A stretch of 63,972 nucleotides of DNA, the filler included, from Octopus bimaculoides (lineage: Eukaryota): NCBI RefSeq assembly GCF_001194135.2. It is 6 parts of 6 records of this genome, joined end to end, with 100 filler letters (N's around TTAATTAATTAA, not from the genome) between each part and the next. Parts side by side here need not be neighbours in the genome. Positions count along the whole stretch, not along the records: positions 37,666 to 48,682 come from NC_068981.1; 5 more parts are not named here. One strand, 5' to 3'. The position numbers and the translations under genes were made by a program. Positions 1-63,972 of the stretch are shown here, piece by piece; the first letter of the stretch is position 1, and each line of letters starts with the position of its first letter. Under the pieces are notes generated by a model that saw only the letters and a program-made list of their open reading frames with translations, was not told the DNA's origin and did not search any database.

Positions 1-169
1 GTATATATATATATATATACCACATGAACTATGATGAAAAAGATATGGTATATAATTTTTTTGGTGCAGGGGTTAGTTGAAATATGTTTGTTGTTGAAAT
101 ATATTTGTCACATACCTAAACACTGCTTTGCACCAATGCTTTGTTAATTAATTTGATCAGGTGATCTAC

Positions 170-335
170 TAGTGCAAATCAGTCAATGTGTTGACTGCGT
201 TACATATAGCTTTATTAAGTTCATTCAGAATTGCTTCTCTTAGGTACATCTCATTGACAAGAGCCAAAAAAACTTGAAACATCGATGCCTGAGATTCCTG
301 AGAGATAGCGATACTGAACGAACTGGGTGTTTTCA
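170..335 (-). CDS. Possible exon of an unidentified gene (ESQASMFQVFLALVNEMYLREAILNELNKAICNAVNTLTDLH*)
   Basis: About 55-codon stop-free, non-repetitive frame with an amphipathic-helix look; candidate acceptor tatcgctatctctcag. No family recognised. Confidence 0.2.
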
Positions 336-444
336 CCTCTTTTTACCATAAGAGAGATTTTTCTCCACGGTAACTGCAGTGTATTTGCCTTTTAGCAGTT
401 GAAATATGTGATAGATAAACATTTTTCAACTAACCTATATATAT

Positions 445-500
<56 letters not shown>

Positions 501-504
<4 letters not shown>

Positions 505-1077
505 TCATCATCATCATCATTTAACGTCCGCTTTCCATGTTCGCATAGCTTGGATAATTTGACTAGGAACTGGCGAACCAGATGGCTACACCAGACTCCA
601 ATCTGATCTGGCAGAGTTTCTACAGCTGGATGCCCTTCCTAATGCCAACCACTCAGAGAGTGTAGTGGGTGCTTTTATGTGCCACTGGCACGAAGGTCAG
701 TCAGGCGGTACTGGCAACGGCCACCTCAAATGGTGTTTTTTACGTCCCACTTGCACAGGAGTCAGTCCAATGTTTTGTTCATATGCCACCACCAAAGCTG
801 GAAATGATCGTGCTGAAATGGTGCTTTTTACATGCCACCGGCAGAGAAGCAAGACCACTGCTCTGGCAGTGATCCTGCTCGGATGGTGCTGTTAGCGCTC
901 CACTGGCACGGGTGCCAGTCATCGAATTTGGTTCAGTTTCGATCTCACTTGCCCCAACAGGTCTTCACAAGCTGAGTTTAGTGTCCAATGAAAGAAGGTT
1001 GGCTTGGGTGCCAGTCATCGAATTTGGTGCAATTTCGATTTCAATTTCACTTGCCTCAGCAGGTCTTCACAAGCAGG
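501..1077 (-). mobile_element. 3' UTR/tail of RTE-type LINE family (same family as 4593-5091)
   Basis: Reverse complement shares ttaggaagggcatccagctgtagaaac and the (GAT)n tail with 4593-5091; runs into an N gap. Confidence 0.8.
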
Positions 1078-1230
1078 NNNNNNNNNNNNNNNNNNNNNNN
1101 NNNNNNNNNNNNNNNNNNNNNNNNNNNNNNNNNNNNNNNNNNNNNNNNNNNNNNNNNNNNNNNNNNNNNNNNNNNNNNNNNNNNNNNNNNNNNNNNNNNN
1201 NNNNNNNNNNNNNNNNNNNNNNNNNNNNNN

Positions 1231-1261
<31 letters not shown>

Positions 1262-1344
1262 TATTTTACTTATTTTACTGGTTGTCATTATTAGATTATA
1301 ACCATGCTTGGGCAATCTGCTGCAACTGCTATCACAACCACCAC

Positions 1345-1372
1345 TTTCTCTAACAACACTATGACTACTACA

Positions 1373-1416
<44 letters not shown>

Positions 1417-1640
1417 ACAACTGTAAATATCTCCACCACCACAGCCGTAGCACTTAGCACTGCTGCTGCCACCGCTTCACCACCTCTACCGTCGCTACCA
1501 TCGCTGCTACTGTTAATTACTGCAATCAGTACCACTCAAAGCACCAGCTCCACTCCCACCACTTCTACCACTACCACTGCTACTAATAGTGCTGCCAATA
1601 CAACCACACCTACACACCACCACCACCACCACCACCACCG
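1345..1640. repeat. Cryptic (ACT)n/(ACC)n trinucleotide repeat
   Basis: Visible in sequence. Confidence 0.9.
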
Positions 1641-1969
1641 CCTCTATGACAACTATTTAGCATTTAACAAGATGCTAATTATCTTGTAGTGTATGTCCCA
1701 GTCACAAGTTAGCAACACATTTTTTTTTTCTGAAACTCATTATACGGTTATTGAAAAAGTTCTTTGAATTCCTCCTCTTGAAGCCTTTTAAACTACAATT
1801 ACAGCAACCAATTGACATTGCTGAAACATCTAAAGAAGACCTTTCATTTTCCATACTGCGTTGTGAAATTATTTTCGAAAACTATGTCTCGCTCTCTCTC
1901 TTTCACAAAAATAACAGGCACCTCAGTATTTATATACATCCACAGAGACAATAGGCTTTTGCAAATGTT

Positions 1970-2600
1970 CATCATCATCATCTTCATCATCGTCATCATC
2001 ATCATTACCGCTGTCGATATCATCATCATCATCATCATCATCATCACTGCTGTCGTCATCATCATCACTATCATCATCACTGCCATCATCGTCATCATCA
2101 CCACCACTGCCGTCGTCATCATCATCACTNNNNNNNNNNCCACCGCCGTCGTCATCATCATCACTATCGTCGCCGTTGTCACCACCATCATCGTTGTCGT
2201 CATCATCATCATTACCATTGTTGTCATCATTACCGTCGTCGTCGCCATCATCATCACCATTGTCATTGTCATCACCGTCATTGTCATCATCACCACCGCC
2301 GCCGCCATCATCATCGTCATCATCATCATCAGCATCACTGCCATCATCGTCATCATCATCTCCGCCGCCGTCATCATCATCAAACATCATAGTTGTTGTA
2401 ATCATCATTACCGTTGTTGTCGTCATCACTATCGTCATCGTCGCCATCACCATTGTCGTCGACATCACCACCATCGTCGTCATCATTGCCATCATCATCC
2501 CCGTTGTCATCGTCATCACCGTCATTGTCATCATCATCATTGTCATCATCACCATTACCGTTATTATCATCTTCATCATCATCATCATTGTTGTCATCAT
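1970..2600. repeat. Cryptic (ATC/GTC/ACC)n low-complexity tract
   Basis: Degenerate trinucleotide repeat; source of the poly-D/H/I/M pseudo-ORFs. Confidence 0.9.
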
Positions 2601-2814
2601 CCTTATCCAGTAGTTTTGTTCTTTTATTGTGCCCTTCCACTGCACCACCAAGCACAGCTCTGTGTGCTTTGGGTATGTGCTGGGGTTCGTTTCAGTCTTA
2701 TTAATTTCTACCATACTGTAAGTGCTCTCTATGCAATACGTGTCCTGCCCAGAAGTGCTGCTTTCTCTACATTATACTTAGTTGTGGGTTTTAGTTATGC
2801 ATTTATCTTTCATT

Positions 2815-3224
2815 TTTTACTTGTGTCAGTCATTTGATTGTGGTCATGCTGGGGCACCTCCTGGAAAGCTTTTAGTCGAACAAATAGACCCAGGACTTAT
2901 TTTTGAAAGCCTAGTACTTATTCTAGTGGTGTCTTTTGCTGAACTGTTAAAGTACAGGGACATAAACACACCAACACCGGATGTCAAGAATGGTGGGGGA
3001 CAGACAGAGACACACACAGATATATACATACATATATATACATGTGTGTCTGTGTGTGTAAGTGTGTCATGAGCATCTTTTCAGTTTCTGTCTACCAAAT
3101 CTACTCACAAGGCTTTGGTGGATCCAAGACTATAGTAGAAGACACTTGCACAAGGTACGACACAGTGGGACTGAACCCAGAACCATGTGGTTGGTAAGCA
3201 AGCTAATTACCACACAGCCATGCC
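2815..3224 (-). mobile_element. tRNA-derived SINE family A (internal TA/CA microsatellite)
   Basis: Reverse complement matches 5678-6066: head gtggtaa(g/t)tagcttgcttaccaaccacatggttc and tail ggtgc(t/c)ccagcatg. Confidence 0.85.
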
Positions 3225-3686
3225 CCTCTGCTTTGTTTTTGTTTTTTTCTTTATCATACCAAAAGCAGCTTTTATTATAAGGATTGTTTCAGCAGGAAGC
3301 TAGCAAAACTGTTTGAGATAAGACGCCTTGCCATATTTCTTCTGGCTCTTAACATTCTGAATTCAAATCTTGCCAAGGTCAACTTTATCTTTCATCCGGC
3401 TGAGGTTGATAAAATGGAGCACAGTCAAGAAGTGGAGTCAAATAGTACCAACTAATCCGCACCAACCCTCAAAACCATTACTAAGGATGGTGAACAGGCA
3501 GACATGTTAGAGCATTAGACAAATTGCCATGGGATGTTTCTTTTGGTGCTTTAAATTTTGGTTTCAAATCCTGTTGAAGTCAGCTTTGCCTTTTATTATT
3601 CTTTTGGGGGTCAATAAAATAAAGGACCAATCAATTTCTCAAGTCAGTTTTATTGATTTTATGCTCTCATCTCCAAATATTATTTT

Positions 3687-3905
3687 AAGCCAGTGCACTG
3701 GCTGAATCATTAGCACACTGGGAAAAACGCTTAGAAGTATTTTGTCTGCCACTACGTTCAGAGTTTAAATTCTGCCAAGGCCAACTTTGTCTTTCATCTT
3801 TGTTTGTGGTCAATAAATTAAGTACCAGTGGAACACTGGGGTCGATGTAAATGACTAGTGTTCCCCCCATCCATTTCAGGCCTTGTGCCTATAATAGAAA
3901 GGATT
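3687..3905 (+). mobile_element. tRNA-derived SINE family B
   Basis: Degenerate head, core ctttgtctttcatc...gataaattaagtaccag, tail ggccttgtgcctataatagaaagg-(att)n. Confidence 0.8.
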
Positions 3906-3923
3906 ATTATTATTATTATTATT

Positions 3924-4155
3924 AAGGTGGCGAGCTGGCAGAATCGTTAGCATGCTGGGCAAAATGCTTAGCAATATTTCTTCTGTTTTTATGTTCTGAG
4001 TTCAAATTCCGCCGAGGTCGACTTTGCCTTTCATCCTTTCAGGGTCGATAAATTAAGTACCAGTTGCGTACTGGGGTCAATCTAATCGACTTGCCCCCTC
4101 CCCCGGCCCAATTTCAGGCCTTGTGCCTATAGTAGAAAGGATTATTATTATTATT
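3924..4155 (+). mobile_element. SINE family B, full length, tandem to the previous copy
   Basis: A-box tggcagaatcgttag, B-box gagttcaaattcc, core gtcgactttgcctttcatcctttc..ggtcgataaattaagtaccag, (att)n tail. Confidence 0.9.
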
Positions 4156-4381
4156 TTTTGTTTGACCAAGAAAGTTTAATTCCTAACATTCCATTCACAC
4201 ATCAAATTCCTGCATCAAGGAATCTCAGGCTAGTTTCATTAAAATACCAAAATGTTATGTAACTTATGTACAGTAAGCATTTCATGTTATGTTTTTCTCT
4301 GCAAGTTCTTCAACCATTTCCACAGAAATTAACAGGAAATTATGTTCATGTAATCTTTCTTTGGTCAGTTAAAATAAATAC

Positions 4382-4452
4382 CCGCTTTTCATCTTGTACT
4401 TTACCCCTCTATTTCCAAGCTCTATCTTGTACTTTACACCTCTATCTCCAAG
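4382..4452 (-). CDS. Candidate 71-nt exon, LGDRGVKYKIELGNRGVKYKMKS(G)
   Basis: Acceptor ctcattgttttcatttcag, donor GG|gtattt; only one frame open; contains a 33-bp in-frame duplication. Confidence 0.3.
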
Positions 4453-4592
4453 CTGAAATGAAAACAATGAGAAGAACTACTTGTTTGCTTGAGCTGGTAG
4501 AAATAGCAGCTAAATCTCCCTACTGTCTTAAAAACAGAAGGACAATATATGTTGAATAATGTGCAGTGAACTACACTATCTGAATAATACTT

Positions 4593-5091
4593 TCATATGT
4601 GTATGGATGTGGACAGCTGTGTGAAAAAGTGTCACACCCTAACAGTGGAGGGAACCTGTGGAAGAGGTAGACCCAGAAAGACCCAGGATGAGGTGGTGAA
4701 GCATGACTTTTGAACATTCGGTCTGACAGAAGCAATGACAAGTGACCGAGACCTTTGGAGATATACTGTACTTGAGAAGATCCAGCAAGCCAAGTGAGAT
4801 CGTAGCCATAGCCGATGCCAATGTTGTATAACTGGCTCCCGTGCCAGTAACGCATGAAAAGCACCATTCGAGTGTAGTCAATGCCAGTGCCACCTGACTG
4901 TCCCCTCACCACCACCGTACCAGTGGCACGTAAAAAGCACACACTACAGTCTCAGAGTGGTTGGTGTTAGGAAGAGCATCCAGCTGTAGAAACCTTGCCA
5001 GATCAGATTGGTTTGCCAGTCCTCAGTCAAGCTATCCAACACATGCCAGCAGGGAAAGCAGGCATTAAACGATGATGATGGTGATGATGAT
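4593..5091 (+). mobile_element. 5'-truncated RTE-clade LINE: ORF C-terminus + 3' UTR + (GAT)n tail
   Basis: Translates CVKKCHTLTVEGTCGRGRPRKTQDEVVKHD, the GRGRPRKTW-type C-terminus of RTE ORFs; tail aaacgatgatgat. Confidence 0.8.
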
Positions 5092-5139
5092 GACTTTGGC
5101 ACAATGCCAGCAATTTTAGAGGAAGGAGTAAGTTGATTA

Positions 5140-5310
5140 CACCAACTCTCATTGCTCAACTGGTACTTATTTTACAGACCTCTGAAAGGATCAAAAACAA
5201 AGCTGACCTCAGTGACATTTGAACTCATGACCTAAAGCCAGAAGAAATGCCAAGCCACTAAACATTTCATCTGAAGTGCTAACAATGCTAACAATGCGGC
5301 CAGCTCTCAG
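5140..5310 (-). mobile_element. Degenerate SINE family B
   Basis: Reverse complement of the core and B-box (tttgaactca) recognisable. Confidence 0.6.
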
Positions 5311-5331
5311 TATTATTTTTCTTCTAGTTAA

Positions 5332-5516
5332 CCCTTTCACTGTGAAATTAAATTTCATGGTTATTCCAGTAATGATGTTAAAATATCCACCAAAAAATAG
5401 AATTGGTATTTTCTGCTAACCACATTGCTTCGATAAACTTGACATATCTCAACAGAAGCATGACATTTCTCAACAAAAGATTGATTAGTTTGTAAAACCG
5501 GTCTCGCAGTTAAGGG
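5332..5516. mobile_element. piggyBac-like MITE (short, imperfect TIR)
   Basis: TTAA|CCCTTTCACTG ... CAGTTAAGGG|TAA. Confidence 0.4.
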
Positions 5517-5556
5517 TAATGAATTGTTGAATTGATATATCTACTTTTTCCATTAA

Positions 5557-6231
5557 CCCTTTGGCATTCAGATTACACTGCCAAATGTAATGCTTATTTA
5601 TTCACATTGTTTAAAATTACCGTATTTTAATGTGTATAAGGAACCCATTTTTGCCAAAACCTGGGTTAAAAAAATATAGGCGCAGGAGTGGCTGTGTGGT
5701 AAGTAGCTTGCTAACCAACCACATGGTTCCAGGTTCAGTCCCACTGCATGGCACTTTGGGCAAATGTCTTCTACTATAGCCTCGGGCCGACCAAAGCCTT
5801 GTGAGTGGATTTGGTAGACAGAAACTGAAAGAAGCCCGTCGTATATATATATATATATATATACATGCATGTGTGTGTATATGTTTGTGTGTGTGTGTGT
5901 GTGTGTCTCCCAACATCGCTTGACATCGATGCTGGTGTGTTTATGTCCCCGTAACTTAGCGGTTCGGCAAAAGAGACCGATAGAATAAGTCCTGGGGTCG
6001 ATTTGCTCGACTAAAGGCGGTGCTCCAGCATGGCCACAGTCAAAATGACTAAAGAATAAAAGAATACACGGTAATCTTGCATTATCTCAAAGCTTTGAGA
6101 GTTTGATGATGTAATTGTTTACTTTTAGAATGGCAATGTAAAGTTGGTACGAGAGGCCAGATCTGGCCACCTTGAACATAAAACAGATAAAATATCTGGG
6201 ATGGATACGGCTCGGTTTAAATGCTAAAAAG
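5557..6231. mobile_element. piggyBac-like MITE interrupted by a family A SINE
   Basis: TTAA|CCCTTTGGCATT ... AATGCTAAAAAG|TTAA: imperfect TIR with TTAA on both sides. Confidence 0.55.
5678..6066 (+). mobile_element. SINE family A, near full length
   Basis: tRNA-like head (gtggtaagtagcttg...ggttcagtcc), CORE-like ctttgggcaaatgtc, internal (TA)n(TG)n, tail aggcggtgctccagcatggcc. Confidence 0.9.
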
Positions 6232-6471
6232 TTAAAAACTTTGGTAAATTTTTGACAGCTGGAACTGAACATGTTAAGCTTTTCCTTTATCACCGATGTT
6301 AAAACAACACAGAAATATTGAGGGGTGTGGAGGAGAGAATGTACTTTAGGTTAGGGGGTACTTTTTCTGTAGGGTGAAGAAGAAGAGGAAAGTTTGGATG
6401 GTGTTTCACGCCATTTTATTGAGTTATTGCAAAATAAATATTTTATATGATTATAAACAAGGATTTCAACA

Positions 6472-6508
6472 TCAGCAGAAATAGGCTGCGATTATTCTCA
6501 ACTTCTTA
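6472..6508 (-). CDS. Candidate terminal coding exon (S)KKLRIIAAYFC*
   Basis: Strong acceptor gattttgttttctgtttttcttcttag; phase matches the 7240-7315 exon; AATAAA about 50 nt after the stop (6415-6420). Confidence 0.35.
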
Positions 6509-6559
6509 CTAAGAAGAAAAACAGAAAACAAAATCTTTTTTCTTCATTTGTTTATCTGT

Positions 6560-6848
6560 TTCTCTGTCTGTTTGTCTTTCTCTCTCTCCCCCCTTTCTCT
6601 CTTCTCTCACTACTTATCTTCTCTCTCTTCCCCCCTCCTATCTCTCTCTTTCTCTTGTCATCTCTCCCTGTCGCTTTCTTTTGTATCCCTCCCTCTTTCT
6701 CTTCTCTCACTCTCTCTATTCTTTCTCCACTTATCCTCCCTCTCTCTCTCTCTTCCTCCCTCTCCACCATTCTCTCTCTCTTCCTCCCTCCCCACCATTC
6801 TCTCTTTCTCCCTCCCCACCATTCTCTCTCTCTCTTTCTCCCTCTCTA
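6560..6848. repeat. Polypyrimidine/polypurine (CT)-rich tract with ~25-bp subrepeats
   Basis: tctctctcttcctccctc(c/t)ccaccat repeated about 3 times. Confidence 0.85.
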
Positions 6849-6958
6849 NNNNNNNNNNNNNNNNNNNNNNNNNNNNNNNNNNNNNNNNNNNNNNNNNNNN
6901 NNNNNNNNNNNNNNNNNNNNNNNNNNNNNNNNNNNNNNNNNNNNNNNNTCTATCTATC

Positions 6959-6989
<31 letters not shown>

Positions 6990-7239
6990 CTCTCTCTCCA
7001 TTTTCACATTTGCACATTTTCTGTATTTATTATTCAATCTTATGGAAGATTATCATTTACCATGCTATATATATTAGACCCCTGTCTTCCATCTGGGGTT
7101 CCAAAACCCACATTATCTGGGTGCCATATGGGAAGTATTGGCAGCTAACAGGGTGGCCATGTAAGGTGGGTCCTGACACATAAAAATAGGTACCATATGT
7201 TTTTAAAAACTGTATCACTGCAAAAGCAACAACACATAC

Positions 7240-7315
7240 CTTGCAAGATAATGGTAATGTGCAACCGGATTTTCTGCAGTTTGCTGCACAACTTCATTTG
7301 CTTTCTGCACCATTT
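7240..7315 (-). CDS. Candidate 76-nt internal exon, MVQKANEVVQQTAENPVAHYHYLA
   Basis: Acceptor ttatctttataaatag, strong donor AAG|gtatgt; a second frame is also open; protein not recognised. Confidence 0.4.
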
Positions 7316-8883
7316 CTATTTATAAAGATAACACTCTAATGCTAATGATAATATTTAATTTCTCTTGGAGAGGCAGAAATGGTAACACAAAAGATTTGAT
7401 GCCATATTAAGCCATTACATGTTTAGTTGCGTTCTGAAGTCACTTTTGTCCATCATTCATCTATGGTTAGTAAATGAAATACCAGGCATATACTGAGGTG
7501 GGTTTAATTTACTTTTCTCTTTCATGTGTGTTTATATATATATATATATATATNNNNNNNNNNNNNNNNNNNNNNNNNNNNNNNNNNNNNNNNNNNNNNN
7601 NNNNNNNNNNNNNNNNNNNNNNNNNNNNNNNNNNNNNNNNNNNNNNNNNNNNNNNNNNNNNNNNNNNNNNNNNNNNNNNNNNNNNNNNNNNNNNNNNNNN
7701 NNNNNNNNNNNNNNNNNNNNNNNNNNNNNNNNNNNNNNNNNNNNNNNNNNNNNNNNNNNNNNNNNNNNNNNNNNNNNNNNNNNNNNNNNNNNNNNNNNNN
7801 NNNNNNNNNNNNNNNNNNNNNNNNNNNNNNNNNNNNNNNNNNNNNNNNNNNNNNNNNNNNNNNNNNNNNNNNNNNNNNNNNNNNNNNNNNNNNNNNNNNN
7901 NNNNNNNNNNNNNNNNNNNNNNNNNNNNNNNNNNNNNNNNNNNNNNNNNNNNNNNNNNNNNNNNNNNNNNNNNNNNNNNNNNNNNNNNNNNNNNNNNNNN
8001 NNNNNNNNNNNNNNNNNNNNNNNNNNNNNNNNNNNNNNNNNNNNNNNNNNNNNNNNNNNNNNNNNNNNNNNNNNNNNNNNNNNNNNNNNNNNNNNNNNNN
8101 NNNNNNNNNNNNNNNNNNNNNNNNNNNNNNNNNNNNNNNNNNNNNNNNNNNNNNNNNNNNNNNNNNNNNNNNNNNNNNNNNNNNNNNNNNNNNNNNNNNN
8201 NNNNNNNNNNNNNNNNNNNNNNNNNNNNNNNNNNNNNNNNNNNNNNNNNNNNNNNNNNNNNNNNNNNNNNNNNNNNNNNNNNNNNNNNNNNNNNNNNNNN
8301 NNNNNNNNNNNNNNNNNNNNNNNNNNNNNNNNNNNNNNNNNNNNNNNNNNNNNNNNNNNNNNNNNNNNNNNNNNNNNNNNNNNNNNNNNNNNNNNNNNNN
8401 NNNNNNNNNNNNNNNNNNNNNNNNNNNNNNNNNNNNNNNNNNNNNNNNNNNNNNNNNNNNNNNNNNNNNNNNNNNNNNNNNNNNNNNNNNNNNNNNNNNN
8501 NNNNNNNNNNNNNNNNNNNNNNNNNNNNNNNNNNNNNNNNNNNNNATATATATATATATATAGTTGAAATTTATAGAAAAACAAAAGACGAAGACAGGTG
8601 TATGAACAATATGCAGGTGTATTAGTTTGATGCTTGGGAAAGTGAGAAATTCTTTTATATTTCGAGCCTACACTCTCCAACAGAAGAGAGAATGACAAAA
8701 GTGGTGGATTTAGGAGTCCAGTATGGTGACTGGTTGGAAAAAAAAGGTTTGACAGGGGAGGTAGAAAGAAGGGGAGACAATAAAGTATATTGGTGATCCC
8801 AATACAGGCACATACACACACACATATATATGGGCTTCTTGCAGTTTCCATCTACCATATATATATATATATATTTTAAACAA

Positions 8884-8927
<44 letters not shown>

Positions 8928-8968
8928 ATGTATACATACAAATATATATACATACATATACACACATA

Positions 8969-9199
8969 CAGGGTTGGCCAAAAGTCACCCGACAGTAAAT
9001 CAAAATTCCATAAATACTCATTGCAATTCTGAATGTTTAATAATGTCTAATAATTGAATGCTGTGAGTTAAAATCACAATTCTTTTTCAACATTTGTCTA
9101 TTTATTAGCGAAGTCTCATATAGAATAATTTTTTGTTTTAATCTTGGTGCTAAATGGGTTTTTTTTAATCTACTGTCAGGTGACTTTTGGCCAACCCTG
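8969..9199. mobile_element. Tc1/mariner-type MITE (231 bp)
   Basis: 29-bp TIR CAGGGTTGGCCAAAAGTCACC(C/T)GACAGTA with one mismatch; TA on both sides. Confidence 0.9.
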
Positions 9200-9749
9200 T
9201 ATATATTTGTATATATGTATATGTATATATGTATGTGTGTGTGTATGTATGCATGTATGTACATATATGTCTGTATGTGTATATGCATACATATATATAT
9301 GTGTGTGTGTGTGCAGGGCTCCAACAATTTTTGGCACTACAACCACCTTTTTCATCGACCACAACTGCTTAACCTCCCAAGCTAACCTGTCATATCTATC
9401 GACTTTTCTTTCTTCTTTATCGCATCATTATTATTATTAATTTCTCTTTACAGAAGAGATAGGGTCTGCAAAGGTCATTGCATTGAATTTCCTCGCTAGT
9501 TTAATTTATTAAACCAAAAACTAAAAGATAAATAAATAGATAATGAAAACACGATGCTAACAAACTGAAACCATGACTTGTTTCCTGCTTCTCGGTGAAA
9601 ACTATTTCACATTATTTACAACCCTAAATACCCTTGAGAAAAGCATACTTTCTGAAAAAATTATTTCCTTCTTTTAAAATATAAGTACTTGAACAAAGAA
9701 GAGAAATTCTCGTTATGGCAACAATTACATTCTGGGGAGGAATTTCAAC

Positions 9750-9900
9750 CATGTTTCGTGGTCTGCTACCACAACAGCTCCTTTATAGGATCCAGTTAGC
9801 TCAAGACATCATCAGGAGGAACCACGTCCGGTTTCGGCCCCTACTCCTCTACCGTTTTGACGTGGCGGGGCCCCTCCTTTCGGAGGTGTCTTCAGCTCTG
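9750..9900 (-). ncRNA. Two degenerate hammerhead-like motifs in a GC-rich hairpin island
   Basis: CTGAAGA...GGCCCC/GGGGCC-GAAA-CC/GG-TT followed by CTGATGA...GAAAC; stem I imperfect. Confidence 0.35.
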
Positions 9901-9974
9901 GTGTTGGGTGGATAATATTTTCCTCTGTGTGTACATGTGAGCGTGTGCGCCTGTTTCATTTTCTCATTTCTCAA

Positions 9975-10112
9975 CTGCTACTTGATTTATCGACCCCAAA
10001 AGGATGAAAGGCAAAGTGGACCTCAGCAGAATTTGAACTCAGAACATAGCGACAAACAAAATACTGCTAAGCATTTCGTCCTGTGTGCTAACGATTCTGC
10101 CGGCTCACCATC
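9975..10112 (-). mobile_element. SINE family B (5' half)
   Basis: Reverse complement of head and core. Confidence 0.8.
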
Positions 10113-10135
10113 TTGATGATGATAATAATGATTTT

Positions 10136-10182
<47 letters not shown>

Positions 10183-10401
10183 GCTACTCTTGATGTTGTT
10201 ATAATTATTTAAGTTGAAAATGTAATTCTCTGAACTGTCTGCATTCATAATTCATTCTATTTATCTAGACAGGCCCCAGGGTGTAGACATCGGTGAAGAA
10301 GCCAAATAAATGAGCCAATGCAATCTAATTATTTAGCCCTGACCACACAAATCGTTTGCTTTATGTTGATCATCCACGCGTACAAACACATATAATACCT
10401 G

Positions 10402-10455
<54 letters not shown>

Positions 10456-11142
10456 TCTGTGTATGTGTTTTGTGTTATATAAAAGCATACTATATGTATA
10501 TTTGCATGTATGTATAGTACATGTATACGTATATATACTGTATACATATGCACACACACACACAAACTTATAGATGCTAGCATGGTTGTGTTGTTAAGAG
10601 GTTTCCTTCAAAACTTTGGGGGTTCGATTCCACTGCACAACTATACACATTACTGAGATCCAGTAGTCCCTATAAATGTTTTCATCTGATTCGATATATG
10701 CAAACATGTTATCTCCTAGTATAATAGGGAAGGAAGGGGTGAAGAAGAAAATCAGTGTTTCAACTCCGTGTGAATATGTCTGTGTGTATCAACTGAAATA
10801 CTCATCGTCATCACAGACGTAGAGCCAGTTTACAATTCGTGGATTTGCTTGGCTCTGGCTAAAATGAAGTCAAGATTTATTTCAACATCTTTCATCTAAA
10901 AAAAAAACGCCAAAAGAAACCAAAGTAATGAAGTAATGAAACAAAATTGTTCTAAGTCACGTATTTATTGTCAATACATGACTTGTATACACATTATATA
11001 CGATTAAATGGCATTTATACGTGTGAAAAACTGTTCATTCTAAGCCCAAAGCAAAATAAAGCCAATGAAACAAAACATTTACGTCAATCATTTGTTGACC
11101 AATACATGACATGTACAGATTAAAAACACCTCATATCATGGC

Positions 11143-11190
<48 letters not shown>

Positions 11191-11568
11191 GTATTTTTTA
11201 ATATTAATGACTGAGACAAATATTCCAGGTGTTACCACAGAGACACTCTGTCACAATCTTGTTATTTCATGGAGCAATACACCAAGAGATGATCTTTCCT
11301 TTTTGAGGTGGGTTACCAAAAGCATTATTTTCTTTTTTCTCATGACTTTTTGTTCAGAATTCATTTAGTATTTAAAAGGGTTGAAGCCTGTAACGTAGGT
11401 GTATTTTAAAAACAAATGTCCTCTCGTGTTTGGGTGTTTCCAGTATTCACTGGCATTCACTTCCACTTCCTTAAAAGAGGTTGAAAACATCTTATCAAAC
11501 TCAAATTAACACTTGCATGCTCACTTACACACATATGTACTTAAATACGAATATACATACATATATAT

Positions 11569-11833
11569 TGTTATATGGACTGTTAGATATGTAATTCGTC
11601 TGACGTTCCGTGTGTCATGTGGTTCGTCTGAGTTCATTGTTTCATTGTTGTTGTCTTGTGGGACTATCGTAGTAAAATGTCATTGATATATATATGGCGG
11701 ACATGACTTTTGTTTATTCATAACGAACATTGGGCGAGTGCGTTCTTTGTATGTAATTGAACAATAAATGTAATAATTAAATTGTATAACTCGTTATGTT
11801 ATCTCTGCGAGTCAGTCCGAGGGAAACATAACA
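11569..11833. mobile_element. Probable solo LTR (265 bp)
   Basis: TGTTAT...ATAACA inverted ends, internal AATAAA, 5-bp TATAT on both flanks. The flank is a TA repeat, so the TSD is weak evidence. Confidence 0.5.
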
Positions 11834-11840
11834 TATATAC

Positions 11841-11940
11841 NNNNNNNNNNNNNNNNNNNNNNNNNNNNNNNNNNNNNNNNNNNNTTAATTAATTAANNNN
11901 NNNNNNNNNNNNNNNNNNNNNNNNNNNNNNNNNNNNNNNN
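11841..11940. other. Artificial 100-bp join (44 N + TTAATTAATTAA + 44 N)
   Basis: Identical geometry at five places; the 12-mer has stops in all six frames. Confidence 0.95.
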
Positions 11941-11984
<44 letters not shown>

Positions 11985-12160
11985 TATACACACATATTTA
12001 CAAGCATGTGTACACGTGGTTTTCAATTACATGAAGCATGAATACCCCAAATAAAACAGCAACAAAGAAATAATAAAAAATAACATACTTATATTCAGGT
12101 AATAATGAAAAATATATGGTCGAAGGCCGTATTAAATTATTAAGAGTAAAATAATAAGAT

Positions 12161-12197
<37 letters not shown>

Positions 12198-12479
12198 TAA
12201 TAATATTAATAATAATAATGATTTCATTTATTTGCCACAAAGGCGAAGGACGAGGGGATAGTAGCAATAATAGTGTGTTTATTTTAATGGCCTACCAATA
12301 TGTACAGTGATTTTCTTTGCCCTAGGTGTTGGGAAGACACTTAGCAAGAAATGGAAACAAAACTGATATAAGATAATGATAATAATAATAATAATAATGA
12401 TGATGATGATGATGGTGTTGGTTGTTGTGTTGATGATGGTTATGATTTTTTTTTCTTATCTCTGCTTAAATGTATAAAT

Positions 12480-12581
12480 GATCCAACATAGTGATATACA
12501 ATTTTCGACATTTATGTATGTGTGTGTGTGTGTGTATGTACGTATGTGCCTGTATGTTTTATGTATGCATACATACATATA

Positions 12582-12618
<37 letters not shown>

Positions 12619-12638
12619 CTATCGATCCATCTATATAC

Positions 12639-12688
<50 letters not shown>

Positions 12689-12860
12689 ATATACATATAT
12701 ATATACGTACATATATATATATATACATACATATATGTATATATATGTATGTATATATATATGTATATATATATATATATATATCCATACATATATATAC
12801 ATATATATACATATATGTATGTATATATATATATGTACGTATATATGTATGTATATATAA
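12480..12860. repeat. Compound (TA)/(CA)/(TG) microsatellite
   Basis: Visible in sequence; source of the YIYI pseudo-ORFs. Confidence 0.95.
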
Positions 12861-12963
12861 AAGGCACCAAAGTAATCTAAAAGATGAATCCGTGGACTTT
12901 TCTTTATTTTATAGAAAATTCCATGGCTTTGTAAGTTCCAATCCAGGCCAAATATAGCAATGT

Positions 12964-13130
12964 CTACTTGGTATTTGTCAACACTCCGAAGAAACGAAAA
13001 TGGCGAATTTTAACTGCTTTCCTCCTCGATTTAATATCACATTTATTCGAATATTGACTGTAAATGAATTTGTTAATCGATTCCACTTGAACCATATCAA
13101 AATGAACATCATCATCTCTGCTGATGAGAA
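12964..13130 (-). CDS. Possible exon of an unidentified gene
   Basis: Strong acceptor atttttgtttctctaccgattttctcatcag; two frames open for 45-50 codons (e.g. [27 protein letters not shown]...TK*). Confidence 0.2.
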
Positions 13131-13185
13131 AATCGGTAGAGAAACAAAAATATAAAGAAATGAAAATGCCGGGAAAATATTTAAG

Positions 13186-13395
13186 GCGGTGACCTGGCCG
13201 AATCGTTAGCATGCCGGGGGAAAAATGCTTAGCGGCATTTCGTCTGTGTTTTACATTCTGAGTTCAAATTTCGCCGAGGTCGACTTTGCCTTTTATGATT
13301 TGGGTGTCGAGGAACCAGTTGAGCACCGGGGTCAATGTAATCGACTTATCTCCACCCCCGAAATTTCAGGCCTTCTGCCTATAGTAGAAAGGATT
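13186..13395 (+). mobile_element. SINE family B
   Basis: Head, B-box gagttcaaatttc, core and tail. Confidence 0.85.
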
Positions 13396-13479
13396 ATTAT
13401 TTGCTTCCTAAGATCAAATCTAGCTGTGGTCGATTTTGCCTTTCGTTCTCTTAAGGGTACATAATGTAAAAATGCCAAT

Positions 13480-14020
13480 CAAGTACTTTCTTATCATGAA
13501 CCCCAGCACTCATAAGAGCGGAGCTTAATACGGCTTTCATGGCAAAGAGGTGACTGATATTAACAGAATTCTGTACGAAACGCCGGTTCTTGGTAGAATT
13601 CTCTTCGCAGCTATTTTCTTGAACTCATTTACAGCTGAGTGGACGGAAGCAACGTAAAATAAAATGCTTTGCTTAAAAACGTGGCACATCGCTCGGTTCA
13701 GAAATCGAAACTACAAAATTTAAAAGATGTGACTTAGGCTTGTAATGGGCCCTTGAAGTTTAAATCGGTTTCCATTGATATAAATAAATAACTGAGATTG
13801 CAACGCCTTCCCATCGAACGGAACGCCGGTCTCTCGCAATGTTAGATTCCAAGCTATTCCTGTGATTCGATTACAGATGAGTGAGTTGGAGCAAGGTGAA
13901 ATGAAGTTCTTTCCTCAAGAACACAACGCACTGTCCTGTCAGGGAATCGAAACAGCGATCTTGCGACCGTGAGTGCGACACTCCAACCAGTGACACTCCA
14001 ACCAGTGACACTCTAACCAC
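13480..14020 (-). mobile_element. Two fragments of tRNA-derived SINE family E
   Basis: Reverse complement gtggttagagtgtc...gtttcgattccc...gttgtgttcttgaggaaagaacttcatttcacc; related fragment at 59920-60135. Confidence 0.6.
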
Positions 14021-14135
14021 GAAGTTTTCAGACTCAAGTAGTAGGGTTGACAAAATAAAGTACAGTCATGTCTTAGGAACCAATCTAATTGAGTAGACAG
14101 TTCCCATAAAATGTGAGCTCTGGTGCCTACCTTAA

Positions 14136-14167
<32 letters not shown>

Positions 14168-14209
14168 CATCATTATTATTATTATTAGTAGTATTATCAT
14201 AATTGTTGG

Positions 14210-14572
14210 GGGCGGCGAGCTGGCAGAATCGTTAGCACGCTGGACGAAATGCTTTGCGGTATTTCGCTCGTCGCTCCGATCTGAGTTCAATTTCCGCCGA
14301 GGTCGACTTTGTCTTTCATCCTATTGGGGTCGATAAAATAATGAGTAATCGACTCATCTCCTCCCTAAAATTGCTGCCCTTGTGGAAAAATTTGAAACTA
14401 AAGGCGTCAGCTGGCAGGTTCGTAAGCACGCTAGACGAAATGCTTAGCAGTATTTCGCCCGTCGCTCCGTTCGGGGTCGATAAATCAAATACCAGTTGAA
14501 CAGAAGGGTCGATTTAATCGACTCATCCCCTCCCCACTAATTTCAGGCTTTGTGCCTATCGTAGAAAGTATT
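14210..14572 (+). mobile_element. Two tandem SINE family B copies
   Basis: Heads at about 14210 and 14400; the second is internally deleted; (att)n after. Confidence 0.8.
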
Positions 14573-14604
14573 ATTATTGATATTACATTTATTATAATTA
14601 TTAC

Positions 14605-14638
<34 letters not shown>

Positions 14639-14719
14639 GTTGTTGTTGTTGTTGTTGTTGTTATTAATACCCGTATTATTCGTGGTTTTGAGTTTACTTT
14701 TAAAAAAGAATATGAGGAA

Positions 14720-16200
14720 CATTTTAGATAACATATCTAAGTTGCTCGAAGTTTAAGAAAACGTTCATTGTTGACAATAATGCTTATGGTTTTAAAATAT
14801 TCAATGTTAAAAATACGTTCTTGGTTGGCAAAAAGATGTTTATAACGTAACATATTGCTGGTTAACACAAATTGTCCATGGTTAACAAAATCGATAATGG
14901 TTGGCATAAAAATACTCACAAATAAGAAAAAATATTCGTGGTTAATAAAAATGTTCACTGTGAACAAAAATTGTTTATGGTAAACAAAACATTTTCATGG
15001 ATAACACACGTTTGTGGCTAACGAAGCATTTTCATCGCTAAAGAAAATGTTTGCGTTTAAGAAAACATTTTCAGGTTAACAATATTTATGTTAAATGCAC
15101 ATGGCTGACAAAATTCTTCATGGTTACAAAAATATCTATTCTCTTCTAACAGGAAAAGGTTTACGGTTTAGAAAACATTTTTATCATTAACAAAAATATT
15201 AATGACCAACAAAACATATTCACTGTTAACAAAATGTCGATGGTTAACAAAAATTCTATATTGTTAACAGAGATGTTCAAGGGAAGAAAAAACAATTTGA
15301 TTGTTAACAAAAATATTTATGGCTAACAAAACATTTCCATTGTTAACGATAATCTTTTGGTTAGCACAAAAATATTTATGGCGAACGAGTAATTTTTATT
15401 TTTAATAAGAGTGTTTATATGGTTAAGAAAAATGTTTGTTGTTCACAAGAAATATAGCTAACAAAGTGTTTCTGTTGTTTGGTTCAGAAGAAATATTTTT
15501 GTTAAACAAAACATTTTATTGTTAATAGAAATGTTTATGGTTAAGAAAGATTTTTCATGTTATCAAAAATATTTATGGTTAAAAATAATTTTTTATAATT
15601 GAACAGAAATGTTCAAAACTATTAAAATATGTTGAATTTTAGCAGAAAGTATATATGGTTAAATAACTATTTCATTATTAACAGGCATTTTCAGTTAGCA
15701 ACATTATCAAAAGCAGATGCTCATTATTCAAATATATTTTCATTGATAACAAAATGTTTATGTTTAACAGAAATGTTCCGTGTTCAAAAAAACCTGTTCA
15801 TATGTGAGAAAAATGTTGCTTAACAAAAACGTGCAATTGTTAACATAAAAATTTAATGGTAACAAATCTGTTTATTTTTTACCAAATAATGAAAAGTTAA
15901 CACATTTACGCTCACGATTAACAGAAATGTTCTAGGTCAACGGAAACGTTCACAGCTTACAAAACGTTTTAAACCTCAATGAGAAGGCTAAGAAAAATAT
16001 GTTAACCGTTAATTCACGGTTAACAAAACGTGTTCATGGTCAGCAGAAGGGTTCACAGTTTACAAAGATATTGTTGCTTAACAAAAGACAAAATATATAT
16101 AAAGTATGTTTTAAAATGTTCATTTTAAAAATAACTGTTTACGATTGCTAAAAATGTTTATGAAACGAAAACGTTAACGAAAATCATGACGGTTAACAAA
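14720..16200. repeat. Degenerate ~19-21 bp minisatellite (AAAATGTTTATGGTTAACA-like)
   Basis: ggttaacaaaa / tgttaaca motif recurs roughly every 20 bp over 1.5 kb. Confidence 0.75.
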
Positions 16201-16375
16201 ATTATTATCATTGTTATTATTATTATTATTATTATGATTATTATTATCGCATTTATAAATTTTATGTTCATACTCTAATACCGTATTACCTTCATAAAAA
16301 TACTGATGCTGCAGCAGACGAAGAGAAACTTGGAAAATATTCCAAATTTTTGTCCATGTATTTATTTAATTCCTG

Positions 16376-16414
<39 letters not shown>

Positions 16415-16739
16415 CATTATTATTATTATTATTTGTTTAAAAAAGAGGCAACTTGTTTTTGGCTTCTCTTTGATATGTGTAAGAAGTGTATTTTTGAGAA
16501 AGAAACTCTGGGTGAGCGAAAATGTTTTATGTTTGTAAGGACACGTGTATGTATATAATATGCATTGTAAAATATTGTATAAGCTCTCACTATTTACTGT
16601 TCATTATTCTTCATTGATATTTAAACTCGATTATTATCATTATTATCATTATTATCATTATTATTATTATTATTCACAGTTTGAGAAAAACAGAAATATC
16701 CCGACTTTTTCCTTTAAACAATAGGTCGCATCTTTAAAA

Positions 16740-16969
16740 AAAAAAACTCGTATAAAAATGCTCACCGTTAACAATTACGCCAGACAAAATACTTCCTGCC
16801 ATTTTGTCCGTCTTTACGCTCTTTGTTCAAATTCCGACGTGGTCGACTTACCATTTCAACCTTTTGTGGTAAAATAAGTACTAGTTGAACACTGAGATCG
16901 ATATAATCGACTTATCCCCTCCTACGAGATTGCTGGCGTTGTGCCAAAATATGAAACTATTGTTGTTGT
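16740..16969 (+). mobile_element. SINE family B, degenerate
   Basis: gttcaaattcc...gtcgactt...aaataagtactagttgaacactg...gtgccaaaatatgaaac. Confidence 0.7.
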
Positions 16970-16988
16970 TATTATTATTATCATTATT

Positions 16989-17761
16989 TACTTTAAATCT
17001 GCATGTTTGTTACAATCACTCGCCGAGACACACCCAGCATCCTAGGGCAAGTGAAGTATAAGAGATGTTACAGTGCCACTAAAAGCTTGAGGAGGGGAAG
17101 TGGCAGGGGCAGTAGCGAAATATCTTTATGTAATACAACACGTACATTTAAATTGATAGGATTTTTCTGAGGATACGGGCAGTATTTGTCAGCACAATCT
17201 TTTGGATTTCTCTGAGACATGGTTCTCCTGGGATCCTATCTCGATGTTTCTGACATCCCTTTCTTATCATACCAAGGGCACCCACAATAACAGGAACAGT
17301 TCTCGTTTTAAGGTGCCACATCTTTTGTATTTCAATTTCCTGGTCCCTATATTAACTAATTTGTCAAATTCCTTTACAGATATATTTTCAGTGGAAACAC
17401 ATCTATTAGTCTAGAAGTATTTTCTTCCCTGTCTTTAATGACTATGTCTGGTAGATTAGTCTGGATCGTTCTGTCAGTGTTGACTGGAAATCCCAGAGAA
17501 TAATGACATTTTTACCTTCAACGCCTGGCACAGGATGATGTTCATACCAGTAAGCAAGAGTGCTGATTTTCTAGTGTTTACATATTTTCCAATGTAAACA
17601 CTGTGCTACCTTATCGTGGTAATTTTTTTTATTCGTTTAGTGTTAGCACAGGACATCCCGTGACGAGATGGTCTATTGTTTCATCAAATTTAACGCAGAA
17701 TCTGCATTTAGTGTCAGAACCGTCTTGAAGAACCTTAGCATGGTAGTTTTTGGTAAGCAAG
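16989..17761 (-). mobile_element. 5'-truncated R4/Dong-like (RLE) LINE fragment
   Basis: CRFCVKFDETIDHLVTGC zinc knuckle, WDF...PDIVIKD endonuclease motif, VPVIVGALG and RILRKILS end; stops and frameshifts. Confidence 0.85.
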
Positions 17762-17787
17762 ATTATTATTATTATTATTATTATTAT

Positions 17788-17953
17788 AGGAGTGGTTGCG
17801 TGGTAAGTAGCTTGCTTACCAACCACATGGTACCGGGTTCAGTTCCACTGCGTGGCACCTTGGCATGTGTCTTCTACTATAGCCTCGGGCCGACCAAAGC
17901 CTTGTGAGTGGATTTGGTAGACGGAAACTGAAAGAAGCCCGTCGTATATATGC

Positions 17954-17987
<34 letters not shown>

Positions 17988-18405
17988 NNNNNNNNNNNNN
18001 NNNNNNNNNNNNNNNNNNNNNNNNNNNNNNNNNNNNNNNNNNNNNNNNNNNNNNNNNNNNNNNNNNNNNNNNNNNNNNNNNNNNNNNNNNNNNNNNNNNN
18101 NNNNNNNNNNNNNNNNNNNNNNNNNNNNNNNNNNNNNNNNNNNNNNNNNNNNNNNNNNNNNNNNNNNNNNNNNNNNNNNNNNNNNNNNNNNNNNNNNNNN
18201 NNNNNNNNNNNNNNNNNNNNNNNNNNNNNNNNNNNNNNNNNNNNNNNNNNNNNNNNNNCGTGGTAAGTAGCTTGCTTACCAACCACATGGTACCGGGTTC
18301 AGTTCCACTGCGTGGCACCTTGGCATGTGTCTTCTACTATAGCCTCGGGCCGACCAAAGCCTTGTGAGTGGATTTGGTAGACGGAAACTGAAAAAAAAGC
18401 CCGTC

Positions 18406-18451
<46 letters not shown>

Positions 18452-18668
18452 ATATGTTTGTGTCTGTGTTTGTCCCCCCAACATCGCTTGACAACCGATG
18501 CTGGTGTGTTTACGTTCCCGTAACTTAGCTGTTTCGGCAAAATAAACCGATAGAATAAGTACTAGGCTTACAAAGAATAAGTCCTGGGGTCGATTTGCTC
18601 GACTAAAGGCGGTTCTCCAGCATGGCCGCAGTCAAATGACTGAAACAGGTAAAAGAGTAAAGAGTATA
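17788..18668 (+). mobile_element. SINE family A; 5' part appears twice, either side of an N gap
   Basis: About 135 nt identical at ~17799 and 18260, including private variants. Confidence 0.85.
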
Positions 18669-18999
18669 CACTCAACAGATTAGACTGTTGGAAAAGAAAA
18701 TTTCCCAGCATCTGGCTACAACAAGTAACCTTAGATGACAAGAACTCTCCTATGTATCTCGGCCCAGTGGTTAGGGCAGCGGACTCGCGGTCATAGGATC
18801 GCGTAAAAGTGAATGTTGCGTTGGAATACACAAATAATTCAATATATACCAAGAAAGAAAACTCTCACATGGTCATAAGGTGCATAAAAGCACATCATAG
18901 CTACCTCCGCCGCTCGAACTGCCAGATCACGTGATTTCAGCCTGAAAGTTTTCTCCCTTGGTGAATATTGCAGTATTTGTGTGTTACAACACAATTTCC

Positions 19000-19400
19000 A
19001 CTTTTAACTGGTGAATATTTTACCTTTGGATGTTAATACTTCCTTTGTCACTCTACTTATTTTTTTCAACTTTATCATTTCGGATCGAACCATTCATGGA
19101 GTCGATTCTTTACTTTATGTATCACCCATTCTGTCCTTGCCCTCTTTCTTTAACTTTTCGGAAGTATTTCGTACATATTCTGTATCACTTGAAGTAGCAC
19201 TGTATCTGATTATCCTCTTAGTTCAGAATCAATACCTCCTGTGCATTCGAGTCCATTGAGCAGCAGACGTCGCTGGTTTCTCATAGCTATACTTTCTCTA
19301 CATACGCATATGTGATATCGGCCTCTCTCATATCGGTTATGAATGTTCTGTTTTCTTTCTTCCCCTCTTAATGATACAAAGCGCTGAGCCAGAATTTGAG
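19000..19400 (-). mobile_element. Highly decayed RTE-type AP-endonuclease remnant
   Basis: RGRYHICVCRESIAMRNQRRLLLNG loosely resembles the RxGxDxCCxQExRW..ARxLxG N-terminus of RTE endonucleases. Confidence 0.3.
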
Positions 19401-19447
19401 GCGTACAGGCTTCGATTCTGTGTAGCGGCTTGCTGGCCATTTTTATA

Positions 19448-19610
19448 TGCAGCGAGCTGGCAGAATCGTTAGCACACCGGGGGAAATGCTTATCAGAATT
19501 TCGTCCGTCTTTACGTTCTGGGTTCAAATATCGCCGAAATCAACTTCGCCATTCATCTTTTCGGAGATCGATAAAATAGCGCCAGTTGAACACTGGGCTC
19601 GATGTAATCT
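19448..19610 (+). mobile_element. SINE family B (3' degenerate)
   Basis: gcgagctggcagaatcgttagcacaccgggggaaatgc...ggttcaaata. Confidence 0.8.
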
Positions 19611-20149
19611 CCATAAAATCAGTGACATAAAATTCGTTAATCCATAACAATCAGTAACGGATGACTGGATTTCACTTTGGTAAAGAATAAGGAAGTCTGT
19701 GTGACAATTATTCATTATTCATTAGTCATTTCTAATGGTTTCTTATTGAACAGTATTTGATGAAGAAGCTTCAGGAAGTTACTGGATATAATTCCGTACC
19801 AGGTCTTTCCTGGAGTCGCCATTGAAAAAATAATTATAAGCACATATGACACATATTCGTGGTTACGTAGTCATAATGGAGGCTATCGACTATCGACAGG
19901 CTTTTCCTTCTTTCTCCACCTTCTCATCATTCTATCCACAATAACAAACATCATCATCACCACCATCACCCCTAGCCACCCCACACCACCCACATTATCA
20001 TCATTGCCGTCGTCTTCGCCATCATCATCATGACTATCATTTTCACCAGTCAATAAAACAAATTATTATTATTATTATTATTATTATAATTATTATTGTT
20101 GCTATTATTATTATTATCATCATCATCATCATTATTAATATTATTATTA

Positions 20150-20333
20150 AGGCGGTGCGCTGGCAGAATCGTTACGACGCCGAGCAAAACGCTTAGCGGA
20201 ATTTCGTTCGTCTATACGTCCTGAGTTCGAATTCTGCCGAGGTCGACTTTTATCCTTTTGGGGTCTTTTAAATAACTACCTGTAATCGACTTAATCCCTT
20301 CCCCCAAATTTCAGGACTCGCGCCTACAGTAGA

Positions 20334-20370
<37 letters not shown>

Positions 20371-20491
20371 AATAAGGCTGTGAGCTGGGGAAATCGTTAG
20401 GACGTTGGCCAGGATGCTAAGCGGCATTTCGTTCATCTTTAAGTTCAGCGTTCAAATGCCGCCGTGGTAGACTTTGTCTTTCATCCTTTCG
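20150..20491 (+). mobile_element. Two tandem SINE family B copies separated by (att)n
   Basis: Heads at about 20150 and 20374; the second runs into a gap. Confidence 0.85.
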
Positions 20492-20951
20492 NNNNNNNNN
20501 NNNNNNNNNNNNNNNNNNNNNNNNNNNNNNNNNNNNNNNNNNNNNNNNNNNNNNNNNNNNNNNNNNNNNNNNNNNNNNNNNNNNNNNNNNNNNNNNNNNN
20601 NNNNNNNNNNNNNNNNNNNNNNNNNNNNNNNNNNNNNNNNNNNNNNNNNNNNNNNNNNNNNNNNNNNNNNNNNNNNNNNNNNNNNNNNNNNNNNNNNNNN
20701 NNNNNNNNNNNNNNNNNNNNNNNNNNNNNNNNNNNNNNNNNNNNNNNNNNNNNNNNNNNNNNNNNNNNNNNNNNNNNNNNNNNNNNNNNNNNNNNNNNNN
20801 NNNNNNNNNNNNNNNNNNNNNNNNNNNNNNNNNNNNNNNNNNNNNNNNNNNNNNNNNNNNNNNNNNNNNNNNNNNNNNNNNNNNNNNNNNNNNNNNNNNN
20901 NNNNNNNNNNNNNNNNNNNNNNNNNNNNNNNNNNNNNNNNNNNNNNNNNNN

Positions 20952-21236
20952 AGATCGGGCGTTGTGAGTGTTTATTGAGCGAAAACAGCTAAAGCTCCAC
21001 GAGGCTCCGGCAGGGGATGGTGGCGAACCCTGCTGTACTCTTCCACCACAACTTTCTCTCACTCTTGCTTCCTGTTTCTGTTGTGCCTGTAATTCAAAGG
21101 GGCCAGCTTTGTCACACTGTATCACGCTGAATCTCCCCGAGAACTACGTTAAGGGTACACGTGTCTGTGGAGTGCTCAGCCACTTGCACGTTAATTTCGA
21201 CGTCGTAAGCGACGCAGTGCCAACAACAACATTCCA
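20952..21236 (+). mobile_element. tRNA-derived SINE family C (head lost in gap)
   Basis: gggcgttgtgagtgtttattgagcgaaaac...aagggtacacgtgtc...gtgccaacaacaac; matches 31641-32007. Confidence 0.9.
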
Positions 21237-21519
21237 ATAGTATTTTCACTTATGTCTCGTCTACTAGAAATATGCAATGATGACTGCTGTCATGACGACG
21301 CCAATTGAGGAGGAAATACGTGTTCACTGCTGTTTTCTTGTAACCATTATCGAACAAACCTTTCCTTAAATCATGTAAATTTTGGAGTCATATTTATTCT
21401 TGAAATTATCTCCCCTTTTCATTTGGAGTTCATCGCATTTAGCATCAAGTGATTGTTCTACCGTCTCCTGAATCGGAGATAATTTCAATAAATGAATAAT
21501 CTATCTTGTATGATATTTA

Positions 21520-21550
<31 letters not shown>

Positions 21551-21566
21551 GGTATGTATGCATGTC

Positions 21567-21600
<34 letters not shown>

Positions 21601-22444
21601 NNNNNNNNNNNNNNNNNNNNNNNNNNNNNNNNNNNNNNNNNNNNNNNNNNNNNNNNNNNNNNNNNNNNNNNNNNNNNNNNNNNNNNNNNNNNNNNNNNNN
21701 NNNNNNNNNNNNNNNNNNNNNNNNNNNNNNNNNNNNNNNNNNNNNNNNNNNNNNNNNNNNNNNNNNNNNNNNNNNNNNNNNNNNNNNNNNNNNNNNNNNN
21801 NNNNNNNNNNNNNNNNNNNNNNNNNNNNNNNNNNNNNNNNNNNNNNNNNNNNNNNNNNNNNNNNNNNNNNNNNNNNNNNNNNNNNNNNNNNNNNNNNNNN
21901 NNNNNNNNNNNNNNNNNNNNNNNNNNNNNNNNNNNNNNNNNNNNNNNNNNNNNNNNNNNNNNNNNNNNNNNNNNNNNNNNNNNNNNNNNNNNNNNNNNNN
22001 NNNNNNNNNNNNNNNNNNNNNNNNNNNNNNNNNNNNNNNNNNNNNNNNNNNNNNNNNNNNNNNNNNNNNNNNNNNNNNNNNNNNNNNNNNNNNNNNNNNN
22101 NNNNNNNNNNNNNNNNNNNNNNNNNNNNNNNNNNNNNNNNNNNNNNNNNNNNNNNNNNNNNNNNNNNNNNNNNNNNNNNNNNNNNNNNNNNNNNNNNNNN
22201 NNNNNNNNNNNNNNNNNNNNNNNNNNNNNNNNNNNNNNNNNNNNNNNNNNNNNNNNNNNNNNNNNNNNNNNNNNNNNNNNNNNNNNNNNNNNNNNNNNNN
22301 NNNNNNNNNNNNNNNNNNNNNNNNNNNNNNNNNNNNNNNNNNNNNNNNNNNNNNNNNNNNNNNNNNNNNNNNNNNNNNNNNNNNNNNNNNNNNNNNNNNN
22401 NNNNNNNNNNNNNNNNNNNNNNNNNNNNNNNNNNNNNNNNNNNN

Positions 22445-22489
<45 letters not shown>

Positions 22490-23069
22490 AACACACACAC
22501 ATATGGATGTGTACACTCACCATAATTCACAAATAAAAATTACAGCCCAAAACCAACAAACAACTACATAAACGGAACAAAGAATGGGGAATATAGTGTT
22601 AGTTTTTCACTTGAGAAGACTACTTGAAATCCGTATAGCGTCCCGGCGTTTCATGCGTTAGTCCGTTTTCAGGAAGATAAAGAGGAAGGAACATAGAAAG
22701 AGAGGAAGAGAAATAGTGTGGAAGAATAATTTAAAATTAAACAAATTAATTGATTAAAGATTCAGAACGAATGTAAACGGCTATTGTCTAGAGGGTATTG
22801 TAGTCCTTTAGGGCGGGGGAGTCAACAGGGGCGGTCCAGCGGATGCGTCGGTGCACGTATCAGAATGTTTGTGTGCCTGGTATCAAGCATATGGGGAAAT
22901 GTTTGGGTTTATATATGTGTGTAGATGTGTGTGCTTGTGTTAATTTGGTGGAATTGGCGCGTGGAATGAGGTCTATGGGAGATAGCGGTGTATAATTACT
23001 GTGTGAGAAGTGTGAAAGCATGTGTGTGTGAGGTTGTATGAACGTATGTATGTATGTATGTATAGCAGT

Positions 23070-23220
23070 GGAGGCGCAATGGCCCAGTGGTTAGAGAACT
23101 ACGTTAAGGGTACACGGGTCTGCCACTTGCACGTTAATTTCACGAGCAGGATGTTCCGTAGATCGGATCAACTGGAACCCTCGACGTCGTAAGCGACGGA
23201 GTGCCAACAACAACAACAAC
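23070..23220 (+). mobile_element. SINE family C with large internal deletion
   Basis: ggaggcgcaatggcccagtggttag is fused directly to agaactacgttaaggg...gccaacaacaac. Confidence 0.85.
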
Positions 23221-23237
23221 ATGTATGTATGTATGTA

Positions 23238-23291
<54 letters not shown>

Positions 23292-23759
23292 CAAGCATGC
23301 AAGTAAAGAAGTAAAAGTTTTGAGGAAATTAATTATCTAGAGAGTCTGCAGACAACGTTAGCGGGGGGGGGGACTAATTGGGTATGGGAGTGACTCATAC
23401 GATCCAGGCGGATCCCGAAAAGTTCGGATACATTCCCAACCGATCGATATGCCAGCCTGTACTCTGCTGTTTGTAAAGGCGAAATAGAGGAGAACAAGGT
23501 GCCACACGTGAGATACCGTTAGTCATCTAAGCGTCTTCTGGCCACAGGAGAAAATAAATGACAAAGACTCACACTACTGCCAACACAGTAGCAACAACAA
23601 CAATAGCAGTAACAGCTACATCTACAACAAAAGCGACAAAAGTAGCAGCTGGTACAATAACAACGTCAGACTAACACTGCACACAATACAACAGTTCCGT
23701 AGCATCACCATAATCAGGAGCGGCTTTTCGTCTTCAACGAGTCCCCAAGATCACACAGA

Positions 23760-24541
23760 CACACACTTGTGCATGCATCTAATTCCTTTCTATCTCAGTT
23801 TCCTCTGACTCTGAGATCACTTCGTTGTGTGGCAACATCGGAGATGATCTTGTCGTGGGAGTTCGTTGTATCGGGGCGGAGAAAGTGAAGCTGAAACAAA
23901 AAACGCCGGCAGGAGATGAAAGCTGGAAAAGTCAACGGAAAAGTTAGAGACTGCTGGATCAGATACACAACATCATTAACACCTCCTATTACTTCACATA
24001 ATAGACATAAACACGCAATATCCATTGCAAAAACAGAAAAAGAAATAGTGAAAACAACCTCAATAGCCAAACGCTACTCCCGTCATTCAGAAAGAGAAAT
24101 TTAGCAGATCTCCAGCATCAAAATAAATACCCTCCTTTGCTTTCCTTTGTCCTTTCACTGTCGCAATACTCACTGTAGAAAGTGGAGATCGAATTGGTCA
24201 GGAATCATGTCGAAAGTAAAGGTACCCAAATAGATATAAATGCGATAGCTATAGATGAAGCCAAGATTATCAGGCGGCACGCACTGAGAGACATATACAC
24301 CATGTGCACAGCCGGAATCGGGCGCCAAACTGGCATACTCGGTACGGTTTGGATGTCATGGTACGATCTTGCAGGAACCAGACGATATGTCGGAAGAGAT
24401 GGATGTCGGGGGTGGGAAGTAAAAGGTGTGACTTCTGACCAGAGGCCGAATTTATTCAGGCCGACAAGACCGTTATCAGGAATATCGCGCTCTTTAGTAC
24501 TAGAGGGAGACCAGAATGGCATTTTACAAGCACACTGGTAG
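23760..24541. CDS. Two exon-like, non-repetitive GC-richer blocks; strand and product unresolved
   Basis: Plus: acceptors before 23799 and 24179, frame SSDSEITSLCGNIGDDLVVGVRCIGAEK|KVEIELVRNHVESKGTQ... Minus: donor ACA|gtgagt near 24172 and acceptor ctctaac..ttttccag near 23928. Confidence 0.3.
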
Positions 24542-24578
24542 TCTACGAAGTTAGCTAGTAGGAGATGGAATGTAAATC

Positions 24579-24975
24579 CTCACAGGCGTGGCTCACAGGC
24601 GTGGCTCACAGGCGTGGCTCATAGGCGTGGTCACTTGGGCAGGTGGCTGCTGCTATAGTCTGGGACCGACTAAAGTCTTGTGAATGCATTTGGTAGACAG
24701 AAACTGAAAGAAGTCCATCGTATATATGCGTGTGTGTGTGTGTGTTAGTGTGTGTGTGTGCGTGTCACTTTGTGTCTGTTTTTGTGTTTGTTCCTCACCG
24801 CCACTTGACAACCGGTTATGGTTTGTTTACGTCCCCATAACTTAGTGGCTCGGCAAAAGAGTACGATTAAGGACCAGGCTTAAAAATAAATACTGAGGTC
24901 GATTCGTTCGACTAAAAATTCTTCAAGGCTATGCTCCAGTATTGCCGCAGTCACGAAATAAGTAAAAGACAAAAA
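24579..24975 (+). mobile_element. SINE family A variant with a 4x repeated 13-bp 5' end
   Basis: (ctcacaggcgtgg)x4, then cacttgggcagg...gaaactgaaagaag, (TG)n and tail. Confidence 0.8.
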
Positions 24976-25194
24976 AGCTTGCTTTTATGCTCTCTCAACT
25001 TACCGACAGGGCTATCGTGCACTCACATCGGTACATTCACACTGTGTCTAAATTTATTGTTTGTTAGGGCTTCTCGTCTTCGCAATGGCTTCGATACGAC
25101 GATGTCTAAAGGTCGGCTTCATTTCGTGCATCCTGCGTGCTTGCAAGATGGCGACTGAAGTGATTGATCCGCGAACGATAGATCCATTCATGTG

Positions 25195-25390
25195 GAGGCG
25201 CAATGGCCCAGTGGTGAGGGCATCGGACTCGCGGTTTTGATTCCCAGATCGGGCGTTGTGAGTGTTTATTGAGTGAAAACACCTAAAGCTCCACGAGGCT
25301 CCGGCAGGGAATGGTGGTGAACCCTGCTGTACTCTTTCACCACAACTTTCTCTCACTCTTACTTCCTGTTTCTGCTGTGCCTGTAATTCA
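25195..25390 (+). mobile_element. SINE family C, 5' half
   Basis: ggaggcgcaatggcccagtggtgagggc...cctgtaattca. Confidence 0.85.
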
Positions 25391-26760
25391 TAGCAGCCGC
25401 AGGAAAATGTCTGTGTTGTGCTTGTCTCTGCCTTGATAAAGGCCCTTCCACTCGTCTCTTCTCTCCTTCCCTTCCAGTTGACATGGCCGTTTGCCTCAGA
25501 TGTGCTGGTAGCTTCCTGGATGGTACGGCGCCAAGCATTCCGGTGAAAAACAAGAGTGGTCCACAAGTGGGGGAATCAACGTTACAAACTTTCAGGGTCT
25601 TTTTCAGCGTGTCTTTAGACTGTTTCTTGGACACACTGTTGATTTGACAGCCAGAAGACAATTCTTCGTAGAGTACGATCTCTGTCAGAAATGCCCCGCC
25701 CAGCGTAGCTGTGTCGTCATAATTCTTATAATTTACAGACGATTGGCAACACAGATCACAAATTTGAGGTCTGGACGAATGACTTAGAAAGGAAGTACAG
25801 ATAGGGACTCTGTTACTGAAACCCGATCACGTGCCTTCCAAGTGTGCAAAGTGTAGGACGAGCGGATTTGTGAACAAGTCAAACGGTAATGGCAAAGCAA
25901 TCGTCAACAGGCAGCAGCGAAACACTCTTAAGAGGCCGAATGGACTAGAGTCAACAATATTCAGTAAAAAAATATCACTAGAAAGAAATTGACGAGAGCG
26001 GAAGATGGTGAAAAATATGTAAGAAACAATTAGAGGAAGCGTCTTACTTGATATGTTGACGGCTTTATACTAATTCTTCAACGCAAAACATAAAGGTTGC
26101 ATTGAGAGAGCTAAGGTACGTGATTTAAAACATAAATACACAAAAGTTATTTGATGAACTCGATGAGTAGGGTCTAAGCGTGGTGGAAACAACGCCGCGG
26201 TTCGCCTTCAGTATCAGACAGATGTGTACGACTTCCCAGCGGCGCTTTGCTCAACCAAACAGAACATTTTTAATCACCCTTGGTAGATACATTTTACCAA
26301 ATCGTTTCTCACGGGACTGTAGACCCGGATCAAGCAATGACCAAACTGGATACCTAGTATTTGCTATCGATAAAGCTTCCACATAATTATTCTATAGGGG
26401 ACGAGTGATGAGGAACAACGACAACATTCCCCAAGAAACTCTCTGCACCGCCGAGAATCAATTGTCTGAGAATTGCTGGCAGAATCTCAACGCGGCGATT
26501 GAGGATAATTTCCAGAAATCCTTGGCCTGGCAATGCTATCGGAGAACAAAAGCGCCTTATCAGCTCTAGATAAACTCAAAAAGCACACGAATAGTGTTAG
26601 CTGGGCCTGTTTAAGTTACACTCTCAAAACGTTCTGCACGCACTCATTAGGAGCCCGAGTATTGTTCATTCGTGGGGTTTAATTTAACAGCTGTTGCAGA
26701 ATGGAGAACAGATCCGGACATAGGTTAAGTCCCACATAAAAGATCGCACCGCCATTTTCA
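25390..26760 (-). mobile_element. Decayed RTE-BovB-like LINE (RT and C-terminus)
   Basis: ILYEELSSG...KKQSKDTLKKTLK...RNAWRRTIQ (consensus YGEL..G...KKRxKDTLKxSLK); DLFSIL and LLFSD remnants upstream. Confidence 0.7.
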
Positions 26761-26879
26761 TTTAAAAGATAAGTCAAATGAAATATTGTGGCTATGACGA
26801 CTGTTGTGGTGCAATAATAATAATAATAATAATAATAATCCTTCTTTACTATAGGCAGAAATCCTGATTTTTTTGTGGG

Positions 26880-27040
26880 GAGGGGTCAGTTGATTATCCT
26901 AATACTCAACTTGTGATTTATCGAGCGTAAAACGTTGTATGCCAAAGTCGACCGAGGCAAAATTTGAACACAAAAAGTAAAGAGCCAGAATAAATGCCAC
27001 TAAACATTTTGCCTGACCTGCTAACCATTCTGCTAGCTCG
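26880..27040 (-). mobile_element. SINE family B
   Basis: Reverse complement head, B-box and core. Confidence 0.7.
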
Positions 27041-27939
27041 TCGTTTAATAATGATAATAACAGTAACAACAACAATAGTAATAATAATAGAAATTATAAG
27101 ACGCAAAAATTAAGGAATGTGTCTGGTAAAATACGCAAAACTTAAAACAAGATATTTCTATAAAATAATTCGACATCCACTTTCGTTGATGAGGTCATCT
27201 GGCAGAGTACCCACCTCATCTCCTTGATCACGCTTCTACCGTGTTACATTTTTGTATAGCTCAGAGTCGAAACTTTCCTGCTTTTCTGTGAAGAGATTTT
27301 CTGTTATATTGCGCAAAAGAGAGAAACCATTAAATTCTTCGATATTTGCATTATTTTTCTATCCGTTTTGTGTTATTTAAAAACGTGAGACCACTTTATT
27401 TACAAATAGCTCTTCGTTTCGATATCTTTGTATAGGAGTCCTAATGGCGCTTTGTTTTTCTTACGAATGGCTGTGAATTTTATTTCCTTCAAAACGTGAA
27501 TTGGTTCCGCCTCATGCCTCACATTGCTTCTCTTGTTTGCCAGGGATTCTTCTTCAGCTGAAAGATTTTCCATTTTTGCAGGACGTGTAACCCTTATCTG
27601 GCAATGTTATAGCTTTTCAGGTGTTTTCCGTTAGGGGCGTTTTTTGGATGAAAGTCTGCTTATCCCCATCGGTCTCCATCTGACCCCCAAACCTTAAAAG
27701 TATATAGGATGCTACTGCAATGAGGGGGCGCTTCCTGTCCGTTTAGTACAAGCTATTATTGTTGTTGTTGTCGTGTATGATCCTCGATGTCTGTCAGTTG
27801 TGGCTTGGAGAGCTGCATTTGAGCCTCATGCCTCACTCCTTGTAATGATGAGCGAGCAGTTCCCTTAGACGACTCACAAGTTGTACCTGGTATTGCCCTG
27901 AAGTTAACTTCCTTGATCTGTTGCAGTTGTTTCCAGAGG

Positions 27940-28275
27940 TGAATTATTCAAACCCCCAGAGAATTCCTCTCAACACATGGCTATGATGCTCCCCCACTAC
28001 TTCTGCTCATGATCAGAGATGCACATCAGTCAGCTGCCAAGGGACATGTTCAAGGTTAAGGTCAAACAACTGACAAGCAAACCTGTGGTATTGCGTCTAC
28101 TGTAGTCCATCTTTTATACCAAGACAAAATATGCACATCATAACACTTCCAATCAATAAGATCAGAAGGCGGCGAGCACGCCGGGCGAAATGCTTAGCGG
28201 TATTTCGTCTGCCGTTACGTTCTGAGTTCAAATTCCGCCGGAAGAAATAAGATCAGAAGCCATGAGAGTCGGTGC
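27940..28275 (+). repeat. Unclassified dispersed repeat (second copy at 31570-31640 + 32008-32130)
   Basis: ctctcaacacat(g/t)gctatgatgctcccc...aaggtcaa(a/g)caactgacaagcaaa shared; both copies interrupted by SINEs. Confidence 0.7.
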
Positions 28276-28625
28276 CTGGTATTGCATCAAGTGTCGCCGA
28301 AATCGACTTTCTTCTTTGCCCTTTTCAGATCGATGAAATAAATATCTGTGGAGCACTGGCCTCGGTGTAATCGACTTGCGCCCTCTTTCAAAATTGCAGG
28401 ATTTGTGTCTATAGTAGGAAGGATTATTTTCATTTATATGATTGGCAAAATCGCTAGACAAAATTCTTAGCGTTTGTATACATTCTGAATTTAAACTCTG
28501 CCGAGGTTGACTTTACTTTTCATCCTTTTGAAGTAGAGAAAATGAAGTTAAATACTGAAGTTGATGCAATCGACTAACCCTCTCCTCACCCCCATTAAAT
28601 TTGCAGGCCTTGTGCCAAATTTAGA
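28169..28625 (+). mobile_element. Cluster of three SINE family B fragments
   Basis: Head only (28169-28245), core and tail (28290-28425), degenerate copy (28440-28625). Confidence 0.75.
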
Positions 28626-29429
28626 AATAATTATCATCCAAATCAGCTCTGGCAATACTCAACCTTCTGCCCGCAGTCCTTTTAATAAATATCTACCTGC
28701 TATGAGCACTCCATCTCGTATTTAATTCAAACAAAGAATTCAAATGTAAACTGCTCTAAGTATCCATTTTTATCTCATTTTCACACGGCAGGGTGTGATT
28801 CATGGTAGGTTGGGGATTTCGCTGCTATTTTTTTTTCTGCTGGTAAGTGACCCCCAAATTGTATAAATATTTCAAATTCGTAACTAAATCTGGTATAAAA
28901 AATGTTTGAGTTGCTCAGCTCGCTTTTATACAACACGAAATGCATACTTTATACTGTTATACCACGTATTGAAAGAATATTGTTGATTTTGTTGTGTTTT
29001 AGACATGAGAAATTAAATGTTAAGCTTGTGGTAAACCTAAAGCCTGTTCATGGTCTCTATGGTAAAAACTCAATTGGATATATGGATTTTCGTTTCGTTT
29101 ATTTTAAGGAATAATAAAGGTTCTTGGTCTTGATAAAATTGGACGGATTGGCAATTCTAACAAAATTGTTACATTAACACGTATGCTTATAAAAGGTCTA
29201 CGTACATATATGCGTGTGTTCGTGTGTGTGTGTTTGTGTGTGCATGTGTGTGTTTGTGTGTGCATGTGTGTGTATATGTGTGTGAGACAGAGAAACTACA
29301 ATGAATAAAACTTTATATAATTTAATTATAATTTCTCCTACGTTTGTTTTATATAACCAGAAACAGTAATAAGTGAAGTAGTAATCTACGCACTATACAA
29401 AAAACAGAGTGGATGACGATTATCTACTT

Positions 29430-29831
29430 ATGGAATATATATATATATATATATGTATATATATGTATATATATATACATATATATATATATGTATATAT
29501 ATGTATATATATACATATATATATATATGTATATATACATGTATATACATATACATACATGCATATATATATATATTTATATACATATATATATACACAT
29601 ACACACACATATATGCATGTATATAAATATCGTATGGGTGCTAAAATACACGCATATATATGTATACGAAACATACAAAGAAACATGCCAATAGGACTTA
29701 ATCATACTACTAAGAAGCAACACATAGAATATAGACATTTTAAAATATGATATGCAATACACAAAACACAAAACTGCGTGAACTTGTGCAGTAAAAGAAA
29801 AGCACAGCGAAAAAATATTACTGCTGAAATA

Positions 29832-29877
<46 letters not shown>

Positions 29878-29940
29878 CGACGATGATGATGATGATGAGA
29901 ATAGTAATAATAATAATAACAACAATAATAATGATAGTAA
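29430..29940. repeat. (TA)n compound and (GAT)n/(AAT)n microsatellites
   Basis: Visible in sequence. Confidence 0.9.
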
Positions 29941-30539
29941 TGCGTTACGTTCATAATATACGTCAAACGGAAACGAGGAGATCTATTCAAAAGCTGTTCC
30001 ATTTATGGAAAAGAATAATAGATTCAGAAACCGAATAAATTATTGCGAATACCCTAGCAAATGCACGGAGATTCATGAGCTTATTTGTTAAAAGGTGCAT
30101 GTAATACGAGTAGAATATCTCATAAAAAGCGTACGCTCTCAAATAGAAAGATAATCAGTTTATCACACACTCGAACACGCACACAAACACACACACATGT
30201 GCACACACACACACGTGCAAGCATACACACACATGCTCACACAACTACACATGCATAAAAATTTAGCGGCCACTAACGCAAGAAAATTTAACATAAAACC
30301 GAACGGAACCTTGAACAGCAAAACGACTCTGCTGTGGCTTACAAACACAATCCTACAGCTCCGAAAATCGATAACTTACATTCCGTACACGCAGATACAC
30401 ACATTCACAGGCACACATATCTCGAGAACACGAAGGTATGTCTGTTGTGATAGCAGAGACTAGCATTAAACGATTTTAAACCATGAGAATGAAGATGATA
30501 ATTAAAATATAATAATGATGATTTTGGTAGTAGTTGTAG

Positions 30540-30587
<48 letters not shown>

Positions 30588-30899
30588 TTTTAATGAAGAA
30601 TATTTGTTTGAGTAAAGTTGAGGAACATTTATACCAGCTATTGTTTGCTGAATTCCCGCCCTATCAGCATCTTTATTGTTGTAGTGAAAATTCTTTGAAT
30701 AAAATTGAATGTTCAGAAAAAGAAAAAAATACCTTTGGCTTGTGTTATTTTTTTGTTTTTGTTTTAGGTGTTTTTTTCTTGTGGCTCTGACTTATTCCAC
30801 GTTCTTGATTTGGGATCTTACGCATCTTCGAACTAGCTGCCGACTCTCACAATGCCACAAGCATCGGAAACGTTGAGATACGTTCTGGTGATGCCATAA

Positions 30900-31100
30900 T
30901 ACATTGGCTTCAAATTTTGGTACAAAGGCTGGCGGTGAGTCCTTTATAATGACCCCAGTGTTTAACTTGTACTGATTTTATCGATCTCAAAAGAATGTAA
31001 GGCAAAGTCGGCTTCGGCGGAATCTGAACTCAGAACGTAAAGACGAACAAGAAGCCGCTAAGTGTTTTGCCCGGTGTGATAACGATTCTGCAAGCTCGCC
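30900..31100 (-). mobile_element. SINE family B
   Basis: Reverse complement head ggcgagcttgcagaatcgtta, B-box and core. Confidence 0.8.
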
Positions 31101-31640
31101 ACCCTATGGTGATGCCACAATATACGGCATAATAATAATAATACTAGGAAACTCGCTTGCTACGCTGCGCTGAGGAAGCTTTTATAGAATTGATTTGCAT
31201 CTGGCTGATCTGAAAATGGTAAACGAAAAGACACCCAGAAAAAATTTGCAACGGATACATCTATGAATGTTGCTTGTCAAATGTGGCTCCTACTATCGGC
31301 AGAATTAAACGCCTCCTGTCATTAAATGCCGTAGTATGTTTGGTGTCGTCATATGCTGTACATTTGACACAGTCCAATGTAAATAAATAAATAAAAAGAT
31401 ATTATGGATGATAATATAACCCAGAACAGAGAATATAACAAATAATACATTACACTGCATAACAGGAGTTTTGTTTTTGGATAGCAAATGTTATTCCCTG
31501 TTTGCTTACCCCTACTAGAAAGTATGGAAAATGGCGTATGTTTTCTTCAAGCTTTGCTTTTCTTACGTTTATTCAAACCCCAAAGAATCTCTCTCAACAC
31601 ATTGCTATGATGCTCCCCACAAATACTCCTGCACATTATC

Positions 31641-32007
31641 GTTGCTGTTGGCACTCCGTCGCTTACGACGAGGGTTCCAGTTGATCCGATCAACGGAACA
31701 GCCTGCTCGTGAAATTAACGTGCAAGTGGCTGAGCACTCCACAGACACGTGTACCCTTAACGTAGTTCTTGGGGATATTCAGCGTGACACAGTGTGACAA
31801 GGCTGACCCTTTGAATTACAGGCACAACAGACACAGGAAGTAAGAGTGAGAGAAAGTTATGGTGAAAGAGTACAGCAGGGTTCGCCACCATCATGGAGCT
31901 TTAGGTGTTTTCCCTCAATAAACACTCACAACGCCCGGTCTGGGAATTGAAACCGCGATCCTATGACCGTGAGTCCGCTGTTCTAACCACTGGGCCATTG
32001 TGCCTCC
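31641..32007 (-). mobile_element. SINE family C, near full length, with ~13-bp TSD
   Basis: Head ggaggcacaatggcccagtggttag, tail gtgccaacagcaac; flanks cctgcacattatc (31628-31640) and cctgttcattatc (32008-32020). Confidence 0.9.
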
Positions 32008-33348
32008 CCTGTTCATTATCAAAGACGCATATATTGTCTGCCAGTAAGGAACATGCTCAAGTTGTTAAGATCAAGCAACTGACAAGCAAATCTGTGCTAT
32101 TGAGCAGAATGTCTGCTACAGCGATATTTGTTTTAGCAACTCAGCGCTGAATCTGTTTGAAAAGTAATGGAAAATAGGTCAGTTTCAAAACATTGATGTC
32201 CATGTGACAAAAGCAAAGTTTGAGGGGAATGGTAGTGATTTCCTTTGATTTCTACAGAGAAGCAAATAAGAAATAACATTTAGTGACCAAAGACAAAAAA
32301 GAAATTAAAATTTTTTTACGCTCTGTTACATATTTCTTCAATCTCTCGTTGAGCAGAATGGCTAAGCAGTGGAATCGCGCTGAGCCCATAACTTAAAAGT
32401 TCGTAAATCAAAACTGTGCGCTGTAAAGAATTGGATGCTAATTTTGTGATATATACATCGCAACTGAATTGTCTACAAATATACAAATATACCAACCATA
32501 TACATGTATATATACCTACTGGGTTAGATACAAATTATATTATGCAATAGAAATTTATAAAAGTTCAATGAGTCATCAACAGATCGGCGTACACCAAAAC
32601 ACAAGTAACAAGGTGGACACAGGCAACTATAAAAAATAGGAGTTTTTGCTTAAGCATAACGTATCAAAACTGTAGGAATACGTTTTTGTATTACATGCAC
32701 TTGTTACGGCTACATTCAAGACCATTCCTATAAAAAACAAACAAAACAAGAACAACAGCACCCCCCCCCCCCCCAAAAAAAAAAACAACAACAAAGAAAC
32801 AGCATGACTACTTCACTTATTTATCTGGTGGTTGTCGTGCGAGTTGACCGGAAGACCTCCAAGCATCCATGTAATAACAAACTGACAAGGGCACAAGTGA
32901 GATGTGAATTATTCAGGAAGAGAAACGGTTCGTGTGAGTGGTAGGGAGAGGCCAAGACAGTGACACCCTAGCAGATCACGGAATGAGTAGGTCGGTGATA
33001 GACACACATATAGCTTCTGTCAAGCAATTGAAGAACACAGTGACTAGCTAAGAAATTTAGTGACGGGGCTTGACTATATGGAAGTGAGTGCCTATCTTAG
33101 AACAACTGCTGGAAACAGAAGGTCCAGATGCAAAAATGAAATGCTAGGAAGGTCAGATAACAGAAGATTTGATGGTTGGAGTGACCTCGGGAGTTAAAAT
33201 GATGGCTCAGAGGTTACAGAATAAGTACACACACTGAAGGGTCAAAACCGAAAACCGGAAGCGCTATTTTGATTCACTGTTGGCGGAAACTAAATCTTTT
33301 GACATTCAAAAAACAAACACTACAGGATTTACTACTAAGATGCTTGCC

Positions 33349-34305
33349 AACATGGAACCTCATCAGATTCGAGGGATGCCGGATTCCAAAAATAGCGCGT
33401 CATCAAATTCTTTGAATGCCAGATTTCAACATAGAACGTCATCAGATTCTACGAATGCAGCATTTGAACAATGAGCATCATTAGATTCTATGGATGCCGG
33501 ATTTGACATAGGGTGTTATCAGATTCTAAGGATGCTGGATCTAAACATAGAGCGTCATCAGATCCTATGGGGTGTCATCAGATTCAATGGATGCCGGATT
33601 TGAACCTAGAATATCATCAGATTCTATAAATGCCGGATTTTAACATAGATCGTCATCAAATTCCATGGATGTCGGATTTGAACATAAAGGGTCATCAGAT
33701 TCTATGCATGCTGGGTTTGAACATAGAGCGTAATCATATTCTATGGGGTGTCGTCAGTTTCAATGGATGCCGGATTTGAACATAGAATGTCATCAGATTC
33801 TATGGATGCCGGATTTGAACAAAGAGAGTCATCAGATTCTATGGATGCTGGATTTGAACATAAAATGTCATCAGATTCTGTGAATGCCGGATTTCAATAT
33901 AGAGTGTTATCAGATTCAATGATGCCGGATTTGAACATAGGCCGCCATCAGAATCTTTGGATGCCGGGCTTGTACACAGAGCGTCATCAGATGGTATGCA
34001 TACCGGATTTGAACCTAGAACATCATCAGATTCTATGCATGCTGGATTTGAACATAGAGCATAATCAGATTCTATGGGGTGTCGTCAGATGAAATGGATG
34101 CCGGATTTGAACATAGAATGTTATCGGATTCTATGGATGCCGGATTTGCACATAGAATGTCATCAGATTCTACGAATGCTGGATTTGGAAATAGAGTGTC
34201 ATCACATTCTATGGATGAATGACTTGAATATAGAGCGTAGTCAAATACTATAGATCCTGGATGTGAACATAGAGCGTCATCAGGTTCTATGGATGCCGGA
34301 TTTGA
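33349..34305. repeat. 39-bp minisatellite, about 24 units
   Basis: Unit catagagcgtcatcagattctatggatgccggatttgaa; three 57-bp variant units. Confidence 0.95.
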
Positions 34306-34399
34306 GGCTATCAGTTTATCTTTTGTCCTTTGACTTGTTTCCGTCGTTGAACAGCGACCATACTGGAGCACCGCCTTGAAGGTCTTTTGTGTAGATGGT

Positions 34400-35130
34400 T
34401 CTGATAGGAATAATAATAATGCTAATGGTTGATACCAGCGATGGTAATCGTTTTGGTATTCATGGCGGTGGTGATGGCGATTATGATGATAATGGTAATG
34501 CTGATGGCAGTGATGATGATGATGATGATGATGATGGTGGTGCTGATGGTGATGGCAATGGCAGTGGTGATTATGAAGAGGGTGGTGATGATGATGATGA
34601 TGATGGTGATGAGGTTGGTGGTTGTATGGATGGCGGTGATGCTCGTGGTAGAATTGGCAATAATGAGCCTGGTGATGGTGATGGTGGTGGATATGATGGT
34701 GGTGGTAGTGGTGATGAGGATGGAGATGATAGTGATGATGATGTTGGTGGTGCTGCTGCTGTTGGCGGCGCTGATGTTGGTCTTAGTAGTGGTAATGTTG
34801 ATGATGACGATTATGATGATGGTGAAAATGCTAATGATTATAGTAGTGGTGCTGATGATGTTGATAATGATGGTATAGATGATGTGGTTGCGGGGATGTA
34901 TGCACTGTAGATGGCGTTGGTAGCTGTGGTAACGGTAGAAATGGCCGAGAGTAATGTTGGTGGAGGAGTTAATAGAATTTATTGTGGTTGCCAAAGGGTT
35001 GATAGTGGTGCCAACGAGGGCGAATGCAGCAGTACTTATGTTATTGTTATTGTTGCTGCTAGAGATGGTGGTGGAGAAGGCAGTGGTGTGGATGGTGGTG
35101 GTCATGGTGGGACTGGGGTTTCTATTGACT
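34400..35130. repeat. Cryptic (GAT/GGT)n low-complexity tract
   Basis: Degenerate trinucleotide repeat. Confidence 0.85.
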
Positions 35131-35425
35131 AATTGATCAGCAGAAATATGCCGCTATCATTGCCGTTTCTGACCTATATAATAATAGACATCGGTAAACA
35201 TTATAATGTATGTACACACAAACACATAGACACGTACATTCCCTACACACATACACGCACAATCAGCGTCAAGCACAAACTCGCGAACACATAAATCCAT
35301 GCACATGTAGGCATATATACACATACATATATGTATGTACATGTATATATTTGCAAATATGTGCATATGTTTATATATGTATATGCATGCATAGATATAT
35401 ATCTATATATACATGTGTGTATGTA

Positions 35426-35457
<32 letters not shown>

Positions 35458-35600
35458 ATCTAACTGTCTGTCTGCTTGTTTGTCTAACTCAGATCCATGC
35501 TGCAGCCAATATGTCAGCTTTTGTGTGTTTGTCTGTACATACACACATACATACATACATACATATATATATATGTAAATATATATTTCTATTATTTATC

Positions 35601-35978
35601 TTTTACTTTTTTTGTTTCAATCATTTGACTGCGGCACTGACTTTAGTCGAATAAATCGATCCTAGAGCTTATTCTTTGTAGGTCTAGTACCTATTCTATC
35701 AGTTTATTTTGCCGAACCGCTACTTTACGCGGGCGTAAAGACACCAACATCGGTTGTCAAGCGATGATGGAGACAAACAGAGACACACAAACGTATGTAT
35801 ATATATATACACACACACGACGGGCTTCTTTCAGTTTACGTCTACCAGATTCACTCACAAGGCTTTGGTCTGCCCGAGGTTATAGTAGAAGACACATGTC
35901 CAAGGTGCCACACAGTGGGACTGAACCCGGGACCATGTGGTTGGTAAGCAAGCTACTTACCACACAACTACTCCTGCG
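35601..35978 (-). mobile_element. SINE family A
   Basis: Reverse complement head cgcaggagtagttgtgtggtaagtagc, body and tail. Confidence 0.9.
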
Positions 35979-36321
35979 ACTATACATACAAAGATTCAAA
36001 CATACATACACACACACGCAAAATGTATAAATAAATATATATATATACATATATATATGCTCACACACAAACACACATATATATATATATACATACATAT
36101 ATGTATGCCTATATATGGACATATGCATATATAAGCATGCGTATATTTGATTGTTGGAGTGACCTAGGGAGTTAAAACGATAGGTCAGAGGTTACAGAAT
36201 TTCGTGGACGCTATTACGGTCATCAAGAAAATGTCCAGGAATCTCTCACCCAGACCACTACCGATATCACTATGCTGTATCTATACATACATATGTATGT
36301 ATGTACCCACATCTATAGCCA

Positions 36322-36352
<31 letters not shown>

Positions 36353-36721
36353 GCGCACACACAGACATACGCTCACAGAGACAGACACACATTTACTTAA
36401 TATGACGTAACGAAATTACCGGATAAATTGCAAATGCTATGGATTTCATAATTATATTTCTCATAGAAGAGTGCGGTATGTATAACTGAAGATAAGGGCA
36501 ACACCCTCTTGCTACCTGGAATTCCTGAAATTTCGTTTTTCGCTACTTGAAACTTGATTCCTGGCACCCGACTATTATTTCAAATTTACGTTTATTCAAC
36601 GACATACATATGCACACAGATACTCACTTATTATACAGGCATACATACTTGCTCTCACACTGTGTATTCACGCGCATACACACAAGCACCCGCTTACATG
36701 CGTACATATTTCATAAATACA

Positions 36722-36759
<38 letters not shown>

Positions 36760-36897
36760 TGTATAAATATCCACACATACACACACACACACGTACATGT
36801 GTACACATAATTTAGTGAGCTGAAAAAGACTGCACAGAATGGGAGAGTTTTAATAAATGTATTAGTTTAATATACATACATACTTACAAACATGTAA

Positions 36898-36932
<35 letters not shown>

Positions 36933-36938
36933 TATACA

Positions 36939-36977
<39 letters not shown>

Positions 36978-37026
36978 GCATATATGTATTATATACGAAC
37001 GCATGTAAGTGGGTTTTTGTGTGTAA

Positions 37027-37066
<40 letters not shown>

Positions 37067-37207
37067 ATACCAACTCACTCATTCATACACGCACACACAT
37101 ATGAAATAAAGATTTAGTTTAACATGGTGGGTACGGTTATCTCTCCGTGACCATCCCCTTGTAGGAAATATACATCATGTATATTTCCTTTTGAGGAATA
37201 CATAAAA

Positions 37208-37565
37208 GTGCTACATCCAAAAGATTTAAAACTTAGACCAATTATAGCTGGCCCAGTATGCCCTACTCACCGTCTAAGTAATTTCATCGACATTCTTTTG
37301 AAGCCACTTTGTACATACATACCCAGTTTCATTCGGGATGACATCGACTTTTTATCCCATCTTCCCAAAACCACTGAAACAAATTCAATCCTACTGAGCT
37401 TCGATGTAGTAAGCCTATACACAAATATCCCACATGATTTAGGAATAAAGGCGGTTGAATACTGGGTAAACAAACACAGAGAAGCAATTCCCAACAGGTA
37501 CACGGTGACATTTATACTAGAATCAGTGAGACTTATCCTGGAAAATAATACGTTCTTCTTCAATG
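37208..37565 (+). mobile_element. Penelope-like element reverse transcriptase fragment (open to the join)
   Basis: LKLRPIIAG...SFDVVSLYTNIPH...LILENNTFFFN are PLE RT motifs; no stop over about 118 codons. Confidence 0.9.
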
Positions 37566-37665
37566 NNNNNNNNNNNNNNNNNNNNNNNNNNNNNNNNNNN
37601 NNNNNNNNNTTAATTAATTAANNNNNNNNNNNNNNNNNNNNNNNNNNNNNNNNNNNNNNNNNNNN
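37566..37665. other. Artificial 100-bp join
   Basis: 44 N + TTAATTAATTAA + 44 N. Confidence 0.95.
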
Positions 37666-38123
37666 CCGTCCAGGGGGAACAACCACGCGCTCTTCTGTAC
37701 CAACAGACGCTACGATCGCGACCGTACCTGTACGCCCGTTGTATTTGGGTGGGGCGGTGCCACCGGGGCCGCCAGGTAGCCGTGCCGGTCCGGGATCGAT
37801 GCCGATGCAGATCCTCAGCAACCAGTTGCGGGCCGGCGCCGAGTTGGTCGGCTCATGCTCCGAGGGCAGTCCCGACCGTGACCAGTCCCAAGGGGTGGAG
37901 TTTCGCTCTACTCGGGATGTCCCACTAGCATCGCGAGCCTCGGCCTTTCGCGCAGCGAGGAACGGTTTGGTACCTTTGGTTACCCCTTTACGAGAGGGAC
38001 GGACGCGGGCTGGGTGAGAGCCATCACGAGCCGCCCCTCCCTCTAGGGGCATAAGCTCTCTCACCACGACAAGGTAGTACCGGGTACCGCCTGAAGATCG
38101 TAATAGGGGCTACCTTAAGAGAG
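37666..38123 (-). mobile_element. GC-rich 5' end of a retroelement, probably RTE clade
   Basis: Sharp GC/CpG-rich island; ACCTTGTCGTGGTGAGAGAGCTT resembles the 5' motif I recall from RTE/BovB-type LINEs; truncated by the join. Confidence 0.5.
37969..38123 (-). ncRNA. Candidate HDV-like (CPEB3-type) self-cleaving ribozyme
   Basis: P1 CUCUCUU/GAGAGAG; P2 GGUACU/GGUACC; P3 ACC/GGU; L3 UUGUCGU; P1.1 G-C; long P4; J4/2 CAAA. Confidence 0.65.
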
Positions 38124-40026
38124 GTGAATAAAATACTGAAAGAAATGAAGACAAATAATATAAACGAAATGAATAGATCGATTAAAGCCTGCATCATCTA
38201 CATAGGAATTAAAGTAGGTCTCGAACCACACCGTAAATGTGGGAATGAAGGAAAAGAACTTTGTCTGAAAAAAAGAATAAAACAATCAACGAACGAACTA
38301 CGTTAAGATATCAACAACTCTGAAAGAAAGAAAAAAAGGTGAAATCAAGAGAGAGGAGAAATATCAGGAACTAGAACGTACATATAGGATGAAGAAAAAG
38401 AGCCTAAATGTAGTTCTTGAAGAGCTGAAACAAAGACTGCAGGTTAAAGAGACAAAGATCAAAAGATATGACCACAGAATTGAACAATATAAAATCAACA
38501 GATTGTTCCAACAAGACCAGAAAAGGGTTTATCAACAACTGAATTGAAAGGATAACAGCTGTGAGAGACCAGACGCTGAAGAAAGTAAAAGGTTTTGGAG
38601 TAACATCTGGGATAATGGAAGAAAGCATAACAAATATTCTAAATGGTTGAAGGAATTCAGGTCGGAAAAATATGAAGTTAAATAGAGCAATATTAGAATG
38701 ACGATTGAAATGGCTACCAGGCAGACAACTAAGATTTTCCTAGGATTGGATGGGATAAATTTCCCAGCACTACACAAAAGTATAGCCACACAAATGGATA
38801 AAATTATCAACAACGGTGTACAAATCCCAAAGTGACTGACCACAGGTGAAACAATTTTCTTTTGGAGTAGATAATTACCGGCCTATCACCTGTCTGCTCC
38901 TAATGTGGAAGCTGATGATAGGAATAACATCTACTTATGTGTATAACTTCTTGGAAATGAATGACAAATTGCCAGTGGAGCAGAAATGGTGCAAAAGGAA
39001 AAGCCGAAAGCAAAAGACCAACTTCTGATATACAGAATGGTACAGAACAACTGCAAAAGAAAGACTTACTAATCTGGGCATGGCGTGTATCGATTGTAAG
39101 AAAGCGTATGATATGTTCCCCATTCCTGGATTTTTAGAAAGTCTTGAGTTGGTACAGGTGTCTGTTAACATACGAAATTTTATTAGGAGATCAATGAAAG
39201 ACTGGAATACAGAGTTAACTTTATGTGGAAAATGTTTGGCGAGGGTTTACATCAAGAGAAGCATATTTCAAGGAGACAGCCTATTATCATTGTTGTTTGT
39301 GAGTTGTACGATACCCCTCACACAGATACAATGGAAAATGACATCAGGGTACACCTTGAAAGGTGGAGGAAATTTAAATCATCTGTTATATATGGATGAC
39401 TTAAAGATTTTTGGGAAGACCGAACGTGAAATGAATGGCCTACTCTCAACAGTGCAGATATTCAGTAAGGATATCGGAATGAAATGTGGGACTACAAAGT
39501 GTGGTATGCTTATAATACGAAGAGGCAAACTAGAAAAGTGATGACAATTAACAAGAGACGACACCCCAAAGCGATACTGACAGACTTTATGTGCCTAGAA
39601 ACAGGGCTGGAAGAGGTTTCATAGGATGCAAGATCTGTGTTGTCAACGAGAAGAACAGTTTGGAATGGTATATCAAACAGCAGAGTGAATTCTTGCTTAC
39701 CGCTGTTAGAATTAACAATACAATACCTACCGAAAATGTGATGCACCCACAAAAATTTAAGAAACAAGATGAAGAAAGAGTAAACAACAGGAAAATGAAA
39801 CCACTGCATGAGCAATACCTCAGAGAGTTCGAAGGTAAAAACAAGATCAACATTTGGAGATGGCTAAGACAAAGTGATCTGAAAGAATGCACTGAGGTAT
39901 TGATAGGCAGCGCCTAGGAACAAGCTCTGAGAGCTAATTACATCAAGTTCCAAATAGATAAAAGTAGCGAATCGCCCCTTTGTAGGATGCGTGGCAGCAG
40001 ATATGAAACAATGCACTGCTCTCTCA
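38124..40026 (+). mobile_element. Decayed R4/Dong-like LINE (RT + CCHC start)
   Basis: DNYRPITCLLLMWKL, IDCKKAYDM, IFQGDSL, YMDDLKIF, QEQALRANYIK..CRM; many stops and frameshifts. Confidence 0.9.
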
Positions 40027-40098
40027 ATAATAATAATAATAATAATAATAATGATAATAATAATAATAATAATAATGATGATGATGATGATGATGATG

Positions 40099-40166
<68 letters not shown>
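40027..40166. repeat. (AAT)n/(GAT)n microsatellite
   Basis: Visible in sequence. Confidence 0.95.
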
Positions 40167-40167
<1 letters not shown>

Positions 40168-40426
40168 TGCTAAAGNNNNNNNNNNNNNNNNNNNNNNNNN
40201 NNNNNNNNNNNNNNNNNNNNNNNNNNNNNNNNNNNNNNNNNNNNNNNNNNNNNNNNNNNNNNNNNNNNNNNNNNNNNNNNNNNNNNNNNNNNNNNNNNNN
40301 NNNNNNNNNNNNNNNNNNNNNNNNNNNNNNNNNNNNNNNNNNNNNNNNNNNNNNNNNNNNNNNNNNNNNNNNNNNNNNNNNNNNNNNNNNNNNNNNNNNN
40401 NNNNNNNNNNNNNNNNNNNNNNNNNN

Positions 40427-40703
40427 CTCGAATGTGGAATCTAAAAACAGAAACAATTCCTATCAGAGTAGGTGCCTTAGGTATAATAAAAAAAATATTC
40501 AGACAAATACATAACAAAAACACCAGGACTTACAAATATATATAACATACAGAAAATTGCACTACTGGGTACTGCACACATTCTACGCAAAACACTTTCA
40601 ATACAGTAAACATAAGAGCACCACAGCAAACCACAGCACATACCCAAGGCGCACAGAGCTGCGCTCGGTAGTGAAGTGAAAGCACGTTATAAAAGTAAAA
40701 CTA

Positions 40704-40772
<69 letters not shown>
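40427..40772 (+). mobile_element. 3' end of a second R4/Dong-like LINE with (AAT)n tail
   Basis: RMWNLKTETIPIRVGALG...IQKIALLGTAHILRKTLSIQ*, short UTR, (aat)n. Confidence 0.85.
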
Positions 40773-40773
<1 letters not shown>

Positions 40774-40781
40774 TGCTAAAG

Positions 40782-41690
40782 CTCGTAGACAATCACGAGA
40801 GGCATAAGGAGTTTCATTCTGTTATAAAGAAGACCCAAAATTTGCTATTGAAGTCATGCATGATACCTAGGGTGAACAACCTGAGAGAAGTTCGGCAAAT
40901 GTTGCAAAGAATTTGAAATTAATGGCAAAGAGAAAAGTGCGCGAGCAGTTGGTTGATGGGTGAGAAGAGATACCTCGGCAAAGCAAATATATGGCCCGTA
41001 GGAAACAAGGTGATGTAATCCAGGAGCACAACCGTCAGTGGCTACGGATCTCAAGGCCAAAGGTGGAGAGTGAAGGTTTCACCTTAGCTGCTCAAGATTA
41101 GAACTTATTGAACCGGACCTACCAAGCGAATGCGATGAAAATTGGAGTAGATTCTGCAATGATGTTATTGAAGCAGTGGAGAATAAAATATTTGGAGGGA
41201 AAGGATTGGCACCAGTGGAGTATAGTTGAAGGCAAGACAGATTTGTCCAATATATACACTAGTTAAAATATCGGTTAAAATGTTGAGAAATGGTATAAGC
41301 GCCACCCTGGGGCTGTAACTGAGGGAGAAAATATAACAACTCTTTGGGACTTTTCAGTACATACAGACAGAACCATCAAAGCTAATAAAGTGGTTATTGT
41401 GAAAGACCAAAACAATAAAGTTTGTTTATTGATTGACATGAGTATTCCTTGTGACATATCACGGAAAAAGAATTTGACAAACTCAGAAATAAGGATTTGT
41501 TCATTGAAACTGAAAAAAAGTGACATCACAAGATGTTTACCGTACCACTGATTGTAGGAGCACATGAAATGATAAAAAATGAAGTGAAAATGAAAATTAT
41601 TATTATCCCTTACCATCCCTGCAAGAATTGCAAAAGATTGTCTTAACTGGTATGCGACACGTATTGAGAACATTGTCGATGTGAGAATGA
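40782..41690 (+). mobile_element. Older R4/Dong-like LINE 3' fragment
   Basis: EGFTLAAQD, LWDFSVHTDRTIKANK, CLLIDMSIPCD, LQELQKIVLTG remnants. Confidence 0.8.
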
Positions 41691-43409
41691 TTACAACTCA
41701 CATATGTTAATTTTTTGTTCCTACAACTTCATTTCATTTTGAAAATGATGAATCTGGTGTGTTCCGTGTAATGGCTTATCAATATACAGAGTGAGTTTTT
41801 TTTCGTCATAGGAAGTCGGGAAGATACATGGCAAGAAATTGACACAAAACTGAAAGAACAATTCATAATAATAATAATTTCTGTTTACTGCTAAAGTGAC
41901 GGATGTGATGTTATTACAAAGTCAAGTTGGAAAACGGTGGGAGTGTTTATACAAAACTCTATATGAAAGAACTGACATGAGAAATTACAGATGAAAAGAA
42001 GTGAAACATGCCAATATGGTAACAGACAACTAAGATTAACACATTTTGGATGACGATATCTGTCAAATCTAGTTGTTTTCCTGCTGAATTCTCTGGTGCA
42101 TGATGAATCCTGCTATGCTTTCTACTTTCATCCACCTTCCAACAATTTCACCGAAGAGGGAAAATCTAGAGGTCAACATTTCCTTATCGAACCTCACTTT
42201 CCTTTCTAAGTTAAAGTTGAAGAAGTTGATGAGTATTTAGCGGAATAAGATTTTGATTTTAATCTTTTTAATGTGCTCCAACATAAACCTCTTTTGCCAT
42301 AGTTACTGGGCAGGCATGAAGTACTCTGTCCAGCTGCAGAGCAGCTGTAAAACCATTTTCGTGATGGAATTAGCTTGCAGTTTGCTCTACCTTTTATACT
42401 GTTCAACAAAACTACACAAGTTACTAATTCTTGGATATTGAATGAGAGTGCATACAACGGTTTGGTCACTCTGCACACAAATCAGATTGAAATTCTGTAG
42501 ACATGATATCAGAATATCCAGCTTAGAAATGTTTGAATGTTGTCCGTAGTCCTAGGGATGAATGCTTTCCGAAATAAACTTTTCAATTATTCTTTACGAA
42601 CGTATATGCACCTGTACACCGTCGCTGATGTCTACTGTATAATGCTTTATAGAATAAAGGGTTGACATTACCTGCAAACATCTACCTATATTCCAGATGC
42701 AAGGTGCCAAAACCTGGTCTTCACTTAACAGAGAACTGCATCTCATCAAAATGTTGAGACACTGGAAATCATTCTTTAATGTCAACACCCCAGTCTTTAG
42801 CGCTCCCACCTCCTCAACTACTGAAGCCACTTTAGCTTGGTATTGGCATAGTCATAATCTAAAGGGTAAATCATTTGATTATAGTGCATGACTCTTGAAT
42901 AGTCAATCATGAAAAAGATCAAGAATATTGACACAGAGGAATGTTAGATATTACAAATGGTAATTTGTCATTCCATAAATGTATCTTAGCAAAGTGTTTG
43001 ACATTTCTGAGAAAAGGTTAACTATTTGTCAGAATCAAATGTAGAGCGGATTCAACACCGCCACCCATTTCAGTTCACAGTTTAGAGAATTTTGGCTAAA
43101 TCAATATGTTAATGCGGCTTATTTGTTATATATATACTTACAGATTAATAAGAGCGGCCGACCAACAGAAAGTACAACAACGAACAAATTTGTTTTCCGC
43201 TAATCAGTTAAATTTTCCCAAGCTCTGATTTCAAATCTAGCTGTGATCAATTTTCTCTTTTGTCCATCTGAGACTGATTAAAGGAAGTTTTGTGCAAGAA
43301 GATTTTCCATTTCTTTCTAGACATACTTTCGTATATTCTAAATCAAGACAACAACTGCATCAATCACGAGCTTGAACAATCATATGAAATCTTATACCAC
43401 ATCTCCCTA

Positions 43410-43507
<98 letters not shown>

Positions 43508-43702
43508 TTTTCTGTCAATATACCTACCTACCTACCTNNNNNNNNNNATGTTAATAGTTACCAGAGGTAGCAAAATTACACTAGAAACCAAGATATCACA
43601 GCCGTTTTACAGGTAGAGATACCAAGTTAAAGTGATACATTTTGAGAAGATATGAATAATAATAATAAATGGAGCAAAACGAATATAAATAAAAGTTCCT
43701 TT

Positions 43703-43793
43703 AATTCCTACACATGTTTCAAAATATATGAGAGCCCTTCTACAAAGAAGTAAGAGCTGCTGGAATTCCTCATATATTCATCTTCAGGGAATC
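43703..43793 (-). ncRNA. Type I hammerhead-like motif (Penelope-style terminus)
   Basis: Stem I GAUUCC/GGAAUU, CUGAAGA, stem II AAUAUAUGAG/CUCAUAUAUU, GAAA, stem III AC/GU, GUA triplet. Confidence 0.5.
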
Positions 43794-44801
43794 AACATAT
43801 AAAAGCAAGACAAATACGAAATGATGAGGTAACTTACGAGCTTAGATGTTACATGGTCAAGTGACCGTTAGAACGTTTGTTTACATAAAGATATAAAGGG
43901 ATCAAAAATATTATTCCATGGGCGTTAGGAGTAAGAACGCTTGTTTACATAGAGGTATAAAGGGAGGGGTTGTAAACGTGATGCTAAAGGTTTAAATTAA
44001 ATGAATGATTGAAATGTGGGGAGGAAGACAAATATGTTACAGTACAGAAAAATTGAAAGAGCGTGAGCTAATTGCTAAGTCAAAAATGGAGGAAGGGAGA
44101 GAACGAAGGGAGTACATCAAATTAAATATATACTATATAAGGAAAACTAATTACATATTTTATATGAAGTGAAGAAAGTGAATAAAAATAAAACATCATA
44201 GCCTAGTAATATATTATATTATTATATTATTATACGGATATTAACGTTAGTTAATGGTAAAACAAAGTACAGGATATTTATTGGAGAAGTAATAATGATA
44301 ATAATGTACACGTTTACAAGAAGATTAGAAATACTTAGTTGAAGTCACCGAAGGCACGAGCAACAACCTGTGTGGCATTACTAAGAATAATTTACTTAGC
44401 TAACTGTAGAAGGGGAAAATAAAGAACTAGTGGTGATTGAGGCAAATATATATATATATNNNNNNNNNNNNNNNNNNNNNNNNNNNNNNNNNNNNNNNNN
44501 NNNNNNNNNNNNNNNNNNNNNNNNNNNNNNNNNNNNNNNNNNNNNNNNNNNNNNNNNNNNNNNNNNNNNNNNNNNNNNNNNNNNNNNNNNNNNNNNNNNN
44601 NNNNNNNNNNNNNNNNNNNNNNNNNNNNNNNNNNNNNNNNNNNNNNNNNNNNNNNNNNNNNNNNNNNNNNNNNNNNNNNNNNNNNNNNNNNNNNNNNNNN
44701 NNNNNNNNNNNNNNNNNNNNNNNNNNNNNNNNNNNNNNNNNNNNNNNNNNNNNNNNNNNNNNNNNNNNNNNNNNNNNNNNNNNNNNNNNNNNNNNNNNNN
44801 N

Positions 44802-44836
<35 letters not shown>

Positions 44837-44978
44837 ATATACACATACACACACATATATATATATATATAAATATATACACACACACATATACACACCT
44901 ACACATACACATATGCACACATACGCACTCCTATACATACATTCCTGTATATATACATTCCTGTATATATACATACAT

Positions 44979-45016
<38 letters not shown>

Positions 45017-45366
45017 ACATACACACATATGCATATATATATATATACATATATGTGTTTTGTTGAAGATTATAAAAAATATTAAGATTAATAACATACT
45101 GATTTGAAACGAAGAATGTAAACATGATAAATGAAACACCATTACACTGTGATATATTAATATACTGATGTTAGCGCTAATCAATGGAAGAACGAGGTAC
45201 AGGGTATTTTGTAGAGAAATAATAATAATAACAACAATATACATGCTTATAAGGAGAAGGTCGGATATAAGGCAAAGCAACTAGTGGTACAAAGCAACTC
45301 AGGTAGTAATTACTGGGAAGGAAATTAGTTAATCAACTATAGAAGGGAAAAAGGCAAGTTACAGTG

Positions 45367-45404
<38 letters not shown>

Positions 45405-45739
45405 GATGTGGATATTAATAATAATAATAATAATAATAATATTTGACAAGTTAAAATAATGGTCATTACATATAATTCCTTTATTATAGCAAATTTGGCT
45501 TACAGCTGTTTCCAGTAGTCATATAGATTGGTTGACTCGATTGGTCTATTGATCAACTGAGGTAAATTGAAAGACCTAAGATAATTAATGATACCTTCGG
45601 CAGAGCCATTACAGGAAGTAAGAAACAGAGCACTTGAAGAATGTCTAATGTCTATTGTATTGGGAAAGTGGGGTAAGATTTGGATGTTTAATTAGAAAAT
45701 GTAAAAACTAGTTACAATGGGATTGTAGCAATTGAGCGA

Positions 45740-46035
45740 GTGGTACATATAGTGCGCATCATGGTCATCGCTTGGCTGTAAAACCAAAGAAACCATTCAA
45801 AGTCTAGCTGAAGACTAGTCTGAAGATCAACATCAACCCTTTAAGCGTGAACAGCATCTTTATAAACTGTTTATTTTGACGTTGTTGCAGCTGGAGTTGG
45901 GTGGATTACTGCCAGCAGAAATGTAAAAAATAGGCATAGTCGCCGATAAATACCTAACCTTCCATCACAGACATTCACATGTTCCTTCTGTAACCGAAGC
46001 TGCTCATCAAGAATTGCTATATGCAGTCATGAAAC
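45740..46035 (+). mobile_element. RTE-BovB-like LINE C-terminal remnant
   Basis: GHRLAVKPKKPFKV*LKTSLK and TFTCSFCNRSCSSRIAICSH zinc finger. Confidence 0.65.
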
Positions 46036-46302
46036 AATTTTCAATTCAAGAAAGTGATAATCATTAAATTTAATGTTCAACCATAAATTGTAGGAAAGCA
46101 TGTGTATCCGTGCATGTATATGTGTATGTGTTTGTGTAAGCATGTTTGGGCGGGTGTGCAACAGAAATATGGAAATATTAAAGTGACCGCTTGAGTTGGA
46201 AATATAGAATTATTAGTTCTAAAACCTTCCAGTGAAATTAATTGTACTTGCGATGTTCTCAGTAGGATTTTCAAAATGAACGTAAATTAAGAAATAATCG
46301 AA

Positions 46303-46530
46303 GGTGTGGTAAGTAGCTTGCTTACGAACCACATGGTTCTGGGTTCAGTCCCACTGCGTGGCACCTTGGGCAAGTGTCTTCTACTATAGCCTCAGGCAGA
46401 CCAAAGCCTTGTGAGTGGGTTTGGTAGACGGAAACTGAAAGAAGCCCGTCGTATATANNNNNNNNNNNNNNNNNNNNNNNNNNNNNNNNNNNNNNNNNNN
46501 NNNNNNNNNNNNNNNNNNNNNNNNNNNNNN

Positions 46531-46563
<33 letters not shown>

Positions 46564-46740
46564 TTATCTGTCTGTGTCTGTCCCCCAACATCGCTTGACA
46601 ACCGATGCTGGTGTGTTTACGTCCCCGAAACGTAGCGGTTCGGCTTACAAAGAATAAGTCCTGGGGCCGATTTGCTCGACTAAAGGCGGTGCTCCAGCAT
46701 GGCCGCAGTCAGATGACTGAAACAAGTAAAAGAGTAAAAC
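46303..46740 (+). mobile_element. SINE family A (gap in the internal microsatellite)
   Basis: Head, body and tail match other copies. Confidence 0.9.
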
Positions 46741-47870
46741 AGTATCCTATTCATGGAAATTGTTTTGATTAACGAATGGTCAGAGGAAGACAGATATGGT
46801 GTATAATGTAAGTATTCCCAGGTTTGTTTTCATATATTTGATGTTTATCTCGAACATACGAAGGTCAATACTGAAAGAGAAAATATATGAATTAAAGGAA
46901 TCCAAGTCAGCCTCTGTACTCGGGTGTTTGATTGCAGAGGTGTTTCCAGTATGGAGTCTTTCAGATGAAACTCTGTAAACGAAACGAGAATAAGCAAGAT
47001 TGGAAAATAGGTGGAGTAGGTATACTAATAGCTTGTTCATAGGCACAAACACATTCGTTGTAGCACAAGAACTCAGAAAGCCTCATGTCTGTAAACTAAT
47101 AGCTGTATAGTGTGTGCATGTGTGTGTGTATATCTTTAGTGATTACTCGAATGTCCGGCCTTCTTTTAGATACAACCGAGGATATTAGGATTCGAACAGA
47201 TGCTTTGTTCTTAGATGTGAGAGGCATTCAGGCCTGAGTCTTAGTTGAATTAACATAAATACAGCAAAAATCTCGCCAAAATGAACAGTATTCTTTATTT
47301 CTCAGACAACTTTTTGTTTTCTTATTACTTGTTTCAGTTATTAGGCTGCGGCCACAGTACTAATTTTTTTAAAGCCTGGTACTTATGCTACACAACGAGA
47401 CAAAGAGGACGACAAAAGAGAAATTACAAACGAGCAGGAACACGAAATAATGTCATAAGTAACATAAGTTGCTAGAGTCCAGCAAAGGAATTTACCTGGC
47501 TGGCAGAGAACACTTTCAGAACAAGAAGCACTTTTAGGAGGCAGAGAAAAATTTATGGATACTGCAACTTGCCATGAGTTGTTGATTCCGAACAATGCGA
47601 CTAAAAAGTTGGTACTTACGAGCATCATTAGGAAACATTTGCAAATAAGTAACGAAAACGAAATTTAGATGATTGCAAATTTTCCTTTCACTATATTGCA
47701 CACTTTGACGTCACTCACCCCTCGACATCATTTACTCATTAGTATTTCAACATATTCTTATTTATTCCTATATAAATTTCCCTACAAATAATGTTATGCA
47801 TATACATTGTAGTATATGTGAAGGCGTGTGGCTTAGTGGTTAGGGGGTAGCGCTTACGGTCACACGGTCA

Positions 47871-48105
47871 CAAGATTGGGCCAAAAGTAGGTATACACTT
47901 TTTAAATTAACTTATTTATTTTTTTACAGTTATCGTGAATAATGGCAAATAATTTGAGTAAAGAAAGTGGATGCTGCAATGCTGGGGGTGGTAATTTTGA
48001 GGATTTATGAGAGTCGTATTTTATAAACGTAATTGTAATAAATAAGTGTAAATGCATTAAAATGAACAAAATTTTCAAATATATACCTAATTTTGGCCTA
48101 TCCTG
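47871..48105. mobile_element. Tc1/mariner-type MITE abutting a truncated tRNA-SINE head (47820-47870)
   Basis: Imperfect TIR caagattgggccaaaagtaggtataca / tatatacctaattttggcctatcctg; TA on the right. Confidence 0.65.
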
Positions 48106-48169
48106 TATATGTATATGTATTCGTTTATGTAATTGGTTTGCGAGATTCTTGACATGAAATAGTGTTTGG

Positions 48170-48330
48170 AAACAGATATTTTTATATTTGGGGATGGTAA
48201 TTTTTTACATATTAAACACATGCACTGTTTATTTGATCTTCACTTTAGATTTATTATTATTATTATTAGTTCTTTCGTCACACATTCTGTGATCTCTCTA
48301 GCGACTTTCTGCCCCAAGTCTCTCCTCTTT
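48170..48330 (+). repeat. Unclassified dispersed repeat, homologous to 52270-52450
   Basis: Shared aaca(g/a)atatttttatattt...ga(t/c)ggt and tcacaca(t)tctgtga(t/c)ctctc(t/c)ag(c/t)gac. Confidence 0.45.
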
Positions 48331-48682
48331 TCCTGTTTGGAATATGTATGTATGTATGTATGTTATCAATCAGTTTTATTTCTGTATTTCTTGTCCATAG
48401 AGAAAGAGCCGGACTCTAACATAGATTCAAGGCTCCTTCATTGGAACTTTTATCAACATCATCTAGGTATTTGTGCATATGTGTGTGTGTGCAGTATTTG
48501 GTGTTAGTGTATGCGCAGATTTGTATGTCTGTTTTATGGATGCGTTTTTATGTCTAGATGCATGCATATGTATTTATGTGCTAAATTTTTGGAAAGTTTT
48601 ACATATCTTTACAGTTCCATTGATGGCTTGAATCTGTAGTCTTCTAATCAGCCTTTTTCTTTCAGGTTTTGAGAACCCTAAT

Positions 48683-48782
48683 NNNNNNNNNNNNNNNNNN
48701 NNNNNNNNNNNNNNNNNNNNNNNNNNTTAATTAATTAANNNNNNNNNNNNNNNNNNNNNNNNNNNNNNNNNNNNNNNNNNNN
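48683..48782. other. Artificial 100-bp join
   Basis: 44 N + TTAATTAATTAA + 44 N. Confidence 0.95.
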
Positions 48783-49133
48783 ATATATGTTTATTGATAC
48801 ACGTATCATATGACTTCAATATGTTGGAAATTATATATCTGCTCATCATAATTCTTTAGAAATAACTTTATTAATGCTAACAAGATTGAGATAAATTATT
48901 GTAACACATATATTATATACAGTTAATCAATTACAATCTAATTTCAATTCCAATACAAATTTTGTACATATCGTTTTAATAGTTCTATGCTTCACTTTCG
49001 CAGTAAAATCGATGAAAATATTGACTTATAACGACACTTTTAATATCTTTGTAAATTGCTTTCCAGCTGCGTCTTCATTTATCTTAGACTTATGATGTTT
49101 CTTGTATGCAGTAATCATATTTATGTTTCCGGA

Positions 49134-49210
<77 letters not shown>

Positions 49211-49660
49211 GTCTGTCTGCCTGTCAATATACATGTCTCTCTGTCTACATATACGCACACGCAGAAACACAAGTGATTTAAATAATTTGCATAAGCATAC
49301 CAAAGGGAACAATTTTGTATTTGTGCGATGTTTGCAGTTGCATTTTGTGCTTCAGATCAAGTTTCCGCAATCTTTTTTTCCCTTGCGGTACAGTTATATT
49401 CTTTTTAAAATTCGGCGGCACACCTGAACTAAAACTGTAAGTAAAAGTATAGGGAAAAATTATATTCAGGTTACAGTACGGTGCACCTAGCATCATCTCG
49501 TGTCACACCAGTGTGCCGCGTATGCTGGTTGCGGAGCACTGCTGTATAACCACTCGTTCTATTACTCTTTTCTTCCCTCTCCTCTGTGATGCGTGTGTAT
49601 TTAGATATATCTCTCCTCTCTTTCTCCTCACCAATCTCATACACACACCTACACAAACAC

Positions 49661-49701
<41 letters not shown>

Positions 49702-49904
49702 CATAAAGAGACATACGTATGCATGTATATAGAAAGGATTTCATATGTATGTACATAAGTATATATTTGTATGTTTCAATGAGTAATTTGAAAAATTGCA
49801 ACAAGTACTATATGTCGGTTTTAACCAACTAATGTGACTACATTAGGTAACCAGTCGGCATTATCATTATTTAGATGTGCATCGAAGACACCCATTAGTA
49901 TGAC

Positions 49905-50105
49905 TAGATAGCTACACGTCGGGCAAAATGCCTTGCGGCATTTCGTCCGTCTTTACGTCCTGAGTTCATATTCCGCCGAGGTTCATTTTGCCTTTCATCC
50001 TTTCGTGGTCGATTAAATAAGTATCAATTTGAGCACTAGAGTCGATATAATCGACATATCCCTTCCCACGAAATTGCTAGCCTCGTACCAAAATTCGAAA
50101 CCAAT
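49905..50105 (+). mobile_element. SINE family B
   Basis: cgggcaaaatgccttgcggcatttcgtccg hairpin, B-box, core and tail. Confidence 0.85.
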
Positions 50106-50774
50106 ATGACTGAATAGCTGGTTGTCGATGTCTTACGCTTATGTACATGCTTGTCAAAGAAGCTTATAAAGTGTATAAGTCCTTTGGTATCCCATAGGCG
50201 GTTAACTTGTATTAACGAGTTAACACCATTGTCTATACATTCAGTAAAGTTATTGTAAAATTTAATTAAAAAAAAAATCTGATAATTGTCGTAAGGACAA
50301 ATTGTAATATGTAGTACATGTTGATTATAATCATCCAAGGGAACTACTGAAAGGGGGATGGGGTTTATAATTAACATATATATATATATTTTATTCAAAC
50401 AAACCACAACACTCATTCGTTTATTTTTGCTTAACAGCTTATTTAATTGCAATCTACTTTACTAATTATTCTTATATTTTTCCGGGTTTTAAGAAGTTAT
50501 AGTGGATGAGTCAGCAGTACACCACCAAACAGTCACCATAAGCTTTTTGAAGAGATCGGGTTTAGGGAAGGTTTTCGCTGCTTCATTTTGGTCCAACCAA
50601 TGCGAAAATGTAAACAACGTTTTGAACCATGAAAAATTTTTACCGGATTTTTGCAGAGTTTAAAATTTTTAAAAACATTTTTCTTTGAAATTGTCTGATA
50701 ATACAGACTTAGTCTTGCCCAAATGCATCAATGAATTAACATTCATTTTTTCACCGTTATTACAATAATCTGAA

Positions 50775-51830
50775 ATGGTACTGTCAGAGCGCGATATTCG
50801 AGCAATTTTGCTATTCAACTTCAAAGAAGGACATAAAGCAGCGTTAACTGCTCGCAGTATCAACGAAACGTTTGGTGAGGAAATGACCAGTGAGTGGTCA
50901 GCTCGAAAATGGTTTAAACGATTTCGCAGTGGAGACCTGAGGCATGAAGATCGTGAGGCCGTCAGTGAGAAAGATCCACGTAAAACCACTCGAGAACTGG
51001 CAAAAGAACTTCAAGCTAGCCAGAAAAGTGCCTGCAACCATTGCATACGATCGGAAAATTAAAGAAGCTCGACAAATGGGTGCCATACGATTTGAATGAA
51101 AATCAGAAAATGCGCAGATATGAAATTTGCTCGTCACTTCTTCTCTGTAACCAGCCCGATCCAGTTCTCGACCGTATTGTAACTTGCGATGAAAAGTGGA
51201 TTCTGTACAATAATAAAAAACCGTTCTTCGCAATGGTTGGACCAAAATAAAGTACCAGAAACCTTCCGTAAACCTGAGCTCTTCAAAAAGAAGGTTATGA
51301 TGACTGTTTGGTGGTGTACTGCTGGAATCATCCACTATAACTTCTTAAAACCCCGAAAAACCATTACTGCAGAAACATATTGCCATGAAATTGCTAAAAT
51401 GAACTGCTATTCGTCCGTCCCAGACTGGTCAACAGAAGAGGACCAATCACTCTTCATGACAATGTTCGACCACACGTTTCATTAATGACGCTCCAGCAAT
51501 TGACAGAACTTGGCAACGAAGTTCTTCCCCACCCAGCTTATTCCGTAGACCTTTCTCCTACCTACCACCACTTTTTCAAGCACCTTGATGATTTCCTGCG
51601 AGAGAAGGAGTCCAAAAATCAAACTGATGCTGAAAGTACGTTCAAAGAGTCCATCAGCTCCAGAACTCCAGAGTTTTATGTTACTGGAATAAGTAAACTT
51701 GTAACTCGAGGCAAAACTGTGTTGATTGTAATGGTACTTACTTTGAGGAATAAAATTTTCGCATTGTTGAAATATATTGTGATGAATTTCATATTTCAAA
51801 GCGTTGCATATTTTTTACTCAGCCCAATAT
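50775..51830 (+). pseudogene. Decayed mariner (DD34D-type) transposase and 3' end
   Basis: WVPYDL, IVTCDEKWILY, HDNVRPH, HPAYSVDLSPT across four frames; deletion in the HTH region; 3' TIR-like tttttactcagcccaata; no 5' TIR found. Confidence 0.92.
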
Positions 51831-53056
51831 TAATATCTACTCCTTATTTTCATCCGCCTAGCCCTTGTAAACAATAATTAATCGATAGTTAATAATAGTA
51901 TCAAAATCTCCGATAGAAAGTTGCAAGAAAGCGCTTATATATGAAACCTCGGAATATTAGTATTATAAAGGTTTTCAAAAAGAGGTTTAAATCTATTTCT
52001 TCAAAACAAAATTTATAATGTAAGTAGTAGTGATCATAAAATTAAAATCGGCTTGTGAAAAGGATAGATAAACAATTATAATAGTTAAGGGGTAGATTGA
52101 AATGGCAGAATAGGGATAATAACTACACAGGAACTTATCAATCAACGATAGTCATTGAATATCAATTATAGTTATGGAAAAAATATATACATTGATGGAA
52201 ACATACAGAATACATTTAATCCTAAATATCTTAACTTACGTTTATGAATTTGTGTTGCAAGATTCCAGATGTCGAACCGTCTGTTCAAACAAATATTTTT
52301 ATATTTCAAGACGGTCGTTTTTTTTTCCTTTTGCCAAATAAACAGACGCGCTACATATTCATTCTCCACTCGTTTATTACTGTTCTTGGAAATCTTTCAT
52401 CACACATCTGTGACCTCTCCAGTGACCTTTTCCATCCACGTGTATCCTCCTGTACTGCGTCGGAATATATAGTGTATTTGGCAAAAAGAAGATAATAAAA
52501 AAAGATTATCCCGAAATATAGCAGTAACTTAACTATTATATAGTAACGCAGCGTACAGATAAGCTTTAGTATTTGCTAGAAAGAGCAGCTCAAACAAGAT
52601 AGCATTTTGTAGCAGTGATGCCTTTTGGGAGTGGATAGCCAGTAATATATTCAAAGTAGATGGGGTGACATAGACTGGACTAATTGGTGTGGAGAGAATT
52701 TGTCATGAACGTATACATTAATGTGTATATAGAATCGGTAGTTTGTAAGGGTAGACGATGAGACGGATTTAAATTGGTAAAGAAAAAATAATAAATTATG
52801 GATACTAACAAAATAGATGAAAGAAAGCCGGCATGTCACTTAGAGATTAACGACTGGCAGAGTATATAAGTGAAACGGAAAAAAATACTAGACAGTGAAG
52901 TTAACATATATAATGAAGATAAGAGATTTTTTATAGTTTTATTTTTATTGTTTGTTTATTGTTTATTGTCTTTTATCTTATAGTATTTCTTTTGTCTCGT
53001 TACCGCCACTGCTTGGCAAAGTCGTTTACAACTTCTTATCTCACTATTTTTTTTTA

Positions 53057-53325
53057 TTTAACTGCCACCGTAACTCAAATGAGATTACTTTTCTTATATA
53101 TTTCTCTTTTTTATTAATTCTATGAGCACCGAGAAGATCGACTTGTCTATGTTATTGGCGTAGCTGTTGATGGTAGTATTAATGTAATTTTAGTTCCCAT
53201 TCTTCGCCGATATGGTTTCAACCAGAGTATCCGGTCGAATAAAACAGGATTAATCGTATGTCTCCCCGAGGAAGCGCCCAAACACGATTGCAGCTGTTGA
53301 GAAGTATTGAACTCTATAATATTAT
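53057..53325 (+). repeat. Unclassified dispersed repeat, homologous to 58163-58450
   Basis: Shared tttaactgccac...ctcaaatgagatta...attaatcgt...gaagcgccca. Confidence 0.6.
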
Positions 53326-53690
53326 TAACGTCCTTCTGTAATGGTCTATGGAGGTCAACTCATCAACTTAAAGCAAGTGAGCAGCGCAAAAAGGAATGAT
53401 TTGATCGGCTATTAATGACAGTAATCATCCATCCACGCATTATATATATATGTATATGCATGTGTGCATATGTGTGTGAGTGTATATATATGTATGTGTC
53501 TTTATATATTTATATATATATGTGTGTATATATATGCGTATATATTTGTATATACATGTGTATATATGTATATATTTCTGTGTATGTATCTATATATATG
53601 GGAGAATGTACGAAAAAACAACAACAGACGAGGACAGGTGGTGTAAATAACAAAAGGATGTATTAGTATGACGCTCGGGAATACGGAAAG

Positions 53691-53727
53691 TCTTTGACGG
53701 TTCGAGCTACGCTCTTCAACAGAAAGA
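53691..53727 (-). ncRNA. Minimal hammerhead motif with two core mutations
   Basis: UCUUU-CUGUUGA-A-GAGC-GUA-GCUC-GAAC-CG-UC-AAAGA. Confidence 0.55.
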
Positions 53728-53800
53728 ATACGGAGACAAGGAGAAAAACACGGAGAAAAAAATTGAATAGTGTTCAGTCGACGGTCAATCATAATAATGG

Positions 53801-53844
<44 letters not shown>

Positions 53845-53849
<5 letters not shown>

Positions 53850-54150
53850 GAGAGGTATGTAGCGTTATATGTGTGAAACATACTGGAGGGGCTGGCATCA
53901 AACTTTGAACTGAGAGTTATATTAGACCTCGAAATGGACGTCATTGCACTGTTCCCAAAGTCCCAGCTGTCTCTTCTAAGACTAGAATCCAAAGGCCAAC
54001 AGCTATTTAACTTCTTGCTAAAAATCTGAGGAATCTCCACGGAGTGGGAGTAGACGTTTTCGAGAAACAGGTTGCTATCCAATATCAAGGCTGGAATCTC
54101 AAAAGTGGGCAGCTGTATCGAACTCCCTTCTTCACCAAAAGCCAATCCCA
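53845..54150 (+). mobile_element. 3' remnant of a CR1/L2/Jockey-group LINE
   Basis: RERYV..YV..ILEGLA..NF...RNGRHCTVPKV...NLRNLHGVGVDVF, the post-RT C-terminal pattern. Confidence 0.55.
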
Positions 54151-54199
54151 TAAAATTGGCCAACTGAAAGGTGATTACGCTGGCGCTGCCCCAGTATGT

Positions 54200-55330
54200 T
54201 AATAATTAGAATCAAATTGAACTATTACTAAATTCTCACATGATCGGTCATCTCCGCTGAATCTGGCGAACCCATAGCGATATCAAAATAATTAGGGGTA
54301 TCCTTTTTGGCCCATAATTTATTATCAAATTCAATAATAGATTTGTGGGCTGTGAGGATTACGTTGATTTCCTTCACGCTGAAGGAAAAATGAGAGTACT
54401 ATTTTAGATAGTAGGATTAATAGTTTTCGATATCTATTTGTAAAAGTTTATGTTTATGCTTATGTTGTATGTTAGAGAACCGTCTTAGTGCATTTTAAGT
54501 GTTAGACCATAATTCAAGTTTAATCTGTTTTCTAAGGGTAGTTATTTACTTATCTAAAATTACTTTACTAAGTTTTCCTTAATCTGATTTATTGGGGCAA
54601 ATTAGCCTAACCTTAGTTTCATTTAAAAATTCCTCCTTATAGTCTTTGACTGTGATACGATGTCTAATAGGTGTGAAAGGTTCTGTTCTATCTTCTATAT
54701 TGTAATCAGTCATAATTTTCTTAGCGCCCAAGTTGATTGATTTAAGAGTGCTTCTGGGAACTACTTTATATTTTTTGTGATTTCTTTATGGATACGTTCG
54801 TTGTACGTATTTATCTTATTTGCATAAATAGCTACTATTTTCCTAACCTATGCTCCCTCCGTTCATAGGAATATCCCACAAAATATTTCTTTCATTTTAA
54901 ATTTTGGTCATTTACTTATCGTCCAATGGCTCTACACGCAACATGACATGACTCTCACCATATTCAACCTTTCCTTATCTTCTTGTCTCTTTTTATTTAT
55001 TCATTTATTTTCCACTTTGATGAAGCTTCATGATTCAAATCGGTTTTATTACCAACTATGATAAATATTCTCTTAGCATCATAATGGTAATTCCAAAGCA
55101 CATTGACAGCAGAAACAGCTGTTAGATGGGATGCAATAGTTTTGTAAATTATTAATAAATAATAATTGATGCAAATTAATTGCTGTTCAATGTTATTTCC
55201 ATATTCTGTTTTCTTTAAATTTTGATTCGTGATAAACTCTTGTTTATCCTTGGCTTTACCTATTATAATGAGCATAACATTTTTGCACGTTTAAATATAG
55301 ATAATATGCAGGTAGCATTTTAGATGCATT
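54200..55330 (-). mobile_element. Decayed Penelope-like element RT region
   Basis: ITVKDYKEEFLNETKVRLICPNKSD*GKLSKVILDK and LLQIDIENY match the ITLKDHK..RLIxPxKS.GK.SK / QFDI.xFYP PLE type. Confidence 0.6.
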
Positions 55331-55639
55331 TATCCCTTAGACGGTTATTTTAACCTCTAACTCAACTAACCTTTTATATCTATATATATGTGTATATATA
55401 TTTATATGTGAGTGTATATAAATGTCTGTGTATATATACATATATATGTGTGCATGTATGTATATATATATGTGTGTGTATGTATGTATATATGTGTATA
55501 TATATAATTTAAAATTAATAATAAAAGGGTAAAATTAATTAATTAAATTAATTAATTAATCAATCAATTAATTAATAATTTTACCAAGTAGATCGGTACG
55601 TTAAAAGAACCTTTATAGGTAAAATTATACAAATATTCT

Positions 55640-56180
55640 ATAATTATAAACATAATTATAATTCGGGGTCAGCTAATTGCTTCACCACATACCGAATTTA
55701 GAAATAGGAGTGAACAATTCCTTTTCTACTGCTGTAAGGATCTTCCAGACAGTAACACACTTTTTTACGTAGGCAATGAGAAAAATAATGAATCAACGCG
55801 ACTTCGATTAGCAACAGACGCGTTTCGAGATTAAAGTATTTAATTTACTTACTATGTCCCCGCCATTCATAGGAATACCCCACAAAACACCTCTTAAATT
55901 TTAAATTGTGGTCATTTACTTATCGTCCCATGGCTCTACACGCAACATGACATGACTCTCACCATATTCGATCTTTCTTCCTCTTCTTAATTACTTTAAT
56001 CCTGAAACGCGTCTGTGGGTATTCGAAGTCGTGTTGATTCATTATTTTCTCTTTGCCTACGTAAAAAATGTGCATTACTGTCTGGGAGATTCCTACGGTA
56101 GCAGAAAAAGAATTTTTAACTCCTATTTCTAAATTCGCTATGTGGTGAAGCAATTAGCTGGCCCCCTAATTATAATTGTG

Positions 56181-56188
<8 letters not shown>
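55640..56188. repeat. ~200-bp inverted repeat around a 140-bp spacer copied from the adjacent PLE remnant
   Basis: Arms 55640-55843 and 55987-56188 (roughly 85% identical by eye); spacer 55866-55986 matches 54862-54982. Confidence 0.9.
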
Positions 56189-56279
<91 letters not shown>

Positions 56280-56548
56280 ACATATATACATATGTGTGTT
56301 TGTATATATATGTGTATATATATATGTGTGTATATATATGTATGTATGTATGTATATTTATATATATATGTATATATATAAATGTGTGTATATATATATG
56401 TATGGGCAAAAATCACACGCACATACACGCACACCCTCACAGGTGTAAACGCATGCACGCACATACTCACAGGTACGCACATGTACGCCTACACAAACCC
56501 CACACACAACCCTCACACAACCCACACACCCACACGCATACACAAACT

Positions 56549-56800
56549 CACGGGCATAGGGCGTAGTGGTTAAGAGCGCGGGCTACTAACCCCAAGATTC
56601 CGAGTTCGATTCGAAGCAATGACCTGAACTCTAATAATAATGATAATAATAATAACATCTAAAAATACCTTAGGAATGAGAATCCAGGTTCGAAATTTCC
56701 CCGAGACACATGAAGAAGGCTGGAGGATATATCAGCCAAAACGTTGTATTAACAACAAACAAGATGAGGACAAATATCCGTCGAATGTAAATAACGTAAA
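56549..56800 (+). mobile_element. tRNA-derived SINE family D (decayed hammerhead module)
   Basis: tagtggttaagagcgcgggctactaacccc...gagttcgattc, (aat)n, 3' module homologous to 61976-62234. Confidence 0.9.
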
Positions 56801-56984
56801 ATAAAAATTGATTGTATATATAGTTACGTGAATTGTCGCAAAAACATAATAATGTATATCTCAAAAACTGGAGATGAGTGAAAACCGGTTTTGTATTTTT
56901 ATATTTGCCTCAATTTCTTTGTAAACCAGTGTAATGATGGATACAAATTTTGGCCAAAAGTCCAGAAAATTCAAGGGACGGGTT

Positions 56985-57090
56985 GAGTATATTATATCGA
57001 CCCAAGTGTATAGCTGATACTTATTTTACGAATTCAGAAAGGATGAAAGGCAAAATCGACTCCATCGTAAGCATTTTGTCCGGCGTGATA
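56985..57090 (-). mobile_element. SINE family B fragment
   Basis: Reverse complement core ctttcatcctttc. Confidence 0.6.
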
Positions 57091-59373
57091 ATAATGCTTA
57101 AGGTAGCTGTCTTTGTGTCTTTTTGAATGGTTAATATATCCTCAACGCTGTAATTGTCCGGCACACACACACATACACACACGCGCGCACACACGCGCAC
57201 ACACGCGCACACACGCGCACACACGCGCACACACACACGCACACACATGCCCTGCCAATCCTGTTTGCAGGGTGTTTAAAGCGACAAAAATCACTTGAAT
57301 GCATTTAGTTAATATATTCAGAACGCTTGCATGGTAAATGTAGTTCATTAAATTAGGAATAAATATTTTTTGTACTTCAAAGGATATTTTTTCTGAAAGA
57401 AATCTCTTTTGAATTTCTCAGTATTTTATCTGTTGTCTGGCCTACAGATCTGGTGAGATTAATTAAATACAATTTAATTAGATTCTGAAATACTCTTTAT
57501 TATATTATATAATTTTAAAATTATATTAATTATATTGAATTCTATTTATCAAAGACTACCTGTTTATATGATATATATCAATGTTTATATAGATATCAAA
57601 TGCAGGCGGATGGAATAACAAAATCGGTATATCATCACGCAAAATGCCTTACAGCATTTAGTTTCGTATGACTTAAGTTCAAATACTGCGATATTCGATT
57701 TAAACTTTCTTTCTTCCAGGATCAATGCAATTAACTATCAGTGAAATACTGGGGTTAATAGAACTGTATATCTGCTATAGGAGTGTTTAGTATTGTACCT
57801 ATACTGGTAATCAATATATTTATCATCTCATCACCATCATAGGCAGTCAACTGATAGTCAACAATTATTGCCATATGCAAATTCGTGAGTCGAAATATCA
57901 GAGGCAGCTCACAGTTATCCTCAAGTTTCTGTCGTGGGCTGTTGAGGTTTGGCTGTGCGTAACATAATTGTATCTGAGCCGGGATCTAACTTTATTTCTC
58001 GTAACGTTGACTACTTGTAAGCAGAATATTTCTTTTCAAATTTCCTTCATTCTTTCAGAATGTTCAAGTCAGTTGAGGCTTCGCTGCATCAATACACTTT
58101 GCATGCTAATGATGTTGGCTTCCTCTGTTTCATGATGTCCATGATTTTACCGGTGCAGGGGTTTATTTAACTGCCACTACGGCTCAAATGAGATTAATTT
58201 TGTTATATATTTTTCTCTTTGTATTAATATTATGAGCCTCAAGAAGGTAGCGTAGTCTTTGTTATTGTCGTTGTTGAGGTTGTTGATATTATTGTAATTA
58301 TAACTCATATGTTTGTGCTTCCGTCAACAGAAACCCAGCAATTTGACTGGTTGAATGTTTGTATATCGTTTACCCAGAAACCAACCGGAATTAATCGTGT
58401 TCCGCCCTTACGAAGCGCCCACACACGGCCGTTGCTGAGCAGCATTCAGTTATATAATGATTATATTATACAGTTATAGTAATATTATGTAGATATATCA
58501 TATATATCATCAGAAATGCATGCGATATTTTTTTATCCATTTGGGATATAACGTTCGTGCCTCCGATCCTTAAGAATTGACTAGTAATACAATTCCCGTC
58601 ATAAACACCATGCTTTTGTTTCCTGGTAGTTTGCATCTCCTGGACAACATTATCCAGTGTATCCTACGCATTTCAAGACATTAGGATGTCAGTGACGAAA
58701 ATGCAACTGCCAATTCTACACTATCGATCGCCCGCACAGTCGTTCCCTTATTGGTTCGTTTTGTCAAAAGTAATAAATAGTTCTATCAATAGGCATCTTG
58801 GAGAAAATTTAACCGAATTATATTTTGCCATATTACTTCGAAGATTTCAGTTGAGAAGGCTAAAATGATATTTTCTAATTTGTTACAAAACTCGGCTTCT
58901 TAAAAAACAAACAAAACAAAAATGAAAAACGCATCTACACGAAAAAACTTCATCATTTAGTACGAAATAACTTCATTATTTAGTATTGTTTTCTATTAAG
59001 CACGAATCAGCTGATATATAATGCCTTTCTCACAGATGATTATTGCCCATTTTCCTATTAATTTTCTTTTGCGTTCTTTTGGGAATGGTGAAAATGAAGA
59101 AATTTAATATTTCCTACTAACAAAATTGCTTATGTTACTGCACATCTCCTTAAGAATGAATAAAAGGAGCAAAATTACCTTGAAAGACGAATATTCTTTA
59201 TTTTGGTGATTTTAGATACGGATGAATCGTTGTAAAATGGGAATAGAAAAATAATGTATCTAATTTCTCTCTTAGGGATGAAACTAAGTCTTCATTTCTA
59301 AGTTTGTAATTCTTGCTTAGGAGTTTATACTAATTCCAGGCTGATGTGAGATGGGCGACACACTTTTAGTGGC

Positions 59374-59444
<71 letters not shown>

Positions 59445-59473
59445 ACTAACTGTCTGTCTGTCTGTCTGGAGGC

Positions 59474-59514
<41 letters not shown>

Positions 59515-59919
59515 GTATGTATGCATACATTTTCTTTCGCACAGGAAAAACAATAAACAAAAGTTTATAGTATTTGTCCCGTGATCTCTGTAAAGTAATA
59601 CAATATAGAGTACTCTTGAGGATCTGTTGTGAGTCAGTATCGAATTGCACTTCAAACACGTAATGCAGAAGTTGTGCATAACTAGAATGGTGAAACCTAA
59701 GACAAATACAAATGATATAAACTTATGTTTATCACAACTTTTCCAACACTTGCTCTGTATCTCATTACCAGTAAAACAAAGTGCAGTTATAACCAAAGTA
59801 TTATACTGGAAGCAACCTGATCAATGTTACTTTATGTGTAGCTCGAAGACTATATTATATACATACATTATATGTATATGTGTGTGTGCGTGTGTGTGTG
59901 TGTGTGTGTAAGTTTATAT

Positions 59920-60135
59920 ATCACTGTATCGACCAGACTACCGATTGGTGTTATACATTGATGGTCACAATGCAATTCCTCGCATTATTATAGCTTTCAC
60001 ATGATGCTACCGTGCTAGTCAAACCAATGATCTTCCTTGCTAGATTACCCACTTACAACTGAGTTAACTGAGACATAGTGAAATGATGTGCTTTGCACAA
60101 GAATACAATGCACCGCCGGTCAGGGAATCGAAATC
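59920..60135 (-). mobile_element. SINE family E fragment
   Basis: Reverse complement tttcgattccctgaccggcggtgcattgtattcttgtgcaaagcacatcatttcac. Confidence 0.55.
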
Positions 60136-60352
60136 ATGACAGGGGCCTTAAGGAGAAATACTTCCATGAGGGAAGGCACCAATTGTCCCCCCCCCCCAAA
60201 AAAAACAAAAAAATGCAAATGCAGAGCACCCTTCAGATGTTATACGCAAGATAGTAGCTGAGCAAGAGTCTTTTTTGTGCATGACGCAAAAGATTATGCA
60301 GCAGCTGACCTGGCTACATTAAGCGCAAACATGGAAACTTGCCTACCATTAC

Positions 60353-60452
60353 NNNNNNNNNNNNNNNNNNNNNNNNNNNNNNNNNNNNNNNNNNNNTTAA
60401 TTAATTAANNNNNNNNNNNNNNNNNNNNNNNNNNNNNNNNNNNNNNNNNNNN
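60353..60452. other. Artificial 100-bp join
   Basis: 44 N + TTAATTAATTAA + 44 N. Confidence 0.95.
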
Positions 60453-60479
60453 ATATATATATATATATATATATAATTA

Positions 60480-61075
60480 TTTCATCCATCCTGGTCGACG
60501 ATGAACCTGGACATCACATGGGAGAGAAAACCGGGGCACGGAATATCCGGGTCTCCGGCTTTAGCCGATCAGTCCGACGTGTGCTCGGAAAATTCTGATG
60601 GCAAGTCGGGCACTAGTGGTCTACTGGAGAAATTGGCTTTGGACTGGCGCAGTTCCATTTGTCTTTTTGCTCCTACGATCCTGTTCTGCTTCTAGGAGGC
60701 TTCAAGTGTATCCTCGGAGTGTTTATTTTTGTTCACCTTGCGCGTACTTGCCTTTTCCCCAGCAGCGTGTAAATGTTTTACTGAGCAGCTCGAGAGAAGA
60801 CCCCCATGTCTGAGACCTTGTCATACCAGGTGTGTTTCAACAGCTTTCTCAGGTAGAAGCCGTTTAGCATTTTGGCGAGGCTTTCGTGAACCGTTCAAGT
60901 CTCGCAGGCGTACAGTAGCGTAGGCAGTACAACGTATTGATGCACCTTCTACTTCGTGGTCATCTTAATGCCTCTCCTCTACCACACTGATTCACATAGT
61001 CGCTTGAATGTTGAGCTTCTTTTGGCAATGCGTGTGTCAACTTCATCATCAATGTTGTGTGCTGCCGAGGTACGT
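60480..61075 (-). mobile_element. RTE-BovB-like LINE 3' fragment, internally deleted
   Basis: IDDEVDTRIAKRSSTFKRL...VVLPTLLYACET...WYDKVSD and RIFRAHVGLIG end. Confidence 0.85.
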
Positions 61076-61919
61076 GAACTAAACAAACCTTTCGTGTTAT
61101 GTTAAGAAGCGGTGCATGGTAGGAGAATTTTGAACTTTTGTCAAATATAACAAACCTCCCTACTACGTTGTTTGAATATCTGCATAAGTGGAGTCCGGAC
61201 TAGTTAGTTTGTACTGGCATCGCGTCGTATTTGTTGTAATAATGAAGCCAAACCAAATAGTAACATTTTGAAATCAGTTAATACGGACGTTTCGGGTTTA
61301 GGTAATACATAATAGGAAATGTATTCATTACGCAACCCGTCATCGGATACATTTCCTCTGAAATATTAATCTGGTGTCCATTAAATAAGTACGACTTGAG
61401 TGCTGGACTCGAAGTAACCACCTAACTACCTGTATTGAAATTGCTTGCCATGTACCAAAATTTGAAACCATTATTATCATTGTTGCCGTGATTGTTAGTG
61501 TGGTTGTTGATGATGTTCTTATTTAATTATTTATTTAATCTATTTTTGTGTCCGTGGAAAGCCATGCATGCTATGATAGAAAGATAAATTTATATCATAT
61601 TGTTAATACATGAGGAAGAAGCAAAAGCTAAAACCGAAAGGGAAAGGAAAGAAAGAAAAGAAATAAAGATAAAAAATAGCTAAATCTTTTTGTAGTCACC
61701 ATGAAATGAAAGATTTAATTCATTATTTATAGTCTGTGGGTCCTTGAAGATAAATTCCACCTTCAACCTTCGTAGAATTAAGACAAGTTTTAGTATATAC
61801 ATACACATGAATTCACTCACACACACATATATATAAATATACACGCATATCTATACACATATTTCTATATGTATATCTGTATGAATACATAAATATAGGT
61901 GCAAATAGCACCTGCAGTT

Positions 61920-62234
61920 CTATATTTAAGAGATGAGGAATTCTGTACATTATTTATATTATTATATTATATGCCCACGGGCATATGGTGTAGTGGTTAA
62001 GAGCGCGGGCTACTAACCCCAAGATTCCGAGTTCGGTTCCAGGCAGTGACACGAATATAATAATAATAATAATAATAATAATAACGTCGAAAAATATCTT
62101 AGGAATGAGAACCCAGGTTCGAAATTTCCCCAAGACACCTGATGAAGGCTGGAGGGTATATCAGCCGAAACGTTGTGTTAACAACAAACAAGATGAGGGA
62201 AAATATCCGTCAATTGTAAATAATGTAAATAATG
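61920..62234 (+). mobile_element. SINE family D insertion with 13-bp TSD (agcacctgcagtt)
   Basis: Direct repeats at 61907-61919 and 62235-62247; tRNA head from 61976; (aat)n; hammerhead module. Confidence 0.9.
62134..62179 (+). ncRNA. Minimal type I hammerhead ribozyme candidate
   Basis: GACAC-CUGAUGA-A-GGCUG-(10 nt)-CAGCC-GAAA-CG-UU-GUGUU; all core nucleotides intact. Confidence 0.7.
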
Positions 62235-62761
62235 AGCACCTGCAGTTGCTAGAAATAAGAGCTAAAAAATATAACTCAAATAGCCTTTTTGGCTTTTAAT
62301 TACTATAGCCACATATATTATAATGTATTGAATATATCATAATATTAATTTATCGTTATAATATCCTACTGTATTTGTATGTGCAGACAGACAGATAGAT
62401 AGACAGACAGATAGATAGATAGAATTTATTTTGGTTTATTCAATCTCTTGCTACTCTAGGCAAGTTACGAGTCATAACTCGAGTGAAAATTCTGTGCATC
62501 CGCAGAGTAACAAGGCGATGACTTGACCAAAATAACAGTCATTTTATTAAGATCTACAGTATGGTTTTGAGGACTCTTTTTTTTTCTGACAGTCAACACT
62601 AAACGGACGTATTTATAAATATCTAAGAGACCGATAGACTAAGTACCGCTTTGTGACGGGGACGTAAACACACCAATATCAGTTGTCAAACGATTGCGGG
62701 GTCAGCACAGACACAAACAACAAACACATGATACATATATATATATATACATATATATATA

Positions 62762-62861
62762 NNNNNNNNNNNNNNNNNNNNNNNNNNNNNNNNNNNNNNN
62801 NNNNNTTAATTAATTAANNNNNNNNNNNNNNNNNNNNNNNNNNNNNNNNNNNNNNNNNNNN
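62762..62861. other. Artificial 100-bp join
   Basis: 44 N + TTAATTAATTAA + 44 N. Confidence 0.95.
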
Positions 62862-62955
62862 TACGACAGTTTGACCAAAAGAACCAGCTATTGCAAGCAA
62901 AAATAAATATTTAAAAAGAAACGCATTAAGCCACACACACACACACATATATATA

Positions 62956-63972
62956 CAAGGGTTGGACAAAATAATGGAAACACTGAGCATCATAACATCA
63001 TAAATTTGAAATATCTCTAAAACCGTCAAAAGCTTGTTTATTTTTATGTTTTTTGTTGATTATTAGTGCTGTTTAATATGTTTTGCTAAAATTGCTGTTT
63101 CTTTTCAGATATCATCAGAAAAAAGCAATTAAAAGTCATTAAAATGAAAGATATCACACTTTCAAAGAGGTCAAATTGTTTGTGCTCGTATGGCAGGCGC
63201 TAGAGTAACGAATACAAGCGAAATGTTTGGTGTATGAAGAAGTACTGTCTCAAAAGAAATGACAGCCTTTGGGAAAGAGGGAAAAACCTCCTGATCGAAA
63301 CAAAACTCCGGAAGAAAACCAAAATTTTCAGATGGGGACCGTCGGACTCTAACACGAATTGTTAGAAAGTATCACAAAAGTACAGCTCCCCAAATTACTG
63401 CAGAGCTTAATGACCACCTCGAGAACCCAGTTTCCACAAAAACTGTTCGCCGGGAGCTGCACAAAGCCGGATTTCACGGGAGGGCTGCAATCAGAAAACC
63501 ATTACTTTCAAAAACAAACATTGCAAAGCATTTAGAGTGAAGTAAAAACCTACAGAATTGGTCCCTAGAGCAGTGGAAGGATGTTATTTTCTCCAACGAG
63601 TCATCCGTTACCTTATTTCCGACAACCGGCCGAGTATACGTGTGGAGACAGCCAAAAGAAACGTTTGACCCAGACTACCTTCTTCCAACTGTTCAACATG
63701 GAGGAGGATCTGTGATGATCTGGTGGTGGTGGTGGGGGGCTATATCTTGGAAATCCGCCAGGTCAGTGGTTTCACTTCATGGCAGAATTAATAGTCAAGA
63801 CTATTTAAGCATTTTATCTGATCAAATTTATCCTATGGTTGCAGAACTGTTTCCGGAGGGAAACACAATCTTTCAGGATGATAATGAAGGAATTCACACA
63901 GCTAAAGTTGTTACTGAATAGCACGAAGAACATTCTGGTGAAGTTGAACACCTTATCTGACCACCACTATCC
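62956..63972 (+). pseudogene. Decayed Tc1-family transposon (5' TIR + transposase from 63144, cut by window end)
   Basis: TA|CAAGGGTTGGACAAAATAATGGAAACAC; QRGQIV, SGRKPK, VIFSNES, HGGGSVMIW, FQDDN; several stops and a frameshift. Confidence 0.93.

Follow-up and report, generated by a model that had tools for sequence, protein, structure and literature searches.

The locus described here occupies the left end of positions 37666–48682, a piece drawn from NC_068981.1 within the window, which is the whole 63,972-nt stretch of Octopus bimaculoides DNA that was analysed (filler included). Two dissimilar sequences meet there. A decayed copy of a Dong-like LINE lies on the plus strand to the right, and the visible GC-rich DNA to its left measures 458 nt and ends at the piece edge. 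On the minus strand, 38123–37969 (155 nt) holds all parts of the nested double pseudoknot of an HDV-like ribozyme in the expected order and spacing, as established from a reading of the sequence and a listing of its pairs. The minus strand from 38123 to 37969 is numbered below as index 1–155, and a coordinate equals 38124 minus the index. The features, from right to left along the window, are as follows.

38124–39992, plus strand: decayed Dong-like (R2-superclade) LINE copy with an RVT_1 domain; 67–71% nucleotide identity to three relatives (L001–L003)
38117–38123, minus strand: P1 5′ strand, CUCUCUU (index 1–7), pairing 7/7 with 38056–38062; predicted cleavage 5′ of C38123, between 38124 and 38123
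38082–38116, minus strand: J1/2, 35 nt, folding into a separate hairpin that resembles a peripheral P1.2 helix (pairs 10–13/38–41 and 15–19/32–37)
38076–38081, minus strand: P2 5′ strand, GGUACU (index 43–48), 6 bp with 37969–37974; duplex −6.5 kcal/mol
38073–38075, minus strand: P3 5′ strand, ACC (index 49–51), 3 bp with 38063–38065
38066–38072, minus strand: L3, UUGUCGU, with U52, C56 and G57 as the conserved U...CG and G54 (38070) as the L3 partner of P1.1
38063–38065, minus strand: P3 3′ strand, GGU (index 59–61)
38056–38062, minus strand: P1 3′ strand, GAGAGAG (index 62–68)
38052–38055, minus strand: J1/4, comprising C69 (38055), U70, U71 and A72; C69 pairs with G54 as a P1.1 of reversed polarity, and U70 lies opposite U53
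37981–38051, minus strand: P4, a long hairpin with imperfect pairing, closed by the 7-bp helix UGCCCCU/AGGGGUA (index 73–143; 73–79 with 137–143); −42.7 kcal/mol
37975–37980, minus strand: A144 and J4/2 C145-C146-A-A-A; candidate catalytic cytosine at 37978 or 37979
37969–37974, minus strand: P2 3′ strand, GGUACC (index 150–155)
37666–37968, minus strand: rest of the GC-rich segment 3′ of the fold, to the piece edge, ~65% GC; presumed 5′ UTR of an inserted element

The Predicted Fold

The elements follow one another as P1, J1/2, P2, P3, L3, P3′, P1′, P1.1, P4, J4/2, and P2′. P3 follows P2, and P1′ follows P3′, without any linker nucleotides, which matches the arrangement in canonical HDV-like ribozymes. 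All of the pairings that a prior sequence-only reading had proposed are present in the sequence and pair listing at the coordinates it gave. P1 comprises 7 bp, six of them Watson-Crick and one U·G, the latter at the inner end of the helix. The 3-bp P3 is closed by a 7-nt L3 that carries the conserved U...C-G (the U·G reverse wobble), and both cytosines of the P3 strand ACC match the ribose-zipper acceptors described for this helix. P1.1 consists of a single candidate pair, G54-C69, with U53 and U70 facing each other at the second position.

In J4/2, the stretch C146-A-A-A lies directly 5′ of P2′ and fits the C-R-R-A consensus, in agreement with the earlier placement of the catalytic-cytosine equivalent at 37978. 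However, a homopurine pair stacked on P4 is a described feature of HDV-like ribozymes, and because A72·A144 can pair atop P4 in the candidate, C145 (37979) could be the catalytic residue instead.

The minimum-free-energy fold of the 155-mer is −64.0 kcal/mol (z = −2.7 against shuffles), and this unconstrained structure already includes P1 and P4. With P1 and P3 forced, and with L3, both P2 strands, and J4/2 kept single-stranded, the nested fold compatible with a ribozyme reaches −59.1 kcal/mol before P2 is added; adding the P2 duplex brings it to approximate parity with the best unknotted fold. The J1/2 hairpin, worth −8.0 kcal/mol alone, is retained in the constrained ribozyme fold, where its base abuts both P1 and P2.

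Competing helices are also present. In the minimum-free-energy fold, index 20–27 of J1/2 can alternatively pair with L3/P3′ (54–61). The segment spanning P3′ and P1′ (59–66) is perfectly complementary to 104–111 in the tip of P4, and this competing hairpin, GGUGAGAG/CUCUCACC, which had been raised previously as a caveat, is real, with 8 bp and −12.5 kcal/mol. P1 itself is of low complexity (CU/GA), and GAGAGAG has two further partial partners within P4, one of which is the stronger 8-bp competitor.

Departures From the Family Consensus

The HDV-family models of Rfam (HDV, CPEB3, Agam, and F. prausnitzii) returned zero matches at E ≤ 10 on sequences of 11 kb, 301 nt, and 126 nt, so that the Infernal search suggested in the sequence-only reading came out negative. 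Rfam covariance models cannot encode pseudoknots, and large inserts are penalised. A miss is expected here because the candidate is a 155-nt version with two large inserts. Elsewhere in the same piece, sub-threshold Rfam miRNA matches at 44.8–45.1 kb were rejected as TA/CA microsatellites.

Two canonical features are replaced in the candidate. Where the family has G at +1, forming a G·U or G-Y pair at the cleavage site, the candidate has C, paired with G68. This does not disqualify it, since the active L1Tc ribozyme (L1TcRz) also begins with C1, a precedent that had been invoked for the candidate and that holds. Canonical P1.1 places C in L3 and G in J1/4, whereas the Watson-Crick pair found here is reversed, with G at 38070 and C at 38055.

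The classical descriptor of the family fixes both G1-Y and a C-G P1.1. Natural active ribozymes nevertheless carry U:A, C:U, and U:U in P1.1, and in crystal structures fast ones combine U:A with C:U or U:U. A survey of trypanosomatids found the original descriptor too restrictive, notably in P1 orientation and P1.1 composition, and L1Tc-type ribozymes vary in their P1.1 bases. In mutagenesis of the viral ribozymes, swapped Watson-Crick P1.1 pairs keep activity. Given the L1Tc ribozymes, the trypanosomatid survey, the natural P1.1 variants, and these viral mutants, the swap in the candidate falls within known tolerance, and the reversed P1.1 is a variant rather than a new architecture. Its earlier description as a clean compensatory swap stands in so far as a Watson-Crick pair of reversed polarity is present, but it cannot be called compensatory because there is a single sequence.

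The Boundary With the Dong-Like LINE

Relatives of the plus-strand LINE, which come from ENA assemblies and a Tara metagenome, are ~60% identical at the protein level and 67–71% identical at the DNA level. When compared with solved structures, the reverse transcriptase of one relative (P0078, 52% identical to the window's RT) was closest to R2 proteins (E = 1.8e-15 vs 5e-5 for L1 ORF2p). Relatives are flanked at both ends by (TAA)n, as seen in L003 at 3253–3326 and 6965–7047 and likewise in L002, while the window's copy is followed by (AAT)47 at 40026–40167. An R2-superclade RT combined with (TAA)n insertion is characteristic of the Dong/R4 clade and supports the description of the neighbour as a Dong-like LINE fragment lying head-to-head with the GC-rich DNA.

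The end of LINE homology was mapped independently of the fold. BLASTN alignments to the three relatives (L001–L003) begin at 38131–38133. Aligned to a profile of the relatives, the window's copy matches with confidence starting at the valine codon (38124), with low posterior support for five residues leftward. Compared codon by codon with the LINE family consensus, the 15 bases to the left of 38124 show 5/15 identities, which is the random level. The predicted cut and the end of LINE homology are therefore no more than ~3 nt apart, and the GC-rich DNA begins where that homology stops, between 38124 and 38123. The AT-to-GC switch noticed in the sequence-only reading is real (63–66% GC left of ~38065 vs 33–39% to the right), and its placement of the predicted cut at the GC-rich boundary is borne out by the LINE breakpoint at 38124. 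Its concern that P1 overlaps codons of the Dong ORF (LREV) is largely removed by the same alignments. By these comparisons P1 is unlikely to derive from LINE codons.

The coincidence between cut and boundary must be read against the composition of the flanking DNA. Within the 458-nt GC-rich segment, the first seven bases are the only 7-mer able to pair with GAGAGAG, and in the T-rich antisense strand of the LINE P1-compatible 7-mers cover 1.4% of positions. Because such 7-mers are frequent, a P1 no more than 3 nt from the boundary would arise by chance about 1 time in 20, which weakens the coincidence.

The window's LINE copy starts at the equivalent of L003:4082 and is missing ~755 nt of the 5′ part of the family. 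On its 5′ side no (TAA)n is found, and GC-rich DNA stands there instead. A site-specific element that had simply been truncated at its 5′ part during insertion would be expected to lie next to its target repeat all the same, which favours the view that the GC-rich DNA interrupted this copy. The observed/expected ratio of CpG is 0.99 in the GC-rich part vs 0.54 in the LINE. This contrast and the absent (TAA)n would fit, without proving, the arrival of a younger element in a LINE copy that was already old. In the Dong-like relatives L002 and L003, a relaxed descriptor detected no HDV-like fold at the 5′ ends.

Content of the GC-Rich Segment

The 458-nt GC-rich segment shows no codon periodicity, with GC flat across the three codon positions in every frame, and has zero Pfam matches. 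A six-frame search against 5.8 billion proteins yielded zero homologues. Two bacterial repeat proteins, matched with HMMER in the longest frame through six weak stretches each, were judged spurious because the GC-rich DNA carries no coding signal. A 129-codon ORF on the minus strand, which starts from an AUG inside P4, was likewise rejected as coding, its GC content being flat across codon positions. No tRNA or known RNA family was detected in the GC-rich DNA, and no similarity to plasmids or phages.

Searches for the ribozyme core gave a similar picture. The exact core pattern had 0 matches in metagenomes, and a degenerate version produced one 21-nt identity, which lacks a P1 partner and was attributed to chance. 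Matches of the core pattern in genome contigs were also regarded as chance and were reused as the real-DNA control described below. No second copy of the GC-rich DNA occurred in the protein, metagenome, contig, plasmid, and phage collections searched. The earlier assignment to an RTE-like LINE is unsupported, as the 458 visible bases bear no clade mark, codon periodicity, Pfam match, or credible six-frame homologue. The broader identification of the GC-rich DNA as a retroelement is suggested by the ribozyme fold and its position at the boundary.

Frequency of the Fold by Chance

The rarity of the fold was estimated with a descriptor composed after the candidate had been seen. It called for a P1 pairing 7/7 (G·U allowed) and a 3-bp P3, set a minimum of 5 bp for P2 and of 4 bp for the helix that closes P4, and let J1/2 range over 0–45 nt. 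L3 had to read U-N-N-N-C-G-N and J4/2 C-R-R-A, and the third base of L3 had to form a Watson-Crick pair, of whatever identity, with the nucleotide immediately 3′ of P1′. When applied to both strands of 37666–48682 (22 knt), the descriptor matched only at the candidate locus.

Two controls were used. A first-order Markov model trained on local compositions produced 1 match in 24 Mnt. The real-DNA control consisted of ~120 GC-rich prokaryotic loci that had been chosen for chance sharing of 15 specified core bases, 1.74 Mnt altogether. It contained 841 cores, of which 61 had P1, 16 had P2, J4/2, and P4, and 1 was a full match, situated in apparently ordinary coding DNA. The rate for this descriptor in the real-DNA control, ~6e-7 per nucleotide in GC-rich DNA, corresponds to roughly 0.001–0.01 expected chance matches per piece and ~5e-4 for the 458-nt GC-rich segment. 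Over a whole genome hundreds of chance matches would be expected, and the descriptor is post hoc; rarity by itself is therefore not proof.

The candidate also fits the family in respects that the descriptor did not demand. These are the 6-bp P2, the 7-bp closing helix of P4, the CC in P3, and the J1/2 hairpin abutting P1 and P2, along with the A·A pair on P4 and the U opposite U at the second position of P1.1.

Interpretation and Alternatives

The interpretation that best accounts for these data, and that is probably correct, is that an HDV-like ribozyme forms the 5′ end of an inserted GC-rich element which interrupts the Dong-like LINE. The GC-rich, CpG-rich element would most likely be either a non-LTR retrotransposon or a non-autonomous element derived from one. 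It would have entered the older LINE copy in the opposite orientation, presumably by insertion rather than by another rearrangement.

In the proposed mechanism, the element would be transcribed by read-through from upstream DNA, and P1, the J1/2 hairpin, P3, and P4 would form on the emerging RNA. P2 and the one-pair P1.1 (G54-C69, with U53 opposite U70) would then close the double pseudoknot. The J4/2 cytosine, C146 or C145, would act as general acid in a cut just 5′ of C38123. The product would be an element RNA with a defined 5′-OH end, and the ribozyme would be carried into each new copy. Cleavage activity of the candidate is predicted here from the fold.

The main competing explanation is a chance look-alike, in which the GC-rich DNA is ordinary flanking or rearranged sequence beside a truncated LINE, P1 pairs by accident, and no self-cleavage takes place. 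GC-rich sequence readily yields short helices, and the descriptor matches real non-ribozyme DNA about once per 1.7 Mnt, hence the hundreds of matches projected for a genome. The failure of the Rfam models, the replacement of two canonical features (G+1 and the C-G P1.1), the competing helices, the abundance of P1-compatible 7-mers in the T-rich LINE antisense strand, and the single copy in the collections searched all agree with this explanation. Against it, the expectation for the 458-nt segment is small, and it becomes lower still when the cut must fall no more than 3 nt from a boundary that was mapped independently. The undemanded features would also have to fit by accident, from the 6-bp P2 and the 7-bp P4 closing helix to the J1/2 hairpin, the CC in P3, and the A·A and U/U oppositions. 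Moreover, a (TAA)n-specific LINE that lacks (TAA)n at its 5′ side requires an extra event anyway. A look-alike is the less likely explanation but a serious rival.

The ribozyme could instead be genuine and cellular, located in an intron or CpG island like CPEB3 and merely adjacent to the LINE breakpoint. It does resemble CPEB3 in its L3 and in a one-pair P1.1 whose second position is U/U, the GC-rich segment without CpG depletion is reminiscent of a CpG island, and the searches found no retroelement protein or repeat evidence. A cellular origin would nonetheless need a further coincidence, as a cut site at the GC-rich boundary is what an element 5′ end predicts, and no conservation was detected in the collections searched; it is decidedly improbable. 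Template-switch chimeras are known for other LINEs, and a jump of the Dong-like RT to a GC-rich cellular RNA would account for a LINE that lacks its 5′ part and borders foreign DNA with no (TAA)n. Leftward of 38124 the plus strand would then represent the 3′ end of the cellular transcript, and the fold on the minus strand would have no bearing. Yet neither strand matches a known RNA family, no tRNA or homologues were found, and such a jump leaves a complete minus-strand ribozyme fold unexplained, making it highly improbable.

If the candidate at the 5′ end of an inserted element does cleave, it would add a retroelement ribozyme to a lineage for which no reported example was found in the literature. 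It would also test, in a natural setting, how much variation the P1.1 pair and the +1 base allow, and show that searches which fix a C-G P1.1 and G+1 undercount such ribozymes. For annotation, it would place at an exact position the 5′ end of a GC-rich element that had otherwise gone unrecognised. A more far-reaching proposal, held with a little less than even confidence, is that the candidate may represent an active natural lineage that combines a purine in L3, a pyrimidine in J1/4, and C+1, and that sits at the 5′ end of a hitherto undescribed, GC-rich retroelement of an AT-rich invertebrate genome. If this is true, published descriptors (C in L3, G in J1/4, G+1) systematically miss a class of retroelement ribozymes. 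No new principle is involved, as the processing of LINE co-transcripts at their 5′ ends by HDV-like ribozymes is well established.

Comparison With Known Ribozymes

HDV-like ribozymes cut at or near the 5′ end of R2, R4, Dong, Baggins, L1Tc, and RTE elements. Such ribozymes tolerate a J1/2 of 23 to >700 nt, a P2 of at least 5 bp, any P4, and a J1/4 of 0–2 nt. Those of the R2/R4/Dong, RTE, and Baggins elements have the same role as is proposed for the candidate, the processing of read-through co-transcripts near the 5′ junction, and their size ranges for J1/2, P2, P4, and J1/4 accommodate it. These elements were identified by their ORFs and many copies, whereas the candidate's element is represented by one 458-nt stretch. 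The R2 consensus also has conserved L3/P1.1 nucleotides, with the pairing C in L3; in the candidate the L3 base is G and the J1/4 base is C.

L1TcRz, at the 5′ end of the Trypanosoma cruzi elements L1Tc/NARTc, shares several traits with the candidate. It cuts directly 5′ of C+1, the first nucleotide of the element, has a single-pair P1.1, and sits within the 5′ UTR of its element, much as is proposed for the candidate. It is compact, however, at 77 nt compared with 155 nt for the candidate, which has a 35-nt structured J1/2 and a 71-nt P4. The two have no detectable sequence relationship and belong to different host lineages.

The mammalian CPEB3 ribozyme has an L3 of the form UU-N-N-CGU, and its P1.1 has one Watson-Crick pair, with U facing U at the next position. 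The candidate is similar in its L3 pattern and in having a single P1.1 pair with U/U at the second position, but its P1.1 is reversed in polarity and its +1 base is C rather than G. It also has large inserts in J1/2 and P4, unlike CPEB3, and the Rfam CPEB3 model does not match it. CPEB3 lies in a conserved intron, while the candidate lies at a proposed element terminus.

Ribozymes of the drz-Agam-2 type differ from the candidate in their core nucleotides, and the Rfam Agam models gave no match to it. They resemble it in that a structured J1/2 helix brings together the outer ends of P1 and P2. A structured J1/2 of this kind (the "pinch", P1.2) activates large HDV-like ribozymes, with an effect that saturates near 4 kcal/mol, and the stability of the candidate's J1/2 hairpin exceeds this level.

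Competing Pairing and an Open Frame in the Candidate Ribozyme

Within the candidate HDV-like ribozyme (minus strand, 38123-37969), the P3'/P1' region is perfectly complementary over 8 bp to the tip of the long P4 hairpin (GGUGAGAG/CUCUCACC, -12.5 kcal/mol), and the 5' strand of P4 contains an AUG.

38059-38066 with 38013-38020, minus strand: competing 8-bp helix (indices 59-66 and 104-111)
38050-38052, minus strand: AUG in the 5' strand of P4 (indices 72-74)

Such a helix could serve as an off-switch or act as a folding trap for the candidate ribozyme, although in a sequence this rich in CU and GA the complementarity could also have arisen by chance. The frame that begins at the P4 AUG runs for 129 codons without a stop, as far as the piece edge, but is probably non-coding because GC is flat across its codon positions. 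A full HMMER search with the longest frame of the GC-rich segment (37666-38123) matched two long bacterial-type repeat proteins, P0076 and P0077, whose repeat is SGPATISGTPGG.YTVTLNGT.GTVVIAANQSG. The translated frame (GPARLPGGPGGTAPPKYNGRTGTVAIVAS) is resembled by each of six repeats in these proteins, and the likeness was judged spurious, its E-value being inflated by repetition.

The Dong-like LINE and Its Relatives

Downstream of the decayed Dong-like copy lie two (AAT)n arrays.

38124-39992, plus strand: Dong-like LINE copy, decayed and disrupted by several frameshifts and stop codons
40026-40167: (AAT)47 array, 3' of the copy
40707-40773: second array, (AAT)22, 540 nt beyond (AAT)47

The same ATGCTAAAG comes after each of the two arrays. 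This repetition suggests that, across the N gap at 40176-40426, either the local sequence was duplicated or another element begins.

Two (TAA)n-flanked relatives of this LINE, L003 (3327-3560) and L002 (3339-3560), share a conserved 5' leader (CTGGGTTGGCGTCCAG...) immediately after (TAA)n. Bombyx Dong carries an active HDV-like ribozyme at the equivalent position, whereas a relaxed descriptor found none in the L002 and L003 leaders; these do contain L3-like UAGUCGU/UAGCCGU, without obvious P3 partners.

Microsatellites and N Runs

The N runs listed here each lie within simple repeats, as expected of assembly gaps or masking.

43410-43516: compound (ATCT)n/(TCTG)n microsatellite, broken by a 10-N run
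40176-40426, 44460-44801, 46458-46530: other N runs

Sub-threshold Rfam matches at 44798-45065 (mir-297, mir-1277, mir-3149 and others) were also recovered; these matches are low-complexity artefacts, falling on TA/CA/TG microsatellites that adjoin the N run at 44460-44801.
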